Shown here in pieces: positions 1-64,000 of a stretch of 64,000 nucleotides of DNA. A model generated the notes under the pieces. It saw nothing but the letters and a program-made list of their open reading frames with translations, searched no databases and was not told the origin of the DNA. The stretch comes from a virus (lineage: Duplodnaviria; Caudoviricetes), in the IMG/VR virus record IMGVR_UViG_3300037067_018433, one strand, 5' to 3'. The position numbers and the translations under genes were made by a program. Each line of letters begins with the position of its first letter. The stretch's first letter is position 1.

Positions 1-126
1 GCCATCCGCTACGTGTGCGCGCCCACCAGCCACGTCATGGCCGGGGTCGTGCACGCCACGCGCAACGACTTCGAGTACGTCAGCCCCCGCGGACGGCTGG
101 ATGCGCGGGTGGTGGTGAGTGAGTAG
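1..126 (+). CDS. 3' end of a hypothetical protein (truncated by window start)
   Basis: Open frame 1 (AIRYVCAPTSH...VVVSE) with GC3-rich codons, ending at TAG 124-126. Confidence 0.55.
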   Translation, partial: AIRYVCAPTSHVMAGVVHATRNDFEYVSPRGRLDARVVVSE

Positions 127-340
127 CGTGATGCCGCTCAAGCAGCGCAAGGCCGTCCAGCAGCGCGTCAGGCGAGAGGCGATGATGTTCATCCCGCCCC
201 CCTCCAATCCACGCGTCGACGATCTGAACGCGGAGTTGGAGCGCTGCAAGCAGGAGCTCATCGAGAGCATGAGGATCCCCGAGCACCTCATTCGAGAAGA
301 GGTCGTGCAGCCGGGAGTGGTTCGCCGGAAGGTGTGCTGA
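119..340 (+). CDS. hypothetical protein
   Basis: Overlaps both neighbours; its TGA shares a base with the next ATG. Confidence 0.6.
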   Translation: MSSVMPLKQRKAVQQRVRREAMMFIPPPSNPRVDDLNAELERCKQELIESMRIPEHLIREEVVQPGVVRRKVC

Positions 341-921
341 TGGACCGCGCTACCGCAGATCAAATCGGCCGGGAGCTCGCGTGGGTCGTGGCGAAGGAAG
401 CGGGCTGGACGGACCCCGCCATGGAAAAGTCCGCTGGATTGATCGAAGGCCTATTGTTCGCCCCACTCACCGCGTTGGCCGCGCTGTTCACCGCACCCTC
501 CGGTAGCCGGCTGCACAGCATGGGCATGGGCTTCTTGCTGGGTGCGGGCATGGGTGCGGTGACCAACCGCGAGGTGATCAACCGCCAGCGGCAGGGGGAG
601 AACATCAACGCGTCGGCCCTGAGCCCCAGCATGAAGGCGATCATGGCCGGCATCTCCATCGGCGGTGCGGCACGCGCCAAGAAGGACACGGCCGACGGCA
701 AGCAGATCGACGGGATGAGCGCGATGCTGGCTGGTGCCCCGCTGGGCGCCATGATGAGCAACGACCCGGCGACCGGTCTGGCGGTGGGCGGTGCCGCAAG
801 CCAGCTGCTCAGCGTGCTCCACGCGTCCCAGATGGGTCAGCAGCTCATCAGCCAGGCGCCTACACCCCAGGGCGCCGCTCCTCAGCCCCAGCCCCAACCG
901 GTGTTCCGCGCGCAGCCGTGA
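340..921 (+). CDS. Gly/Ala-rich hydrophobic protein with EKSA motif (putative processed virion protein)
   Basis: Helical N-terminus ends in MEKSA, followed by glycine-zipper-like hydrophobic segments. Confidence 0.65.
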   Translation: MDRATADQIGRELAWVVAKEAGWTDPAMEKSAGLIEGLLFAPLTALAALFTAPSGSRLHSMGMGFLLGAGMGAVTNREVINRQRQGENINASALSPSMKAIMAGISIGGAARAKKDTADGKQIDGMSAMLAGAPLGAMMSNDPATGLAVGGAASQLLSVLHASQMGQQLISQAPTPQGAAPQPQPQPVFRAQP

Positions 922-929
922 GGTGGTAC

Positions 930-1463
930 ATGAACTTCGAGGATCGGTTCTTCGCTGAGCTGAAGGACGTGCAGGACAAGTTTCGCAGGTTCTCCATCAT
1001 CCCCAAGCGTAACAGCGTCTTCTGCAAGGTGATCCACTGGGTGCTGTGGGCGTTGACCTGGGGTCACCTGGACTTCCTCCACCGGTTCCACAGCACCTTC
1101 GGCAAGACGCTATACGTGGCGGAGTCCTGGGACCACGACACGTACGGCCAGCGCTGGGTCACGCTGAAGCATGAGCGCGTGCACCTCGAGCAGTCGAAGC
1201 GCTGCGGCCTTGGCCTGTTCTGGGTCGGGTACGTGGTGTTCAGCTTGCTGTACTTGTTCTGCCTGCCCTTCGGCCTGACGCTGCGCTCGGTGTTCGAGCT
1301 GGAAGCGTACAAGGAGCAGGCGTTCTGCGCGCGCACCGCCGGGTACCCTGTCAGCCGCGCCCACCTGCGCACCCTGTTCACCGGCCCCTCCTACTTCTGG
1401 ATGTGCTTGTCGTCGAAGCTCGTGGATCGAATGCTGGACGAAATCCCTTGCCTTGACCCCTGA
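930..1463 (+). CDS. membrane-associated HExxH zinc-metallopeptidase-like protein (DUF4157-like)
   Basis: LKHERVHLEQ motif, a hydrophobic segment, then FELEAY (candidate third-ligand E); SD GAGG. Confidence 0.6.
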   Translation: MNFEDRFFAELKDVQDKFRRFSIIPKRNSVFCKVIHWVLWALTWGHLDFLHRFHSTFGKTLYVAESWDHDTYGQRWVTLKHERVHLEQSKRCGLGLFWVGYVVFSLLYLFCLPFGLTLRSVFELEAYKEQAFCARTAGYPVSRAHLRTLFTGPSYFWMCLSSKLVDRMLDEIPCLDP

Positions 1464-1483
1464 CGTGGACTAAAAGAAAAGGC

Positions 1484-1669
1484 GTGCCCAAGGAAGACTT
1501 CAATCTCTGGTACGTCTGGCAGAAGGAACTCGACATCGGTTGGCACCGCTACCCGTGGTTGGACCGTGGGTTCGAGTACGCACCGGCGTTCCCCGGCTAC
1601 CCTCGTGTAGCTCCGCCGGTAGAGCAGCGAACCCCAACGTCCGTCACGGAAGTCAAGGAGCGATCATGA
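1484..1669 (+). CDS. small hypothetical protein
   Basis: GTG start; ATGA overlap with next gene. Confidence 0.5.
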   Translation: MPKEDFNLWYVWQKELDIGWHRYPWLDRGFEYAPAFPGYPRVAPPVEQRTPTSVTEVKERS

Positions 1670-1908
1670 AGCACGGCCATTGGGGTTGTCCGAAATGCAA
1701 GGCGATCGTCGTGTTCAGGATGATGGTGGTCCCCGCCCGGCGCCTCGTGAAGCTGGAGACGCTGGAGGACGGGGAGGAGCACCCAACGCTGCACGTTAGC
1801 GCGCTCGCGGAAGTCGAGGTGCTGAAGGAGCAGCGGATCACGAAGCAGTTCTGTTGCCCGTCGTGCGGCCACGTGTTCACGACGGCGAAATGGTGGAGGG
1901 GCAAATGA
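1666..1908 (+). CDS. Zn-ribbon protein
   Basis: SD AAGGAG; CPKC...CPSC. Confidence 0.65.
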   Translation: MKHGHWGCPKCKAIVVFRMMVVPARRLVKLETLEDGEEHPTLHVSALAEVEVLKEQRITKQFCCPSCGHVFTTAKWWRGK

Positions 1909-2144
1909 CCGACGAACACCAGGCATACATCCAGCTGCACGATGCGCTGATGGCGCGTGGCGTGCTCACGGAGAAGGCGGTCAACGACTACTTCCCTTCC
2001 CATCGTGAGGGACAGGGTGAGCAGGGGGACTGGGCGAACAACACCGATATGGAGTCGCTCACGCTGGCCGATCATCAGGCTGCGGAGTTGATGGACGTGC
2101 TTGAGCGGTGGCGCGTGGCAATTGCATCCACGTACCAGGATTAG
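1905..2144 (+). CDS. hypothetical protein
   Basis: SD GGAGG; ATGA overlap. Confidence 0.6.
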   Translation: MTDEHQAYIQLHDALMARGVLTEKAVNDYFPSHREGQGEQGDWANNTDMESLTLADHQAAELMDVLERWRVAIASTYQD

Positions 2145-2154
2145 GAGGAAACAC

Positions 2155-2907
2155 ATGAGCGTTGCTCCGTCGTTGACCAAGGCCGAAGAAGCGTACGTGA
2201 AGATGATGAGCATTCTCTCGAAGTACTGCATCATCACGAACACCGCGTATCACAGCTACAGTACGGAACGCCGGGATTGGTCGGAGACGACCGACAAGAC
2301 CACCCTGACGTTGAACGACCGGACGTCCGCCGACATCCTGCAAGCCATCCACGACTGGGCGGAGGAGAAGTCGAGCGAGGACCGGCGCCGGGGGTTGGCG
2401 GAGCGTACTTCGGACCTCGGAGGTCGGGAGAACCTGACCGAGGCTGTGGCAGGTGTGGTGCTCCTTGGGTTCTCGGCCGGCTCCATCACCGAAGCGATCC
2501 AAGATGGGGTCGACCGCGCGCGGCGTACCCCGGGCTACTGCGAGGGGCATCAGATCCCCTTGCTTCGAGCACTGGCAGTGGTGGAGGAGCGTGATCTGGA
2601 GCCTGGACCGAAGCTCGAGTGGTCAAAGGACCTGGAGTGGCACTCCGGGCACCCGTTCCGAGCGATCACCCGCGACTTCATCACCCTGGAGCTCATCGAG
2701 TACGTACCGCCGGCGTCGGTTCTCGGTAACGCCCAGATCTGTGTGGAAGCGACGTGGCAGGGTGGGGAGCCCAACCACCCATCCTTCTGCCGGAGGGTCT
2801 CGGGGAGTCGTGTGGAGGTCCTGGTCGACGGGCTCCTGGTTCAGGCACGCGCCCACATCAACATGGTCACCGACGAGCTGAAGCGGCGCGAGGAACGCAA
2901 GGCCTGA
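2155..2907 (+). CDS. hypothetical protein
   Basis: Strong SD AGGAGG before ATG 2155. Confidence 0.7.
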   Translation: MSVAPSLTKAEEAYVKMMSILSKYCIITNTAYHSYSTERRDWSETTDKTTLTLNDRTSADILQAIHDWAEEKSSEDRRRGLAERTSDLGGRENLTEAVAGVVLLGFSAGSITEAIQDGVDRARRTPGYCEGHQIPLLRALAVVEERDLEPGPKLEWSKDLEWHSGHPFRAITRDFITLELIEYVPPASVLGNAQICVEATWQGGEPNHPSFCRRVSGSRVEVLVDGLLVQARAHINMVTDELKRREERKA

Positions 2908-3260
2908 TGCTCGTCGACAACTACGACAGCACGGCTACTGATCTGTACCACAGCCCTTGGTATACTGGGAGGATCTACTACATCAGCATCCCGCACCCGT
3001 ACGTGACTACGGCCAACGTGTCTACGGTGGCTACAGGGTCGGTGACCGGGAACTGGCCCCTGGTGTACGAAGCGCCTGCGGCCGCCGAACCCGAGCTCTC
3101 GCTGATTGGGTTGGAGCCGGGGCCGTCGACGCTCCATAGGGATCCGCTACCTGCTTGTTTCGTTGCGCGCCCGCGCTCCATTCCTTCGCCTGCACCACAG
3201 AGGGTCATCCGTTCACGTCTCCCGACGCGTCTAGTAGATCGTAAGCGGAACGCCAGCTAA
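2907..3260 (+). CDS. hypothetical protein
   Basis: TGATG overlap; ends at the convergent terminator. Confidence 0.5.
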   Translation: MLVDNYDSTATDLYHSPWYTGRIYYISIPHPYVTTANVSTVATGSVTGNWPLVYEAPAAAEPELSLIGLEPGPSTLHRDPLPACFVARPRSIPSPAPQRVIRSRLPTRLVDRKRNAS

Positions 3261-3289
3261 AGAAAACGGGTTGGCGGTCCCCGTTCCTT
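3256..3289 (-). terminator. intrinsic terminator between convergent genes
   Basis: Minus strand reads GGAACGGG-loop-CCCGTTTT followed by CTTTAG. Confidence 0.6.
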
Positions 3290-3295
3290 GTTGGG

Positions 3296-4069
3296 CTAGT
3301 CGTCGAGCTCGGGGGGCGTGAGGTCGTCGGCGGGGGCCGCGGGTTCTGCGGCCGGCGTGGGGGCGGGAGCCGGGGCGGCGGGCTTGGGCGTCGCAGCCTT
3401 CGCGGCCTTGGGCTTCGCGGCCTTGGGCTTCGCGGCCTTCTTGGCGGGCTTGGGCGCAGCAGCCTTCGGCGCCGTCTTCTTGGCGGGCTTGGGCGCGGCC
3501 GTGGCCTTGGGTGCGGCGGCCTTGGGCTTCGGCGTCTTCTTGTCCTTGCAGTCCGGACGCGTGTTGATCTGCGCGGTGTCCAGCTGGTACTTGGAGAAGA
3601 ACGCGGAAGCGGGGCGACGGACCTTCTCCGACTGCTTGAGGTACTTGATGGCGAAGGCCGTGGTCAGTGCGGAGGGCGTGTCCCAGCGCTTGCCGTCCTG
3701 GTCGTAGAACCCGTCCTTGCGGCACTCCATCTTGCAGGTCGTGACCTTGCCCGTCTTGCGGCAGGTGTACTCCTGCTCGTACTTCTTGCCGACGCTGAAG
3801 TTCGGGTTGGCCAGCGCCGACTTGGTCTTGGCGCTGATCTCGTCGCCGGCCCCCTTCTTGGCGGGCTTGGGCGCTGCGGCCTTGGCGGGCTTCGTCGCGG
3901 CCTTCTCCTTCGGCTTGCTCATCGCTGACTCCTTGTTCTTGGCGGTGCGGTCCGTCCAGACCTCCCCGCAATCCGGGCACGAGTAGCTGCGGACCGTCCG
4001 CGGCACACCGTGCGCATCCTTCTCCGTTCGCTGTCCCTCGACGTTCTTGTTGGGGTGTGTGCAGTCCAC
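3296..4069 (-). CDS. histone H1-like K/A/P-rich DNA-binding protein with central RAMA/DUF2924-like domain and optional N-terminal Zn ribbon
   Basis: PKPAKK/AAKPK repeats; core DGFYDQDGKRWDTPSAL...ASAFF; SD GAAGGAGGAG before GTG 4069; second SD AAGGAG before in-frame ATG 3922. Confidence 0.75.
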   Translation of the reverse strand: MDCTHPNKNVEGQRTEKDAHGVPRTVRSYSCPDCGEVWTDRTAKNKESAMSKPKEKAATKPAKAAAPKPAKKGAGDEISAKTKSALANPNFSVGKKYEQEYTCRKTGKVTTCKMECRKDGFYDQDGKRWDTPSALTTAFAIKYLKQSEKVRRPASAFFSKYQLDTAQINTRPDCKDKKTPKPKAAAPKATAAPKPAKKTAPKAAAPKPAKKAAKPKAAKPKAAKAATPKPAAPAPAPTPAAEPAAPADDLTPPELDD

Positions 4070-4084
4070 CGATCTCCTCCTTCA

Positions 4085-4119
4085 GATCGGACCTTAGGTC
4101 AAGGCCCGATCGATGTCAA
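4085..4119 (-). promoter_or_regulatory. sigma70-type promoter TTGACA-N17-TAAGGT overlapped by an inverted repeat
   Basis: TTGACA at 4119-4114 and TAAGGT at 4096-4091; IR GATCGG-A-CCTT-N5-AAGG-C-CCGATC at 4085-4111. Confidence 0.6.
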
Positions 4120-4141
4120 GCCTTTTCGTCCGCTCCACGGC

Positions 4142-5098
4142 TCACGCGCTCTTCTTCGCGCGCTTGGTCGCCTTGCTCTTCTTCGTGAGACGCTTCTCGT
4201 CCTTGCCCTTGCGCCCCTTGTGGCACGTGTAGACCACGCAGCGGGCGTCGCTGGGGAGTACCGGGCGCTTCCCGCAGTATCCACACCGGCCGCGGAAGTA
4301 GTGGGCGCAGTTGATGAAGGCGCACGCCGGGCTTGTGTACATGGGGCAGGTGTGGTCCCCGGGGCATGTATCGACCACCCCGTAGTAGCCGCAGTACCCG
4401 ACTTGGTTGTACGTGCAGCCGACGAGGTTGCACGCTGGATTCTCGTGCGGGTCCTTGAGCGTACTCTTCGGCGTGCGCTTCCGGGTCTCGTGTGACGGGC
4501 AGCTCCCGTAGTTCGGCCGGCGAGGTCCGCTGCTGGCGTAGCACCGCGCTCCGGTGTTGTTGAGGCACGTGATCAACGAGCAAGGAGGCGCTTGCTCCCG
4601 CTCCTTTTTCTCCGTGCGCAGTTCCTGGAGTTCGTTGAGGATCCGGTTCAGGGTGCCGACTGGCGTCTCGTCGGCGCGCTTGTGGAAGCACAGGATGGTC
4701 TCCAGCGCGTCAGCCAAGTCGAGTCGGCTACAAGGGCGCATGGAATAGACAGGGGGGAAGGACGGCCAGTTGTAGGGGTAGAGGTACTTGATCTGCTCGA
4801 CGTGCTGATGGAAGAGGTCCAGCTTCTTTCTCGTGGACAGGATGGCGGCGGCGACCGCCGAGCGTGCGGTCAGCGCCAGCCACTCGTCGAACACCGGCGA
4901 GCACCGTTGATGGTCGGTCTCCAGCCGCTTCTCTTCTCGATACAGCCCATCGAGTATCTCACCCTCCGCTACATTCGCGCGGATGAGCATCGCGTAGCGA
5001 ATGGCCACGCCGCCGTCCGCGTGTTGGGCAGCCACCCACTTGTTGATGTCCCCCAGGTACTCCCCCAGGTCCTTCGCGAATACCCGTCCTTCGCTCAC
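4142..5098 (-). CDS. protein with C-terminal Cys-rich repeats (DUF1540-like) and basic tail
   Basis: CSLITCLNNTGARC, CNLVGCTYNQVGYC, CAFINCAHYFRGRC. Confidence 0.65.
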   Translation of the reverse strand: MSEGRVFAKDLGEYLGDINKWVAAQHADGGVAIRYAMLIRANVAEGEILDGLYREEKRLETDHQRCSPVFDEWLALTARSAVAAAILSTRKKLDLFHQHVEQIKYLYPYNWPSFPPVYSMRPCSRLDLADALETILCFHKRADETPVGTLNRILNELQELRTEKKEREQAPPCSLITCLNNTGARCYASSGPRRPNYGSCPSHETRKRTPKSTLKDPHENPACNLVGCTYNQVGYCGYYGVVDTCPGDHTCPMYTSPACAFINCAHYFRGRCGYCGKRPVLPSDARCVVYTCHKGRKGKDEKRLTKKSKATKRAKKSA

Positions 5099-5102
5099 TT
5101 CT

Positions 5103-5846
5103 TCACCTCCGATCGCATTCCACGCACTCCTTGACCTCCTCGGCGCCCCAGGCGCGCAGCATGTCGATGGCGCCCACCTCTTTCTTGACCGTAAAGTCGA
5201 AGTGACCTTCGGGCAGCGGAGTGAGCTGGAACCAGTGGCTGGCGCGTACCAGGTCCGCGGCCAGGCTGGCGGCCATGTGCGTGTGTCGAGCGCGATACGT
5301 CACCAGGTTGCCTGCGCACCTCTTGTGCTCGGCGACCAGGTCCTCCGCCACTTTGAGCGCGCGCTCGGTCATCGACTGCTGCGCACGCAGCTGATCGGTC
5401 ACCCCGTCCAGCTGATGCTGAAGCGTCTCGACGAGCTTCTCGCCTTCCTTCACCAGGGCGAGGCCTTCTTCGGCCAGCGCCCCGAAGCTCCCGGGCTCTT
5501 CCTTGATTCCCATCTCCTCCTCCTCATCGTGCTCGTGGGCTTCGTACCAGTCACCCCACGATCCAAGACCGAACTTGCGCGTACGCGTGTCGTACCAGAT
5601 CGTGGTGTCGTAGGGGTCTCCTTGGTTGACGTACAGGAGACCGATGTTGCAGTAGTACGGATGCCAGAGACCCTCGAGGTTCAGCGCTTCAACCCCGAAG
5701 CCCTCGGTAGACTCGTCTGCGATGTCCAGTGCTCGATCGACGTCCTCGTAGTCCCCCGACTGCTCTGCAGCTTCCAGCCGGTGGAGGAGGGCGCTCGCCG
5801 AGGACGGGGACAGGTGGAAGGCGACGATCAACTCGTCGACGGTCAT
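5103..5846 (-). CDS. hypothetical phage protein with coiled-coil C-terminal half
   Basis: ATG 5846 overlaps upstream stop; GFGVEAL...YVNQGDPYDTT...SWGDWYE is protein-like. Confidence 0.6.
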   Translation of the reverse strand: MTVDELIVAFHLSPSSASALLHRLEAAEQSGDYEDVDRALDIADESTEGFGVEALNLEGLWHPYYCNIGLLYVNQGDPYDTTIWYDTRTRKFGLGSWGDWYEAHEHDEEEEMGIKEEPGSFGALAEEGLALVKEGEKLVETLQHQLDGVTDQLRAQQSMTERALKVAEDLVAEHKRCAGNLVTYRARHTHMAASLAADLVRASHWFQLTPLPEGHFDFTVKKEVGAIDMLRAWGAEEVKECVECDRR

Positions 5847-6091
5847 GGCCTGTCCATCAACCCCAGCTTCATCATCCCCTCCAGCAGCTTCTCCGCGTGC
5901 TCCTTGGCGTTGGAGAGCGTGAGGATGAGCTGCTCGACGTCTGACGGCAACATGCCGCGGAACGTGAGCTCCCCACTTCGTTCGTCGTACGTTCCGGTGT
6001 TGTGGCACATGATGCGCATGTCCGCGGAGCACACGGCGGCGTGCTTGTCGGTTGGATCGGGCAAATGGATCATTGCTTGGATATCGCTCAT
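5843..6091 (-). CDS. hypothetical protein
   Basis: SD GAAGGAGGAG. Confidence 0.65.
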   Translation of the reverse strand: MSDIQAMIHLPDPTDKHAAVCSADMRIMCHNTGTYDERSGELTFRGMLPSDVEQLILTLSNAKEHAEKLLEGMMKLGLMDRP

Positions 6092-6102
6092 CGGCTCCTC
6101 CT

Positions 6103-6342
6103 TCAGCCACCTGTCGGTCGATCGTCAGCGTAGTGTTCTTCCTCCGGTAGTTCACCCTTCAACAGGATGGTGCTTTCGTTGATGAAGGGTGTGTTGACGA
6201 CCCTGACGTCGTGCACGCACGCGGGGCTGGCCGCAGCGTGTTGGTGCCTGATGCACTGCCCCATTCCGAGGGCGCCCTTCCCGTCGTAGACCGCGACGCC
6301 CAGCGCGTGGCAGTAGTCGCAGAACCATACTTGCTTGATCAT
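6103..6342 (-). CDS. small Cys/His protein
   Basis: CDYC...H...C; within leftward operon. Confidence 0.6.
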   Translation of the reverse strand: MIKQVWFCDYCHALGVAVYDGKGALGMGQCIRHQHAAASPACVHDVRVVNTPFINESTILLKGELPEEEHYADDRPTGG

Positions 6343-6349
6343 CTGACCC

Positions 6350-6955
6350 TCACCACGAAATCCACCCGGGGAATGCCGCGGGGGGTATGGGCAAGGACTT
6401 GATCAACGGGTCTTCCCATGTTTCCGCTTTCTGCCGACCCAGCCACTCGGCGTACGTGTTGAATCGCTGGAGTACCTCTTCTTCCGCGTTCTCGGTAAGG
6501 AATCTTCCGATCATGCAGTCCGACACGTCGCAGTCGTAGTAGAAGAACACGTACTCGCGCGTCGCTGTTCCGTGTTCCTCGTTCACCGGCACGCGTCCAA
6601 GGATCGCCACGTCATCCCCGAAGTAGCTGATCTTCGTGTGACACAAGACCCTTGGATTCTTGGAGACCAGCTTGTAGAACTGGATTCCGACGAATGTCTT
6701 CTCGACCCAGTTGAAGCTGCCCGGAGGGTCCATGATCTGGATCTTGTACTCCCCGTGCTCCCCCTTGGTGTTGTACCTTGGAATCAACCACGCGCTGACG
6801 ATCTTCACGTAGTTGATGAACCCATCGAGGTACGAGTGGGACACGAACACCGAGCACTGGTCCAGCGCCAGCGGTTCGGCCACGAGGTTCTCCGGGTACT
6901 CCACCCCATCCGGCAAGTACCGCTCCATGAACTCGCGATGGGGATGATCGTTCAT
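6350..6955 (-). CDS. hypothetical protein
   Basis: SD GAGGAGG before ATG 6955. Confidence 0.65.
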   Translation of the reverse strand: MNDHPHREFMERYLPDGVEYPENLVAEPLALDQCSVFVSHSYLDGFINYVKIVSAWLIPRYNTKGEHGEYKIQIMDPPGSFNWVEKTFVGIQFYKLVSKNPRVLCHTKISYFGDDVAILGRVPVNEEHGTATREYVFFYYDCDVSDCMIGRFLTENAEEEVLQRFNTYAEWLGRQKAETWEDPLIKSLPIPPAAFPGWISW

Positions 6956-6965
6956 CGGTTCCTCC

Positions 6966-7406
6966 TCACAAAGGTGGATTACAACAACACCATTCGTACA
7001 GATCATCGAACGCTTCTCCTGTTTCGGACAGGCTCTCCGGCAGCTCGGGGGACGTGTGGTGCACCCACTCGGGATGATCGTCGATGAACCTGTCGACCCC
7101 CGCATGGTGCATGTAGCAGTCGTCCTGCGGCTCGGTTCCGTACTGCTCTTGGATGCGCGAGCAAACCTCGTCCGGGGTGCCGTCGATGAACACGAAGGCG
7201 TGGTAGCAGAACCGCATGTAGTAGCTGGGTGTGACCTCGCAGCAGTAGGTCACTGTGTTGCGGTCGAACAGGTAGACCGCCCGGATCTCCTTGATCCATG
7301 GCTTGTCCTCCGGCGCTAGGTTCCAGTCGGCCGTCTGGTCGAACCCCACTACCCATCCGTCTACAGGGAGCGTACGGACGTCAGCTTCTTGCGCAGTGCT
7401 GGCCAT
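6966..7406 (-). CDS. hypothetical protein
   Basis: Protein-like frame (VYLFDRNTVTYCCEVTPSYY); start uncertain. Confidence 0.55.
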   Translation of the reverse strand: MASTAQEADVRTLPVDGWVVGFDQTADWNLAPEDKPWIKEIRAVYLFDRNTVTYCCEVTPSYYMRFCYHAFVFIDGTPDEVCSRIQEQYGTEPQDDCYMHHAGVDRFIDDHPEWVHHTSPELPESLSETGEAFDDLYEWCCCNPPL

Positions 7407-7654
7407 TTCTTCACCTTCTCCTTGGACCCCCAGCAGCCGCTTGGGGCGTACGTGTAGAGCCACTTGGCGATCTTCACGATGTGCTTCTCGTTGGAGCAGT
7501 CGGCGTAGTTGACAGCGCCGATCAAGTCGTTCTCGATCACCTTCATCAGGAACAGACCAGGATAGACCCCCTTCTCGATCCAGTTCTGTACCCCTGCCAC
7601 CAGCCACAACGGTAGCTTCTTGTACGGCATGTCCCTGTGCAGAAAATGGTCCAT
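7361..7654 (-). CDS. conserved hypothetical phage protein
   Basis: SD AGGAGGAG; PGxFL..V.ENDL..A...AD..N...APSGCWGS pattern familiar from small phage proteins. Confidence 0.75.
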   Translation of the reverse strand: MDHFLHRDMPYKKLPLWLVAGVQNWIEKGVYPGLFLMKVIENDLIGAVNYADCSNEKHIVKIAKWLYTYAPSGCWGSKEKVKKWPALRKKLTSVRSL

Positions 7655-7683
7655 CGCTACTCCTCCTAGAACAGGGTTCTCCC

Positions 7684-7723
7684 GTTCATGGCTCTTATGC
7701 CATTTTCGTCCCGGGGTTTTCGC
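7684..7723 (-). promoter_or_regulatory. bipartite motif GCGAAAAC-N13-TGGCATAAGAGCCATGAAC (candidate promoter of the leftward operon)
   Basis: Near-identical copy at 60354-60394; overlapped by a perfect 10-bp IR ATTTTCGTCC/GGACGAAAAT (7702-7733). Confidence 0.6.
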
Positions 7724-7773
7724 GGACGAAAATACTTGACGGGTTCAGTCCATTGGATAAGACTCTGGTCGTA

Positions 7774-8202
7774 ATGCTACTGCGGTGGTCAAACGAGAAG
7801 AACGAGACGGTGGTGGTCGGGTGTGCGTCGATCGCGATCGACGAGCAGGTCCCGACGCAGGAAGGGCTCGCCGCCGGCACGATGTACGTCGTGCCTGAGG
7901 TCGAGTACACCGGCGCATTCATGGAGCTTTTCGACCTTCTCTACGGACCACGTGCCCCGATCAACGCACTGTTCCCGGCGCTGCGCCTGTGGGTGGACGG
8001 TGTGCTACAGGACGGCAGCACGCTGGCGATCTTCGGGGAGCACCAGCTGTGGGTGCAGGGAGACCCGGTGTTCACCCGCAACGTGTTCCTGCACCTGCCC
8101 CGCTTCTACGAGCTAAAAACGAACGTCATGGATCTGACACTGCACGCCGGGATGCTCATCCACAAGCATCGGGACCGGCTGCCGTGGAGGGAGAGTACGT
8201 GA
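7774..8202 (+). CDS. hypothetical protein
   Basis: First gene of the rightward operon, after TTGACG-N16-TAAGAC (7736-7763); start uncertain. Confidence 0.6.
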   Translation: MLLRWSNEKNETVVVGCASIAIDEQVPTQEGLAAGTMYVVPEVEYTGAFMELFDLLYGPRAPINALFPALRLWVDGVLQDGSTLAIFGEHQLWVQGDPVFTRNVFLHLPRFYELKTNVMDLTLHAGMLIHKHRDRLPWREST

Positions 8203-8435
8203 ACGAGAAGCTGCTCGAGAAGCTAGCTGCTCCAGGAACCTACCCTGCCATGGAGCAGTGTGGTCGTGATCTAGGTCGGTCGCTCTTTGAGGCTGCCCAA
8301 TCCCCATGTCTCGCGTCCCCCCAGGCTGAGTGGGACGCGTGGTACGAGGCGAAGCGCACGAAGACGCCCGAGGAGTTCAGCGCGTGGGTGGACAAGAAGT
8401 TCCGCACACGACAGGAGGTCGAGCATGGGTCGTGA
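8199..8435 (+). CDS. hypothetical protein
   Basis: GTGA overlap; purine-rich SD. Confidence 0.6.
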   Translation: MNEKLLEKLAAPGTYPAMEQCGRDLGRSLFEAAQSPCLASPQAEWDAWYEAKRTKTPEEFSAWVDKKFRTRQEVEHGS

Positions 8436-9324
8436 GTCCAGACCGCTCCGCGCGCCCGGTGGTCAGCCGCAAGCCGCCGTGGCGCCGCTGATTCCAGGAA
8501 CGCCCGAGGGGAAGGTGAGCGCCGGGGGTCCCCTGGGTCCTCGTGGCCTCAGCCCGCAGCTGCTCCAGCAGCTCGTGGCGGCGAGAGACCAGACCCAGGT
8601 GCCATCCGGTGGCGGCATCCAGATGGGTGCGCCTCCGCCCCCGACTCCGGAGATTCCCGAGCAGCCGTCGGCCCTGGACTTCGGGGACCCCGACGTGCCG
8701 CGGGCCGAGGAGCCGGCGGCCAAGAAGGTCGAGGAGAAGAAGCCCGAGTCCGGGGTCGATCCGAACGCGTTCATGAACAGCGTGGCGATGACCGGGATGG
8801 AGTTCCGCGCGAACCCCGTGTTGGCGCGCGACGACGAGTTCATCAGCGACATCTGGTGGATGTCGAGTCCTGAGCGCCGCAAGGAGATCGACGCGCGCTG
8901 CGAGCCGATCAACTGGTCGGGGTTCATGACGGGGATGGACATCACGCAGCGCGTCCACATGTGGCTCACGCCCTTCGACCTGTGGGTCACCTTCCGCAAG
9001 GTCAAGGCCGACGACGAGTTCCTCGCCCGCCGGATCATCACCGACTCCTACAGCCGCAACGACGCGGAGGGGGAGATCGGGCTGCTGGTCACGACGGCCG
9101 CTGCCTCGGTCGTGAGCATCAACGACCAGAAACTGCCGGCTATCCCCAGCCCCCTGGAGAAGGACATGGACACGCGGATGGCCGTCATGCTCGAGCGCGT
9201 CAAGTTCATCGGCACCCGCGACATGTCTCTCGTCCGTGACCTGGTGATCAACTACGCGTGGTTCGTGCGTCGTGCGCAGCTGGCCACGCGCGGGGTGGGC
9301 AAGGGGTCGTTGGGAAATGGGTAA
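8425..9324 (+). CDS. putative tail assembly chaperone (G-type, frameshifting)
   Basis: SD AGGAGG; Pro-rich N-terminus and globular C-terminus; slippery G GGA AAT ends one codon before the stop. Confidence 0.6.
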   Translation: MGRESRPLRAPGGQPQAAVAPLIPGTPEGKVSAGGPLGPRGLSPQLLQQLVAARDQTQVPSGGGIQMGAPPPPTPEIPEQPSALDFGDPDVPRAEEPAAKKVEEKKPESGVDPNAFMNSVAMTGMEFRANPVLARDDEFISDIWWMSSPERRKEIDARCEPINWSGFMTGMDITQRVHMWLTPFDLWVTFRKVKADDEFLARRIITDSYSRNDAEGEIGLLVTTAAASVVSINDQKLPAIPSPLEKDMDTRMAVMLERVKFIGTRDMSLVRDLVINYAWFVRRAQLATRGVGKGSLGNG

Positions 9325-9710
9325 CGTCCCGTCAGGGCTGGGCCGCGGCCACGGCGTTCGCCGAGCGCATCGGGTTTCCTCCCGGTTCGTCTTCGGATCT
9401 TACGACCGAGGCTGCCTGGCGGGTCATCGTGCTCGTATCGGCTCACAAGGATCTGGCGGAGAGCGCCAAGACGCGGTCCATCGTGCAGGCGATCCTGTCG
9501 GGGCCCGGGTCGAACGAGGGCTTCGAGGCAACCGGCCGTGCGTATCGGCGATACACCGAGTGCCTGACGCCATGGCTGGAGACCGAACGCCTGCGGTTCG
9601 AGGACGAGCTCCGGCGCCGGGCGCAGGAGTTCTCTCGCTACGTCATCGAGATCTCCACGACTGAGGACGCGTGGAAGGGGGAAGGACCATGGATGCAGAA
9701 ACGGCCGTGA
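9312..9710 (+). CDS. -1 frameshift extension (GT-type product)
   Basis: The -1 frame stays open for ~130 codons after the heptamer and has no SD-supported start. Confidence 0.6.
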   Translation, partial: GKWVTSRQGWAAATAFAERIGFPPGSSSDLTTEAAWRVIVLVSAHKDLAESAKTRSIVQAILSGPGSNEGFEATGRAYRRYTECLTPWLETERLRFEDELRRRAQEFSRYVIEISTTEDAWKGEGPWMQKRP

Positions 9711-10090
9711 ACACTGTACCGTTGACCGACGCCGAGAAGCAGATGGTCCGCGACTTCGCGGTTGCCGCCCAGCCCTACTACCAGCTGTTCAAGTGGGAGT
9801 GGTCGGTGCTCCATGGTGACGACCTGATCGAGGGCGTAGTTCCCACGGTCGACGACATCATCGAGACGGTCACACGTCTGATGGGGCGTCTGATCCCCAA
9901 TCACCCGTACAAGGACCCCCCGCTGTTCGCGGAGTCAGGGGGCCTCACGGTTCTCCTGTACGGTCTCCTCGGGGAGCGCCGGTGGGATGTCCGCTTCAGC
10001 CCTGTCTACGCGCGCATGGAGAACATCAAGGACCCCGCTCGCGTATCGAACCCCGGCCGCTACCCGTTTGCGGCGAAGGAGATCGCGTGA
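9689..10090 (+). CDS. hypothetical protein
   Basis: SD GAAGGA; coupled to next gene. Confidence 0.6.
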   Translation: MDAETAVNTVPLTDAEKQMVRDFAVAAQPYYQLFKWEWSVLHGDDLIEGVVPTVDDIIETVTRLMGRLIPNHPYKDPPLFAESGGLTVLLYGLLGERRWDVRFSPVYARMENIKDPARVSNPGRYPFAAKEIA

Positions 10091-10536
10091 AGAACGTCTG
10101 CCCACGATGCCGGTCCCAGGAGCTCGAGGAGAACCCAATCGCGCTGACCGCCAAGTGCCTGCTCTGCGGATGGCAGGGGCCGAGCGCCGACTGCCTGGCC
10201 GTGACGCGCGACGGGATGATCATCGAGAAGGTCATGGAGCGGATGGTCCACCGGCTGTCGAGCTACGTCGGCCGGGGGGTGGCGAAGGGCATCCTCGAGT
10301 TCGCGCAGGAGTACTCCATCCGCGTGCGCAAGGAGGACCTGCAGCGGATCACCGTCAAGATCGTGACGCTGGTGCTCAAGACGCTCCACGAGGAGCTGCT
10401 GGCGCTGGCCCCCAAGAACCTGAAGGACAAGGTGGAGGCCACCAACATCCTGTTGGCGGATCCCCCGGCGCCCGTCGAGCTGCCCATGCTCATGAAGGAG
10501 ATCCATGATGGAGTCATCGAGCCCGAAGGAGGGTGA
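10087..10536 (+). CDS. Zn-ribbon protein
   Basis: SD AAGGAG; CPRC...CLLC. Confidence 0.65.
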   Translation: MKNVCPRCRSQELEENPIALTAKCLLCGWQGPSADCLAVTRDGMIIEKVMERMVHRLSSYVGRGVAKGILEFAQEYSIRVRKEDLQRITVKIVTLVLKTLHEELLALAPKNLKDKVEATNILLADPPAPVELPMLMKEIHDGVIEPEGG

Positions 10537-10984
10537 GTCGTTGACGGTCACGATCCCCGTGCGCAACGTCCTGATGCCTGTCCTGCGCGAGCTGTGGGGC
10601 ATGCCGTACGGCGGGATGGTCGAGGGTTTCGTGACGCGCATGGTCGACGGCGGGGGTAGCCCACCAGATTTCGCCGGCGTGGTGCCCCCCGCACGCCTCG
10701 TGGGGCTGGGGGAGAACACGCTGGAGCGCGACGGGGACGTGTTGGTGGACGTGCAGGACGGCCACCTCATCAGCGCCCACCGCCTCTGCCGCTTCGTTGG
10801 GGTGTCGGACGAGACGATCAACGCGTGCGAAGCTGCCTTCGCGAACTACAACGCGCAGGATCGAACGGCTGCCGCGTTGGAGGGCATCTACGCCGAGTTG
10901 CGGATGATGAACAGCAGTCGGAGGGCGCAGGTCGAGGAGCAAGAGCGGTTGGCGCGGATGCCGAAAGGAGATCTGAGGCCATGA
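10505..10984 (+). CDS. hypothetical protein
   Basis: SD AAGGAG; ATGA overlap with next gene. Confidence 0.6.
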   Translation: MMESSSPKEGESLTVTIPVRNVLMPVLRELWGMPYGGMVEGFVTRMVDGGGSPPDFAGVVPPARLVGLGENTLERDGDVLVDVQDGHLISAHRLCRFVGVSDETINACEAAFANYNAQDRTAAALEGIYAELRMMNSSRRAQVEEQERLARMPKGDLRP

Positions 10985-11484
10985 GCGAACACGAGGACGC
11001 CCTTCAGGCGCAGGTGCGCATTCTGGTTCAGGAGACCCTCAATCTCCGCGCTCGGATGAGCCAGCGCTGGCTCAGCTTCCTCTTCGATCTGTTGCGCGAC
11101 GACATTCCGTTGGGTCGACTCCTGCGGCTCGTCAACGAGACGGAGAAGGCCCACGAGACCAACACCATCAAGTTCGTGGGCGCCAACGCCGGGGTCATCG
11201 CGTCCGCCGTGTCGCCGCTCGTGGGGCGGCTAATGGCTGCTCCGGCGCTGCAGCAAGCGCCAACCGACGGCATCCCGCTGGAGCGTCGCGTGTACCATCG
11301 GATGTACCCCGAGGGTAAGCAGGAGGAGGTGCGCGCGGTGCGCATTCGACTCGTTGGGCTCGACAGCGACGCCTACCTGGTGTGGGGGGACTCCGCGTGG
11401 AACAACCCTAGCTGCATGCCTGCCGCGTCGTTCGACGCGCTGTTTGCCCCTGGTCCCACGCCGGCAACGGAGGACGCCCCATGA
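10981..11484 (+). CDS. hypothetical protein
   Basis: ATGA coupling at both ends. Confidence 0.6.
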   Translation: MSEHEDALQAQVRILVQETLNLRARMSQRWLSFLFDLLRDDIPLGRLLRLVNETEKAHETNTIKFVGANAGVIASAVSPLVGRLMAAPALQQAPTDGIPLERRVYHRMYPEGKQEEVRAVRIRLVGLDSDAYLVWGDSAWNNPSCMPAASFDALFAPGPTPATEDAP

Positions 11485-11804
11485 AGGTCGCCGTCGACTT
11501 CAGTCATCTGGTGCAGCTGGTAGATCTCCGAACGATGGAGAAGTCCTACTACCTCGTGCCCGAGGGTCAACCGATCCCGATGTTGGTGCAGCACGCCACC
11601 ATCGACACGCTCAAGCAACTGCTCAATCCGCAGCTGGTAGACGAGCTGGTCCAGCCTGCGGCAACCGCGGTCCCGGAGGACGTGGTGACGCACGTGCAGA
11701 GTCCTCCGGCGGCACCCGAGCCTGTTCCCCAGGCGGCGTCGGTGCTGGCCCCTGGTGTCCTGGGTTCCGGGCGCACGGATGCGTTCGGTGCAGGGGAAGG
11801 GTAG
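11481..11804 (+). CDS. hypothetical protein
   Basis: SD GGAGG; Pro/Ala-rich tail. Confidence 0.6.
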   Translation: MKVAVDFSHLVQLVDLRTMEKSYYLVPEGQPIPMLVQHATIDTLKQLLNPQLVDELVQPAATAVPEDVVTHVQSPPAAPEPVPQAASVLAPGVLGSGRTDAFGAGEG

Positions 11805-11811
11805 GAGATCC

Positions 11812-12420
11812 ATGGATACTGTGATTGGTGGAACGGATCCCGTGTTGGCGCTGCAGACCGGCATGCGGGCCCTCGAGCGGCAGAGCGGGCCGCTGGACTG
11901 GAGCCAGTACCAGGTCACGACCCTGGCGGAGGTCGAGACCTTCATCTTCCTGGCGAAGGGCGCCGACGGCAAGGAGGTCAGCGGTCTCCTCATCCGGCCG
12001 CTCATGAACCCCGACATGCTGCTGACGCTCACCGACCTCGTGCCGGTTGGTCGCGAGATCACCGAGCGCATCAACGCGCGTCTCCCTGCGCCCCGCGCCC
12101 CGCAGAAGGCGCCCCCCAAGCAGGCGGCGCCCGTGTTCCAGAAGCAACACGTGCTGCCCCCGACCCCGGGCCAGGGGAGCATCCCCGGCGAGCTGGCGGC
12201 TCAGGGGGAGGCGCTGGTGCAGGATGCCGAGCGTCGACTCGCGGAGAAGATGCTGCGCGAGCAGGGGTCCGTTCCCGGAAGCACGGTCATCGCGCCGCCG
12301 GTGGTCTATCCCCCGGGCAGCGCGGTCGGTCGTTCCGCAGCTCCGACGATCCAGATCGTTCCCGCAGGCACCCAGAGCCTGCCGCCGGATCTGGATGACG
12401 TCAACATTCCCCAGGATTGA
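11812..12420 (+). CDS. hypothetical protein, Pro-rich C-terminus
   Basis: SD AGGAG. Confidence 0.65.
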   Translation: MDTVIGGTDPVLALQTGMRALERQSGPLDWSQYQVTTLAEVETFIFLAKGADGKEVSGLLIRPLMNPDMLLTLTDLVPVGREITERINARLPAPRAPQKAPPKQAAPVFQKQHVLPPTPGQGSIPGELAAQGEALVQDAERRLAEKMLREQGSVPGSTVIAPPVVYPPGSAVGRSAAPTIQIVPAGTQSLPPDLDDVNIPQD

Positions 12421-12431
12421 AGGAGGACAAC

Positions 12432-12641
12432 GTGAAACTCGACATCGATGCGGTTCTGAAGGTCGCGCTCAAGAAGCCGCTCTCGGCGAAGGAGATCGCC
12501 GAGAAGCTGGGGCTCAAGGGGGCATCGTCCGCGGCTCGCGTCCGCACCCTGCTCCTCAAGCTGTCGAAGAAGGGCAAGCTGGTGAAGACGCTGCGCGAGG
12601 GGCGCCGTGGTCGACCGGCCACCGTGTACAGCAAGGCGTAG
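12432..12641 (+). CDS. small basic winged-helix/HTH DNA-binding protein
   Basis: SD AAGGAGG; PLSAKEIAEKLGL...RVRTLLLKLSKKGKLVK...GRPATVY. Confidence 0.75.
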   Translation: MKLDIDAVLKVALKKPLSAKEIAEKLGLKGASSAARVRTLLLKLSKKGKLVKTLREGRRGRPATVYSKA

Positions 12642-12643
12642 CC

Positions 12644-13048
12644 ATGGAAGTGGAGATCACCGGAGTGTTCGAGCCGCGGAGCTTCGACCCCATCAACCTC
12701 CGGCCGCTGGGTCCGTGGATGCTCGTCGAGCAGGACGAGCTGCCGTCGGTCACCGCCGGCGGCATCGTGCTGCCCGACACCAGCACGCTGAAGGGCGTAC
12801 GCAACTGTGTGGGCACCGTCCACCGGGTGGGCAGCGGCTGGGGCAAGGGGACGGAGAAGGGTAAGCCTGTGCGCTACGAGATGCCTCCGGTGGGTGCCCG
12901 CGTCATCTACCCGGCCGTCGCCAGTTTGCCCAACACCCAGAAGGCCATCCAGTGGAAGGGCAAGGCGCGCTGGTTCCTGTTGCATGCGATCGATGCGAAC
13001 GCGGTGATCGAGTGCGAACCTGGCGAGAAGGAACCGAAGATCGAGTAG
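12644..13048 (+). CDS. groES: co-chaperonin GroES (Cpn10) family
   Basis: LRPLGPWMLVE, mobile loop TAGGIVLPDT, GTVHRVGSG, VGARVIY. Confidence 0.85.
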   Translation: MEVEITGVFEPRSFDPINLRPLGPWMLVEQDELPSVTAGGIVLPDTSTLKGVRNCVGTVHRVGSGWGKGTEKGKPVRYEMPPVGARVIYPAVASLPNTQKAIQWKGKARWFLLHAIDANAVIECEPGEKEPKIE

Positions 13049-13057
13049 GAGGACGTC

Positions 13058-13285
13058 GTGGCCGAGGGTGACCCGAAGAAGGACGCACACGGGATGTCGA
13101 TCAGAGAGCTGATCGAGATGCTCTGGGACTTCGACCTCGACACCGAGGTGTTCGTGCGCGCCGGGAACTGGGGTGCGGGACGCTGGGGAGCGCACAGCGT
13201 GTCGTCCACTGCCGAAGATGGGAAGACCGTTCGTATGGTCATCGAGGGACACCCCGATGAGCAGCTGGACCGCGATGTACCGTAG
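13058..13285 (+). CDS. hypothetical protein
   Basis: TAGGAGGA SD plus GTG; MSIRELIEML.DFD.D.EV pattern. Confidence 0.65.
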   Translation: MAEGDPKKDAHGMSIRELIEMLWDFDLDTEVFVRAGNWGAGRWGAHSVSSTAEDGKTVRMVIEGHPDEQLDRDVP

Positions 13286-13294
13286 GAGGATGTC

Positions 13295-13507
13295 GTGCCT
13301 GAGGCGCTGACGGTGGACGCGGTGAAGCAGCTGGTGGAGGATATCCGCACCTTGGCTTCGGAAGACGATCCGAAGGCCCACGAACTCGAGGACGCCTTGT
13401 ACAAAGCTGTTCTCGAGTCCATAGCCTATGGTGTGGTGGACGCCCCCGCTCTGGCACGGGAAGCGCTGAAGGCGAAGAGCGTCGAGTTCATGCGGTGGAC
13501 CGAGTAG
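13295..13507 (+). CDS. conserved hypothetical phage protein
   Basis: TAGGAGGA SD; D..AH..ED.LY..VL..IA.G...F.RW pattern. Confidence 0.7.
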   Translation: MPEALTVDAVKQLVEDIRTLASEDDPKAHELEDALYKAVLESIAYGVVDAPALAREALKAKSVEFMRWTE

Positions 13508-13516
13508 GAGGACCTG

Positions 13517-13822
13517 ATGCACCTGGTTGGTTGGAACCCTGATCACGAAGGCGAGCCTGTTCTCAGGTTCGCGTGGCTCCCCTACTGGCTGGGGGCCAAC
13601 GCCAAGCTGCGGTTGAAGATCCAGGTGGCGCTCTCCCAGGTCATCCCGCCGGGGACCACGGTGAAGGACGTCACGTCGTCCCTCTGGGACATGATGGACG
13701 ACGCGATCATCAACACCATCTGCACCGAGTACCCCAAGATCTACGGACTGGAGGAGTTCCTCCGCGGGCTGCTGAAGGTGTCGTACGGCGGTCGTGACCC
13801 GTCGGCGGCCAAGGGGGTGTGA
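13517..13822 (+). CDS. hypothetical protein
   Basis: TAGGAGGA SD plus ATG. Confidence 0.7.
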   Translation: MHLVGWNPDHEGEPVLRFAWLPYWLGANAKLRLKIQVALSQVIPPGTTVKDVTSSLWDMMDDAIINTICTEYPKIYGLEEFLRGLLKVSYGGRDPSAAKGV

Positions 13823-13823
13823 G

Positions 13824-14075
13824 ATGGCTACGCCGCGTGCTCTGTATTGTGCGCACCTCGATGGTTGGATCGACGGGTCCAGCAACAGGATGACCAACTT
13901 CGACGCGCACACCCTGAACGCGGATGGGGCCATAGGAATTGCCTACCTGGAGGGGTTCAACACCGGGAAGGAGTACCGCCACGCCCTGTGCAACACGATC
14001 ACCAAGAAGTACGGATGGCCGCCACCAGCGAAGGTGCGACCGAGTGCTCCGTCGTGCACCTCAGGGGAGGAGTGA
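13824..14075 (+). CDS. hypothetical protein
   Basis: Fills the gap between coupled genes. Confidence 0.5.
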   Translation: MATPRALYCAHLDGWIDGSSNRMTNFDAHTLNADGAIGIAYLEGFNTGKEYRHALCNTITKKYGWPPPAKVRPSAPSCTSGEE

Positions 14076-14076
14076 G

Positions 14077-15207
14077 ATGCGCGTACAGCCCTGGTACAAG
14101 TACCCGCTGCAGCGGTACGCGCATGGATCCGCCGATCTTTTCGGAGCGAAGATATCGGCGTGGGCGATGGAGAAGGGCTACACCTACTGTGTTGGTGCGC
14201 GGACCCCACCCACCCTTCGCCCGCTCAACGACGTTATTGAAGCGCTAGGACGCATGGAGGGCCGCATCTTGTTCAGCGGCGGTACCTGCGCGACTGCGGT
14301 TTTCGGCCCCGGGTGGGTGGCGTACGTGGATGGGATGCTGGCTTCGGAAGACCCCGTCGTCTACGGCATCGAGGTGTGGGCCAAGAAGCGCGAAGTGGCG
14401 AGGACGGTGGCGAAGAGGTTCGTGGAATCCGCGCCTCCGGCGCCCGTCAAGCACGACGAGGTGCACATGACGTTCGTCGCCGAAGCCAACGGCGGCGTGT
14501 CCCGTCATCATCGGTTGGTGACCGCCCAGGCGTGGTCAGATATCCGATCCAACTACGCGCACAAGACGGTCCAGGAGCTCGACCGGTTGGTCGCGTATCG
14601 TGGGGATCACGGTGCGGGCAAAGCGGTCATCGTGCGTGGTGCTCCGGGAACAGGCAAGACCCACTTCCTGCTGAGCCTGGCGCGTGAGTGGGCCGAGTGG
14701 GCGAACGTGACCTATGTCTCGGATCCCGAGAAGTTCTTCGGCAGCGCCTCCTACCTGCACTCCTGTCTGATGAAGGAAGGGGATGGGAGCCCGGACGACG
14801 AGAAGTTCGACGCAGGGTACGTGGCCAAGGCGAAGAAACGCGAGTCGATCCTCCGCGTCTTCCTCATGGAGGACGTGGACGAGTTCATCTCCGCCGACTC
14901 CAAGCTGATGGTCGGTCAAGGTCTCGGCCGGCTGCTCAACCTGGTCGATGGGATCCTGGGTGTCGGCCTGCGCATCCTGCTGGTGCTGTCGACCAACGAG
15001 GACATCAGCAAGCTGCACAAGGCGCTTGTTCGACCTGGTCGGTGCATGACGAACGTCGAGTTCCTGCCGCTGCCGGCGGTGGACGCGGATGCCTGGCGCG
15101 CGTCCCACGACCTACCGCCGATCGGCAAGACCTGTACGCTGGCCGAGCTGTACGCGGCGTTGCGCGCCAAGAGTGAGCTGTCGCTGGTGAAGGAGGTGGC
15201 ATCGTGA
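14077..15207 (+). CDS. AAA+ ATPase (DUF5925-like)
   Basis: Walker A GAPGTGKT, Walker B FLMEDVD, LLNLVDG, sensor-1 STN, Arg-finger region ALVRPGR. Confidence 0.85.
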   Translation: MRVQPWYKYPLQRYAHGSADLFGAKISAWAMEKGYTYCVGARTPPTLRPLNDVIEALGRMEGRILFSGGTCATAVFGPGWVAYVDGMLASEDPVVYGIEVWAKKREVARTVAKRFVESAPPAPVKHDEVHMTFVAEANGGVSRHHRLVTAQAWSDIRSNYAHKTVQELDRLVAYRGDHGAGKAVIVRGAPGTGKTHFLLSLAREWAEWANVTYVSDPEKFFGSASYLHSCLMKEGDGSPDDEKFDAGYVAKAKKRESILRVFLMEDVDEFISADSKLMVGQGLGRLLNLVDGILGVGLRILLVLSTNEDISKLHKALVRPGRCMTNVEFLPLPAVDADAWRASHDLPPIGKTCTLAELYAALRAKSELSLVKEVAS

Positions 15208-15584
15208 GCGAGGAGACGGCCGTGGATCAAGAGGATTTCGCACACAAGCCGTTCAAGGGCGCCGAGGACGGGGTCAACCTGTTCTGGCTCGACGGGGTGA
15301 ACCGCTACGTGTACTTCGAGGCCGGCGGTCCGCGGCTCGCCGTCTACTTCCTTGTCAACGTGGGGCGCAAAGGCGTCTCGAACAGCATCCTTCCTGAGCC
15401 AACGGCGGTGTTCTTGAGCCGGTCGCTCCTGAAGCCGAACGACTGGGGGTTGGGTGTCGACGACCGCCGCTTCTACCCAATGGTCTGCCAGAAGCTCGTC
15501 GTGTACGAGCTGCCGGTAGGCAAGAAGGACGTGCTCCACGAGATCGCGAACGACCCGCACTTCTTCGACCCGGAGGACGTGTGA
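15204..15584 (+). CDS. hypothetical protein
   Basis: SD AAGGAGGT; GTGA overlap. Confidence 0.65.
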   Translation: MSEETAVDQEDFAHKPFKGAEDGVNLFWLDGVNRYVYFEAGGPRLAVYFLVNVGRKGVSNSILPEPTAVFLSRSLLKPNDWGLGVDDRRFYPMVCQKLVVYELPVGKKDVLHEIANDPHFFDPEDV

Positions 15585-16114
15585 GTCGAGTCGAGACCAG
15601 CTGGCGCTTCATCAGCACCGAGCAGCTCAAGCAGCTGGTCGGCATCCTGAGCACTACCACCGGCGTCTACGAGATCCGGATCACGGCGGACAAGGAAGGC
15701 CCGCAGATCCGCTTCCGGCACGACGAGGGGCTGGACGTCAAGGCGCTCGAGTTCAAGGACGAACCTACGATCTGGCGAAACCGGGTCATGGAGCTCCAGC
15801 TGCGCACGTACACCACTAGGTCCCTGCGCGAAGGGGTGGTCTTCGGCTGGGAGGTGTTTCGTGAGCGGCAGCGTTGGGCCACGCACGTCTGCGTGTGGGA
15901 CCGGGACGCGTTCTACAAGGAGCTGTTCGGGAACGCTGCGTGGATCGATGCTCCGGCGTACTTCGACGAGGTATACGGGTTGACCGTGGTGCCGCTGGGC
16001 GGGTCCTCGGGGGAAGCCGTGCTGCCCCAGGGGCGCGTGGTGATGTGCGGGGGTCGGCGGTTCCAGGGTGTCGTGGATGACGCGGACTTCGGGCTGGTCT
16101 TGGAGAGGAAATAA
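15581..16114 (+). CDS. hypothetical protein
   Basis: SD GGAGG; TAATG overlap with next gene. Confidence 0.6.
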   Translation: MSRVETSWRFISTEQLKQLVGILSTTTGVYEIRITADKEGPQIRFRHDEGLDVKALEFKDEPTIWRNRVMELQLRTYTTRSLREGVVFGWEVFRERQRWATHVCVWDRDAFYKELFGNAAWIDAPAYFDEVYGLTVVPLGGSSGEAVLPQGRVVMCGGRRFQGVVDDADFGLVLERK

Positions 16115-16596
16115 TGAACGTCCAACCACTCATCGAGATCATGCAGGCGACCGGCCTGTTCGAGTTGAAGCTGCCGCCGCAGGAGAACGGCGCCCAGGTC
16201 ACGTTGATCGGGCGCGTGAAGAGCGACAAGGACATCACCTACCGCTGGGGGTCCTTGATGCGCAACGTGCTCATCGCCTGTGGGCACAACCCCGGGATCA
16301 TCGACTTCAGCCGCTACTACCACCTCGTCCGCTACCCGATCAAGACGGCGATGGGCATGAAGGCAGACGTCCAGCTCAAGTGGAACTGGCGGATCGTGGC
16401 CACGGAGCCCGCCATCCCGATCTTGATGGCCGAGTGCCGGAGCGTGGCCGTCACCCAGCGTGCCAGAATCCAGGCGGAGAACGCCATGGCCTCCCTGGCA
16501 GCGGGCGGCGAGTACCGCGTGCCCGCGGCGCTGCCCAGTAGCCCGGACGCCACCATCACGGCGTTGACCGCCGGCGGCATGAGGAGCAGGGACTGA
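16114..16596 (+). CDS. hypothetical protein
   Basis: Coupled at both ends. Confidence 0.65.
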   Translation: MNVQPLIEIMQATGLFELKLPPQENGAQVTLIGRVKSDKDITYRWGSLMRNVLIACGHNPGIIDFSRYYHLVRYPIKTAMGMKADVQLKWNWRIVATEPAIPILMAECRSVAVTQRARIQAENAMASLAAGGEYRVPAALPSSPDATITALTAGGMRSRD

Positions 16597-16814
16597 TGGC
16601 CGGCGGCAACCTGACAGGCATCCCGTTGCCGGAGGGTGAGGAGATCCCTGACGGCTACGATGTGGTTGGGTTCATTGGTAGTGAGTGGACGGAGAAGTTC
16701 TTCGCGCAGTGCATCGCTTGTCGCCACTTCCTTCCGCAGGACATCACGGATTCCAACAACTGCGTTCCACCCATCGATCTCAGTGCTTGTCCGAAACGAG
16801 AGGAGCACACGTGA
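16596..16814 (+). CDS. small Cys-containing protein
   Basis: CIACRHF...C...CP. Confidence 0.55.
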   Translation: MAGGNLTGIPLPEGEEIPDGYDVVGFIGSEWTEKFFAQCIACRHFLPQDITDSNNCVPPIDLSACPKREEHT

Positions 16815-17341
16815 TCACCCGCAGGACCGTCGACGGCATGGGCTGGGCCACGTACTCCGATGACCTGGTGTACCGCTACACCCTGGGTCGGTGTTGGGAC
16901 AACGTGAAGGCGTCTTTTGGGCGCATCCTATGGATCATGCTGAACCCCTCGACCGCCACTGAGGAGGACTTCGATCCTACCGTTCGCCGGTGCTATGGGT
17001 ACAGCCGTGCGTGGCGCTTCGCGTCGATGGAGGTCGTCAACCTGTTCGCGCTGCGCTCGACAGATCCTCGCAAGCTGCTGACGGCGGAAGACCCCATCGG
17101 CCCGTACAACGACCGGGCCATTGCGCGAGCGATCGCCAAGGCCAAGTTCGTTGTCGCTGCCTGGGGCTGCCATGCGCTTGTCGTACGGCGTCAGCGCGAC
17201 CTGTTCGTGTTGAAGGCGATGATGAAGGCCGATAAGGAGCTACACGCCCTCAAGACCACGAAGTCGGGGGCGCCCTCGCACCCCCTGTACTTGTCGAGTA
17301 CGCTACGGCCCGTGGCGTACCCAGGGAGGCCTCATGTCTGA
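16811..17341 (+). CDS. DUF1643 family protein
   Basis: YRYTLGRCW, IMLNPSTA...DPTVRRC, VNLFALRSTDP, AAWG, PSHPLY. Confidence 0.85.
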   Translation: MITRRTVDGMGWATYSDDLVYRYTLGRCWDNVKASFGRILWIMLNPSTATEEDFDPTVRRCYGYSRAWRFASMEVVNLFALRSTDPRKLLTAEDPIGPYNDRAIARAIAKAKFVVAAWGCHALVVRRQRDLFVLKAMMKADKELHALKTTKSGAPSHPLYLSSTLRPVAYPGRPHV

Positions 17342-18110
17342 TTCCGACAGCCCCACGCAGGAGATGCCGGTGATCGAGCAGCCGTCGCTGATCCAGCCGA
17401 CGTCTGCCGACGCACTCCCGGTCAAGGAGGGGGTCAGGTCCATCGGCGACGCCATGATGATGGTGTTCGACGCGCGGAACACCGACCCCTTCCTGTACGT
17501 CATCCAGGTGGACCTCCACCCCAAGAGCAAGCCCGGGGGCATCATTGGGGGCTTGGTGCACCTGCTGCAGATGCCGCGCGTCAACCTCGACAAGCCGAAC
17601 GAGTGGGTGGCGTTCGAGATCTACGAATGCCCCAAGGACGGGTGCGACGGGATCCTCACCGACGACCTGCGCAAGAACCTCTACTGGATGTGCCCCAAGT
17701 GCGGGCAGCTGGCGACGGTCGACGAGGAGCAGGTGCCCGTTGGCGGCAAGTACGAGGATCTGCAAGTGCGCAAGGTCGGCCACAAGTGGTACGCGTTCGG
17801 TGCGCAGGTGTGGGGCGACGTGCTGGCGGAGTACGTGCAGCGCGTTTGGCGCATGCGCAAGACCAGTGGGGAGGCCGGGTACCGGGCGATGGTGCTTGTC
17901 CGCCGGCCGCGCAGCCTGCTGCAGAACCTGACCCGCGACTTCGTCGAGAGCCACAAGGCGGTCGACGAGGCCAAGCTGATCAAGGGCACGTCCACCCAGT
18001 TCGATACGGGACCCGAGTACTCGCTGTACGGGCCGGACGCCATCGAGCGCGACCTGAAGCCGGGCGGCTCCCTGGCCAAGCGCATGCAGGTGTTCATCCG
18101 CGGAGGCTGA
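17334..18110 (+). CDS. hypothetical protein with Zn-binding CxxC motifs
   Basis: SD GGAGG; CPKDGC...CPKC. Confidence 0.7.
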   Translation: MSDSDSPTQEMPVIEQPSLIQPTSADALPVKEGVRSIGDAMMMVFDARNTDPFLYVIQVDLHPKSKPGGIIGGLVHLLQMPRVNLDKPNEWVAFEIYECPKDGCDGILTDDLRKNLYWMCPKCGQLATVDEEQVPVGGKYEDLQVRKVGHKWYAFGAQVWGDVLAEYVQRVWRMRKTSGEAGYRAMVLVRRPRSLLQNLTRDFVESHKAVDEAKLIKGTSTQFDTGPEYSLYGPDAIERDLKPGGSLAKRMQVFIRGG

Positions 18111-18111
18111 C

Positions 18112-18378
18112 GTGGTTACGTTCCGGGACAAGTGGTCCGAGGTCGAGGCGACGCACGACGCGATCGCCATCCTGGGATTCCTCCAGGCGAGCATCCGCGA
18201 GCTGCTGCAGGAGCACAAGCAGACCTCGATCCGTATCGACGATCGCCAGGTGAACATGAAGTCCGTGCTGAAGGTGGAGAGCGACCTGCAGTCCATGGTC
18301 CAAGCACAGCAGCTGAAGCTGGAGCAGCTGATGAGCTTGAAGGTCCTGGACGACGCGCTGAACATGGAGGATGTTTGA
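18112..18378 (+). CDS. small coiled-coil protein
   Basis: SD GGAGG plus GTG. Confidence 0.6.
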   Translation: MVTFRDKWSEVEATHDAIAILGFLQASIRELLQEHKQTSIRIDDRQVNMKSVLKVESDLQSMVQAQQLKLEQLMSLKVLDDALNMEDV

Positions 18379-18719
18379 TGGGCGCCGTTGAGATCCCCAG
18401 GCTGCAGACAGGCGAGGTCGTGGTCAAGTACCGGTGGCGCGCGACGCTCGTCAACCTGGTCACGGGCCAGCAGCAGGGCATCCTGGTTCCTCCAGGGGTC
18501 AAGACGCTGACGCTGGCGATCCCCGACAATGAGGCGCCGTACCCGGTGGACCCCCGCAGCTTGATGGCGGCGGTCGGTCCTGACGGATCGCTGAAGGAGC
18601 TACCCCCCGGTCAGGAGCACAAGGCGCTGCCCGCCGAGGGTCCTCTCCGGTGCCCGGATTGCGGCAGCAAGCTGATTGTGTGCGACGACTGCGGCTGCCA
18701 CCTGAACAGGAGTGTGTGA
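18378..18719 (+). CDS. Zn-ribbon protein
   Basis: CPDCG...CDDCG at the C-terminus. Confidence 0.6.
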   Translation: MGAVEIPRLQTGEVVVKYRWRATLVNLVTGQQQGILVPPGVKTLTLAIPDNEAPYPVDPRSLMAAVGPDGSLKELPPGQEHKALPAEGPLRCPDCGSKLIVCDDCGCHLNRSV

Positions 18720-18892
18720 TGGGCAAGAGCAGAAGGATCCCTGGAGCGTTGGAGCGCGCGGCGCGTGGCGAGGGCATCATCTGCCCCAAGTGCCGGACGC
18801 TGGCCGTGCTGGGTCGGGGCGGTGTCTGCCGCTGTCCTTCCTGTGGGCAGGAGATCAGGAAGGAGAAGCTGGGGAAGGGAGGGAAGCGATGA
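18719..18892 (+). CDS. small Zn-ribbon protein
   Basis: CPKC...CPSCG; coupled at both ends. Confidence 0.6.
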   Translation: MGKSRRIPGALERAARGEGIICPKCRTLAVLGRGGVCRCPSCGQEIRKEKLGKGGKR

Positions 18893-19392
18893 GGACGTTC
18901 GCCTCGAATGGCGCGTGCCCCAAGTGTGGGTACGACGCATCAGGCCAGCACATGGCCACCGGCCCCTTCCTCTTCGGGCTCATCACTACGGTGTGGGTTC
19001 CCCAGGAGCAGAAGGCGGGGGCGGCGAAGCCCGAGGACGAGGTCGACGGCGTGCTGTGGCGTGGTTGTCCACGCTGTCGGTACCGCTGGCGTGAGACGCC
19101 GCTGGACGAGGGGCTGCAGAAGCCCATGAGCACGGATGACGAGGCCCCCCTTCGCGCGGCCGTTCTCGTCGACCTCAAGCGGCTTGAGACGTCGATCGGC
19201 GCTGTCTCGTCGCGATCGTACCGCTACAAGGTGTGGAGCGAATTCAAGAAGCTCGCCACCGACCGGTGTTACGAGATGCGTGGGTTTCAGTGCGAAGGCT
19301 GCTCACGACACGTTTCCGTAGATCAGGACGCTTGCTGCAACCCCCCAGACGACGGCGGCATCTGTCTGAAGGCGGCGTACGAGAGGCTCTGA
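18889..19392 (+). CDS. Cys-rich Zn-finger protein
   Basis: CPKC, CPRC, CEGC. Confidence 0.6.
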   Translation: MRTFASNGACPKCGYDASGQHMATGPFLFGLITTVWVPQEQKAGAAKPEDEVDGVLWRGCPRCRYRWRETPLDEGLQKPMSTDDEAPLRAAVLVDLKRLETSIGAVSSRSYRYKVWSEFKKLATDRCYEMRGFQCEGCSRHVSVDQDACCNPPDDGGICLKAAYERL

Positions 19393-20213
19393 TGCCCACG
19401 TTCTGGGGCGGGGCCGCCAGGGTCTCCGCCATCCTCCACGCCTGGCTGCTGACGCGGAGCGATGGTCCGTGGCGTGTGCACCACGAGGTTCCGGTCCACG
19501 GACCCGAGACCGGGCGCATCGACGTCTGGGCGCTGCGCGTCAGCTGGTCCCGGTTGGAGGCCTGGGCCTTCGAGTGCAAGGTCGACCGCGGGGACTTCAA
19601 GCGCGACGTGGACGCCGGCAAGTGGCGCAAGTACCTGTCCTCCTGCAGCCGCTTCTACTGGGTGTGCCCCGAGGGCTTGATCAAGAAGGAAGAGGTTCCC
19701 GAGGGTACGGGGCTGATGTACGTGGGGGGCGGCGTGCGCGTGGTGGTCCGCCCCCATATCCGCGAGTGGCACCCGAACTGGATGCAGATGGCTAGCCTGC
19801 TGTTCAGCATGGAGACGCCGCTGTTCACGGATGAAGATCGGTACCACCGCACTTGCAAGCCGGATTGCCGGGTGGCGAGTCATGATGTGCGACATGCGCT
19901 GCACCTCGACCGCTTCCGTCAGAAGCAGCTGCGGCGCGAGGAGAAGCGGAAGCTGGTCGAGACGTATGCCAACGAGCTCAAGGGCAAGGCCGCGGCGCTG
20001 CGGAACGTCGAGCAGCTCAAGGCCGACAAGTACAAGATCGAGCGGCTGATGGACATCGTGCGTAATGATCTGGGTCTGTGGGGGACCATCACCGAGGATC
20101 AACTCACGGCGTCCTTGCGCCAGGCGAAGGTCGGGGACCGACAGGTCACCAAGCACCTCGAGGCGCTGGCGCGGTCCCTGGGCTACAAGGTCGAGCCCGT
20201 CGATCCTGCTTGA
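19392..20213 (+). CDS. MmcB-like PD-(D/E)xK nuclease-fold protein
   Basis: HEVP...RIDVWA...FECKVDRGDFKRD...KWRKY...CSRFYWVCPEGLI...PEGTGL. Confidence 0.8.
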   Translation: MPTFWGGAARVSAILHAWLLTRSDGPWRVHHEVPVHGPETGRIDVWALRVSWSRLEAWAFECKVDRGDFKRDVDAGKWRKYLSSCSRFYWVCPEGLIKKEEVPEGTGLMYVGGGVRVVVRPHIREWHPNWMQMASLLFSMETPLFTDEDRYHRTCKPDCRVASHDVRHALHLDRFRQKQLRREEKRKLVETYANELKGKAAALRNVEQLKADKYKIERLMDIVRNDLGLWGTITEDQLTASLRQAKVGDRQVTKHLEALARSLGYKVEPVDPA

Positions 20214-20239
20214 CAACCTCCTCTCTTTTAGCCAGTATC

Positions 20240-20410
20240 CAAGTACCACGTTTCGTGGTCCCCCTCAGAACCTCCTTTCGGTAGACCCCGCTTGGCTTCG
20301 GCCGGGCGGAGGTCTGTGGTACGATGAGGCGCGTGCACCGGGCCCTCTCGGTGCGGAAGTCCCACAGAAGACCGGCGTCCAATGGCGGGCGTCGGTCTGC
20401 CTTTCTGTCC
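20240..20410 (+). ncRNA. candidate structured non-coding RNA or leader
   Basis: Four hairpins in a 220-nt intergenic gap, including a cUUCGg tetraloop; G.U pairs favour the + strand. Confidence 0.45.
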
Positions 20411-20433
20411 TGGACCTGTGCTATCCTGAGGCC

Positions 20434-20613
20434 ATGGACCCGTTGCCCGAAACCGAGAAGAGCAAGGCGGCGCAAGCCAAGGCGCTCGCAGAGATCGAGA
20501 AGCTGAACAAGCTGCTCGTGTCCCGCGGCTACCCGCAGGTGGGGTTCATGGAGAAACCCATGCTGCTGACGTACATCAAGGCGAAGGAGCTGGGGCTGCT
20601 CGATGGCGAATGA
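20434..20613 (+). CDS. small hypothetical protein
   Basis: Protein-like 59 aa after TGCTATCCT; overlaps the tape-measure start. Confidence 0.55.
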   Translation: MDPLPETEKSKAAQAKALAEIEKLNKLLVSRGYPQVGFMEKPMLLTYIKAKELGLLDGE

Positions 20614-23600
20614 CGTCAACCCGCAGGCGTCGGCCCAGGACTGGGTCAACGCCATGATGTACGGGGCCGGGGCGCATCCCGGCCAGTACGGCGGCGGCTT
20701 CGGGCAGTCGGGGATGGGCGCGCTGATGGGCGGCCTGTCCATGGGCGGCCCCGCGCTGTTCGGGGGCGGCGGGACGTCGGCGGGCTTGGCGGGCAGCATC
20801 ATGCTGCCGGGGCTCATCGCCAACATGTTCGCGGCGCCCTCCACGCCGCTGGTCGGCGGCGCCACCGCCAACCTGATGGGCCGCTCGATGATGGGGCTGG
20901 CGGCGGCCGGAGCCTTCGGCAACGTGCAGGGGGGAGGCGGCACGCTCCCCGGGGGCTTCGGCCTCGGTCAGCAGGCGACATCCGGCGTCGCCTCCACCAT
21001 GGAAGGCATGACGGGTACCGGACCCCGTGATCTCGGCATGGGCGACGTTTCCCGGATCACGCAGATGGCGGGGCAGGGAGGTTTCTTCCAGTCCACGACC
21101 CAGGTGCGCGAGGTTCGTGCCCGACTCAAGGAGATGGTGTCGACGGTCAAGAGCCTGAGCCAGGAGCTCACCATGACCATCGACGAGGTCTCGAGCGGCA
21201 TGAACGCGATGCGCGGCATGGGCTACAACACCGCGGGATCCGCCGGCACCGCCCTGCGCCAGGTGATGCGCTCAGCTGCCGCCGCCGGCATGGCGCCCAG
21301 CGAGATGATGACGTACACCGCGCAGCAAGGGGAGATGCTGCGTCAGGCAGGCCACATGCCGCTGGCGATGGGCGCGGCGGCTGCCCGCAACACGCTCGGC
21401 TTCGTGGGCGCCGGCGTGCGCTCTGGGCTGGTGACCGAGGAAGCGCTCCAGAACGCGTACGGCGCGACGGGCGCCGAAGGCGCCATGGCCATGTCCAACC
21501 GCGTCCAGGAGCTGGGGCTGCGGATGATGAACCGCGCGCCGATGCAGTTCAGCATGGCGGCGATGATGGATCCGTCCACGGGCAAGCTGAGCCAGGAGCG
21601 CGTGAACCAGATGCTCTCCGGCAGCATGAGCGCCGGGGACATCCAGCGGCAGGCGAGCCAGTACGTGAACAGCCTCGGACCCGGCGGCTACGCCAAGTGG
21701 CAGGGCCAGATGCCGGAGATGCGCGGGCAGTTCATGGCCGCGGGCGGTGCGATGGCGCCGATCGCCCTCGCCGGTACGCTGATGGGTCAGCACGGTTACG
21801 ACATGGACCCCAATGATCCCCGGTCACGCGCGGCGTTCGGCCGCACGATGAGCCGGATGTCTGGTACACGCGTGGACCCGATGGAGGCCCGCGCGATGAT
21901 GGAGATGTACCAGAACATGGGGAACATCGGGGAGGCCCAGGAGCTCAGCGGGATGCGGCAAGGGGCGCAGGAGCGCCGAGCGTCGACCATCGCTGATCGG
22001 TACGCCGCCCGCGATCCTGTGTACGCGATGCGCCAGTACCAGGAGCGGCAGCTGGCTCCGATGACGAGAAGGCTTGAGCGGGAAGCCGAAAACATGGCGG
22101 CGCGCCTGGAGCGTGCGACGTCCGGCGCCTCCGGCATGGGGTTCGAGGTCATGGTCAGCGCGGAGCTCTACGGCGGTGGTCGTGGAACGCGTGCGCTGCT
22201 CTCTGGTCGTGGATCGACAGCGGACCAGCGCCAGTCGGCGATGGAGTTCTTCCGTGAGTCGTCCGCGGACACCGAAGGCCGGCAGGGTATCGCCGACATT
22301 CGATCCGCCATCAGGGAAGCCCCGCGCGGCCATCGAGGGGAGCTTCGGGAGCGGCTGGCGCAGGCCGAGAGCCTCTCGCGGGGTGTGGAGAGCGAAGGGC
22401 GCTTCCTCACCAGCGAGTTCATGGGTTCGGATCGTGGCCTCTACGGGATGTCGGCCGGCGACCGCTACGCGAAGTACGCGTTGGACAAGAGCGGGGGTCG
22501 ACGCGTGCGTGCGGAGTTGACCGACGCGCTCAAGGAGACGTCGGGGGTTCGCGAGTCGATGCTCACGGGTTACGGCAGTGCGTCCGAAAGTGCCCAGCGT
22601 GCGATCTCCGCCATCTACAATCGCAGCGGGACGATGTCGAGTTCCGACTTGATCGGAGCTGTGGCTTCAGGCACCGACGAGCAAGCGGCGCGCATGGCGT
22701 TCATCCAGTCGGGGTCGAGGGACGCCGGCGGGATGAGCGCGGCGATGGACCTGGGGAACGCGTACAAGAAGGCGGCGACAGCGGCCGTGTCCGTGCGCGC
22801 GGTCAACGGTATGGCGTTCGGCGCCAACGAAGCCATCTACGGCACGACCATGGCCGAGCGCTACAAGACGGGGGGCGTCGAGGGCCTGACCCGGTCGGCC
22901 GGCGCCCACCTGGCGGCGGCCCTGGGGGGCTCTGCCGGTATCAGCCGCGTGGTGGACTTCATCCAGTCCGACCCGGAGCGCGCCGGGCAGCTGATGCAGG
23001 GGTTGCAGAGCGGGGCCACGGGGTCCACGTTGGGCGCCCTCTTCCGGTCGTCGGGCGTCGACGTGACGGGGATGGACGCCGGGTTGCTGGCCACCAAGAT
23101 CGAGAACAAGGATCGTCTGCAGCAAGGGTTGGCGGACGTGGGGGCCGCCGAGCAGGGCGCCATGGCCGAGGAGATGCGGCGCACCGGCTGGTCCAGCGAC
23201 ACACAGATCAGCAAGATCCAAGAGGTGCTGAAGGGCAAAGGCGTGTCCAAAGCCGCCCGGGCCTTCGGCAACGAGATGATGGGCGTCGGCACGGCGCTCG
23301 TGGGGGGTGACGCCAAGGGCGCCTTCGAGAAGCAGGCGAGTGCCCTGGTGACGCTCGCACGCAACAAGGGCATGGCCTCGGCCATCGAATCTGGGTTGAT
23401 CGCTACGTCCGGTAAGTCCGAGGCCCGCGCTTTCCAGAAGGCCATGATGTCTGGCGGCATGTCGGTCGAGGAGTTCTCAGGGATGTTCGGCGAGCAGTCG
23501 TTCAAGGACATCGCCGCGTCTTCCGGCGGCAAGCTCACCGAAGAGCAGCTCAGGAGCGCTGGGCGTTCCAAGGACGTAGCCGGACTGGAGCTCATCGCCG

Positions 23601-23779
23601 CCCGGCAGATGACGGCCCCGGGCCAGGGTTCTCCGGAGACAGCCGGTCGTGGGGCGTCCGCTGACTTGGCCGCGCAGTTTGCGAAGATCATGGGGAGCAC
23701 GACGCTGACCGTGCAGCTGGACGCGAAGTCCCTGTCGGCGCTCAAGACGGCGGGTAGCCCGCAGGAGCCGGCACCGTAA
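20603..23779 (+). CDS. tail tape-measure-like protein
   Basis: 1058 aa, Ala/Gly/Met-rich helical composition, at the head of the tail-tip/hub genes; no catalytic motif recognised. Confidence 0.65.
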   Translation: MANDVNPQASAQDWVNAMMYGAGAHPGQYGGGFGQSGMGALMGGLSMGGPALFGGGGTSAGLAGSIMLPGLIANMFAAPSTPLVGGATANLMGRSMMGLAAAGAFGNVQGGGGTLPGGFGLGQQATSGVASTMEGMTGTGPRDLGMGDVSRITQMAGQGGFFQSTTQVREVRARLKEMVSTVKSLSQELTMTIDEVSSGMNAMRGMGYNTAGSAGTALRQVMRSAAAAGMAPSEMMTYTAQQGEMLRQAGHMPLAMGAAAARNTLGFVGAGVRSGLVTEEALQNAYGATGAEGAMAMSNRVQELGLRMMNRAPMQFSMAAMMDPSTGKLSQERVNQMLSGSMSAGDIQRQASQYVNSLGPGGYAKWQGQMPEMRGQFMAAGGAMAPIALAGTLMGQHGYDMDPNDPRSRAAFGRTMSRMSGTRVDPMEARAMMEMYQNMGNIGEAQELSGMRQGAQERRASTIADRYAARDPVYAMRQYQERQLAPMTRRLEREAENMAARLERATSGASGMGFEVMVSAELYGGGRGTRALLSGRGSTADQRQSAMEFFRESSADTEGRQGIADIRSAIREAPRGHRGELRERLAQAESLSRGVESEGRFLTSEFMGSDRGLYGMSAGDRYAKYALDKSGGRRVRAELTDALKETSGVRESMLTGYGSASESAQRAISAIYNRSGTMSSSDLIGAVASGTDEQAARMAFIQSGSRDAGGMSAAMDLGNAYKKAATAAVSVRAVNGMAFGANEAIYGTTMAERYKTGGVEGLTRSAGAHLAAALGGSAGISRVVDFIQSDPERAGQLMQGLQSGATGSTLGALFRSSGVDVTGMDAGLLATKIENKDRLQQGLADVGAAEQGAMAEEMRRTGWSSDTQISKIQEVLKGKGVSKAARAFGNEMMGVGTALVGGDAKGAFEKQASALVTLARNKGMASAIESGLIATSGKSEARAFQKAMMSGGMSVEEFSGMFGEQSFKDIAASSGGKLTEEQLRSAGRSKDVAGLELIAARQMTAPGQGSPETAGRGASADLAAQFAKIMGSTTLTVQLDAKSLSALKTAGSPQEPAP

Positions 23780-24018
23780 TGGCTGATATCCGAACATTGG
23801 TCAGCGGCAACCCTCGAACCGAGTACGCCGTGTCCCTGCGTGTTCCCGGGGTGGGCGTTCGCACCCGCCGGTTCATGGACGGCATGGTGGTCGAGGACGT
23901 GGTGGTCAACATGTGCAAGGCCTACTTGTACAGCCTGACCCTCCGCAAGTTGTACGACCGCGGGGAGACCCCCAGGCGTGTGCGCCTGGAGCTCACCAGG
24001 TCGTGGATCGTTCCGTAG
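23779..24018 (+). CDS. small hypothetical protein
   Basis: SD AGGAG; TAATG overlap. Confidence 0.55.
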   Translation: MADIRTLVSGNPRTEYAVSLRVPGVGVRTRRFMDGMVVEDVVVNMCKAYLYSLTLRKLYDRGETPRRVRLELTRSWIVP

Positions 24019-24030
24019 GGGAGGTGCGCC

Positions 24031-25278
24031 ATTACGGTCTTCATCGAGCAGAGCGCAGAGCCCTTCGAGGCGGTAGCCGAGCAACAGCGTGCTAGGTCCG
24101 CTGGCCGCGGGGTGTTCTTCAACGTGCGGCGCCCAACCCGCGGGCTGCAGGCGTCCAAGGACACCTACGCCCACCTGCGGGTGGTGGACGCCGACGGTCA
24201 GGACATCTCGCTGATCGACAGCGGGTCGACGGACGTCGTCGACGGCATCGGCCACACGACTGCGTACTCCAACTTCATGCTGCAGCGCGTGAGCATCCAG
24301 CGCAGTGAGCTGCGGCAGTTCGTCAAGACCTTCGGCCTCACCTACCTCTTCTTGTTCGGCGAGAACCCGATCATGGTGCAGGTGACCGGCGCCCTGATCC
24401 ACAGCGTCGACTTCCCGTGGGACGAGGAGTGGTGGGTCAACTACGAGCAGAAGCTGCGCGCCACGCGCCTGGCGGAGATGGGGGCCCGCGCCTACCTGTG
24501 CTACGAGGGCACGTTGATCGAAGGATACATCCTCGAGGCGACGACCAATCGGGAATCCGCGCAGCCGAACATGGCGCCCCTCAACTTCAACATGGTGGCG
24601 ACGTCCATCCGCTTCCTGTCCACGGTGGGCACCGCGCTCATGCCGTTTGATCGGTACACCGTGGACTTCACCAACCCCGCCACTCCCACCGGTGGCAGCA
24701 GCCGGCTGCCTGTTGGTCGGCAGCTGGTGTTCGACGCCCAGCAGACGTCCACCCAGGCGGCCATGGCCGTGGGTCTTCCTCCGGCTGGTCAATCGATGGT
24801 CCAGTTCGGATCGTTCCAGGACCTGTTCCGGGCCGTGGCCTCTACCCCCGGGTTGCTGGCCGGTGTTCGGCCGGGAGCAGTGGGCGACGCGTTGCTCAGT
24901 ACCCCAACCAAGGGCGGGTATCCGCCGAGTCGGCGGGGCAACCGGAACCTCAACCTCGACGAGTACGTGCAGCGTACTCCTCCCCCGTTGAGCCGTAGCA
25001 ACCCCTTCGACCGTGTGGACCGCTACCAGCAGCAGGTGGAAGCGGACGAGGAAGAGCCGGTGGCTGGGGACTTGGCGAGGAGCGTCATCGACACGGACGA
25101 TCCCGACTCCATCAACATGGCCAACACCGAGGGTCTGGAAGGGTCGCACGGCGTGGGTATGGTCGACGGCGACCTGGATACCTCGGATCCCGCGACCACC
25201 GCAAGCAGCCGCCCGGCCACGCGCCCGTATCCTGGGGCGGGCGCCCCGTACCTCTACCCGCATCCGATGGGGCCGTAG
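24031..25278 (+). CDS. putative tail/baseplate protein (tube-initiator-like position); probable ATT start
   Basis: Beta-rich N-terminal domain (NFMLQRVSIQRSE..QFVKTFG..YLFLFGENP); SD GGAGG 6 nt before in-frame ATT. Confidence 0.6.
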   Translation: MTVFIEQSAEPFEAVAEQQRARSAGRGVFFNVRRPTRGLQASKDTYAHLRVVDADGQDISLIDSGSTDVVDGIGHTTAYSNFMLQRVSIQRSELRQFVKTFGLTYLFLFGENPIMVQVTGALIHSVDFPWDEEWWVNYEQKLRATRLAEMGARAYLCYEGTLIEGYILEATTNRESAQPNMAPLNFNMVATSIRFLSTVGTALMPFDRYTVDFTNPATPTGGSSRLPVGRQLVFDAQQTSTQAAMAVGLPPAGQSMVQFGSFQDLFRAVASTPGLLAGVRPGAVGDALLSTPTKGGYPPSRRGNRNLNLDEYVQRTPPPLSRSNPFDRVDRYQQQVEADEEEPVAGDLARSVIDTDDPDSINMANTEGLEGSHGVGMVDGDLDTSDPATTASSRPATRPYPGAGAPYLYPHPMGP

Positions 25279-28200
25279 ATGGGTCTGCGTACCGGTCGTC
25301 TGCACCTGCGGTTGGTGATGGAGGGCGTGGAGTGCCCGATCGTTGCCGCTACATGGATGGGGACCATCAATCAGACATCGGTCGCCTCCATCCAGATCGT
25401 GCCGACGCCCACCGCTCGCCGCATCCCGTTCCGTACGATGGTGCACCTGTTCGAGCACGACCTCTACGCGTCCGGTGAGCGGAGCCTCAGCAACACGGGG
25501 TTCGCGACCGAAGGCAGCGAGGGGATCACCATGCGTCAGGCATGGGCCCCGGCCATTCCCGAGACGGCGGTGGATGCCGCGGTGCGCGAGGCTGGGGGAG
25601 AGACGGCGGGATCCATCGACATCCCCCCCGACATGCTGCGCTACCGGCTGGCGTTTGTCGGCGAGGTGGTGGGCCGCAGCTACCAGAAGACCGCCAGTGG
25701 CTCGATGGCCGTTGTCCTGCAGTGCGCCGGGCCCAGCAACTACTGGGACATGCCGGCGGCCGACCGCAAGGGTGGGATGCTGTTCGGCGGGGGGCGCCGT
25801 GGTCGGGCCAGCGGCCTCACGCCGGCCCCGTTCTGGGACCTGCTCAAGGGTGACACCGGCCAGGTCTTCGAGAAGCTGACGGAGCCCCCGGCGTCGTTCC
25901 CCAACCTGAGAGGGTTCACTGCGGGCCTCATCCACCTGCTCGAGGAGCTGGTGGGCGTCTCCATGCGCCGTGGGCGTGAAGGGCAGATCATTGCGGGCAA
26001 GAACCAGTTCATGGCCATGGCCGCGCTGCGCCTGCGTCTGCTGCAGACGATAGGCGTGGCGGGGGGTGACGACAGCCCGCTGCGCCTCCTGCGCCGGCAA
26101 GGCTTCGGCTCCATCTGGCGTGTGGCTCTCCGCGGGCTTCCCCGCTACTTCAGCTACCGACACCTGATCAACGCGTTGATGCCCTACACGTTCTACGAGA
26201 CGGTGCCCGTGCTCGGTCCACACTACACGCCGCCTACGGGGATCTACGCCAACTACGAGAACTGGGCGGGGTACGACACCGGGTTCCTGCGCAACAGTCC
26301 GCAGTGGGCGTGGGTCGTGCAGAAGGCCGACAGCATCAAGGCAGCGGCCCACGAGCTCATCGGCGGGGATCTCACGGACATCGACACGCAGCACGCGGAC
26401 GAAGGATCCGTCGACGCCACCGAGTACGCCGACGTGGTCAGCAACATCCGGAGCACGCTGCTCGACATCGTCCAGCTGGCTGGTGCCATTACCCAGGGCG
26501 TGACCGAGAGCCGGGTTGGGGACACCGTCTACAAGAGCGTGGGGGAGAGCGGGCGGCTGTACGACATCGCGCTCAGCGACGACGATCGGCAGTCACTCGA
26601 CTCCATGACCGGCGACGAACTGGCGGCGGCCGGCTACCGGCAGGTCACTGAGACCTCCCAGGAGGCCATTGCCCGCCTGCGGCCGGTGGCCGAGAAAGCA
26701 CGGGCTATTGATCGACAGGCCGCGACCCTGTACCAGCGCATGGGGCGTTCGACGACGTTGCCTTCGGCGCCCGATCCGGCTGTCCAGTCGGGGTTGAGCG
26801 AGATTGCGGCACTGGCCGAGGAGATCTCCAACTACTCCATGCCGCCGCCTGGCCGGCGAGACGACGATGCGGAGTCCAGCGAACCCAGCCACCTGTACTG
26901 CGACATCTTCCGACCCGACGTCTGGTTCTGTGCGCCGCCGCGGTCCAACGTCATCTTCCCCGATCACATCGTGAGGATGTCGGAGAGCCGGGTGTTCGGC
27001 CAGGAGCCCACCCGGTTGATGATCCGGATGTACGACAAGTGGCTGGGCAGCGACATCCTGTTCGACAAGTGGTGGATCGCGCCAACGGCGCCCGGTCTGT
27101 TCAGCGATCGACCGGTGGGTACCAGCGGGTCTACGGCGTGTGGCGGGCGCCTGTCCTACGACCTCATGGACCACGAGCTGATGGGGGGCATCGTCCCCAT
27201 CTTCCAGACGATGTCCGACCGCGAGATGTACCTGGGAGCGCGGGTGGCCGGGTACGGGTCCGAAGAGGCCAGGTGTGGAGGAACCTCCGAGAACAACCAG
27301 AAGCGCTACTTCCAGCAGGTGACCAACTTCATCCTGTTCCGTACGCGGTTCGCGGCCCGCAACATCAGCTTCAGCGTTCGCCACAACCCGTACTTGATCC
27401 TTGGGTTCCCCGCGCTCCTGATGGATTCACCGCCCAACCAGGCGGCGACGACCGCCAACCAGCTCATCCTGTCGGCGGCCTCGAACGCCATGTCCGAACT
27501 GGACGAGCAGGAATCCAGCGTCATCCTCGAGCTCATCAAGAAGCGCGCTGGCCAGCACTTCCTCGGCACCATCCAGCAGCTGACGCACACGGCGGACGCG
27601 ACGGGCGAGAGCTGCAGTACCGATGGCACGCTCACCTACGTCCGGGAGCACAACGAGAAGATCGAGTTCATGGGCCAGGACCTGGTGCGCATGGCACAGA
27701 CCGCGTCGCGCGGGACCTCCGAGCGCACGGTTCGCCGGCGGTCGGCGGCCGTCGAGCGCGTGCTGCGTGAGCTCCAGACGCTGGAGGATGTGCTGTCGGC
27801 GGAGAGCACGGCCGGCATGAGCGGCCGTGCGTATACCGATGGGTTGATCCAAGAACCCCAGCGCATCGCCCAGCTTCCCGTTCTGGGAACAGGCGGCGGT
27901 ACCAGCATCCCGTTCTACGGGTCGCACGACGCGACGATGTCCATGACCCAATCGCTGATCCAGCTCTACCAGAACCTGCCGATGACCGAGCGCCAGGCGC
28001 TCATCCAGCTGCCCAGTCGGCGGACGACCGTGTGCTTCGCGATCAACACGCCCCAGGTTCGCGAGGGCACGCCGCCCGAGGACGACGCGGAAGGCGAGTA
28101 CACCCCGGGCCAGCTGGGACCCAACGGCTACGAGATGGTCGAGGTCACGGACATTACTGACCAGTTCCGGAACACCCACCGGCGGGTCACCAGCGCCAGT

Positions 28201-29268
28201 TTGACGGCGGAAGACCAGCGGAACCAGGGTGCGCTGGCCGAGCTGGAAGCCGATCTGGCGGAGAACGAGCAGCGGCTTGCAGAGCACTCCGCGGACATGG
28301 ACGCGGACAGCGCGGTCGACACCGGTGTGGACGACGCGTACGTGGTCAACCTGCGGACGGAAGTCGAGCGTCGGCGTGAGGACGTGGCGACGGTCAACGA
28401 GCGCACGACCACCGCCACCCTCCCGTTCCTCGGCTCGCCGCACGACGGACGCAACCGACCGATCACAACCATCACCACCGATCGCGTGGGGATACCGACC
28501 GACATCCGGGACATCCCGCAGCTGGTAGGCATCCTCGGTACCGACGACCCTACGGCCACCGGTCGCGTCACGCTGCGCGTGTTCCGGGTCGTGGAGGACA
28601 CGGGGGTCGAGGCCGGCGAGCTGTTCGACCTCGGCGCCGAGGACATCCTGCGCCCACCGTGGTACAGCAACGTGTGGACCAACGGGTTGATCGGTGGCGG
28701 CGTGTACCTCCCGTACTTCGGGGTGGGGTCGGTCGTCGATCCCATCATGATCCTCGCCCCCGACGGTCTGGACGTGTTCGGGACCACCGGCCAGCAGCTG
28801 GCCGCAGAGCAAGCGGCGCTGCGGTCCCAGGTCCAACACGGGACCACCGGCGAAGGCCCGCTCATGTCCGGGATCCTAGAGGGTGCGACGATCGAGAACG
28901 CCGTGGACTTCCTGGTCCATTCCTACGCCCTCACCAAGGCGTCCGGTTACGACGTGGACTCCTTCATCCGCAACTACACATGGCGCCCGATCGCAACGAT
29001 GTTCGACATCTTCGGGTCGGGCGACCTGGTGCTGGATGGCGACGGGAATCGGGCGGTCAGCGGCGTGGAGGGCTTCCACAGCCGCGCCTTCGGTCCACAC
29101 AGCAACCTGTTCGGGCTGCTCCCGTACAGTGACATCGAGTCGCTGTTGGGGATCGACGCTTCTGATCCGGCTACCGCTGCACGTGTCGACGTGCGTTCGA
29201 GACGCTACGCGATCATCCAGGCCTACCGCATGGAGCTTCTCTATCTGCGCGGGTGCGCAGCCGGATAG
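25279..29268 (+). CDS. large tail protein, baseplate-hub-like
   Basis: 1329 aa; N-terminus LRLVMEGVECPIVAA...SVASIQIVP..F.GEV resembles hub/late-control beta domains; position after the tape measure. Confidence 0.55.
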   Translation: MGLRTGRLHLRLVMEGVECPIVAATWMGTINQTSVASIQIVPTPTARRIPFRTMVHLFEHDLYASGERSLSNTGFATEGSEGITMRQAWAPAIPETAVDAAVREAGGETAGSIDIPPDMLRYRLAFVGEVVGRSYQKTASGSMAVVLQCAGPSNYWDMPAADRKGGMLFGGGRRGRASGLTPAPFWDLLKGDTGQVFEKLTEPPASFPNLRGFTAGLIHLLEELVGVSMRRGREGQIIAGKNQFMAMAALRLRLLQTIGVAGGDDSPLRLLRRQGFGSIWRVALRGLPRYFSYRHLINALMPYTFYETVPVLGPHYTPPTGIYANYENWAGYDTGFLRNSPQWAWVVQKADSIKAAAHELIGGDLTDIDTQHADEGSVDATEYADVVSNIRSTLLDIVQLAGAITQGVTESRVGDTVYKSVGESGRLYDIALSDDDRQSLDSMTGDELAAAGYRQVTETSQEAIARLRPVAEKARAIDRQAATLYQRMGRSTTLPSAPDPAVQSGLSEIAALAEEISNYSMPPPGRRDDDAESSEPSHLYCDIFRPDVWFCAPPRSNVIFPDHIVRMSESRVFGQEPTRLMIRMYDKWLGSDILFDKWWIAPTAPGLFSDRPVGTSGSTACGGRLSYDLMDHELMGGIVPIFQTMSDREMYLGARVAGYGSEEARCGGTSENNQKRYFQQVTNFILFRTRFAARNISFSVRHNPYLILGFPALLMDSPPNQAATTANQLILSAASNAMSELDEQESSVILELIKKRAGQHFLGTIQQLTHTADATGESCSTDGTLTYVREHNEKIEFMGQDLVRMAQTASRGTSERTVRRRSAAVERVLRELQTLEDVLSAESTAGMSGRAYTDGLIQEPQRIAQLPVLGTGGGTSIPFYGSHDATMSMTQSLIQLYQNLPMTERQALIQLPSRRTTVCFAINTPQVREGTPPEDDAEGEYTPGQLGPNGYEMVEVTDITDQFRNTHRRVTSASLTAEDQRNQGALAELEADLAENEQRLAEHSADMDADSAVDTGVDDAYVVNLRTEVERRREDVATVNERTTTATLPFLGSPHDGRNRPITTITTDRVGIPTDIRDIPQLVGILGTDDPTATGRVTLRVFRVVEDTGVEAGELFDLGAEDILRPPWYSNVWTNGLIGGGVYLPYFGVGSVVDPIMILAPDGLDVFGTTGQQLAAEQAALRSQVQHGTTGEGPLMSGILEGATIENAVDFLVHSYALTKASGYDVDSFIRNYTWRPIATMFDIFGSGDLVLDGDGNRAVSGVEGFHSRAFGPHSNLFGLLPYSDIESLLGIDASDPATAARVDVRSRRYAIIQAYRMELLYLRGCAAG

Positions 29269-29319
29269 CTGTGCAGCATCCCCAGCCTTCTGGTATCCTG
29301 AAGACAGCAGGAGGCTCCC

Positions 29320-30255
29320 ATGCTCGAGCCCGTGTCTTTTGGCATCACACCGGAGCAGGCCAGCAGCCTCGTGAGGGGTCTGGCCAAGCGCGGTTGCTAC
29401 ATCATGACGACCGAGAACGGTCGCACGGTGGTCCCGGAGGCGGAGCACCACCAGCCTTCCGCACCTGTCCAGGTCGTGTCCGACGTTCCTCGGATCGGAC
29501 ACGAAGGGAGGGGCGCTCCGCCTCCGGGTCCTCCGCGGCTTGGGCTGCAGGCCAAGGCAACGGATACCGCGTTCCCCGGCATCCACACCGGCACCTATCG
29601 GCCCGGCGCGCTCATCGATGAGATCAAGAAGGCGACCGCTGACGTCCCACTCAAGCCCCCGGAGAAGTACGTGGCACCCGACAGCTACCCCATGGACCTG
29701 CGGATCAGGACCGGGCGCACGGGTAGCAAACTGCCGCCGGTGCCCGGGACTGACGATCGGCTGCGCGAGCGTCCGTTCCGTCGCGGGGATGTGGAGCGCG
29801 TGCTTCACGAGAAGGTAGCGCAAGGCATCTCACCCCTGGAGTCGGTGGCGGCCGGCGCCATTGCGCAGGGTGCGAGCGAGAGCGAGGACGCCGAGGTCCC
29901 GGAGGGCGCCGACAAGATCCCGTTCAACATCAGCCGCGCCGGCTCGATGCTGGACTACGCGGGCCGTGCAGCGCTGGGTGTTGGGCTCGGCAAGACCATC
30001 GGGTCGTTGGCCAAGGGTCCGATGCGCGAGGCCATGGAGCGGCGTCTGGGAGGCGCCGGGGCGCTGCTGGGGCTGAGCCTGGCCATGGCCTCGCAACGCG
30101 AATCGCGACGCAAGATGGAAGCGGGCAAGGCACTCCGGGTCATGGCGCAGGAACAGCAGCGGGCGATGGGCGAGGACAAGCAGCTCACCACGGCCGACGC
30201 ACAGATTCGTGCGCTGCTCGAGGGTGGGGCGCGGGCGGACGGAGCGCGGGTGTGA
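29320..30255 (+). CDS. putative processed virion protein (EKVA motif, glycine-zipper hairpin)
   Basis: SD AGGAGG; HEKVA, then GRAALGVGLG...GGAGALLGLSLA. Confidence 0.65.
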   Translation: MLEPVSFGITPEQASSLVRGLAKRGCYIMTTENGRTVVPEAEHHQPSAPVQVVSDVPRIGHEGRGAPPPGPPRLGLQAKATDTAFPGIHTGTYRPGALIDEIKKATADVPLKPPEKYVAPDSYPMDLRIRTGRTGSKLPPVPGTDDRLRERPFRRGDVERVLHEKVAQGISPLESVAAGAIAQGASESEDAEVPEGADKIPFNISRAGSMLDYAGRAALGVGLGKTIGSLAKGPMREAMERRLGGAGALLGLSLAMASQRESRRKMEAGKALRVMAQEQQRAMGEDKQLTTADAQIRALLEGGARADGARV

Positions 30256-31313
30256 TCGAACAGCCGACCAACGACGAGACCTACCGCACGGTCAGGTCCA
30301 GGGTCCTGGACGACTTGCGGGACAAGTTTCGTCGCGCACGGTCCGACACGCCCGTCATCGGCATCGAGGACATCGCTCTCCTGCGGAACGTGGTGCGTCC
30401 GGCGCTGGACCAGACAAAGATCGGACAGGCGGCCAGGGAGTTCCTGGCTGACGGTCCGCTCCTCCCGCTGCTCCTCAAGCTCGCGGGCGATGGCTCCGAC
30501 TACCTGTCGTCACAGATGGGGGAAGCGTCCGGCGCCTTCGGCGATCTCAACAGCGCTCCCGGGTTCATCACCCCGGATATGGCGAAGCAGCTCCAGGGTT
30601 TCGGTAAGGAACAGGGTACTGCGGTCCCCACCAGCATTGCGTCACGCGCAGCGGAAACCCCGGCCCCAGACCAATCATGGTGGCAGAAGGGCATCGGTGG
30701 GGCGATGTCGGTCTTCGACGCGCTCGCCGCACCAGGCAAGGCCCTATACAACGTGGGGCAGGGGTTGGCCGGTGGTGCGCTGGGCGGCGTCAGTTCCGAC
30801 GCACTCGACTGGTCCAAGGAGAACCTCAAGCCTGTTGACCGGGCGGCGGAATGGGTGGCGGGTGACCTGCCTGTGGCGCTGGCCACTGGTGGTACCAGCG
30901 CGTTGGCCAGTGGCGGCAAGCTCCTGGGGTCGGTTGCCGCGGCCGGCGCCAAGAAAGCGATCCCATCTCTGGCCAGTGCGGTAGGACGTGACGCCATGAT
31001 CAGCACGGTGGCTCCCGCGGCCCTCGCAGGTGGTATGGCGCTGGGTCAGGGCGCATCGCTGGGGCAGGCCGGTCAGATCGCTGGGCAGAACGTAGCTTTG
31101 CCGTGGGCGGAGGAAGCGGCACCGGCTGCTACGTCGGTTGCCCAGGATGTAGCGCCTACGATCCCCAAGTCGTTCGACATGTCCTCGCTCTTCAACCAGA
31201 ACTACTGGGGCGGCGGCATGTCGCCGTTGGTGGCCCGCGGGTTCAGCGACCAGATCGGTGGGCTGCTCAAGAGCTTCGACCCCAGCATGCTGGGTGGTCT
31301 CGGGAGTCGGTGA
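30252..31313 (+). CDS. Gly/Ala-rich putative virion protein (LLKLA motif)
   Basis: Charged helical N-terminus switches to a Gly/Ala-rich region at KLA. Confidence 0.65.
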   Translation: MIEQPTNDETYRTVRSRVLDDLRDKFRRARSDTPVIGIEDIALLRNVVRPALDQTKIGQAAREFLADGPLLPLLLKLAGDGSDYLSSQMGEASGAFGDLNSAPGFITPDMAKQLQGFGKEQGTAVPTSIASRAAETPAPDQSWWQKGIGGAMSVFDALAAPGKALYNVGQGLAGGALGGVSSDALDWSKENLKPVDRAAEWVAGDLPVALATGGTSALASGGKLLGSVAAAGAKKAIPSLASAVGRDAMISTVAPAALAGGMALGQGASLGQAGQIAGQNVALPWAEEAAPAATSVAQDVAPTIPKSFDMSSLFNQNYWGGGMSPLVARGFSDQIGGLLKSFDPSMLGGLGSR

Positions 31314-32047
31314 TGTTGATCAGTACGAAAGAGCGGCTCGAGCTCGTCAAGCTGGGGTTCCTCTGCGAACTGGAAGACCTGTTGCAGGAGAAGACGGCGC
31401 TGAGCTTCAATCCTGGATGGGTGGGGCGTGCAGGACAAGCGGTGGGTCAGTCCGCGCGCAATGCGGCAGGGTCTCTGGCTCGTGGAGCGCGAAACGTGCT
31501 CAAGGTCCCGGAGATGGGGGGCGCCGCTACCGGTGCCGCGATCGGTACGGCCATCGCGCCCGGAGTGGGTACGGCGATCGGTGCAGGTATTGGGGGAATG
31601 GGCGGGGCAGTCGGCCGATTCCTCGGCCGGGGGCGGAGCGCCGAAGCCCTGCTGCCGAAGGCCATGGAGCTGATGCGCACCGGTCAGTACAAGTCGCTCG
31701 ATGACGCGATGGCCGCGGTCCAGAAGGTGATGCCGCCGATGGGTACCCTGGAGCGTGTCGGAAAGGGCACAGGCGCCCTGGGTCTGGGCGCCCTGGGTCT
31801 TGGTGGATACGGCGCGTACCAGGTGGGCCAGGCCGGGTTGAACACGGCGCAGGACGTGCTCACTGGCGGTGACTCTGGGGCCCCGGGCCGCAGCTGGCTG
31901 GAGACGGCGCTGCGCGGCGGGCTTGGTGGAGCGGCCGGCTACTACGGCATGAAGTGGTTGGGGCCGCAGCTTGGCCTGCCGCCGGAAGTGATGCAGTACG
32001 CACCGTGGCTGACGGGTGCATTGGGCGCGTTCGGCGCGCAGGGGTAA
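31313..32047 (+). CDS. glycine-zipper protein (EKTA motif)
   Basis: GAATGAAIGTAIAPGVGTAIGAGIGG. Confidence 0.7.
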   Translation: MLISTKERLELVKLGFLCELEDLLQEKTALSFNPGWVGRAGQAVGQSARNAAGSLARGARNVLKVPEMGGAATGAAIGTAIAPGVGTAIGAGIGGMGGAVGRFLGRGRSAEALLPKAMELMRTGQYKSLDDAMAAVQKVMPPMGTLERVGKGTGALGLGALGLGGYGAYQVGQAGLNTAQDVLTGGDSGAPGRSWLETALRGGLGGAAGYYGMKWLGPQLGLPPEVMQYAPWLTGALGAFGAQG

Positions 32048-32056
32048 GGTGATCTG

Positions 32057-32515
32057 ATGATGAATCCGATCGTGATTCAGGCGTGTGCTGAGGAGTTGGA
32101 GAAGCAGGCGGACCTGAGCCCCGAGCTCATCGGGCTGCTGCTGGGCGGTGCGGGGGGCGCGGGCCTGGGGTACGCGGCCACCGACGATCCTCGCAAGAAG
32201 ACGCGCAACGCCATCCTGGGCGGGTTGGGCGGTGCGCTCGGTGGCGGGATCCTCGGCGGGCAGATCGGTGGCGGCGACGGCCCCGCGGCCCCCGCGGCTC
32301 CGAAGCCGCCGGCGGACCCCCTGTCGATGCTGTCGACCGCCCGCGGGGCAACCGCGTCGGCGGAAGACCTGGTGCGGAAGGCGCACGAAGCCGCTCTTCG
32401 GCGTGCCGAGGCCCTGCAGCAGGCGTTGGCGGGTGGCGCCCAAGGGGTAGTCGGCGGTGCCGAGGCCCTCGGTCCGGCGCTGGCCGCGCAGGCGACCGGG
32501 GTTCCCATCCGCTAG
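32057..32515 (+). CDS. glycine-zipper protein (EKQA motif)
   Basis: AEELEKQA, then GLLLGGAGGAGLGY...RNAILGGLGGALGGG. Confidence 0.7.
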   Translation: MMNPIVIQACAEELEKQADLSPELIGLLLGGAGGAGLGYAATDDPRKKTRNAILGGLGGALGGGILGGQIGGGDGPAAPAAPKPPADPLSMLSTARGATASAEDLVRKAHEAALRRAEALQQALAGGAQGVVGGAEALGPALAAQATGVPIR

Positions 32516-33268
32516 ATGTCGGATACCTCGACCCAGGACCTGAGCCTGTGGCGGCAGTGGGATGCCGGAGGGCGCAAGCCTGACGACATGGAGCCGCTGC
32601 TCGACAAGTTCGCGCCCTTGATCGAGAGCCACTACCGACGGTACGCCGGACACGTCAACATCCCGGACGTCGCGATCCGAGCAGACCTCGAGAACAGGTT
32701 CGCGCAGGCGGTCAAGACCTACGATCCGACCAAGGGCACGCAGCTGTCGACCCACGTGTGGGGCAACCTCAAGGGGGTCCACCGGTTCGTGGTCCAGCAG
32801 CAGAACATGTCCAGGATCCCCGAGAACCAGGCGTCGCGCATTGCGCAGATGACGGCCGCCGTCCACACGCTGCAAGAGGACTTCGGTCGGGTACCGGACA
32901 ACGCGGTACTGGCCAGCTACATGAACTGGAGCCCGACGCAGGTGATGCGCCTGCGCAAGTCCATGCGCAAGGACCTGTCGAGCACCCAGTTCCTGGTTCC
33001 GGTGGGTGCGGTCATGCCCTCCCGCTGGGAGGCGATCAAGGCGCTGCTGCCCACCGAGTTGACCCCCAAGCAGCAGTTCGTGTTCAAGCACACGACCGGT
33101 GCGGGCGGCGCACCCATCCTCCAGGCGCAGGCCATCGCCAAGAAGCTGCACATGTCCAATGCCTCCGTCAGCAGGGCGCGAGCGGAGATCGCTGGGATCC
33201 TGGAGCGATACGGCGTGCTCACGCAGGCACCTAATGCGCCGTCCGACCCCGGGACCGAGGTGGATTGA
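32516..33268 (+). CDS. phage-encoded sigma70-family sigma factor (group-3-like, regions 2-4)
   Basis: Region 2 AVKTYDPTKGTQLSTHVW; region 3 LQEDFGRVPD..LA; region 4 LTPKQQFVF...AIAKKLHMSNASVSR. Confidence 0.8.
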   Translation: MSDTSTQDLSLWRQWDAGGRKPDDMEPLLDKFAPLIESHYRRYAGHVNIPDVAIRADLENRFAQAVKTYDPTKGTQLSTHVWGNLKGVHRFVVQQQNMSRIPENQASRIAQMTAAVHTLQEDFGRVPDNAVLASYMNWSPTQVMRLRKSMRKDLSSTQFLVPVGAVMPSRWEAIKALLPTELTPKQQFVFKHTTGAGGAPILQAQAIAKKLHMSNASVSRARAEIAGILERYGVLTQAPNAPSDPGTEVD

Positions 33269-34746
33269 TGGACGCGCCCAAGGTCGACGCGGGTCCCGAC
33301 AAGACCGTGCGGAAGACGGAGGTCGCTGGGATCCCCGTCAACATCGAGCGACCCAAGGGCGTCGTCAAGGTGTTCCCCAAGGGCTACACGCAGCTGTACA
33401 AGGTCGACTACGGATCAACTCCGTTGGCCAAGGGCGTGGATGGAGATCCCCTTGATATCTTCGTGGGCCCGGACAAGTCGTCGAAGACTGTGTTCGTGGT
33501 CGACAAGATGACGGACAAGGATCACTCGGCATTCGACGAGCACAAGGTACTGCTGGGCTTCCGGAGCAAGGGGGACGCACGGGATTGCGTGAAGTTCCAC
33601 TTGTGGGGCACCGACGGGAAGATCAAGCAGATGAGCATCGACAACTTCCTCAAGTCGATCCGAGGGGGAGTGGACAGGTTGGGGAAGCAGGCGGCCGCGT
33701 TGCCGCTGGAGCGTGGTTCCATGATCGACCCATGGCAGGTCGTCGGGTTCATGAGCGTGATGGGCGACGAGAAGACGGCGTTCTCTCTTGCCGACATCCC
33801 GCGCGAGGTCTGGGGTGGGCTGGCGGGCGGCGCGCTCGGGGGTCTTGGTGGATACGGAGCGACCTCCGACCCCCTCAACAAGAAGCGGAACACCGTACTC
33901 GGGGCGCTCGGTGGGGCGGCGGCCGGCGCCGGGCTGGCGCACCTCACGGCCCCCGACGCCAAGCCCGACCCGAAGTTCACCTCTGCCCCCGGTACCGCGT
34001 CTCCGGTCAAGCCAGGGCTCCCGGAGCAAGGCAAGCTGCCCTCTGCCCAGGTGGAGCCCACGCTGCAGCGTTCGGAGGCCGCAGTACGCCAGCAGGCGCA
34101 GCAGCAGATGACCCAGCAGGCGGTCCAGTTCTCGGCGGCCCGCGAGCGCGCCTCCCTGCTCAAGGACCAGGGGCAGGTGATGGCTCGAACCCAGGCGCTG
34201 TTGGCGCCGCGTGAGGCTCCGACCATGCCCAAGGGCGTCCCGCCGCGGAACATGGTCCTTGCTCCCGGCGGCCGGGTGATGTTCCAGCGGGTGGCCAACA
34301 GCGTGGCTCCCGGATCTCTGATGGGCAAGGCGGCGGCGTTGGCGAACGGTGGTGCGAAGCTGGACCTGCTGCGCACGAACCCGAAGCTGGCCCTGGCCAT
34401 CGGCGTGAATCTGCGGAAGCACGCGAGCGGTTGGGGGAGCCTGCTCAAGGGGCTCGGGCTGGTGGCGGGTGTCGGCGCTGCAGGCTACGGCATCCGCGAG
34501 GGGGTCGACTGGCTGGGGCGAAAGGCGGTCGACACCGCCACGCAGGGCGTCAAGGACATTACTGAGGCAATCACGCCGGGGGTCGAGCAGGTTGGCGAGC
34601 AAGGGGCCGATCTTGCGAGGAAGTACGGGCCCGGTCTGTGGGTTGACCAGAAGATGCCGTGGATCCGGGATACGCTTGCCCCTGCCAAGCCCTTGATCAA
34701 TCCCAGCACCCCGATGGGATTGTTCCCGAGCCCGGTGACCCAGTGA
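33268..34746 (+). CDS. inorganic pyrophosphatase (InPase-like) domain fused to KxA-delimited glycine-zipper modules
   Basis: IERPKG, DYG, GVDGDPLDIFVGP, FDEHKVLLGF. Confidence 0.75.
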   Translation: MDAPKVDAGPDKTVRKTEVAGIPVNIERPKGVVKVFPKGYTQLYKVDYGSTPLAKGVDGDPLDIFVGPDKSSKTVFVVDKMTDKDHSAFDEHKVLLGFRSKGDARDCVKFHLWGTDGKIKQMSIDNFLKSIRGGVDRLGKQAAALPLERGSMIDPWQVVGFMSVMGDEKTAFSLADIPREVWGGLAGGALGGLGGYGATSDPLNKKRNTVLGALGGAAAGAGLAHLTAPDAKPDPKFTSAPGTASPVKPGLPEQGKLPSAQVEPTLQRSEAAVRQQAQQQMTQQAVQFSAARERASLLKDQGQVMARTQALLAPREAPTMPKGVPPRNMVLAPGGRVMFQRVANSVAPGSLMGKAAALANGGAKLDLLRTNPKLALAIGVNLRKHASGWGSLLKGLGLVAGVGAAGYGIREGVDWLGRKAVDTATQGVKDITEAITPGVEQVGEQGADLARKYGPGLWVDQKMPWIRDTLAPAKPLINPSTPMGLFPSPVTQ

Positions 34747-34967
34747 CAGTCGTCGACCGGCGTCGTGCGCGACGCGACGAGCTGCTCGACCTGCTGTCGG
34801 CGGCGGAAGACGAGTGGGGTTCCAAGCTGGAGGACCAGCTGACCAAGGAAGCGTCGTACTTCCAGAAGATCATCGACAGCAGGACCGGGGCCGGTGCGGC
34901 GACCGGCAGGATTCGCGAGAAGCTGACGGACTTGACCGTGGACAAGATCAGCGCTTTCTTGTCGTGA
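34743..34967 (+). CDS. small hypothetical protein (TKEA motif)
   Basis: GTGA overlap; charged helix. Confidence 0.6.
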   Translation: MTVVDRRRARRDELLDLLSAAEDEWGSKLEDQLTKEASYFQKIIDSRTGAGAATGRIREKLTDLTVDKISAFLS

Positions 34968-34972
34968 TCTAA

Positions 34973-36670
34973 ATGCTGATTGCCATTCTCTCACCCTCGG
35001 TCAAGCACGACGGCCTGAAGGCGCCGCCGGCGGATCCCGTCGTGGGCGACGCGTACGTTGTGGCCGCGGGTGGCGAGGGCGCGTGGCTGGGGCTGGACGG
35101 CTCGCTAGTGGAGTGGCGCAGCAACGGCTGGGCGGTGCTCAACGATGGGGCGCTGGAGGCTGGGCGCGCGTTCATAGTGGCGGCAGGCGCCGGCGGCTCG
35201 TTCCTCGGTTACGATCAGCAGATCGCGGTTGTTGTTTCCCTCTGGACATCCAGCTACGCCTACCGGTTCCTCCTGCCGTTCGACGGCAGCGTGGTGTCCT
35301 GCACCCAGAGCCCCACGTACGATGGCTCGCTGTTCGTTTACAGCAACGAGATCGGTGGCTGGTCCAGGCATTCACCTGGCGGCGGTAGTGGGGTCACGGA
35401 TCATGCAGCGCTGCTGAACCTCGACGCGGCACACGCCGGGCACACGGGCTTCGAGTATACGGCGAACAAGGATCAAGCGGGCGGCTACGCGGGGCTGGAT
35501 GGGCAGCGGTACATCGACGGGGACCGGCTGCCCGCGATGAGCACGACGAAGCGCGGGGGAGTCCCGGCGACCGGCACACCCGCCGGTCTGTTTCTGCGCG
35601 ACGACGGGACGTTTGCGTCGGTCGGCGGTGGCGGCGCGCACGCGATCGGTGGGGCGTCCCACGTCGCCGACACCTTGGCCAACTTGAACACCAAGGTCAC
35701 GGACGCGGTCATCGAGTCGACCACGGGGAGCGCCGCCAAGGTTTCAGCACACGTGCTGGAATCCGACCCCCATACCCAGTACCAGTTGGACAGCGAGAGG
35801 GGTCAACCCTCGGGTTACGCCAGCCTCAACACCTTGAGCAAGGTCGAGCAGACCGCGCTGGCCGCGGATACCGCTCCGTGGTCTGGGCTCTCCGGCGTCC
35901 CGTCGACGTTTACGCCATCGGCGCACACCCATGTGGGGGGTGATGTCACCTCCCAGGTCTCGAGCGCGGCTTCAGCGGATGCCGTTCCGTGGACTGGGGT
36001 GAGCGGGAAGCCCTCCACGTTCGATCCTTCGCCCCATACGCATGGGGGCGGTGACATCACGTCCCAGGTCGGATCCGCCGCCGCTGCGGATGCTGTTCCG
36101 TGGACCGGAGTTTCGGGGAAGCCTTCTACCTTCGATCCTTCTCCTCACACTCACGGTGGCGGGGACATCACCTCCCAGGTGTCGTCGGCGGCGTCGGCGG
36201 ACGCTGTTCCATGGACCGGGGTGACGAACCCGCCCGCGACCTACGCGCCGTCCGCGCACGGTCACGCGCAGGCCGACGTCACCAACCTTGTGACCGACCT
36301 CTCGTCAAAAGAGACGCCGTCCGGTGCCCAGTCCAAGGTAGACGCGCACAAGGATCTTACGACCGGCGTGCACGGAGCTGGCGTTTCGACGTTGGCGACG
36401 ACCGCTAACATCGCGACCCACGCCGGGCTGTCCTCCAGCGTTCACGGATTCGACGCGAGCGGTAACGCCCCTCCGCAGTCGCACAACAACGCTGCGCACA
36501 GCGAGAGTTACGCCAAGGACGCCGACCTCTCGACCCACACGGGCCTGACGACGACCGCTCACGGCGGCATTCTCCCGTCGTCTTCGTTCTCGGGGCTAGC
36601 GAAGATCACGGTCGGTACCGTACCGCCGACAAACCCGAGTGTCGGGGACTTATGGATCGATTGCTCATAG
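34973..36670 (+). CDS. fibre protein with N-terminal DUF2793-like domain and HxH repeats
   Basis: PPADPVVGDAYVVAAGGEGAW.G.DG...W...GW; GYAGLD and GYASLN motifs; C-terminal PTNPSVGDLWID. Confidence 0.75.
   Translation: MLIAILSPSVKHDGLKAPPADPVVGDAYVVAAGGEGAWLGLDGSLVEWRSNGWAVLNDGALEAGRAFIVAAGAGGSFLGYDQQIAVVVSLWTSSYAYRFLLPFDGSVVSCTQSPTYDGSLFVYSNEIGGWSRHSPGGGSGVTDHAALLNLDAAHAGHTGFEYTANKDQAGGYAGLDGQRYIDGDRLPAMSTTKRGGVPATGTPAGLFLRDDGTFASVGGGGAHAIGGASHVADTLANLNTKVTDAVIESTTGSAAKVSAHVLESDPHTQYQLDSERGQPSGYASLNTLSKVEQTALAADTAPWSGLSGVPSTFTPSAHTHVGGDVTSQVSSAASADAVPWTGVSGKPSTFDPSPHTHGGGDITSQVGSAAAADAVPWTGVSGKPSTFDPSPHTHGGGDITSQVSSAASADAVPWTGVTNPPATYAPSAHGHAQADVTNLVTDLSSKETPSGAQSKVDAHKDLTTGVHGAGVSTLATTANIATHAGLSSSVHGFDASGNAPPQSHNNAAHSESYAKDADLSTHTGLTTTAHGGILPSSSFSGLAKITVGTVPPTNPSVGDLWIDCS
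35876..36280 (+). repeat. 111-bp (37-aa) tandem repeat, about 3.6 copies
   Basis: Units start at 35876, 35987, 36098 and 36209: PWTGVSGKPSTFDPSPHTHGGGDITSQVSSAASADAV. Confidence 0.9.
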
Positions 36671-36682
36671 GTAGGAGGGGCA

Positions 36683-37789
36683 ATGCCTTCGACACACGCT
36701 GCTCGTCTTGACCGCTGGCTAGGGCCGGGGGTGGCCGACCACCTGTCTATGCAGATGCGCAACTGGTACGGACCGCCGATCCCCGTGGCGGGAGTTCCCG
36801 GTGCCGTGTGGGCGCACAAGGGCGGCGACTTCCACGGGCGCATCCGCTCGGGTCAGTTCGTGTCGGGCCTGGATTGGGCGCTCATGCGGCTCAAGCGCGC
36901 GTCGCGCGAGTGGGCGCGCAAGAGTGTATCGCAGGCCAACGCGGGCTTCGCATCCTTGTCCGACCTGATCGCCGAGGCGAGCGCGGGGAAGCGGCGCGAG
37001 TTCTTCTGGAACAAGGTCGGGGCTACTGGCGTCGTTGGCGTGACGAACAGCCTATGGGGGCTCGGCAACCAACCGGCGGCGGGCGCGAATGCCGCCGCGG
37101 CACCGGCGGGTGAGTCGCCGACCAAGGCGACGACCGGCGCGATCAACTTCGACAACGTGTCCCCGGACACCCGTCACGTCGTCTCGGCCTGGGGGCAGGC
37201 GAGCGTCGCCGGGCAAAACCTCTTGCTCTATGACCGCATCTTCCAGGTGAACAAGACGATGGCCTCGACCGCGACCGAGGCCGTGACCGGGATCCCGACG
37301 CGCTACCAGTCGGTCACTCCAGGCGCCGCAGACAGCGCCGAAGGCAACTTCTTGTTCATCGAGGTCGGCGGAACCGCACTTGCCGCCACGGCGCACAACT
37401 GGACCGTCTGCACCTACCTCGATCAAATCAACGGCGCGAGCACGATGCCGTCGCTAGTTGGTAATGCAAGCGCGATCGTGCGGCGTCTCGACCACCCGGC
37501 CTATCAGTGGTTTGCGCCGCTCGCGAACGGCGACACAGGCGTCAAGGCGCTGACCCAGATGCAGTGCAGCGCGAGCGTGGCGACTGGCGTGATCAACTTC
37601 GTGATCGGGCACCCAATCGCCGTGATCCCGGTCCCGATCATCAACCTCGTGTGCCAGCAGGACTACGTCAACACCGCGTTCAACCTCGCGCGCATCTTCG
37701 ATGATGCGGCGCTTGCGCTGTTGGAGTTGATGAAGCCTGCGACGACGGCGACGACCTACAACGCCTCCGTGACCTCTGTGGCCGGATGA
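36683..37789 (+). CDS. putative virion structural protein (beta-rich)
   Basis: SD AGGAGG; Thr/Ala/Gly-rich; context. Confidence 0.65.
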   Translation: MPSTHAARLDRWLGPGVADHLSMQMRNWYGPPIPVAGVPGAVWAHKGGDFHGRIRSGQFVSGLDWALMRLKRASREWARKSVSQANAGFASLSDLIAEASAGKRREFFWNKVGATGVVGVTNSLWGLGNQPAAGANAAAAPAGESPTKATTGAINFDNVSPDTRHVVSAWGQASVAGQNLLLYDRIFQVNKTMASTATEAVTGIPTRYQSVTPGAADSAEGNFLFIEVGGTALAATAHNWTVCTYLDQINGASTMPSLVGNASAIVRRLDHPAYQWFAPLANGDTGVKALTQMQCSASVATGVINFVIGHPIAVIPVPIINLVCQQDYVNTAFNLARIFDDAALALLELMKPATTATTYNASVTSVAG

Positions 37790-38055
37790 ACGGCTTTCGG
37801 TTCGTCGGCGGTCGGCTGCGTCGCGACGGCGTCCGGTCCTGGGCCCCGACGCTCACGAGCCACGACCCCAACCCGCCGCTGCCGTTGGAGTCCGGCGGAG
37901 CACCGCCGACCTACTTCGGGATCCTCAAGCGGTGGACGGGTGCAGTGTGGATCAAGGAACCGGACATGCGGTGGTCGGGTGCGGCATGGGTTTCTGCCGT
38001 GACGAAGCGGTGGACCGGGGTCGCCTGGGTCACCGTGGATACGACTGGCGTATAG
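37786..38055 (+). CDS. small fibre-associated protein with three RW(T/S)GxxW repeats
   Basis: KRWTGAVW, MRWSGAAW, KRWTGVAW. Confidence 0.65.
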   Translation: MNGFRFVGGRLRRDGVRSWAPTLTSHDPNPPLPLESGGAPPTYFGILKRWTGAVWIKEPDMRWSGAAWVSAVTKRWTGVAWVTVDTTGV

Positions 38056-38058
38056 GGC

Positions 38059-38086
38059 TTGACAATCCCCGTCATTTCAGTAGGCT
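38059..38086 (+). promoter_or_regulatory. sigma70-type promoter TTGACA-N16-TAGGCT
   Basis: In the intergenic gap upstream of SD AAGGAG and ATG 38119. Confidence 0.5.
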
Positions 38087-38118
38087 GAAGGTGCCTGGAC
38101 AGGCGGAAGGAGTTGAAG

Positions 38119-38490
38119 ATGGCCGACGAGAAGACCGATACCACGCCCGCAGCTGCACCGGTGATCGAGGAGAAGTCGGTCCCGGTTCCTGCCCCCGCAC
38201 TCCCCGATACCATCCAGCTGAGCGAGCTCGAGACCCTTCGTCTCGCGTCGAGCAACAACCAGCTCGGCCGGATGGTGGCCGAGACGCGGATGCTGCAGAT
38301 GCAGATCCAGCAGACGTCCGCGCAGGTCAAGCAGTACGACGAGGACATCCAGGCGGCGAGCCAATCGCAGCAGTCCATGCTCGCTGAGGTCGGCGTCGCG
38401 CACGGCGTCGGTCCCGCCATCCGCCGCTACACCATCGATCTCAAGACCGGCGTCTGCTCGTTGAAGAAGGCGCCGCAGCCGAAGGGCTAG
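38119..38490 (+). CDS. coiled-coil protein
   Basis: SD AAGGAG; Gln-rich heptads. Confidence 0.7.
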   Translation: MADEKTDTTPAAAPVIEEKSVPVPAPALPDTIQLSELETLRLASSNNQLGRMVAETRMLQMQIQQTSAQVKQYDEDIQAASQSQQSMLAEVGVAHGVGPAIRRYTIDLKTGVCSLKKAPQPKG

Positions 38491-38500
38491 GTGATCGACC

Positions 38501-38641
38501 ATGACGGCACCGCGGCTATCCATCTCGACGCCGCGACCGTCGGTTGTTGCCGTCGGGTCTCCCGCGCCCTCTACAACGCCGCAACCGCCAACGCCCTCGG
38601 CTAGTACGCCGAAGCCGTCGGTCGTGGGGATAGGGTCGTAG
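38501..38641 (+). CDS. 46-aa Ser/Thr/Pro-rich microprotein (not in ORF track)
   Basis: ATG...TAG fills the gap between genes; internal repeat STPRPSVVAVGS / STPKPSVVGIGS. Confidence 0.5.
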   Translation: MTAPRLSISTPRPSVVAVGSPAPSTTPQPPTPSASTPKPSVVGIGS

Positions 38642-38642
38642 C

Positions 38643-39599
38643 ATGCCGGTCACGAACACCGATCTCACCATCCGCATGTTCGTGGACGACATCGCGACGG
38701 TCATCGCCGCGTACAACAGGATCAAGGTCTTCCGGTCCATCGGCAACGAGCTTGGTCCGTGGGAGGAGATCACCGGACCCGCCCTGATTGCGGCGACGCT
38801 GGGTGGCAGCGAGACCGAGCCCTTCCTGCTCAACGGGCTCACGCTCGAGCTCACGGTCGACGGCGTGTCGCCTATCACCGTGGCGTTCGCGGGCGCCGAC
38901 CCGTACACAGCGGCCGCTGCCGCGACGGACATCACCACGGCCCTGGGGGCGTTGGGCACCGCTTCCGACGACGGTACGGGCAAGGTCCGGATGTGGACCA
39001 CGAACACCGGGACCGATGCCAGCTTCGAGATCACCGGGGGCACGGGTTACGCCAACCTCGGTTTCCAGCTCAACCAGTACGACATCGGGGAGGACGCTCG
39101 CATCACGCTGTCGGCCGGCGTGCAGGACTACAGCGAGATCGACCACAACGGGTCGCGCGACTACTGGTACCGGACCCGCTACTACCACACCGGTACCGGT
39201 GCGCAGAGCGAGTACTCCACGGCGTTCCCGGGGGCCACCGTCCTCAAGATGCCGAGCACCGACCTCATCACGGGCACCGTGCATCTGGTGGACCTGCGGG
39301 GCAACGCGCTGCCGCACCAACGCATCTCCATGTACAACCTGTTCGAGCCCAGCATCCGTTCCACGTACGGCGTCTTCGGAATGGAGCACGACTTCTACAC
39401 GGACGAGGACGGGTACGGTGAGTCGGTGTTCGTGCGTGGGGCGCTGGTCGAAGTGACGTTCGAGAACACCAGCGTCAACCGCCGCATCCGCGTGCCGACG
39501 AGCGGCTCCGAGTTCGACATCCTCGACCCGACCCTGGCCCCTGACATTTTTGGGATCTCAAGCCCAACTTACGTGTGGGCTGAGAGGCGGAGTCCCTAA
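38643..39599 (+). CDS. virion structural protein
   Basis: Beta-rich, Thr/Gly-rich; structural context. Confidence 0.65.
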   Translation: MPVTNTDLTIRMFVDDIATVIAAYNRIKVFRSIGNELGPWEEITGPALIAATLGGSETEPFLLNGLTLELTVDGVSPITVAFAGADPYTAAAAATDITTALGALGTASDDGTGKVRMWTTNTGTDASFEITGGTGYANLGFQLNQYDIGEDARITLSAGVQDYSEIDHNGSRDYWYRTRYYHTGTGAQSEYSTAFPGATVLKMPSTDLITGTVHLVDLRGNALPHQRISMYNLFEPSIRSTYGVFGMEHDFYTDEDGYGESVFVRGALVEVTFENTSVNRRIRVPTSGSEFDILDPTLAPDIFGISSPTYVWAERRSP

Positions 39600-40501
39600 T
39601 GGGCGTCGTAACCGTCCGCGTCTACACGTTGTCCGATGTGCCCCCCGACACGCCCATCGTGGGGTCCACCGTCCGCATCTACGACTCGACGGGAACGACG
39701 TTCATCACCGCGGGCGTGACCAACGCCCTCGGCTACTTTCAGTTCGACGTGATCGGCACCCCCACGCCGGGTACCACGTACCAGGCGCGTTGCAGCAAGA
39801 CAGGGATCGGGTTCACGAGCCCCGAGTTGATCGCGGTACTCGACCCGCTACCGGTCGGCGTCGACAACAACTTCGTGGTGTACGGGACGGTGTTCGTGTT
39901 GCCGGTGGCCACCGACGCCTACTTCTGCCGGTGCAGCGGCTTCTTCATCAACGCCGGCGGCGTGCCGCTCGATGACTTGATGCTGCGCTTCGTCAACATG
40001 TTCGACCCGGTCATCGTCGACAACCGCTGTGTTTCGGGTTCGCTCGAGGTGCGTACCGACGCGCTTGGGTATGCGGTGGTCGACCTCGTGCGGAGCGGCA
40101 AGTACACCGCGCAGCTGGCGGGGTTGCACGACGAGCGGCTCAACATCATCGTTCCTGACCGTACATCGATCAGCTTGATCGACCTCCTGTTCCCCGTGGT
40201 CTACAGCATCACGTTCGACATTCCTGGTCCCTGGACCATGGCTGTCGGATCAAGTGTGGTGCTCACGCCTGCCGTTCTTTCCTCGACGTTCGTCACCATG
40301 GAGGGTACGGCCAACGGAGACGTCGAGTACTCCACGGCCGATTCGTCCGTGGCCTCAATACAGACCGGGGAAGACAGCATCACGATCGTGGGAGTGCGGG
40401 CGGGCTCGACCACTTTGGTCCTGACTCGGCGCGACGACTCGATCATCAGGAACCCCAACCCCGACATCATCGGGACCGGGGTCGCCATCACGGTGGTGTA
40501 G
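39599..40501 (+). CDS. structural protein with carboxypeptidase-regulatory-like and Ig-like domains
   Basis: PIVGSTVRIYD..G....GVTNALGYF; YSTADSSVASI...ITIVGVRAGSTTL (Big_2-like). Confidence 0.6.
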   Translation: MGVVTVRVYTLSDVPPDTPIVGSTVRIYDSTGTTFITAGVTNALGYFQFDVIGTPTPGTTYQARCSKTGIGFTSPELIAVLDPLPVGVDNNFVVYGTVFVLPVATDAYFCRCSGFFINAGGVPLDDLMLRFVNMFDPVIVDNRCVSGSLEVRTDALGYAVVDLVRSGKYTAQLAGLHDERLNIIVPDRTSISLIDLLFPVVYSITFDIPGPWTMAVGSSVVLTPAVLSSTFVTMEGTANGDVEYSTADSSVASIQTGEDSITIVGVRAGSTTLVLTRRDDSIIRNPNPDIIGTGVAITVV

Positions 40502-40529
40502 ATCCTGATATCGGCGCGCTGGTCAGGCG

Positions 40530-40922
40530 GTGGGTTTGGGCGTCGAGATCCCAAGGGGCGGACTGGACGAGCTTAGCGTCGTGGCATCACGCATGGGGCT
40601 GTCCTATGGCGTGTCCGACGGCGCGTGTGCTCCAGGATCCGTCGAGAGGAACTGGCTCATCGGCACGGTGGCACGTGCGGTAGCCGAGTTCGTCCGCTAC
40701 AAGAACGCCACCAATCCACGGTCGAAGATGGTGTACAAGCGCGCACAGCTCTGGCTGTTCACCACGTACAACGGCAAGGGCCCGCCCCCCGGCAGCTTCG
40801 AGTGGTGCTGCGAGTGGTTGGATGAGGACCCAGAGATCGGTCGAGCACGCGCCCTCAGCCTGGACATAGCAGACCTACCGAAGGTGGACCACTTCAGCAG
40901 TGATCGATCGAGGCGCAAATGA
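40530..40922 (+). CDS. conserved hypothetical phage protein
   Basis: AQLWLF...SFEWCCEWLDEDP pattern; start uncertain. Confidence 0.6.
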   Translation: MGLGVEIPRGGLDELSVVASRMGLSYGVSDGACAPGSVERNWLIGTVARAVAEFVRYKNATNPRSKMVYKRAQLWLFTTYNGKGPPPGSFEWCCEWLDEDPEIGRARALSLDIADLPKVDHFSSDRSRRK

Positions 40923-43651
40923 CCATCGCGCGCGCCGAGGTCGACTCGGTCGTCTCCGAGCTGTTCCGCCAGCGTCGCCGGCAGTGGACTGGTATGGGCG
41001 GCGGTGGCAACCCGCACGAGACGTGGGCCGACCTACAGAGCATGGTGTCCATGGGCTTCCTGTTGGACGCGGACGCCGTGTTCACGGTGGCCCTGTGGGC
41101 GTCGGCGCAGCTGAACGCGTCCCTGGGTCAGCTGCAGACCATCGTCACGACCATGGACACGGCCGCCGCCCAGCTGTCCGCGGACACGCCCCCGGCACTG
41201 GCCGCCAGCCCGCAGCTCAACCAGGCGTCCTGGGCTCTCAACCAGGCGCTCATCACGCTCGATGGGGCTGCAGCCAGTTCCGCTTCTGGCAAGATCACCG
41301 AGGCCCGCACCAAGCTCGAGGAGTTTGCGACCGCGTCGCTGGCGCCGGTTGTCAGTCCCGGGCTAACGGGCCAGGACCAGCGGACGCCGTCCGAGGCGCG
41401 GGCGGAGCTCCAGACGCAGCTGCCTCTGCTGAGCGCCCAGCTGTCCATGGTCGAGGACGCGGTTGACGTGCTGGACGTCTTGGTGGAGGACCTGGACGTG
41501 GTCCTGCCCCCGGCTTCCGTCACGCGCTTCGTGCGTCAGGTGAAGACCGACGTGGACGCCATCCGCACTCGGTTCCTGGCGCAGGCCGAGACCGAGCGGC
41601 TGACCCAGGCGCGTACCGACCTCATCCGGCTGGCCGCCGACTGTGCGACGCTAGAGCGGTTGACGAGCGTGGTCGAGCCGACCCTGGTCCGGACCAGCGT
41701 GGCGTGCACGGCCTACGGCAGCGGCGACGGGGCGCCGGTCGTGGGCACGATCTCCGCGCCCTACGAGCTGTTGGACGGAGTCACCGACCAGCTGCGCCTC
41801 GGGTTTGACGGGGGTGTCGTCACCCAGTACAGCCTTCCCGATCAACCGAACGTGCTGTACCTGGACTTTCCGATCTCGCTGCCGGTTGGTGGGTGGTATA
41901 CGGTTCCGGGACCGGGTCCGTGGACGTTCAGGCTCTCGGTGGACGGGCGCCAGGGGGCGGCGGTCAGCATCGCCGCAGGTATGTGGACGGTAGCCGCGGT
42001 CCTTGGGGCGGTCGGCGCGGTGTTCGGCGCCATCCCGGAGAACCCGCCGCTGTCCCCCTTCCTGTTGGTCAACTCGTCCTTGGTCATCGGTCCGCCGCCT
42101 CCGATCGTGACCCTCTACTCCACGGTTCGGATGCTCTACAACGTCGGTGTTCCGCTGCCTCCCAACCCGGGCATTGGCGCGTACATAGAGATCACCGGTG
42201 ACGCCGCGTTGATGAACGCCTTCGGGTTCATGGGGCAGGATCTGGACAACCCGCTGGTGAAGACCGAGCGCGTCTACTGGAGGCCGGTCGAGCGCCGGGA
42301 GGTTACGGCGTTCCTTCAGCGCCAGACGTACGCAGGCTCCCAGTTTGGGGAGCGCGTGCGGATGTACCCCACCTCGCGCATCGTGACTTCCGGGAAGCGC
42401 GGGTACATCACGCCGGCAGCGCCGACGACGTTCGGGTGCTTCAACTACAGCGGTACCGGCGTGTGGTACCCGGACATCACGCGCTTGACGCTGTCCGGCG
42501 ACGATCTGGCGCTCGTCCAGGTGGGGGACCGCGTGGTGTTCTCCGGGGTCGTGGCCGTCTACCAGGTGACGCGCATCCGCGAGGATGGTGTGGAGTTAGC
42601 GTGGGTCTCGGGGGCCGTGGCAGCCGCCGGCAGCTACGCCACCACCGTCTCGCCACCCGTGGGCTCCGTCACCGCGGGCATGACCCTGACGTTCGAGGAT
42701 CGTGGTCAACAGGTCTACGCCCGGATCTCCGGTGTTTCGTACGACGCCAACGGCCGCCTTCTCCTGGCGCTTGACCGTCGGCCGTCAACCCTTCCGTACG
42801 GCGCCACCTACTCCTTGTCGTACACAGTGATCAGTGATGTGCTGACCATCCAGTCGGCCAACAACGGAACCACTGGGCGCACGGAGGTCTCGGCGTTCAT
42901 CGGGGCTGATGCCAGCCCGGCACTGGGTCTGGCGTCGGGTACCGACGTGTCCACGGTCGACCAGCTGTACGGGGCCACCGCGGACTTCACGACCGCCGGC
43001 GTGCAGATCGGCGACTACGTGTACCTCGGAGGCGCGCTCCTGGCGGAGGTCCAGGAGTTGGTAAGCAGCAAGGTCGTACGCGTAGATCGACAGCTGTTGG
43101 GGACGGTCTCCGGGACCATGGAGTTCCGTCATCGCCTCTACCAGCTGTACGAGGACCTGCGGCTCACGTTCCCGGTCCTAGACACGGCGCCCACGATCGA
43201 CGATATCCAGCTGCAGGTGAACGAGTGCCTGCGCGCGCCGCAAACGCTGCGGGCTGCCGCCGTTCTGCGCACCGAGCTGGCGGCGTTGACGGTAGTGATC
43301 ACTACACTGCAAGCGGCCATCACCAGCTTCCGCGCCGAGTTCGGCACGCCCAGTGCCGTCATGCGAGATTGCCGTGACGCGCTCGAGGAGTCAGGGGCCG
43401 ACCGTGCGCTGAACCTGCTGTCCACCGGACGGTTGGCCGACCTGTTCTCGGCCAGCACCGACGACTCCTCCTACAGCCGACGGCTCATGCGCTCGATGCG
43501 CAAGGTGAGCCGTACGACGTTGGGTACGTCGGTGTTCGCGCAGTCCATTCGCCAGGAAGCCGACGCCCTGGCGGCCGCCGATTCCCCCGACCTGGGTATC
43601 GACATCCTGGCGCAGGTGGAGACGGGCGGGCCGGGGAGCACGAAGCGATGA
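40919..43651 (+). CDS. large structural protein (helical ends, beta-rich core)
   Basis: 910 aa; ATGA coupled; immediately upstream of the baseplate genes. Confidence 0.7.
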   Translation: MTIARAEVDSVVSELFRQRRRQWTGMGGGGNPHETWADLQSMVSMGFLLDADAVFTVALWASAQLNASLGQLQTIVTTMDTAAAQLSADTPPALAASPQLNQASWALNQALITLDGAAASSASGKITEARTKLEEFATASLAPVVSPGLTGQDQRTPSEARAELQTQLPLLSAQLSMVEDAVDVLDVLVEDLDVVLPPASVTRFVRQVKTDVDAIRTRFLAQAETERLTQARTDLIRLAADCATLERLTSVVEPTLVRTSVACTAYGSGDGAPVVGTISAPYELLDGVTDQLRLGFDGGVVTQYSLPDQPNVLYLDFPISLPVGGWYTVPGPGPWTFRLSVDGRQGAAVSIAAGMWTVAAVLGAVGAVFGAIPENPPLSPFLLVNSSLVIGPPPPIVTLYSTVRMLYNVGVPLPPNPGIGAYIEITGDAALMNAFGFMGQDLDNPLVKTERVYWRPVERREVTAFLQRQTYAGSQFGERVRMYPTSRIVTSGKRGYITPAAPTTFGCFNYSGTGVWYPDITRLTLSGDDLALVQVGDRVVFSGVVAVYQVTRIREDGVELAWVSGAVAAAGSYATTVSPPVGSVTAGMTLTFEDRGQQVYARISGVSYDANGRLLLALDRRPSTLPYGATYSLSYTVISDVLTIQSANNGTTGRTEVSAFIGADASPALGLASGTDVSTVDQLYGATADFTTAGVQIGDYVYLGGALLAEVQELVSSKVVRVDRQLLGTVSGTMEFRHRLYQLYEDLRLTFPVLDTAPTIDDIQLQVNECLRAPQTLRAAAVLRTELAALTVVITTLQAAITSFRAEFGTPSAVMRDCRDALEESGADRALNLLSTGRLADLFSASTDDSSYSRRLMRSMRKVSRTTLGTSVFAQSIRQEADALAAADSPDLGIDILAQVETGGPGSTKR

Positions 43652-43980
43652 GCGACCAGTCCAACCGCACGCAGGAAATCAAGATCCGCCTTCGGGCCGA
43701 GGTGTCCGAGGGCTACGCCATGGTGAAGAGCGCGGCGCTGTCCGAGGCGCTGGCGCAGGCCACCCCCGAGCAGCTGATGGTCGAGCAGCTGGATGCGCTG
43801 GCCGGCACCTCGTCCAATCCACGAAGCCCGTCGTATTTGGAGCGTGTGCGGTCGACGCGCGCCAAGCTGCGCTCGGCCATCGAACAGATCCGCGGCATGT
43901 CGCCCGAGGAGCTGGCGTCCTCCAGTGCCGCGGACACCGAGGACACGGCGCTCACGGAGGAAGCTGATGGCGGTTCGTAG
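43648..43980 (+). CDS. hypothetical helical protein
   Basis: SD GGAG; ATGA overlap. Confidence 0.65.
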   Translation: MSDQSNRTQEIKIRLRAEVSEGYAMVKSAALSEALAQATPEQLMVEQLDALAGTSSNPRSPSYLERVRSTRAKLRSAIEQIRGMSPEELASSSAADTEDTALTEEADGGS

Positions 43981-44635
43981 ACGGAAGCTGACGCTGCGCG
44001 TCGTGCATCTTCGCCGGCTGCTGGACTTGTCCAGCGTCCGCGAAGTTCCGGGCATCAGCCCGCGGACCATCGAAGTGACGGGTACGCGCATGGACTTGAC
44101 CACCAGGGTCGAGGTCAACGAGACGGTCGTCTCCGACTTCGCGGCCACCGACAGCACCCACTTGATCATTACGCTGCCTACGTCCATGAAGTCGCGCATC
44201 CAGTCCATCGCCGTACTCTCGGAGTCCGTCGACCCCGGTGGCAGCAGCCGCGCGTACTACGACCTTGGGCTGCGCCCGATCTTGACCGACGGCAAGTACC
44301 GCGTGCTCCAGCGCTTCATCAAGCTGCTGCTCACGACGCCGGGCACCGACATCTGGAGCAAGTCGTCGGGCGCCGGCCTCCGTGCACTGCAGGTCACCAA
44401 CATCGACGAGAAGAATGCGTCGGGCGTGTCCGGTGAGGTATCCTCGAAGGTGATGCAGGCAAGGGACCAGCTTCTGTTGGCGCAGGCGCAGGACAACAGC
44501 GTGCCGATGGCCGAGCGCCTGTTGGACGCCAGCGTCAACGGCGTCGAGTTCTCTCTGGCGACCGTCTCGTTGAAGGTGCGCATCACGCTCACGTTCCAGG
44601 ACGGGGCGTTCCTGGCTGCGGATGTAGGGTGGTAG
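43967..44635 (+). CDS. baseplate wedge protein, gp25/GPW-like C-terminal domain
   Basis: G.YRVLQRFIKLLLTTPGTDIW....GAGL...ERLL; directly precedes the J-like gene. Confidence 0.65.
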   Translation: MAVRRRKLTLRVVHLRRLLDLSSVREVPGISPRTIEVTGTRMDLTTRVEVNETVVSDFAATDSTHLIITLPTSMKSRIQSIAVLSESVDPGGSSRAYYDLGLRPILTDGKYRVLQRFIKLLLTTPGTDIWSKSSGAGLRALQVTNIDEKNASGVSGEVSSKVMQARDQLLLAQAQDNSVPMAERLLDASVNGVEFSLATVSLKVRITLTFQDGAFLAADVGW

Positions 44636-44636
44636 G

Positions 44637-47600
44637 ATGACCAGCAAGGAACTGACCTCACTGATCCTGCGCTGCGTTCGCGGCGCGTTCCCGGACGCCA
44701 ACCTGACGCAGGGGTCTACTGTCTGGACCAAGCTCATCAACCCAATACTCTCGGCCGTCGGTCCCAGCCCGCTCGAGCTGCAGACCAGGGAGTACGAGCG
44801 GGCGATCGTCCGCACGATGCACCCGTCCGTGGACATCGAGAAGGATGGGGAGGTGGACGACCTCCTGCTCAAGCCCTCGGAATCGTTGCTGGCTCCTTTC
44901 GGCAAGGAGATCACGACGATCAAGCAGCGCCAGACCATCCGCGACCTCAGCGTGCACACGCTCGAGTCCATCTCGGATCTGGCGGCGAACTCCGGCATCA
45001 TTCCGGCCGAGGGCGGTTACGCTCAGGGCCCGGTCCGCCTGTACTTCAACGCGCCGACCGGCGAGCGCGTGACGCCCGAGACGTACATGGAGACCCCTGA
45101 CGGCCTGCGGTTCTACGCGACGGGCATCCAATCGATCACCGCCAGCCAGATGACGCTCAACCACACCGGCGACCTCTACTACTGGGACATCCGGGTGATC
45201 GCCGAGAAGCCGGGGGTGACGTACAACGTGGAGGCAGGGCAGGTCAGCCGTGCCCCGACGCTGCCGCGCGTCATCCGGGTGTCCAACCTCTCGCGATTCG
45301 GTGGTGGTCTGCAACGCGACTCGGTGGAAGACGTCGCGGCGAAGATCGAGAACTTCCCCTGCACCCAGTCCATCGGCACGCGCCGCGGGACGTCGGCCAC
45401 GGTGCTGGCCAACCTGGCTGGCGTTCGGGTGCTCGAGACGGTGGGCATGGGCGATCCGCTCATGCAGCGGGACATCATCGTCGGCGGCGAGATGAAGGCT
45501 GAGGCCTTGGCCTACCCGGCGGGCGGCGCGTTCGCGTCGGTGGCCGGCGCGTTCGGCGAAGGCACGCCGGATGAGGATGCCCACATCTACACGCGGTGGT
45601 TCACCGATGCCACGACCCCCGCCGACTTCACGGCGGCCTTCGGGCTCAGCAGCGGGCCGGTCGACGGCTACTACCTCATCGCCTGCTGGTACGACGCCGG
45701 CCTCAAGACGACCCACTGGCTCTACGAGAAGATCATCCGCGTCATCTCCCAGCGGTGTGTGGAGATCGAGAACCAGGTCATTCCAACGGACCTGGACAAC
45801 ATCTACTGGTCGGTGGTGCCCGCACAGCTGACGCTGTCCGAGATCCCGGGCGGCATCCTGTGGCCGGACACGCCGGACGGCGAGGTGGTCATCCGCAGTG
45901 ACGTGGTGCACGTCGGCGGCCAGACCGACGTCTTCCTGATGGGGACGACGACGGAGGACGCGACCACCGACCTGGCGTCGTTGACCGACGAGGACCTGTT
46001 GGGCTACGGGGTCATGGCGCAGCCGCTCAACACCGTCTACTACGTCATGGTCGACGACATGGACGAGATCACCACGTTGGGTCCGGTGGACGCGCGGTTG
46101 GCGGGCGCTGGGCTGTACGACGTGAACCTGGAATGGGCCACGGTCGACCTGACGGGTATCAGCGCGGGGAACGTGTTCCGGTCTCCGGCAGACATGGAGC
46201 AGTACCGGGTCCTGGCGTTGAGGAAGTCGGGCGTCGGCGGCGCGTTCGGCGCCGGGAAGCTGGTCCTCCTGCTCGATGGGGACACAGGGGGGGACGTCAA
46301 TCCGGCGTACTTGATCAAGCGACGGCCGATGGTCGACCTGCGCAACGCGTGCTTCCGCCTCAACAGCGCCGTCGGTACCTCGGGGTACTACCGGGTGATC
46401 TACGACTACGAGGGTGCTGGTGGAGACCCGGCTCACCCGGTCATCGGCTACGCGGGCTGTCGGTACAGCGTGTACCTCTCGACGCCCATGACGGCTACGC
46501 TGGCGGATGAGCCGTGGACGTTCAGCGACGACACGGACATCAACCTGTCGGACCCGAAGCAGCTGCGGGTCGACGGCACGACGCTGACCACGTTCGCGGG
46601 CAGCGACACGGTGTTCGACCCCGGCCCTCCCGGGACCCCGATGAACTTCAACCTCTACGGTGTGGTGGCCGGCGACATCCTGCGGATCGATGCGGGAGTC
46701 GACGCCGGGGACTACGTGCTGCGAGAGGACCCGTTCGGGGCCGGGGGCTCGTTCCTCCGTCTCTCCACGATCCTGCACGCCAACCTGAACGTCCGCTACC
46801 GCATCTTCCGGCCGCTCACGCCGGTAGAGCTGCCGCTGTTGGCCGCCAGCAAGCTGTCGCTGTTGGACGCCGGCGGCACGCTGCTCGGTGTCGACGTTCC
46901 GTACGGCGAGGCGCTCGGTGCGTACAGCGAGGTGTTCACGAACCTGGGGCGCGGGGAGCGGTACAAGACCGGCAGCGCGATCGTTGGGATCTGCACCGAG
47001 GGCGGCATTCCGCTGGCCACAGGCGCGCAGCTCCACAACCCAAGCACAGCGCCGATGTGCTTGTGGGTGTGGCACGAACGCCTGGGGTACCAGAGCTGGC
47101 GAAACTGGAACCCGGCGGACGGCTACCTCACCGATGGCAACGGCGGGTACTACGTCCCCGAGGCCTACGTCTACAACATCAACGTCAACTACGATCTGCA
47201 GGCGGATGCGCCTGTTGGGTGGACCGACTTCCTCATCTACCTCAACGGCTTGTCGCCCTACCCGTTCTGGTCGTACGTCGACGAGGTGATCAGCGGTGTG
47301 ACGTACCGGCACCTCGTCTGCCGACCGTTCGGCTCGTACCTTCAGCTGCTGGGGTTCTCTGGCGGGCTGGGGAAGCTCACGTTCCCCACAGCGTTCACGT
47401 CCGCTGACGTCGATCTGAACCTGGATATCGGGGCTTACACGAAGACGGTGGAGAGCCGCGACGTGCTGTTCGCCAATGTCGACCTGTCGGGCTTGACGTC
47501 GGTCGTCTCCCTGTCGACCCACAAGGACCTCGTGGACATCACGTCCGGCCCCAACGTCGGCGTGAAGGACATGGTGTTGAGCACGAAGGTCGTGAACTCG

Positions 47601-49148
47601 ACCCGTGTTCGCCTCGTTGGGTACTACGCACTCGTTCCGGGGATCACCACTAGCGCACGGATCGGGTTGGCATCCACGGGCGTCGCGCGCGTGTACTTCA
47701 AGGACGCCACGGACTTCGAGTGCGACTTCGCCTCGTCCTTCGTCCCGGAGTCGTCCACCGACCTCGTCTTCCGCCCCGATCCATCCAACCGTCGTATTGG
47801 TTTGGGGTATGTCGCAGCGCAGCCGGCTCACTCCGTCCTCATTCCTGGGTACCCGACGACGGAGAACCCGGACAACGGGTACGTCACGGCGGGCAGCGCG
47901 TGGTACGCCGAGCTCCACGGAAAGATCACCGGAACCGAGTCGGATTTCTGGGCGCTCGGCGTTCGACCGGGGGACTTGGTGGAGTGCAGCTTCCGCGACA
48001 TCATCACGACACGCGTGGCGTGGCCTGTAGGCCCGCTGGGCGCCAACGAGGTCCTGACGATCACGTCGACCGACGGTACGGTGACAACCGCGACGTTCAC
48101 CGCGGGCAGCACGTACACCGGAGCACAGGCCGCCTCCCTCATCAACGTGGCGTTCGGAGACACCGTCGCGTACTACAACGACATGCTGGACACCAAGATC
48201 CACCTGCGCTGGCAGGAGGAGATCACCATTGGTGGGAGCGCGTTGGGCGGCGGCGGTGTGCTGGGTGCCGGTGTCCCGCCGACGAACAACTGGTCGTACT
48301 CCCGCGGCACGTACAAGATCGCGGGCATCGGTCTGGACGGCGGGACCAACGTGAACAGCCGGTTGTACGTCGAGGCGGCGGGAAGCGGGAGCGCACCAAG
48401 CGCCTCCGACATCGCCACCTGCCGCATGCAGTACCGCGTCATCCGCCCGACGCAGCAGCGGTGGAGCTCCATGGAGATGGAGGCGAATGTCGGGGTGGGC
48501 GGGTTGTACTACGTCGACGTCGAGCTGATCGGTCACGGAGTCGGCGACTCATACAACCTGGGTGAGGACGAGAAGATGACGGTGTCCGGTACGCGGACCC
48601 GCGGCTACCGGTTGTCCAGCACCAATCCCGAGACCGCATTCTCCACGGCCGAGGAAGTGTGGGCGCACATCGACAACTACTTCCAGCCGACGTCGGTGGC
48701 CGAGGACTCGCCGCCGTCCGATCAGACGGTGTTCGGCAGCGGCTTCCGGCTGTACTACGAGCGGTCCCCACTGGTGTCGAGCGCCCAGGCGCTGCTCAAC
48801 AGCCGCGAGGAGCGGGACAACAACCAATCCGTGTTGGCCCGCCACCTCTTCCCGTACTACGTGAACTGCGCCGTGGCCTACGCCGGCGGCGCGCTCGAGT
48901 CCGTGGTGCTACCGGAGATCGAGAACCTCATCACGGGTCGCGACCCCAACGAGCCGCTGGACGTGTCGGACATCATCGGGGTCGTCACCGGCTTGGGCGC
49001 GGACCACGTGGACACGCCCATTGGGCTGGCCGTGTTGCGGCATCAGAAGGATCGATCGCTGGACGTGTTGGTGGGCATGGACCGGGTGGAGACCCCGCGG
49101 CTGGCGGGGTTCCTGCCCGGGAACATCACGGTGACGCGTCGCGCCTAG
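44637..49148 (+). CDS. baseplate J-like (T4 gp6-like) protein with large insertion
   Basis: LAAN......GGYAQGPVRLYF, DGLRFYAT, AEKPGVTYNVEAGQV, VSNLSRFGGG; C-terminal LDVSDII. Confidence 0.75.
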   Translation: MTSKELTSLILRCVRGAFPDANLTQGSTVWTKLINPILSAVGPSPLELQTREYERAIVRTMHPSVDIEKDGEVDDLLLKPSESLLAPFGKEITTIKQRQTIRDLSVHTLESISDLAANSGIIPAEGGYAQGPVRLYFNAPTGERVTPETYMETPDGLRFYATGIQSITASQMTLNHTGDLYYWDIRVIAEKPGVTYNVEAGQVSRAPTLPRVIRVSNLSRFGGGLQRDSVEDVAAKIENFPCTQSIGTRRGTSATVLANLAGVRVLETVGMGDPLMQRDIIVGGEMKAEALAYPAGGAFASVAGAFGEGTPDEDAHIYTRWFTDATTPADFTAAFGLSSGPVDGYYLIACWYDAGLKTTHWLYEKIIRVISQRCVEIENQVIPTDLDNIYWSVVPAQLTLSEIPGGILWPDTPDGEVVIRSDVVHVGGQTDVFLMGTTTEDATTDLASLTDEDLLGYGVMAQPLNTVYYVMVDDMDEITTLGPVDARLAGAGLYDVNLEWATVDLTGISAGNVFRSPADMEQYRVLALRKSGVGGAFGAGKLVLLLDGDTGGDVNPAYLIKRRPMVDLRNACFRLNSAVGTSGYYRVIYDYEGAGGDPAHPVIGYAGCRYSVYLSTPMTATLADEPWTFSDDTDINLSDPKQLRVDGTTLTTFAGSDTVFDPGPPGTPMNFNLYGVVAGDILRIDAGVDAGDYVLREDPFGAGGSFLRLSTILHANLNVRYRIFRPLTPVELPLLAASKLSLLDAGGTLLGVDVPYGEALGAYSEVFTNLGRGERYKTGSAIVGICTEGGIPLATGAQLHNPSTAPMCLWVWHERLGYQSWRNWNPADGYLTDGNGGYYVPEAYVYNINVNYDLQADAPVGWTDFLIYLNGLSPYPFWSYVDEVISGVTYRHLVCRPFGSYLQLLGFSGGLGKLTFPTAFTSADVDLNLDIGAYTKTVESRDVLFANVDLSGLTSVVSLSTHKDLVDITSGPNVGVKDMVLSTKVVNSTRVRLVGYYALVPGITTSARIGLASTGVARVYFKDATDFECDFASSFVPESSTDLVFRPDPSNRRIGLGYVAAQPAHSVLIPGYPTTENPDNGYVTAGSAWYAELHGKITGTESDFWALGVRPGDLVECSFRDIITTRVAWPVGPLGANEVLTITSTDGTVTTATFTAGSTYTGAQAASLINVAFGDTVAYYNDMLDTKIHLRWQEEITIGGSALGGGGVLGAGVPPTNNWSYSRGTYKIAGIGLDGGTNVNSRLYVEAAGSGSAPSASDIATCRMQYRVIRPTQQRWSSMEMEANVGVGGLYYVDVELIGHGVGDSYNLGEDEKMTVSGTRTRGYRLSSTNPETAFSTAEEVWAHIDNYFQPTSVAEDSPPSDQTVFGSGFRLYYERSPLVSSAQALLNSREERDNNQSVLARHLFPYYVNCAVAYAGGALESVVLPEIENLITGRDPNEPLDVSDIIGVVTGLGADHVDTPIGLAVLRHQKDRSLDVLVGMDRVETPRLAGFLPGNITVTRRA

Positions 49149-49468
49149 TCCTCCCCGAGGATGGGGATGGCCGGCTCGAGAAGGTTGGTGATCTTGCCGC
49201 GCTCGAATATCAGTCCGGTGTCGACGTTGAACAGGCAGCCGCACGCCACGCACCGAGCCTTGCCGCAGGGCACCACTTCGTCGGCCCGCACCCGGCGCAT
49301 GTCGTCGACCGTCACCTCGGGCTGCACGTTCCCGCCGCACGCTGGGCACCTGCTGTGCGCGAACAGCCGGCGGCGGGCTTCAACCGCCGGCGTGATGACG
49401 TCGGGGATTCCCTCGATCATCTTCAGCAGGTCCGCGTCCTTCATCCACTGCATGCTGCAGTGTCCCAC
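49145..49468 (-). CDS. small Zn-ribbon protein, antisense within the baseplate module
   Basis: CPACGG...CVACGC; GC3-rich on the minus strand; start uncertain. Confidence 0.6.
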   Translation of the reverse strand: MGHCSMQWMKDADLLKMIEGIPDVITPAVEARRRLFAHSRCPACGGNVQPEVTVDDMRRVRADEVVPCGKARCVACGCLFNVDTGLIFERGKITNLLEPAIPILGED

Positions 49469-49486
49469 GGCCGGGCGGTGTAGTCA

Positions 49487-52400
49487 ATGATCCCCAAGAC
49501 ACCCGAGTGGCCGACCCTGGCGTTCACCCCCGGGCTCAACATCGGGGCCACGGGGTTTGGGTGGGTCGTTGCCGGTACCGAGGGCCTCGAGTGGGCGGCC
49601 AACCCAGCCGGTGCGTTCGGCGTCGACTACGGTCCGTCCCTCGGTCCCGGGGGACCTGACACGGAGATCTTCTGCCTGACGGCAGCCGCGTTCCCGGGCA
49701 ACGTCCGGATGCTGTCCGTGCCCAACGCCGCGCTCGAGCCGCTGGTCGACGGATGGGTGGCGGAGGTCGTGGTCGAGGGCCCGGTTCCCGCGGTCGAAGC
49801 ACCGTCGGTCACCATTGGGTGCGCGGGTACGACGGGCGCGTTTGCCATCGGGGGGATGGGCAAGGTGGAGTTTGCTCCCGGCCCCAACATCTGGCAGGTC
49901 TCCATCTGGGAGTTCGGTACCGGGTGGGTTCTCCTGAACATCCTGACCCTCGCCTACCCGTTCTCCGTCAAGATCGTGCGGAACGCCGGGGAGACGGCGT
50001 ACAGGCTGTACGTCGACGGCGTGTACCAGGGCGAGCGGGAAGAGGGAAACCTGGCGGCCAACCTCGACTGGCTGTTCATGGGAAACCCACGCGTCGGCGT
50101 GATGTGCGAGTCAACCAACGTCGGCGCCCTGTTCCACATCACGTCGTGGCTGGTGGGGCCCGCCGGCATCCGGCCCGTCGCCAACGCTGGTCCCGACAAG
50201 GTCCTGCCCCTCAACAGGATCCTCGGGTTTGATGGTGGAGCCAGCTACGACCCAGACGACGGGGACCTGACGTACGCCTGGAAGCTGGTCCGCGCACCGT
50301 CGGGCAGCGTGCACGTGTACGAAGGAACAGGTGCCATCGGCGGCAGTTCCATCACCTTCGTGTCTGCGGGCATCACCACCGAAGTGGCAGTTGGCGACAT
50401 CCTGCTCATCGAAGGTGAGGAGTACGAGATCACTGGGACGCTCCCGCCCAACACCGTGTACGTGGACCGGGCACTGCCGGCCGGGTACGCCGGGCCGTTC
50501 GTGGTCGCGCTCCAATCGCTGGTCGTCGGGCCCACGACGCGGTTCTTCGCGTTTGCCCCCGACTTGGTCGGGTTGTACGTGGCGCGGTTGGTGGTCGTGG
50601 ACGACGCGGGGCTCTACAGCTCCGCCGACCTGGCTGTGGCCAACGTCGTGGGGTCCACGGTGCCCATGCGCGTGCCTCTGGACATGGGTTTCCTGTGGAG
50701 CTACCTGGCTGACTTCTGGCGCACGGTAGAGAACCGGGAGTGGGCGACGGACGTGTGGGTCGCTCTGGCGCGCATCGTAGGCAGTCAGCTCCAGGATCTG
50801 TGGAACATCGACTTCGACAAGAGCCTGCAAACGACGCAGAACGTCGTGATGCGCCGGTGGCTGGAATACCCGCCGCGCTTGGATTTCAACAAGGCGGACG
50901 CCCCCGTATTCGTCAGCCGCCTTCGCTCGATGCTCGGCGACACGCGCTACACGCAGGCCATGATCGACGGGTTGATCCTGCCCTTCGACTTCACCTTCAC
51001 CCTGACGTTCTACCTGTCGACTGGTGCCGTCGTGGTTCCGATCACTGCGCCGATGAACACCGTGGTCAAGGACGTACCGGCGGTGCTCAACGCGGGGTTC
51101 GCGGCGGCCGGCTACCCCAACGTGCACTTCCAGTTCCGGGAGATCGAGGAAGAGCTCCCCACCGTGCCGATGGTTGCGCAGTTCAAGATGACGTGCGTGT
51201 CTCCGGACTGCTACACCGAGATCGGGGTGGTCCCCGCGTTCTTCACGGCCACCTCCAACGTGTTCCGCGGGACGTACGGATTGGTGGTCGGCGACCGCAC
51301 CGTCCGCCTCAGCCCCGGGCCGACGTTCCCCGCTCCCGACGGAGACCTGGATCTCGATGGTATCGTCAAGGTGGGGGACATCCTCAACCTCGGCGGGCGC
51401 TCGTTCAACATCGTGGCCGTCTCGAACTACCGGACGGTGGACCCGACCACCGGGCTCCCGGCGTGGCCGTACTACAAGTACCTCGAGGTCGAGGTGGACG
51501 GGGATCTTCCGGCGGGCATCTACTACTGGGCCATCCCGTCCTACTGGAAGACGGTGGTGACCGACTGGAAGGCCGAAGGGCTCACGCCGGGCGACCGCGT
51601 GTACTTCGACCGGCGCCCGGTCACCGACCCGAGCGGTCCGTCTACGCTGGTGGCCGTCGACTGCTACGGGGCGGGCGCAGACAAGTTGTGCACGACGGCC
51701 GCCGCCATGTTCTACGCGGACTACGTCTACACGCCGTCCTACGCCCACCGCTACTTCTACCTGCCGACGGATGCTTCCGTGCTGAGCGTTCCGACGCTCC
51801 AGGAGGCTCCGGAGAGCCCGACGTGGATCATGCAGGAGTTCCTGCACTACATCGTCGACGAGCGGCGCGACGGACGGTACGTCGTGCTCAACCACCGCGA
51901 GGAGCCCGTCAACGAGATGCTGACGGGCTGGGTGAGGGATCGTACGGGTCCGGTGGATTCCGCCGAGTTCCTTCCCGAACAGCTGTGGGCAGAGATCACG
52001 CACGTCGACAACCGCGACACCATCGAGGCCAACTTCGGGCGTAGGGTTGCTGCGTGGGTCGCGGACTACGCGGCGGCCGACAGCAACTACCTGTCCATCG
52101 TGACCGGGTTGTGGTTGGTCTACAGCCAGGGGCCGACGCCGCTGAACATCGAGCGCGCGGTGGGCATCATCAGCAGTGTGCCGTACGCCGAAGCCGCCGG
52201 CACCATCCTGGACCTGGTGCAGGACTTCCTGCCGGGCCGCACCTTCATGTTGATCCGGGATACCGACCAGTCGTCCGTCGTCCGCAGCTACGTGTTCCCT
52301 ACCGGCAGCGGGCCGTCCATCAACCCGGCGACCGGCGTGGCGTACACCATCGGCGATAGCGTCCCGCGGTTCGCGCTGTTGGTGAGCACCCAGTTGTACT

Positions 52401-53908
52401 TCGACTACATCGACGACCCCGAGTGGTGGGTCGGGCTGCGTAGCATCGGAGTGATCACCGAGCCTGAGAAGATCCACAAGTTCGGGGTGTTCCTCGACGC
52501 GCGCTACGCCAACATGGCGTTGGTGGCCCCCGTCATCAACTTCGTGCTCGACTTCAAGAAGACGCACACCTACCCGATCTTCGCCCTGCTGCAGCGCCTC
52601 ACCACCACCATAGAGATCAGCGACTTGGTGGAGACGACCGTGACCCTCTGTCTCAAGACGCACTTGTGGGATCATGCGGCTCCCCCCATCTTGGACTACC
52701 CGCGGCTGGGCTCGGGTGTGCGTGTGTCTACCGCTGGAACCGGCACGCGGAACGAGGATCTGATCTTCCGTATGGCCACCTCCGGGGATAGCGGGTACAC
52801 CATCGCGCTCCGTGCGGCAGCCGCGCTCAACGCGACCGCCGTCGGGAATGCCCTCACGTTGGAGTTCGTTCGGGGAGTGACCACGTCGGCGGCGGCCATG
52901 GCGTTCTGGAACCTGCTGCCCGCGCCATGGAACAAGGTAGTCGCTCTCCTGCCCGTGGGGTCCACAGGTCTCGGTACCATCGACGACGAGTTCGGTCCGG
53001 TGCACGCCAATCACCGTGGGCTGTACCAGGTGCACATCGACGACGAGGCTTCCGGCGCGGCGCTGGACGACTTCACATGCTCGATCGAGGACTGGTCACT
53101 GGGGGTGAACACCGTCATCGACGGCAACTACGGAGCGGCGCACAACATCATCGACGTGGTCACAACCACCGGTTTCTACCACCAGATCAAGGTGGACGTG
53201 GCGACGTGGCACCAGTTCTGCGACGCGAGCATTCCTGCACAGACCGACATCATTGCGTCGACGCATTGGTTGATCTTCTACACGCCCGCCGGTGTCTACC
53301 GGACCGAGGGGCGGGTCGTTGGGGTTCTGGGTCCGAGCGCGGGCTTCTGGAACGACGGTTCGGACAGCTGGGTCGACGTCGAGATCGACCCGGCGCTGGC
53401 CGCGCCCCAGGTGGGCGACTGGTTCGCCGTCTACCGCGGACCGCCCGTCGGTCGGGTGATGGACTGGATGACGAACGGGCCCATCGCGGCGAACGCCGAC
53501 ATCTTCCTCGGGCCGCTGGTTGGGGACAACGAGATCACCGGGTCGGTCGTCAACCCGGCGCACCCCGACTACCAGATCAGCGTCGCGGGGGGTGCGGCGC
53601 CCGTACCCCGCTTCTTCTACACTGTGGCTGTCGGGTGGTCGGTGCTGCGCCCGAACATCGACTACTTCATGTACTACGACGCCAATGGCTCGTTCCTCGG
53701 CATCGCTGAGCTGCTCAGCGTGGACGGGGTGAACGACGTGACCGTTCGCGTGCGCCCCACCACCAACGCCCAGCCGCCGGTGGGCGGGTACTTCGTTGTC
53801 GTACGTCGGCCGCTGCACACCGACATGACGCCGGACTACATCCGGCACTTCTCGGCCTTCGGTCTTGGAATCGACGGGCAGTTCCTGAAGCAGACGGTTA
53901 GTGTATAG
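49487..53908 (+). CDS. large baseplate/tail protein with PKD-like domain
   Basis: PVANAGPD....FDGGASYDPDDGDLTYAWKLV; GLWLVYSQGPT..NIE (wedge/tail-protein-I-like); follows J. Confidence 0.65.
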   Translation: MIPKTPEWPTLAFTPGLNIGATGFGWVVAGTEGLEWAANPAGAFGVDYGPSLGPGGPDTEIFCLTAAAFPGNVRMLSVPNAALEPLVDGWVAEVVVEGPVPAVEAPSVTIGCAGTTGAFAIGGMGKVEFAPGPNIWQVSIWEFGTGWVLLNILTLAYPFSVKIVRNAGETAYRLYVDGVYQGEREEGNLAANLDWLFMGNPRVGVMCESTNVGALFHITSWLVGPAGIRPVANAGPDKVLPLNRILGFDGGASYDPDDGDLTYAWKLVRAPSGSVHVYEGTGAIGGSSITFVSAGITTEVAVGDILLIEGEEYEITGTLPPNTVYVDRALPAGYAGPFVVALQSLVVGPTTRFFAFAPDLVGLYVARLVVVDDAGLYSSADLAVANVVGSTVPMRVPLDMGFLWSYLADFWRTVENREWATDVWVALARIVGSQLQDLWNIDFDKSLQTTQNVVMRRWLEYPPRLDFNKADAPVFVSRLRSMLGDTRYTQAMIDGLILPFDFTFTLTFYLSTGAVVVPITAPMNTVVKDVPAVLNAGFAAAGYPNVHFQFREIEEELPTVPMVAQFKMTCVSPDCYTEIGVVPAFFTATSNVFRGTYGLVVGDRTVRLSPGPTFPAPDGDLDLDGIVKVGDILNLGGRSFNIVAVSNYRTVDPTTGLPAWPYYKYLEVEVDGDLPAGIYYWAIPSYWKTVVTDWKAEGLTPGDRVYFDRRPVTDPSGPSTLVAVDCYGAGADKLCTTAAAMFYADYVYTPSYAHRYFYLPTDASVLSVPTLQEAPESPTWIMQEFLHYIVDERRDGRYVVLNHREEPVNEMLTGWVRDRTGPVDSAEFLPEQLWAEITHVDNRDTIEANFGRRVAAWVADYAAADSNYLSIVTGLWLVYSQGPTPLNIERAVGIISSVPYAEAAGTILDLVQDFLPGRTFMLIRDTDQSSVVRSYVFPTGSGPSINPATGVAYTIGDSVPRFALLVSTQLYFDYIDDPEWWVGLRSIGVITEPEKIHKFGVFLDARYANMALVAPVINFVLDFKKTHTYPIFALLQRLTTTIEISDLVETTVTLCLKTHLWDHAAPPILDYPRLGSGVRVSTAGTGTRNEDLIFRMATSGDSGYTIALRAAAALNATAVGNALTLEFVRGVTTSAAAMAFWNLLPAPWNKVVALLPVGSTGLGTIDDEFGPVHANHRGLYQVHIDDEASGAALDDFTCSIEDWSLGVNTVIDGNYGAAHNIIDVVTTTGFYHQIKVDVATWHQFCDASIPAQTDIIASTHWLIFYTPAGVYRTEGRVVGVLGPSAGFWNDGSDSWVDVEIDPALAAPQVGDWFAVYRGPPVGRVMDWMTNGPIAANADIFLGPLVGDNEITGSVVNPAHPDYQISVAGGAAPVPRFFYTVAVGWSVLRPNIDYFMYYDANGSFLGIAELLSVDGVNDVTVRVRPTTNAQPPVGGYFVVVRRPLHTDMTPDYIRHFSAFGLGIDGQFLKQTVSV

Positions 53909-53918
53909 TGGAGGCACC

Positions 53919-54671
53919 ATGCGTGTTGCGACCCGTACGAAGATCATGAGCAACGTCCACATCTGGGCCGAGGATCTCTTCGGCAATCGGGTGTACGACG
54001 TCAAGCGGCACAACTGCTTCCTCGACAACGGCCACACGTGGCTCTCCCAGGTTCTGGCCTACAACACGGCGGGCTACGTGCGCGCCGATCCGCCGCCGGA
54101 TGTGGAGCCGGACGTTGGGGCCCCTGGTCCCTACGAGCGGACGTTGGCCGCTCCCGTCACGACCGCCGCCATCAACATGCCGTACCTCCCGTTCTACATC
54201 GGGCTCGGTGTGGGCGGGAACCAGCAGTCGGGGCCGATGCCCGTGGACGTGGACCCCCAGTATCCGGGGACCAACGTGCAGTCGGACGCCGACCCGACGG
54301 TGCCCGGTCTCGAGCGCCCGGTGCGCGTCACGACCGACGGCGCGACCTGGGCCCGTTGGCTGAACCCGGTCGTGGTGACGATTCCCGGTCCGCTGCCCTA
54401 CACCTACACGCGCTTCACCTCCACGTTCGCGGTCGGCGATATCAACACCGGTACCAAGATCGGTGGTGGCGACTACGCTAACGTCCCGCTGGCGGAAGCC
54501 GCGATGTACTACTGGACCAACGCGCCGGATTCGGCGTCATTGGACTACATTCCCCCGAACCCCCCGCTGGCCTTCGTCCAGGGCCAGGCCATTGCCTACG
54601 ATACGTTCCCCACGCTCAACAAGACAGCGGCCTTGGTGGTCGTCGTGCAGTGGGATCTCATCCACGTCTAG
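53919..54671 (+). CDS. tail-collar/fibre-attachment-like protein
   Basis: HN.FLDNG..WL, YIGLGVGG, LAEAAMY, YDTFPTLNKT...VVQW. Confidence 0.65.
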   Translation: MRVATRTKIMSNVHIWAEDLFGNRVYDVKRHNCFLDNGHTWLSQVLAYNTAGYVRADPPPDVEPDVGAPGPYERTLAAPVTTAAINMPYLPFYIGLGVGGNQQSGPMPVDVDPQYPGTNVQSDADPTVPGLERPVRVTTDGATWARWLNPVVVTIPGPLPYTYTRFTSTFAVGDINTGTKIGGGDYANVPLAEAAMYYWTNAPDSASLDYIPPNPPLAFVQGQAIAYDTFPTLNKTAALVVVVQWDLIHV

Positions 54672-54680
54672 GAGGACCGC

Positions 54681-57485
54681 ATGCCGCGCACCAACTACCC
54701 GTTCCCCGCTCTCGGTACCCTGCACTGGCGGACTCGCCACACGTTCACCGGTGACACGACGCCCCCCAGCCGCGCCGGCGGTGTGCCGTCGCTTTCGACA
54801 CGAGTTCCGTTCCTCGAGACGGGGACGAGTGGTGACGGTGGTGGACTTCACGTTGCCACCACGCGCGCTATCGGTATGGGAGAGGACCCCCGAAGCAGCG
54901 TCTTCAATCGTCCGCTCTACGACCTGGCGTGCAGCCTCGACATCCTGATGGAGAAGGACTCGGCGGAGCTGGAGATCCTGACGTCCGCCGCCGTCGTGTC
55001 GGGTGGGGCCCCCGACTACCTCGTTGACGTGGTTGCGTGTTTCGTTCCCGATCCGGTCATCTACCTTGGCCCCGCTGGTACGACGGCTGTCGGCGGTGCG
55101 GATCCCGAGAAGTGGTGCAGCAACTACATCAAGGTGTGGGGACCGGGAGCCACGGGTCCGGCCATCGATCCCATCACCGGGCAGCCGTTCCAGGTCATGG
55201 ACGTCCGCAACATGCTCACCGGGTTGGTCAGCGTCTACGCGAACCACCCGACGAACACCCAGGTCTACCCGTTCGGAACTCCTGGTGTGATGACCAGCGT
55301 GGTGGGGACCGCCGTCCAGTTCTACACGCTTGCCGGGGGTGACGCGCCGCCCGTGGGCACGGCTGCCTCCCCGAACTACCAGGCGTTCTTCAACTACACG
55401 CTCTTCGAGCGCAACCTGGCGACCAACCCGACCCTCACCACGCCGTACGCCACGTGCGCCAGCTGGGCCGGCGCGCTGCCCGCGACCTACACGATGGATC
55501 GTGACGTGCAGGCGTTGGGCTGGCTGGCGGGGGACGTCGTCTACCTGTCCCACTTCATGTACGCACCGCAGATCTCCATGTCCGGGAACTACGCGCCGGG
55601 TGTGGAGACCGCGCTGCTCCACGGCACGCCGGCGCTGGCTGCTTTCGGCGCGAGCTACCGGTTCATGGACCTGCTCCGGTTTTCGGACACCACCATCCTG
55701 CCGATGCCACTCGAGGTGACCGAACCGCCCGCGGCTACCATGGGATCCTTCGACTACGCCAATGCCCTCATCAGGGCGGTCGACGGTGCGATGACCGGGA
55801 CTATCGGCTTCGATTTCCGGGGGGGTTCTGATCGCGACATCCCCGGTGGCGGAACGGACACGGACGACGCGTACGCCGGGTTCATGCACCGGAAGCTCAT
55901 GAGCTTCGGCAGCCCGCTAAACACCGAACTCGCGACGGACGACGGCGTGTCGTGGGCCGGCAGTACCGTCACGCTGACCGGGTTCCCCGTCTCCCACTTC
56001 TACGGGGCGGCGCCCGCCAACTCGCATGTTCTCTTGGGCGTGGACATGATCGAGTTGACGACGGCCGCCGGCGTGACCATCGGCCTGTACGTCATTGACG
56101 GTGTGGGCGGGGTGGGTGCCACCTGCAACATCGCCAACCTCGATGGATCTGTTCCTGTGCTGGGTGCCGACAACGGAACGATGCGTGTCTACCGCCCGCA
56201 GTTCCGTACGGGCATCTGGGATTCGGCAGGCGTGCTTGCCGGGCGGTTTGGCGGGACGCTGTTTGTCGGAGACGAGTTCGATACTGACATCTACGCGGCG
56301 GTCGGCGCGCTGTCTGTTGGTGCGTCGGACATCTTCACGGGCTGGAACTCCCCTCTTCCCCGTGATCTGAACGTGGCGATGGACGCATCCGTTGTGCCGC
56401 GATTCCGCGTGCTGTACACCGGGGGTCTTCAACTCGCCGGCGCCTACGACGGCGCCTCCCAGATGTACACCGAGGTCAGCGGCGGGCCGCTTGCGGCTCC
56501 GACATGGAACGGCGCAGGCACCTCGTGGACGACCGACTTGGGCACTTCGCTCACGGGAGCAGCAAAGCCCTGGAATGGTCGGCATCTGTACCTCCACTCA
56601 TTGGACGCCAACGGCGGTGACGACTCGGTGTACACGCAGCTCAGCGTGACGGCGGGTCCTGTTGCCGGTCTTGGTGGTGCAGAGCACGCCGGTGTTTGGA
56701 TGGGGTTCCCGGGTGTCGCCTACCCGCTAGGTGCCACTGTCGGCGCCGGTGATCGTAACGCAGGTTTCGTCTTCTCCCGAAACACTGGGGCGTTCATGGA
56801 GCTCAGTGCCGGGATCACTACGGCAGCACCAGCACTCCTTCGTCGATACACGTTGCGCCAGACACCCACGAACCGCAATCCTCCAGCAACCTTCGCGTCG
56901 CCCGCACGCCTTGAGATGGACACGTCGACATCCATCGGTTGGGAGGTCGAGAAGACTTTCTACCAGAACATCGTCATCTCGGAAGGGCAATCCTGTGCTG
57001 TGGGGAACTGGACTTACGGACAGGACGCCGGTGGTTTCGCTGTCTGGTTCAGGGCGGGTGCCGGCGACGCTACCGAGCTGAATGACTCCATCGACTTCCC
57101 TTTCAACATTCCGGCTGGTGCGACGATCACCGCCGTTGACGTGAAGTACGGGCACAGCAACGGGTATGTCGGTGGGGGCGGGTCTCGACTGCCGCTTGTT
57201 TATGTTCGGCGCGAGGATCCGAACATGGCGGTAAGCGCGGGGGTGCCGAGTGCCCGAGTCGAGCTTCTGGCCGCCGGCTCTTGGCCCGGAATTGGTGTAG
57301 GAGGGGCGGGGTGGCACTGGCAGGTGATTCCGTACGTTCCTGATCAAAACGCGTTGGTAGACAACAGCCTGTACCAGTACTCAGTTCGTGTTGCTTGCCT
57401 CTACGACGCAGGCGCAGGCGTTGCTGCTCATGAGATCGCAGGGATACGAATCACGTACACGTGTGTGGATCTGTTGCCCGCATAG
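54681..57485 (+). CDS. tail fibre / receptor-binding-like protein
   Basis: 934 aa, Gly/Thr/Ala-rich; C-terminal IPAGATITAVDV jelly-roll-like segment; SD AGGAGG. Confidence 0.6.
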   Translation: MPRTNYPFPALGTLHWRTRHTFTGDTTPPSRAGGVPSLSTRVPFLETGTSGDGGGLHVATTRAIGMGEDPRSSVFNRPLYDLACSLDILMEKDSAELEILTSAAVVSGGAPDYLVDVVACFVPDPVIYLGPAGTTAVGGADPEKWCSNYIKVWGPGATGPAIDPITGQPFQVMDVRNMLTGLVSVYANHPTNTQVYPFGTPGVMTSVVGTAVQFYTLAGGDAPPVGTAASPNYQAFFNYTLFERNLATNPTLTTPYATCASWAGALPATYTMDRDVQALGWLAGDVVYLSHFMYAPQISMSGNYAPGVETALLHGTPALAAFGASYRFMDLLRFSDTTILPMPLEVTEPPAATMGSFDYANALIRAVDGAMTGTIGFDFRGGSDRDIPGGGTDTDDAYAGFMHRKLMSFGSPLNTELATDDGVSWAGSTVTLTGFPVSHFYGAAPANSHVLLGVDMIELTTAAGVTIGLYVIDGVGGVGATCNIANLDGSVPVLGADNGTMRVYRPQFRTGIWDSAGVLAGRFGGTLFVGDEFDTDIYAAVGALSVGASDIFTGWNSPLPRDLNVAMDASVVPRFRVLYTGGLQLAGAYDGASQMYTEVSGGPLAAPTWNGAGTSWTTDLGTSLTGAAKPWNGRHLYLHSLDANGGDDSVYTQLSVTAGPVAGLGGAEHAGVWMGFPGVAYPLGATVGAGDRNAGFVFSRNTGAFMELSAGITTAAPALLRRYTLRQTPTNRNPPATFASPARLEMDTSTSIGWEVEKTFYQNIVISEGQSCAVGNWTYGQDAGGFAVWFRAGAGDATELNDSIDFPFNIPAGATITAVDVKYGHSNGYVGGGGSRLPLVYVRREDPNMAVSAGVPSARVELLAAGSWPGIGVGGAGWHWQVIPYVPDQNALVDNSLYQYSVRVACLYDAGAGVAAHEIAGIRITYTCVDLLPA

Positions 57486-57503
57486 CGGGCGGAGGAGGAA
57501 GAG

Positions 57504-57884
57504 ATGGACATTCGATTGCTTGTTGCTGTTGTGGCTGCCGCGGCCAGCGCGTGGTTGTTGATCGTCATCATCAGGAAGGTCCTGGATGCGATCGACAAGG
57601 CGACGGACGGCGTCTTCTACAAGAAGGGCTGGGTGAAGAAGACGGGGATCGTGCTGGACACGCTGCTTCCCATCCTGCCCTGCGTGCCGTCGGGCGGCTT
57701 GGCCCTGCTCATCATGAGCTTCTGGCCGCCGGACGCTCTGTGGAACAACAGCCTCCTGTACTTCTGCATCGGGGCGCTGGCCGGCGTGGTGGCCGCCCAG
57801 ATCTACCAGACCATCACCCGCGGGCTCGAGAAGTACGCCGAGCGCATCGTCGCCAAGACCCCCACCGATCCCCCCACTAGCTAA
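57504..57884 (+). CDS. three-TM membrane protein, holin-like
   Basis: Three hydrophobic segments; GALAGVVAAQIYQTI; at the end of the structural operon. Confidence 0.55.
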   Translation: MDIRLLVAVVAAAASAWLLIVIIRKVLDAIDKATDGVFYKKGWVKKTGIVLDTLLPILPCVPSGGLALLIMSFWPPDALWNNSLLYFCIGALAGVVAAQIYQTITRGLEKYAERIVAKTPTDPPTS

Positions 57885-57916
57885 AAGAAACGGGGGTGCG
57901 GATCCCCCCGTTTCTT
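57881..57916. terminator. bidirectional intrinsic terminator
   Basis: Perfect 12-bp stem AAGAAACGGGGG/CCCCCGTTTCTT (57885-57916) between convergent genes. Confidence 0.8.
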
Positions 57917-57933
57917 CGTACCCAGATACTGGG

Positions 57934-58791
57934 CTAGTCCAGGTACCGGATGCACAGGTTGTCGATGTCCGGGGATCCATCGAATCCGAACCCGTCGTCG
58001 CTCAGGGAGCCGTAGCCCCATTCGTCCGCGCCGACGGGTTCCCCGTTGAAGTAGTACGTGCTAGCGGTGCTCAGCACGTCACGCTCGAGCAGCACCCACT
58101 CGCCGTCGGCCCATGTTCCGACGCTGTCTGCAAGGGCGCTCCCCCCGATGTACACGTTGTGGTCCACCCGCAAGCTGAAGCCATCCGGGTGAATGCTGTG
58201 GAGTACTCCGGTACTGCCCTCCGGCCTCACTCGTACCGAGACCCGGAAGGAACGACCAAGCGGAATGGAGTACTCGGCGCTGCAGAAGATGGACAGCCCC
58301 TGGCCCTCGTAGCCGTCGGCGATGAGCTCGACGTTGGAGGGGGCTCCGCAGCCGGCGTCCACGGGGTTCACCGAACCCGTATCGGTCTCGAAGTCGACCC
58401 ACACGTCGCACTCGCAGTTGCCCAGACCCTCGTCCGTTCCGCCGTCGCAGTCGTCGTCCACGTCGTTGCAGGTCTCGGACGGCACGACGCACTCGTCTTC
58501 CCACCGGCAGAAGCCATCGCAGGACCGCGTACCGGGGGATCCACAGTCGGTGGTGCAGGTCGCCGGCGGCAGCCCGGGCTCGCAGTCCTCGCCGGGCTCG
58601 ACCAGGTCGTTGCCGCACTCGCTGCAGCCCTCGGCGCCCAGGCAGTCGCTGTCCGCGCAGTCGAGATACCCGTCGAGGTCGTTGTCGACCGCGTCGTGGC
58701 AGTCCAGCTCCGTCACCGGAGCATCGCTGTCGTCGGCCGTGGCCGAACCGCAACCGATCACCAGAACCGCCAGAACCATCAAGTTCTTCAT
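57934..58791 (-). CDS. lipoprotein with myxobacterial-type Cys/Asp-rich repeats
   Basis: Lipobox MKNLMVLAVLVIG-C; CHDAVDNDLDGYLDCADSDC; CGNDLVEPGEDC; ETCNDVDDDCDGGTDEG (MopE-like). Confidence 0.8.
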   Translation of the reverse strand: MKNLMVLAVLVIGCGSATADDSDAPVTELDCHDAVDNDLDGYLDCADSDCLGAEGCSECGNDLVEPGEDCEPGLPPATCTTDCGSPGTRSCDGFCRWEDECVVPSETCNDVDDDCDGGTDEGLGNCECDVWVDFETDTGSVNPVDAGCGAPSNVELIADGYEGQGLSIFCSAEYSIPLGRSFRVSVRVRPEGSTGVLHSIHPDGFSLRVDHNVYIGGSALADSVGTWADGEWVLLERDVLSTASTYYFNGEPVGADEWGYGSLSDDGFGFDGSPDIDNLCIRYLD

Positions 58792-58793
58792 GG

Positions 58794-59774
58794 CTACTCC
58801 TCTTCGTTGCTTGGGGCGTCGTCCTCGTACCGCTTTTCCGTCGGTACTAGGGGATCCACATCCTCCTTGTGTAGAATGATCCAAAGAAGGTTGTCGCACC
58901 TGTCTTTGCTACGCGAGCCACTGGCCAGCGCATCCAACGACGCGAGGCACTCCTTGACCCCTGCGTAGATGTCCTCGAACAGCTCGTTCGTAGGACAATC
59001 CTCGCTGAACTCCGTGGTCGACCAGATGGTGTCCAGACAGCTGACCGCGAACGCGTCCGCTTCGGGGGAGAGGTCACCGTTTTCCTTCCGCAGCTTCCGC
59101 ACGCCGCCCGCGTCAGGGATGCACACAAGACTCGGGCGCTGCTTCCACTCTTCCGCGTCCTTCTTCGCGCGCCGCGCTTTCGCCGCGCGCCGCTTTTCCC
59201 CTTGCGCCGCTTCTTCGGGATTCATGAAGACCTGATCTCGTGCGTCGAACTTGTCTTCGTGCTCCCATTTGATCCAGGGAATGGCCCACCCGGTGCACCG
59301 CAGTTGCTCTTCCAGGATATCCGCGAGCGCGAACGGCGTCACGTGTGCAACCGTGGCAACAGGGACAAGCTCGGTCTTTCCTACTTGTAGCTGGTAGGGG
59401 TTTCCTCCCTTCGCCGTTGCCGGCATGTTCCACGTCCGTAGAAGAAGGCCGCCATTGGTCGACACGTAGGTGTCCAGCCGCATGTCCCTCAGCTCTTCGA
59501 GGATGGAGAGCACACCAGAATCTATCGTCTCCAGGTCGGCAACCATCGCCGCTTCCACCTTGTGGATGTCCATCTTCTGAAGGTCCGAGATGAACTTGTT
59601 TCCGTCAGGAATCCAGTAGAGCTGGGGGAGTTCGTTTTCGGCTCCAGGCCACTCCCATTCGACGATCCGAGGGCCCACATTCTCCAGGGCCGCTATCATG
59701 TCCGACGTTCCGTAGAAGGACCCAGGAACCCTCGTCCAACTCCACTTCAGCTGCGCTACCTTCGTGCTTGCCAT
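58794..59774 (-). CDS. hypothetical protein
   Basis: SD GAGGAG; 326-aa open frame. Confidence 0.7.
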   Translation of the reverse strand: MASTKVAQLKWSWTRVPGSFYGTSDMIAALENVGPRIVEWEWPGAENELPQLYWIPDGNKFISDLQKMDIHKVEAAMVADLETIDSGVLSILEELRDMRLDTYVSTNGGLLLRTWNMPATAKGGNPYQLQVGKTELVPVATVAHVTPFALADILEEQLRCTGWAIPWIKWEHEDKFDARDQVFMNPEEAAQGEKRRAAKARRAKKDAEEWKQRPSLVCIPDAGGVRKLRKENGDLSPEADAFAVSCLDTIWSTTEFSEDCPTNELFEDIYAGVKECLASLDALASGSRSKDRCDNLLWIILHKEDVDPLVPTEKRYEDDAPSNEEE

Positions 59775-59805
59775 TTTTCTCCTCTGGCCTTGCGGCCGTC
59801 ACGTG

Positions 59806-60171
59806 CTATTGAAGCGGCTTCCCGTAGGGCTCCTCCCACGAGATGCTGTCCCTGAGCGCGATCAAGCGAGCGAGCTCCTCCTGTTTGTGGCGCAGCTGGT
59901 CCTCCAGCTGGTAGATGGCGTCACGAGCCGTGACGCACTGCAGGTGGATCACGGTCTTCCGCTCATCCCTCTTCGCCAGGGTCACGGTGGCGAAGCGGAA
60001 GGACCCCTCCAACTTGTCCCACTCCGTTCCCGAGACGAACAACATTCCGCTATCGAAGATGTCCTTCGACTCCTTCAGCGACAGGTTGTTTCTGAGCCTG
60101 TAGAGCGCATTGACCGCGCTGAGCTTGGTCGGGGGCTCGAGCTTCGACGCATCGTACGTCACCTTCAACAT
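59806..60171 (-). CDS. protein with ribosomal L7/L12 C-terminal-domain-like motif and coiled coil
   Basis: KLSAVNALYRLRNNLSLKESKDIFD resembles K..VIK.VR...GLGLKEAKDLVE; SD AGGAGGAG. Confidence 0.55.
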   Translation of the reverse strand: MLKVTYDASKLEPPTKLSAVNALYRLRNNLSLKESKDIFDSGMLFVSGTEWDKLEGSFRFATVTLAKRDERKTVIHLQCVTARDAIYQLEDQLRHKQEELARLIALRDSISWEEPYGKPLQ

Positions 60172-60183
60172 CTGCTCCTCCTT

Positions 60184-60353
60184 TGGCCTTGCGGCCGATC
60201 GGTCCGGTGAGCTGTCGGATGATAGCCGTGGAGGTCAGGGGAACCGACTAACCCCGACAGCTCACCGGACCGGGGGACCCGACGGGTCCCCTGTACGGTC
60301 CGGAGAGGAAGCGGACGAGATGGGGCCCTTACGGCGAATCCATAGCTTCCTCT
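60184..60353 (-). ncRNA. candidate structured leader or ncRNA
   Basis: Perfect 19-bp IR 60200-60218/60254-60272; 8-bp hairpin 60273-60291; 9-bp stem 60304-60312/60345-60353; GCAA tetraloop hairpin. Confidence 0.55.
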
Positions 60354-60394
60354 GTTCATTGATCTTATGCCAAATCGAGCCTTCTCGTTTTCGC
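60354..60394 (-). promoter_or_regulatory. bipartite motif GCGAAAAC-N14-TGGCATAAGATCAATGAAC (second copy)
   Basis: Matches 7684-7723; heads the leftward operon. Confidence 0.6.
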
Positions 60395-60477
60395 TTCCGG
60401 GCCTGGTTTTCACCGACAACCCCCCGGTGGTACGCTGGAACTATCAACACGGCGCACAGCGCCTGAAGGAGCAAACC

Positions 60478-62892
60478 ATGGTACTTTCGCGAACCCTCAG
60501 CACGACCACCCGGGAGTTCTGGACCGAGACCGCGGCCACGCTCATCGGGGGCACGGCCATCGCCCACACCACCCTGCTCCAGCGGGACATCAACAACATC
60601 CGCAAGCCGGTGGTCAAGGTGAAGCTCAGCATCGTCACCCTGGTCCCCGTGATCACCTGCGACGTCACGTACGACGCGGGCGGCTTCATGATCGTCACGC
60701 TGACCAACACGGCGGCCGTCGGGACGTCCGCCGCCTACACCCTGGACATCCAGTGGGCGACCATCGTGAACAACGGGACCGCCGATCCGAGCTTCTCGTA
60801 CGACACGCTGGCGGCCATCGCCGCACCGCCGGTCAACCGGGTGTACGTCGACGGGACTCTGGGTGACGACAACAACGACGGGTCGTCCTACACCCAGGCC
60901 TGGAAGACGCTGGACTACCTGCGCAAGCAGCTCGAGGCGCAGAAGGCGCTGTTCCCGGGCACCGCCACGACCTACGTCCACACGCGTGGTGCGTGGGCCG
61001 CCGACGACCACCTGGCGCTCACCGCGCTCCAGCAGGGTCTCGGGCGCATCGTCATCGGCTGCGACTTCGACAACAGCACGCTGCTGCAGACGGGTACGGT
61101 CACCACGATCCACGACCACATCCCGGCGACGGCCGTGCCGCTGCACGACCTGTGCTACATCTCGCTCACCGGAATCGTCCTGACGTCGGCCGACGAAGGG
61201 CGCCACGTCCGGTTCATCGACGCGACCGGTGCCAACTACGCCACCGCTCAGATCATGCAGCGCATCTCGGCGACCGAGTGCTGGATCAACTGGCGCTTCG
61301 GTGCAGGCGGCGTGAACCCCGAGCGTGCGGCGTTCGTGGTCGGCGGCGACGTCATCACCGCGCAGATCTTCGAGTCGACTGCGCTCATCGCCGGGCGCAT
61401 CATCCTGGGCGCCGAAGGGCGCATCCCGCAGGCGGCTACCGGCGTCACTTCCGGCCAGGGCGTCTCGCTGCTCAACCTGCGCACCTACAACCAGGCCCTG
61501 CTCTACGGAACCGGCGGCGGCGCCGTATGGATCGACGCGCGCAATGCGGCGGGCACCGCGCAGCCCATCGTGGCTGTGGGTGGCGCGGGCACGTGCCTCG
61601 GCACCTGGACCAGCGACTGGACGCACCCGGACGACATGCAGGAGTTCGGGTTCGCGGATGCGGTCAACGCCGGCTACGCGACGGGTTGTCGCGGCTCCAA
61701 CGTCACGGCGACCGCGGGTGTGACCTCCGTTCACGGGCTGTTCACCGGTACCCTGTCGCTGAGCGCCACGGTGACCGCGGTCGGCGTCCGCGCGCAGTCC
61801 ATCCAGTCGGTGGGCGCGGGTGCGGCACTCGCCTCCTACTGCATGGCGGATGCCGGAACGACCACGACCGCACCTCCGTACATGGCGAACGCTGGCGGCA
61901 TTCTGGCAACCGACCGCTGTTGCGTCGTCACCGGCAACGTGGCCGGTCTGACCACGGGCTACTGGGTGGTGAGCGACGGCGGCCGCCTCAAGGTCACGAA
62001 CTGTTCGGGTCTCAACTACGGTACGGGCGTCGGGCTGTTCGGTCTGTACGCCGATCGCAAGGGCACCTTCGAGATCGACGGCGTGTCCATGGCGGCCATC
62101 GACGGGAAGAACGGCCGCCTGCGCATGCTCGGGACCAACGGCGAGATCAGCGACGCCGCGACCATCCCCGCCAGCTTCGGGGGCGGCGCCGACATCTTCG
62201 TCCAGGACGGCGTTCTGTGCCTCAACATGGACGTGCTCAAGGGTGCCGTCAACTCGGCGACCGCCATCCAGAACGGCGCGGACGGCCAGATCGTGGCCAT
62301 CGGCACCCAGTTCATCTCGGCTACCGCCGTGTTCACCGCTGGTCACGTCGGGCGCAGCATCAAGGTGAGCGGTTCAGGGACCCCGGCGAACAACGACGTC
62401 CACGTCATCACGGCGTACACCAACCCGACCACCGTCGTCATCGGCGGCGCCGTCGGTCTGGTCAACGATGCGGGCCTCACCTGGGGCCTCGTGGGCACCG
62501 GCAACACGTTCATCGAGTGCGGGCGTGGCGGTCACGTCGTGCAGTCGGCGGGCATGAACTTCAGCATCAAGGAGCCTGAGGTCGATCCTGTCACGACGTT
62601 CCAGGATTGGGACGACTACGGCTACGGGGCGCTCGGCGCCATCTACATGCACGAGGACACGAGCATGACCCTCGGGACGCTCGTCGAGCCCGCGGGTGTC
62701 GCGACGGCGACCGGGCTCGCCGCGACCATCCTCAACCACTCGACGCTCCTGCACACGGGTGGCGCGGTCCTGCTGGGTGTGGCGCCGCTGCAGCTTGGCG
62801 GTGCGGCGGCTGCCGCGTGGCCGGCGGCCTCCGCGAGCGACCTGGCGGCTGGCGTTCCGCAGTTCTGCTTCATCCTGCCGGCTGTCGTCTGA
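60478..62892 (+). CDS. spike/fibre-like protein, probable beta-helix
   Basis: SD AAGGAG; VYVDGTLGDDNNDGSSYTQAWKTL is typical of the entry to beta-helix domains. Confidence 0.65.
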   Translation: MVLSRTLSTTTREFWTETAATLIGGTAIAHTTLLQRDINNIRKPVVKVKLSIVTLVPVITCDVTYDAGGFMIVTLTNTAAVGTSAAYTLDIQWATIVNNGTADPSFSYDTLAAIAAPPVNRVYVDGTLGDDNNDGSSYTQAWKTLDYLRKQLEAQKALFPGTATTYVHTRGAWAADDHLALTALQQGLGRIVIGCDFDNSTLLQTGTVTTIHDHIPATAVPLHDLCYISLTGIVLTSADEGRHVRFIDATGANYATAQIMQRISATECWINWRFGAGGVNPERAAFVVGGDVITAQIFESTALIAGRIILGAEGRIPQAATGVTSGQGVSLLNLRTYNQALLYGTGGGAVWIDARNAAGTAQPIVAVGGAGTCLGTWTSDWTHPDDMQEFGFADAVNAGYATGCRGSNVTATAGVTSVHGLFTGTLSLSATVTAVGVRAQSIQSVGAGAALASYCMADAGTTTTAPPYMANAGGILATDRCCVVTGNVAGLTTGYWVVSDGGRLKVTNCSGLNYGTGVGLFGLYADRKGTFEIDGVSMAAIDGKNGRLRMLGTNGEISDAATIPASFGGGADIFVQDGVLCLNMDVLKGAVNSATAIQNGADGQIVAIGTQFISATAVFTAGHVGRSIKVSGSGTPANNDVHVITAYTNPTTVVIGGAVGLVNDAGLTWGLVGTGNTFIECGRGGHVVQSAGMNFSIKEPEVDPVTTFQDWDDYGYGALGAIYMHEDTSMTLGTLVEPAGVATATGLAATILNHSTLLHTGGAVLLGVAPLQLGGAAAAAWPAASASDLAAGVPQFCFILPAVV

Positions 62893-62908
62893 GCATAGGA
62901 GGTCCTCC

Positions 62909-63832
62909 TTGCCGGCGTTCATCCACGACCGTGCCAAACGGATCATGAAGTCCACGGTCCCCGAGTACGGCAAGGAGAAGGGGAAGCAGGTGGCCTTCGC
63001 TCTAGCGACCCAAGAAGCACACGCCATGGGCAAGTCCCCCAAGACCTGGAAGGGCGAGCCGTTCGGTACTGCCCAGGGGCGTCGCGAGGCCAAGGCCAAG
63101 TTCCCCCACCCCTCCAAGATGAAGAAGACCGCCGAGGACCCGGTCACCGGGCTCCCGACGGCAGACGAGATCGCGGAGCACGTTCGGGTGGGGATGATGG
63201 AAGCGGGGAAGCCCTTGGACAACGGCGTGCTCAAGACCAACGCGCTCGCAGCGGTCACCCCTATCATGGCGTCGATCGACGCCTACCTCAAGAAGGCGGA
63301 TGGCGAGCCGTCCGAGGACCAGGTGGCCGAGTTCCTTCAGCGGAACCCGAACCCGTCGGACGACGCCTTCCACCAGTGGGCAGAAGGCCATGGGTGGGAG
63401 CCGGACGACGCGGAGGCCGTGGCCTACCGGCTGGCGACGCAGAAGGCACAGTTCAACCTCGGCGGCAAGGCGAACGAGGCAGGAAAGACGCCGGCGGATG
63501 TCGACCAAGACCAGCTGGCCAAGGGCCTGATCGTGGAGAAGGAGCACACGCCCAACCTCCAGGACCGGGCTCGGATCAGCACCGATCACATCGTCGAGGA
63601 TGGCAAGTACTACGACGACCCCATGTTCAAGTCCGACCTGAAGAAGACGGGCACCATCAGCTTCGAGAACGGGAAGTTCGTGCTCCACACCAAGGGCGGC
63701 GGTCGGGTCCTGGGGAAGCACCCGGATCGCGCTTCGGCTGTCCGCCAGGAGCGAGCGGTGCACGTCAACAAGCATGCGGCGATTGACGTAGAGGTCCTCA
63801 TCCCCCACGTACTGGAGGCGCTTGGTGGCTGA
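62909..63832 (+). CDS. modular KxA-punctuated protein containing a DUF5661-like domain
   Basis: SD AGGAGG plus TTG; QLAKGLIVEKEHT......ISTDHIVEDGKYY; C-terminal GKFVLHTKGGGRVLGKHPDR..A.RQERAV module. Confidence 0.7.
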   Translation: MPAFIHDRAKRIMKSTVPEYGKEKGKQVAFALATQEAHAMGKSPKTWKGEPFGTAQGRREAKAKFPHPSKMKKTAEDPVTGLPTADEIAEHVRVGMMEAGKPLDNGVLKTNALAAVTPIMASIDAYLKKADGEPSEDQVAEFLQRNPNPSDDAFHQWAEGHGWEPDDAEAVAYRLATQKAQFNLGGKANEAGKTPADVDQDQLAKGLIVEKEHTPNLQDRARISTDHIVEDGKYYDDPMFKSDLKKTGTISFENGKFVLHTKGGGRVLGKHPDRASAVRQERAVHVNKHAAIDVEVLIPHVLEALGG

Positions 63833-64000
63833 CCCATCGCCCAGCCTCATTCAGGACGTGCTGGCCGGCGACCCGAGCGCGGCCGCCGAGCTGCAAAGGA
63901 TGCAGGAGTCCGACGTTCGTTCGAGCTTCGCGGGTCCCAACAAGGGCCCGCTGTCCTCTATCTTCGCCCGTGCGCTCCTAGGCCGCAGCAGGAGCCCGTC
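63825..64000 (+). CDS. hypothetical protein (truncated by window end)
   Basis: SD GGAGG plus GTG; open to the window edge. Confidence 0.55.
   Translation, partial: MADPSPSLIQDVLAGDPSAAAELQRMQESDVRSSFAGPNKGPLSSIFARALLGRSRSP

Follow-up and report, generated by a model that had tools for sequence, protein, structure and literature searches.

The protein P0001, encoded by the 307-aa reading frame described here, has, judged from its sequence, a real "beads-on-a-string" build with swappable small modules. The frame lies in a stretch of 64,000 nt (the window). Our preferred reading, which we rate at an even chance, is that P0001 is a mix-and-match cargo protein of an uncultured, giant (~200-kb) phage that is packaged and then cut after Lys-x-Ala (K-x-A) at its joints. 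In this order, the chain would consist of an N-terminal module A (modA), a spacer with an amphipathic peptide, a DUF5661-type domain, an insert and a short C-terminal helix. The prohead would take up P0001 with modA and/or the short peptides as the address, a head protease resembling T4 gp21 would cut it after Lys-x-Ala at the joints, and an 8.3-kDa basic piece, the ~13-kDa DUF5661 domain and small peptides would be released. Packaging, cleavage and the role of the pieces are what we infer from the evidence below. A preliminary description of the same DNA had suggested that one gene yields several mature peptides in the virion, which we regard as a reasonable supposition.

Gene context and layout of the protein

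The proposed open reading frame proved real, with a TTG start codon at 62909 preceded at 6 nt by AGGAGG and a stop codon at 63830-63832. It was called identically on two Logan contigs, and the N-terminus MP(A/E)(F/W)IHDRA is common to orthologues. The gene is the second of four in a small plus-strand operon, is translationally coupled and lies outside the head module, after the fibre-like, Gly/Thr-rich 804-aa gene that heads the operon, with the tail region adjoining. The 804-aa product had no PHROG or Pfam match, and the short C-terminal peptide of P0001 recurs in the 468-aa product of the downstream gene, which overlaps the P0001 gene. A scan of 59700-64000 for promoters and terminators revealed no sigma-70-like promoter and nothing exceeding shuffles. 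No paralogues of any P0001 module were found within the window or the flanking loci.

Table 1. Coordinates of the P0001 gene, its modules, candidate sites and neighbours in the window
Feature	Residues	Position	Strand	Basis
Upstream operon gene, 804 aa, Gly/Thr/Ala-rich, few Lys		60478..62892	+	gene calls
Ribosome-binding site AGGAGG		62898..62903	+	6 nt 5' of TTG; read from sequence
Modular protein gene (P0001), 307 aa		62909..63832	+	ORF and translation
Module A (modA), basic helical domain	1-75	62909..63133	+	homology, pLDDT
Site 1, K73-T-A75	73-75	63125..63133	+	conservation, pLDDT
Lineage-specific helical spacer	76-116	63134..63256	+	alignment A1
Amphipathic peptide TPIMASIDAYLKKA, ending in site 2	117-130	63257..63298	+	comparison with P0002
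Site 2, K128-K-A130	128-130	63290..63298	+	read from translation
Module B1, acidic three-helix subdomain	131-186	63299..63466	+	homology envelope; pLDDT >90
Module B2, DUF5661 proper	187-245	63467..63643	+	Pfam PF18905, alignment A3
Site 3, K246-T-G248	246-248	63644..63652	+	position, orthologue comparison
Lineage-specific insert	249-287	63653..63769	+	missing from P0002
Site 4, K288-H-A290	288-290	63770..63778	+	precedes C-terminal helix
C-terminal helix AIDVEVLIPHVLEALGG, recurrent short peptide	291-307	63779..63829	+	AlphaFold2 helix 294-306
Overlapping downstream gene, start portion; 468 aa on contig L002		63825..64000	+	gene calls on L002, L001

Modules and candidate cut sites

The homology envelopes of P0001 cover residues 1-75 and ~127/138-237. 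modA (pI 10.4; pLDDT 78-98 in the AlphaFold2 model) was matched by 51 of 171 fetched proteins and by 27 IMG/VR loci and is N-terminal in every one of them; scans with the single module revealed no Pfam or PHROG match. Phage-record DNA and proteins were searched using P0001 in full, the window stretch, P0009 and one small modA protein, with zero matches; at the sensitivity of BLAST, modA thus lacks a homologue in cultured phages, and so do the spacer and the insert. modA is a new, unnamed N-terminal domain family. Its envelope, its basic character and a collapse of conservation after A75 bear out the earlier view of a basic N-terminal module ending at KMKKTA. K-x-A is present at site 1 in 58 of 75 distinct relatives with varying x (T, S, A, K, V, G, Q), the conservation drops from 0.92 at A75 to 0.23 at the following residue, where the similarity ends, and the pLDDT is <50 at 75-81. 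Site 1 is the strongest candidate cut site of the four, and cleavage there by the head protease is slightly favoured.

The spacer (pLDDT 50-76) is missing from the closest orthologue P0002 and had no homologue among the fetched proteins and no Pfam or PHROG match. In P0002, SIMVSVDGYLAKVA is retained immediately following K-T-A. The peptide TPIMASIDAYLKKA is probably the counterpart of a family-wide peptide ..MF.GF.DEL.K(I/L)A, an equivalence judged only by eye. This peptide recurs in ~25 of 57 non-redundant relatives, mostly flanked by two K-x-[AS], and K-x-A occurs at most 15 residues ahead of B1 in 7/10 modA proteins versus 15/53 others (p=0.016). Helix 105-128 of the AlphaFold2 model terminates at K128 of site 2 and an indel of P0002 lies nearby, in agreement with a helical spacer that ends at YLKKA. 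Site 2 is missing in P0003 and P0032. We place cleavage of site 2 by the head protease just short of an even chance.

The DUF5661-type domain comprises residues 131-246; its stand-alone relatives are 117-150 aa long, and its halves B1 and B2 are found in either order. It had been described as an acidic module plus a DUF5661-like motif. The homology to DUF5661 was upheld and the halves are separable, with B1 following B2 or missing in some relatives, but module B folds as a single compact domain (pLDDT 94, pTM 0.81). PF18905 was the sole Pfam match of the query, with 19.3 bits (E 1.5e-3) for the whole protein and 21.1 bits for residues 131-248 at a gathering cut-off of 27; the N-terminal half of the domain is not covered by the model. 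Seven of the ten large homologues scanned reached at least 27 bits, five of these at E 6e-10 to 3e-16, and P0031, P0093 and P0137 scored 52-60 bits. A phmmer search retrieved 1135 proteins at E<=1e-3, with residues ~133-237 aligned at E 1e-14 to 1e-25. The domain thus qualifies as DUF5661 by homology to proteins above the cut-off together with the motif E-x-E-H ... D-H ... E ... Y-Y. The columns G206, E210, E212, H213, D226 and H227 of B2 are invariant among 84 sequences (alignment A3) and constitute a probable metal site. Foldseek PDB, BFVD and VIA-align wide searches with the whole model and with module B alone revealed no significant match, and structure matches of B1 were generic three-helix ones only (Z 5-6). 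Three-helix-bundle matches over residues 130-179 (Z 5-6) were under the noise level for helical proteins, and a homeodomain (E 0.006) was the only match of the PDB profile search; no function was drawn from either.

Site 3 coincides with the end point of stand-alone DUF5661 proteins, and helix 238-246 of the AlphaFold2 model terminates at its K246. Orthologues display K-S-A, K-A-G, K-K-G or other K-x-[AGS] at this position; the K-T-S of P0002 aligns by eye equally well to site 3 or site 4. Site 3 is the weakest of the four, since K-T-G ends in Gly, K-x-G is depleted family-wide and a K-G-G lies within the insert, and its cleavage by the head protease is unlikely. If Gly were accepted at the last position, this fifth K-x-G (K262-G-G264, 63692-63700), which had not been flagged before, would be cut inside the insert.

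The insert (pLDDT 36-76) had been taken for a small beta module. One beta hairpin at 249-260 is indeed predicted, but the rest is of low confidence, the stretch is lineage-specific with the K-G-G inside, and no homologue was found among the fetched proteins. Only weak matches were obtained, to phrog_3684 (E 1e-3) and DUF5818 (E 0.05), and a search for stand-alone forms of residues 240-307 gave no candidates. In the ESM Atlas, unnamed small phage clusters at 0.84-0.90 serve as leads only.

K288 of site 4 sits just past helix 274-286 of the AlphaFold2 model. K-x-[AGS] is found 6-8 residues ahead of an hhP(H/Y)hL helix in P0002, P0003, P0030 and P0032 and in the downstream product of two phages. 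A motif of the AIDVEVLIPHVLEALGG type lies inside the product of the next gene between K-S-A and K-E-A, in L001 with K-T-A on both sides, and both flanks of the short peptide are kept between the L001 and L002 orthologues although x changes. Cleavage of site 4 by the head protease is possible, if on balance somewhat doubtful. Sites 3 and 4 were also compared as one duplicated junction (KTGTISFE versus KHAAIDVE, each of which can be aligned to KTSSISIE of P0002), for which the identity is too low to make a claim.

The recurrence of these peptides bears on a different reading, in which K-x-A and the flanking peptides serve for addressing to, or docking on, the scaffold, the portal or some other partner, with P0001 packaged or assembled whole. 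The recurrent units are whole amphipathic peptides of 13-18 residues (..GF.DEL.KIA; ..L(I/V)P(H/Y)VL..L) and not bare tripeptides, and two adjacent gene products have the C-terminal peptide in common, which would be expected if both docked on one partner. Such a peptide is however missing at site 1 and at many sites in the tails of the family. In T4, moreover, the targeting peptide itself terminates in a protease motif, so that addressing and cutting need not exclude each other. We consider a pure docking role quite improbable.

Motif placement, module shuffling and head protease in relatives

All four tripeptides flagged in the preliminary description are found in the translation (Table 1). 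Their number in P0001 is not above chance, with three K-x-A against 3.8 expected and five K-x-[AG] against 6.4 expected; their placement is uneven, with 0/16 Lys inside the two conserved domains in K-x-[AG] versus 5/14 outside (Fisher p=0.014). The claim that the sites coincide with domain edges was confirmed by the homology envelopes, by the ends of AlphaFold2 helices or drops in pLDDT, and by indels of P0002 at the same places. In the AlphaFold model, all five K-x-[AG] are located at the end of a helix or at a drop in pLDDT.

Lys and Ala are common residues, and many helix C-termini show, for structural reasons, a Lys with a small residue after it, so that the placement at edges has a non-proteolytic explanation. 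P0001 may then be an ordinary uncut multi-domain protein, with K-x-A/G as a by-product of Lys/Ala-rich linkers and helix capping and K-T-A as the structural end of modA. The motif count at or below expectation, the position of all four sites at predicted helix ends and the absence of site 2 from two homologues fit this reading, as do some stand-alone DUF5661 proteins that carry M-E-K-E-A inside their conserved C-terminal helix with nothing downstream to release. The variable tails of the family point the other way. In 57 non-redundant tails, K-x-A was found 187 times versus 127.6 expected (z=6.2; 3.6 without the conserved DEL.KIA peptide), whereas the control motifs K-A, K-x-x-A and A-x-K had z near 0; the enrichment concerns Ala at +2 alone. 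The depletion of K-x-G in the same tails (z=-3) would be unexpected under plain capping, and the conserved flanks of the short peptide as well as the K-x-A of the protease and of Arash head proteins described below also argue against it. We consider the uncut protein unlikely. Nearby genes of the same phage are also enriched in K-x-A (L002 19965-20300, with 4/5 Lys, and 20321-20830); one minus-strand gene is as well, so the enrichment extends beyond virion genes.

The modules were found to stand alone or in other orders in relatives, a check that had been proposed for the modular build. Counted by protein, modA occurs alone in 57, B1-B2 alone in 118, A-B1-B2 in 10, A-B2-B1 in six and A-B2 in five; the order B2-B1 likewise occurs among relatives. 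modA is fused to an InPase domain in P0026 and elsewhere to Gly-rich or other tails, and the fusions among relatives include InPase, methyltransferase and an XkdF-type protease.

In the modA-carrying relative L026, a 536-aa protein matches phrog_18299 (head maturation protease; E 1.3e-7) and carries HH and DVSMG(C/S/T) motifs, which suggests a T4 gp21-like head protease. Orthologues were present in 5/5 further complete IMG/VR genomes and in Arash, Vibrio D69/D148/D181 and Bacillus phage G. They were recovered by PHROG and protein search, unlike with Pfam models: Peptidase_S77, S78, S78_2 and Gp23 gave no match in five related complete genomes. K-x-A occurs near residue 30 in all seven protease orthologues compared, and GAD-K-T-A follows the catalytic domain in five of the seven. 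The head proteins gp220, gp223 and gp225 of the cultured Salmonella phage Arash are K-x-A-enriched.

The surroundings of modA genes allow a further reading, that P0001 is not a head protein and acts instead as accessory or assembly factor of the 804-aa fibre-like protein or as a cytoplasmic DUF5661 enzyme, with modA, for example, binding nucleic acid. Translational coupling in the four-gene operon near the tail region and the strongly basic modA agree with it, and in other lineages the modA gene adjoins a DNA ligase-like gene and a sigma factor. In the L026/L027 lineage, by contrast, the modA gene stands two genes after the head maturation protease and adjoins an acidic, scaffold-like protein with E-K-L-A repeats, and modA or DUF5661 is fused to InPase and XkdF-type protease, domains predicted to be packaged in the part of the polyvalent-protein survey drawn on here (PMC5512222). 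A role outside the head is very unlikely.

Extended beyond P0001, the cargo reading would cover a clade of ~170-210-kb phages, including Arash/Vibrio D69-type phages through the shared protease, with plug-and-play capsid cargo and a Lys-x-Ala protease; we put this forward tentatively, as rather unlikely to hold. The parts of such a system would be the folded 75-residue modA address, the docking peptides ..GF.DEL.KIA and ..LIPHVL..L, each with cut sites on both sides, and the protease, whose specificity would be a previously undescribed one. A small domain of any kind, once placed between a pair of K-x-A joints, would reach the host as a piece of its own.

Significance and comparison with known systems

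If the joints are cut, P0001 would be a test case for a new head-protease specificity, Lys-x-Ala versus Leu/Ile-x-Glu in T4 and Ala-x-Glu in phiKZ-like phages. It would also bear on cargo addressing and release in giant-phage capsids and give a clue to the role of DUF5661, which is very widespread (>1000 representative clusters). If they are not cut, the gain would be a modest one in annotation, the recognition of modA as a new family of N-terminal domains and of how far DUF5661 really extends. Our literature search found nothing on a K-x-A prohead specificity or on DUF5661. Since cultured relatives with the protease exist (Arash, Vibrio D69/D148/D181), its specificity is accessible to bench experiments.

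The maturation sites of herpesvirus assemblin are (V/L/I)-x-Ala|Ser, and this protease and the prohead proteases of phages share a broad fold class. As in these sites, in K-x-A the Ala would stand directly before the cut and the specificity would lie two residues further upstream; the upstream residue is Lys here versus a hydrophobic one in assemblin, which comes from a eukaryotic virus.

The internal proteins of T4 carry capsid-targeting sequences (CTS; PMC3012670), and IPI-III and Alt are diverse small cargo sharing only a conserved N-terminal address, as we propose for modA. At its end the T4 address has the tripeptide recognised by gp21, and in the prohead it is cut off, which is likewise proposed here. 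A gp21-like protease is also found in relatives of this phage (phrog_18299, HH and SMG(C/S/T)), although in five related genomes it is missed by Pfam S77, S78 and S78_2. The candidate motif is Lys-x-Ala here and Leu/Ile-x-Glu in T4, the N-terminal unit is a folded basic domain of 75 residues here and a 10-residue peptide in T4, and P0001 has extra internal peptides with candidate sites on both sides.

Polyvalent proteins are strings of unrelated domains that are reshuffled, and processing into separate units has been proposed for them in the part of Iyer et al. (2017, PMC5512222) on which we draw. The P0001 family resembles them in its several unrelated domains and reshuffled architectures, and in the fusion of modA to InPase, which that part counts among the domains of phage polyvalent proteins with predicted packaging (PMC5512222); modA and DUF5661 are not named there. 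A Pfam scan of P0001 at E<=1 revealed no enzymatic domain, no MuF and no zincin-like MPTase or peptidase. P0001 is therefore polyvalent-like and not a member, since with 307 residues it is no very large protein, as those in the same source are (PMC5512222), and none of these domains was found; processing would fall to the head protease and not to a built-in peptidase, as MuF and zincin-like domains were not detected.

In SPN3US and phiKZ, giant phages like this one, gp245/gp175 cleave ejection and head proteins at A-x-E; the long N-terminal propeptides of SPN3US head proteins undergo several such cuts, and the protease processes itself (PMC10052503). Motif and substrate families are other and unrelated ones in these phages, and the candidate sites of P0001 lie between independently occurring domains, not within a propeptide only.

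Gene and domain organisation of the modular protein

The reading frame of the modular protein is open from 62696. The stop codon of the upstream gene, an AGGAGG placed 6 nt 5' of the TTG at 62909 and the N-termini of the orthologues (M-P-(A/E)-(F/W)-I-H-D-R-A) together define a gene of 307 aa. It stands second in a plus-strand operon of four genes (804, 307, 468 and 91 aa), overlaps the downstream gene by 8 nt and has the same neighbours in identical order on a related contig. The G+C content of the window is 63-68%, its large plus-strand genes gave tail or baseplate matches, and the contigs that carry the protein reach about 204 kb.

Searched against 1.84 billion representative proteins, the sequence gave 1135 matches in two separable classes. 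Residues 1-75 (modA) match only the N-termini of homologues, without exception, and module B (residues ~127/138-237) corresponds either to a stand-alone protein of 117-150 aa or to an N-terminal, central or C-terminal portion of a larger one. No homologues of the spacer (76-130) or of the C-terminal part (246-307) were found among the 171 fetched proteins or by a dedicated search. The halves of module B, B1 and B2, are separable among relatives; with A for modA, the architectures are B1-B2 (118 proteins), A alone (57), A-B1-B2 (10), A-B2-B1 (6), A-B2 (5) and B2-B1 (2). The check proposed in the preliminary description, whether modules occur alone or reordered elsewhere, thus has a positive outcome for modA, B1 and B2 and a negative one for the spacer and the insert. 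These are lineage-specific additions missing from P0002 (226 aa), the closest orthologue, which showed 71% identity by BLASTP and 83-84% across the matched parts.

The commonest form of the modA family is a protein of 123-156 aa (loci L014, L018, L020-L022, L024, L026, L027, L029 and L030, with the modA gene starting at 3001). In it, a short linker separates the K-x-A after modA from K-(T/S)-(S/A); a ..W.GF.DEL.KIA peptide comes next, then a variable stretch, and the C-terminus is conserved and Pro-rich (..PPP(V/L)(T/A)..). The modular protein looks like a derived form of this type with DUF5661 inserted. In the relatives P0025 and P0027, modA is fused to a Lys-rich protein with a C-x-C...C-x-x-C motif, which is encoded by a separate next gene in L026/L027, implying gene fusion or fission across a K-x-A-rich joint.

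An AlphaFold2 model of the whole protein (105-sequence alignment, mean pLDDT 79) showed high confidence for modA and pLDDT >90 for module B. Values were <50 at residues 75-81 and 60-76 for the spacer helices 85-98 and 105-128; the C-terminal part comprised a hairpin (249-260), low-confidence residues 264-300 and a final helix (294-306). Module B folded by itself gave one compact domain (pLDDT 94, pTM 0.81).

The resemblance of this module to DUF5661, first noticed as a motif, was confirmed by homology: its homologues match the Pfam model PF18905 with E 1e-10 to 1e-16. The modular protein itself remains sub-threshold (19-21 bits vs 27) with this model, which spans only the second half of module B. 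G206, E210, E212, H213, D226 and H227 are invariant across 84 sequences, a pattern compatible with a metal site. Structural comparison revealed no solved or viral predicted match except a generic three-helix bundle. In relatives, module B is joined to, among others, an XkdF-type head protease or a methyltransferase, and DUF5661 is also present in Synechococcus, Vibrio and Caulobacter phages.

The window also encodes a 493-aa protein whose N-terminal part is an InPase domain (PF18823, E 2e-21) and which gives PHROG matches to minor head or DarB-like proteins. In the relative P0026, this same domain follows modA in a fusion.

Coordinates of the modular protein, its candidate joints and associated loci
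Feature	Residues	Location	Strand
Stop codon of upstream gene		window 62890-62892	+
AGGAGG		window 62898-62903	+
Modular protein gene	1-307	window 62909-63832	+
Site 1 (K-T-A)	73-75	window 63125-63133	+
Site 2 (K-K-A)	128-130	window 63290-63298	+
Site 3 (K-T-G)	246-248	window 63644-63652	+
Site 4 (K-H-A)	288-290	window 63770-63778	+
Downstream gene		window 63825-64000, continuing L002:10917-12323	+
InPase-domain protein		window 33265-34746	+
Minus-strand gene, about 6.3-7.2 kb past window end		L002:17346-18254	-
First K-x-A-rich frame, about 9-10 kb past window end		L002:19965-20300	+
Second K-x-A-rich frame, about 9-10 kb past window end		L002:20321-20830	+
modA gene, then Lys-rich protein gene		L026:3001-3453, then L026:3446-4831	
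Locus L039, with protease gene of 1339 codons		G005:C1:140900-146000	
Locus L040, with protease gene of 1223 codons		G002:C1:62300-66900	
Salmonella phage Arash locus (L041)		OQ632216.1 140800-153666	

Position and frequency of the K-x-A tripeptides

The four tripeptides flagged in the preliminary description are all present at the coordinates given there, and a fifth, K262-G-G264, not listed there, lies within what had been called a beta module. The four flagged ones had been placed at apparent domain edges; all four lie at a helix end or <=2-3 residues past it, and sites 1-3 also coincide with steps in AlphaFold2 confidence. At site 1, 58 of 75 distinct modA proteins have K-x-A as the aligned tripeptide (KTA 36, KSA 10, KAA 6, KKA 2, KVA 2, KGA 1, KQA 1), with column conservation of 0.84 for Lys, 0.92 for Ala and 0.23 for the next position; in several exceptions another K-(T/S)-(S/A) follows within a few residues. 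Site 2 ends the peptide IMASIDAYLKKA, and in P0002 SIMVSVDGYLAKVA stands immediately after K-T-A. A ..MF.GF.DEL.K(I/L)A peptide stands at this place in about 25 of the 57 non-redundant relatives, in most cases after a further K-x-[AS]; by eye only, we judge these peptides to be the same element. K-x-A lies <=15 residues before B1 in 7/10 modA-bearing proteins vs 15/53 others (p=0.016); site 2 is not kept by all homologues, being absent from P0003 and P0032.

Site 3 marks the position where stand-alone DUF5661 proteins end. K-x-[AGS] is found here in 9/9 modA-bearing relatives with a longer tail vs 45/64 others (p=0.055); counting K-x-A alone gives 6/9 vs 25/64, not significant. Site 4 is upstream of the C-terminal helix, and P0002, P0003, P0030 and P0032 have K-x-[AGS] 6-8 residues ahead of a hhP(H/Y)hL motif. 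The peptide of this helix (..SLVETLVPYVLDAL..) recurs within the 468-aa product of the downstream gene, flanked by K-S-A and K-E-A, and by K-T-A on both sides in the orthologue of the related phage L001; Lys and Ala are constant between the two phages and x is variable.

The observation holds as regards position, and its statistics are modest. Shuffles of this composition (30 Lys, 39 Ala, 26 Gly) predict 3.8 K-x-A and 6.4 K-x-[AG], and the unremarkable 3 and 5 were observed. Placement of K-x-[AG] is non-random: Ala or Gly at +2 was seen for 0/16 Lys inside the two conserved domains vs 5/14 outside (Fisher p=0.014). The main rival explanation, that the protein stays uncut and the tripeptides reflect linker composition and helix capping, is rather unlikely and is kept alive by two points: K-x-A is not enriched in the protein, and the standing of K-x-G is weak. 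Across 13.3 kb of non-redundant sequence after modA, we counted 187 K-x-A vs 127.6 expected (z=6.2), and 159 vs 124 (z=3.6) with the conserved DEL.KIA peptide deleted. The controls K-A, K-x-x-A and A-x-K deviated by at most one to 1.4 standard deviations, K-x-S was not enriched and K-x-G was depleted (z=-3). Within modA, K-x-A is under-represented, its homologous sequences counting as a single observation.

On L002, a contig that continues past the window end, K-x-A occupies 4/5 Lys in the first of two small plus-strand frames (p=0.006) and 6/17 in the second (p=0.05), whose product contains ..FFKIAEK.., similar to the family-wide DEL.KIA peptide. A minus-strand gene (302 aa) of a leftward block has K-x-A at 6/19 Lys (1.9 expected, p=0.004); the enrichment is therefore not limited to plus-strand virion genes, and the head-protease reading does not explain this case.

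Possible processing as head cargo

We give about even odds to the reading that the modular protein serves as small, polyvalent-like cargo of the head, in which a protease resembling the T4 prohead protease gp21 would cut after K-x-A at the module joints. In T4, the targeting sequence ends in a prohead protease motif. This sequence is a short one carried by internal proteins (PMC3012670), and SPN3US head proteins have long N-terminal propeptides cut at several A-x-E copies (PMC10052503); both are precedents for a cut cargo. The polyvalent-protein framework describes a mix-and-match build and predicted packaging of InPase-type domains (PMC5512222). The modular protein shares this build; being too small and lacking the signature domains, it was not filed as a polyvalent protein. 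It would differ from the known systems in its folded basic N-terminal domain of 75 residues instead of a short tag, in short conserved peptides with candidate sites on both flanks and, as a candidate difference, in Lys-x-Ala specificity, on which the literature searched revealed nothing. What this reading frame itself adds is a definition of modA, together with the bracketed peptides and DUF5661's true extent.

Protease homologues in related phages

Comparative sequence evidence lends partial support to the cut-cargo reading, which appears plausible. The 27 IMG/VR contigs found to carry a modA gene are mostly 100-210 kb long. In L026/L027, the modA gene adjoins an acidic protein with repeated E-K-L-A and lies two genes downstream of a 536-575-aa protein matching the head maturation protease family phrog_18299 (E 1.3e-7). 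Orthologues of this protease were detected in 5/5 other complete genomes searched; Pfam protease and Gp23 models gave no match in related genomes. A seven-way alignment showed K-x-A near residue 30 in 7/7 sequences amid variable surroundings, G-A-D-K-T-A after the catalytic HH ... SMG(C/S/T) core in 5/7 and K-L-A a few residues beyond that position in 6/7. The nearest cultured relatives are from Vibrio phages D69, D181 and D148 and Salmonella phage Arash (gp222), and more distant ones from Bacillus phage G and cluster-C-type mycobacteriophages.

In Arash, K-x-A accounts for 10/21 Lys in gp220, 8/16 in gp223 and 7/13 in gp225 (p<=0.005), which flank gp222. K-Q-A occurs near residue 30 of gp222 and K-E-A at residues 27-29 of the annotated capsid protein gp226. 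The Arash paper presents a particle proteome, with neither a cleavage analysis nor peptide lists.

The protease genes of L039 and L040, from two related phages with complete IMG/VR genomes, contain intein-like inserts (C...HN-C/S) beside the catalytic HH and SMGC motifs, and the gene of genome G002 has an additional large C-terminal insert with K-x-A sites at its bounds.
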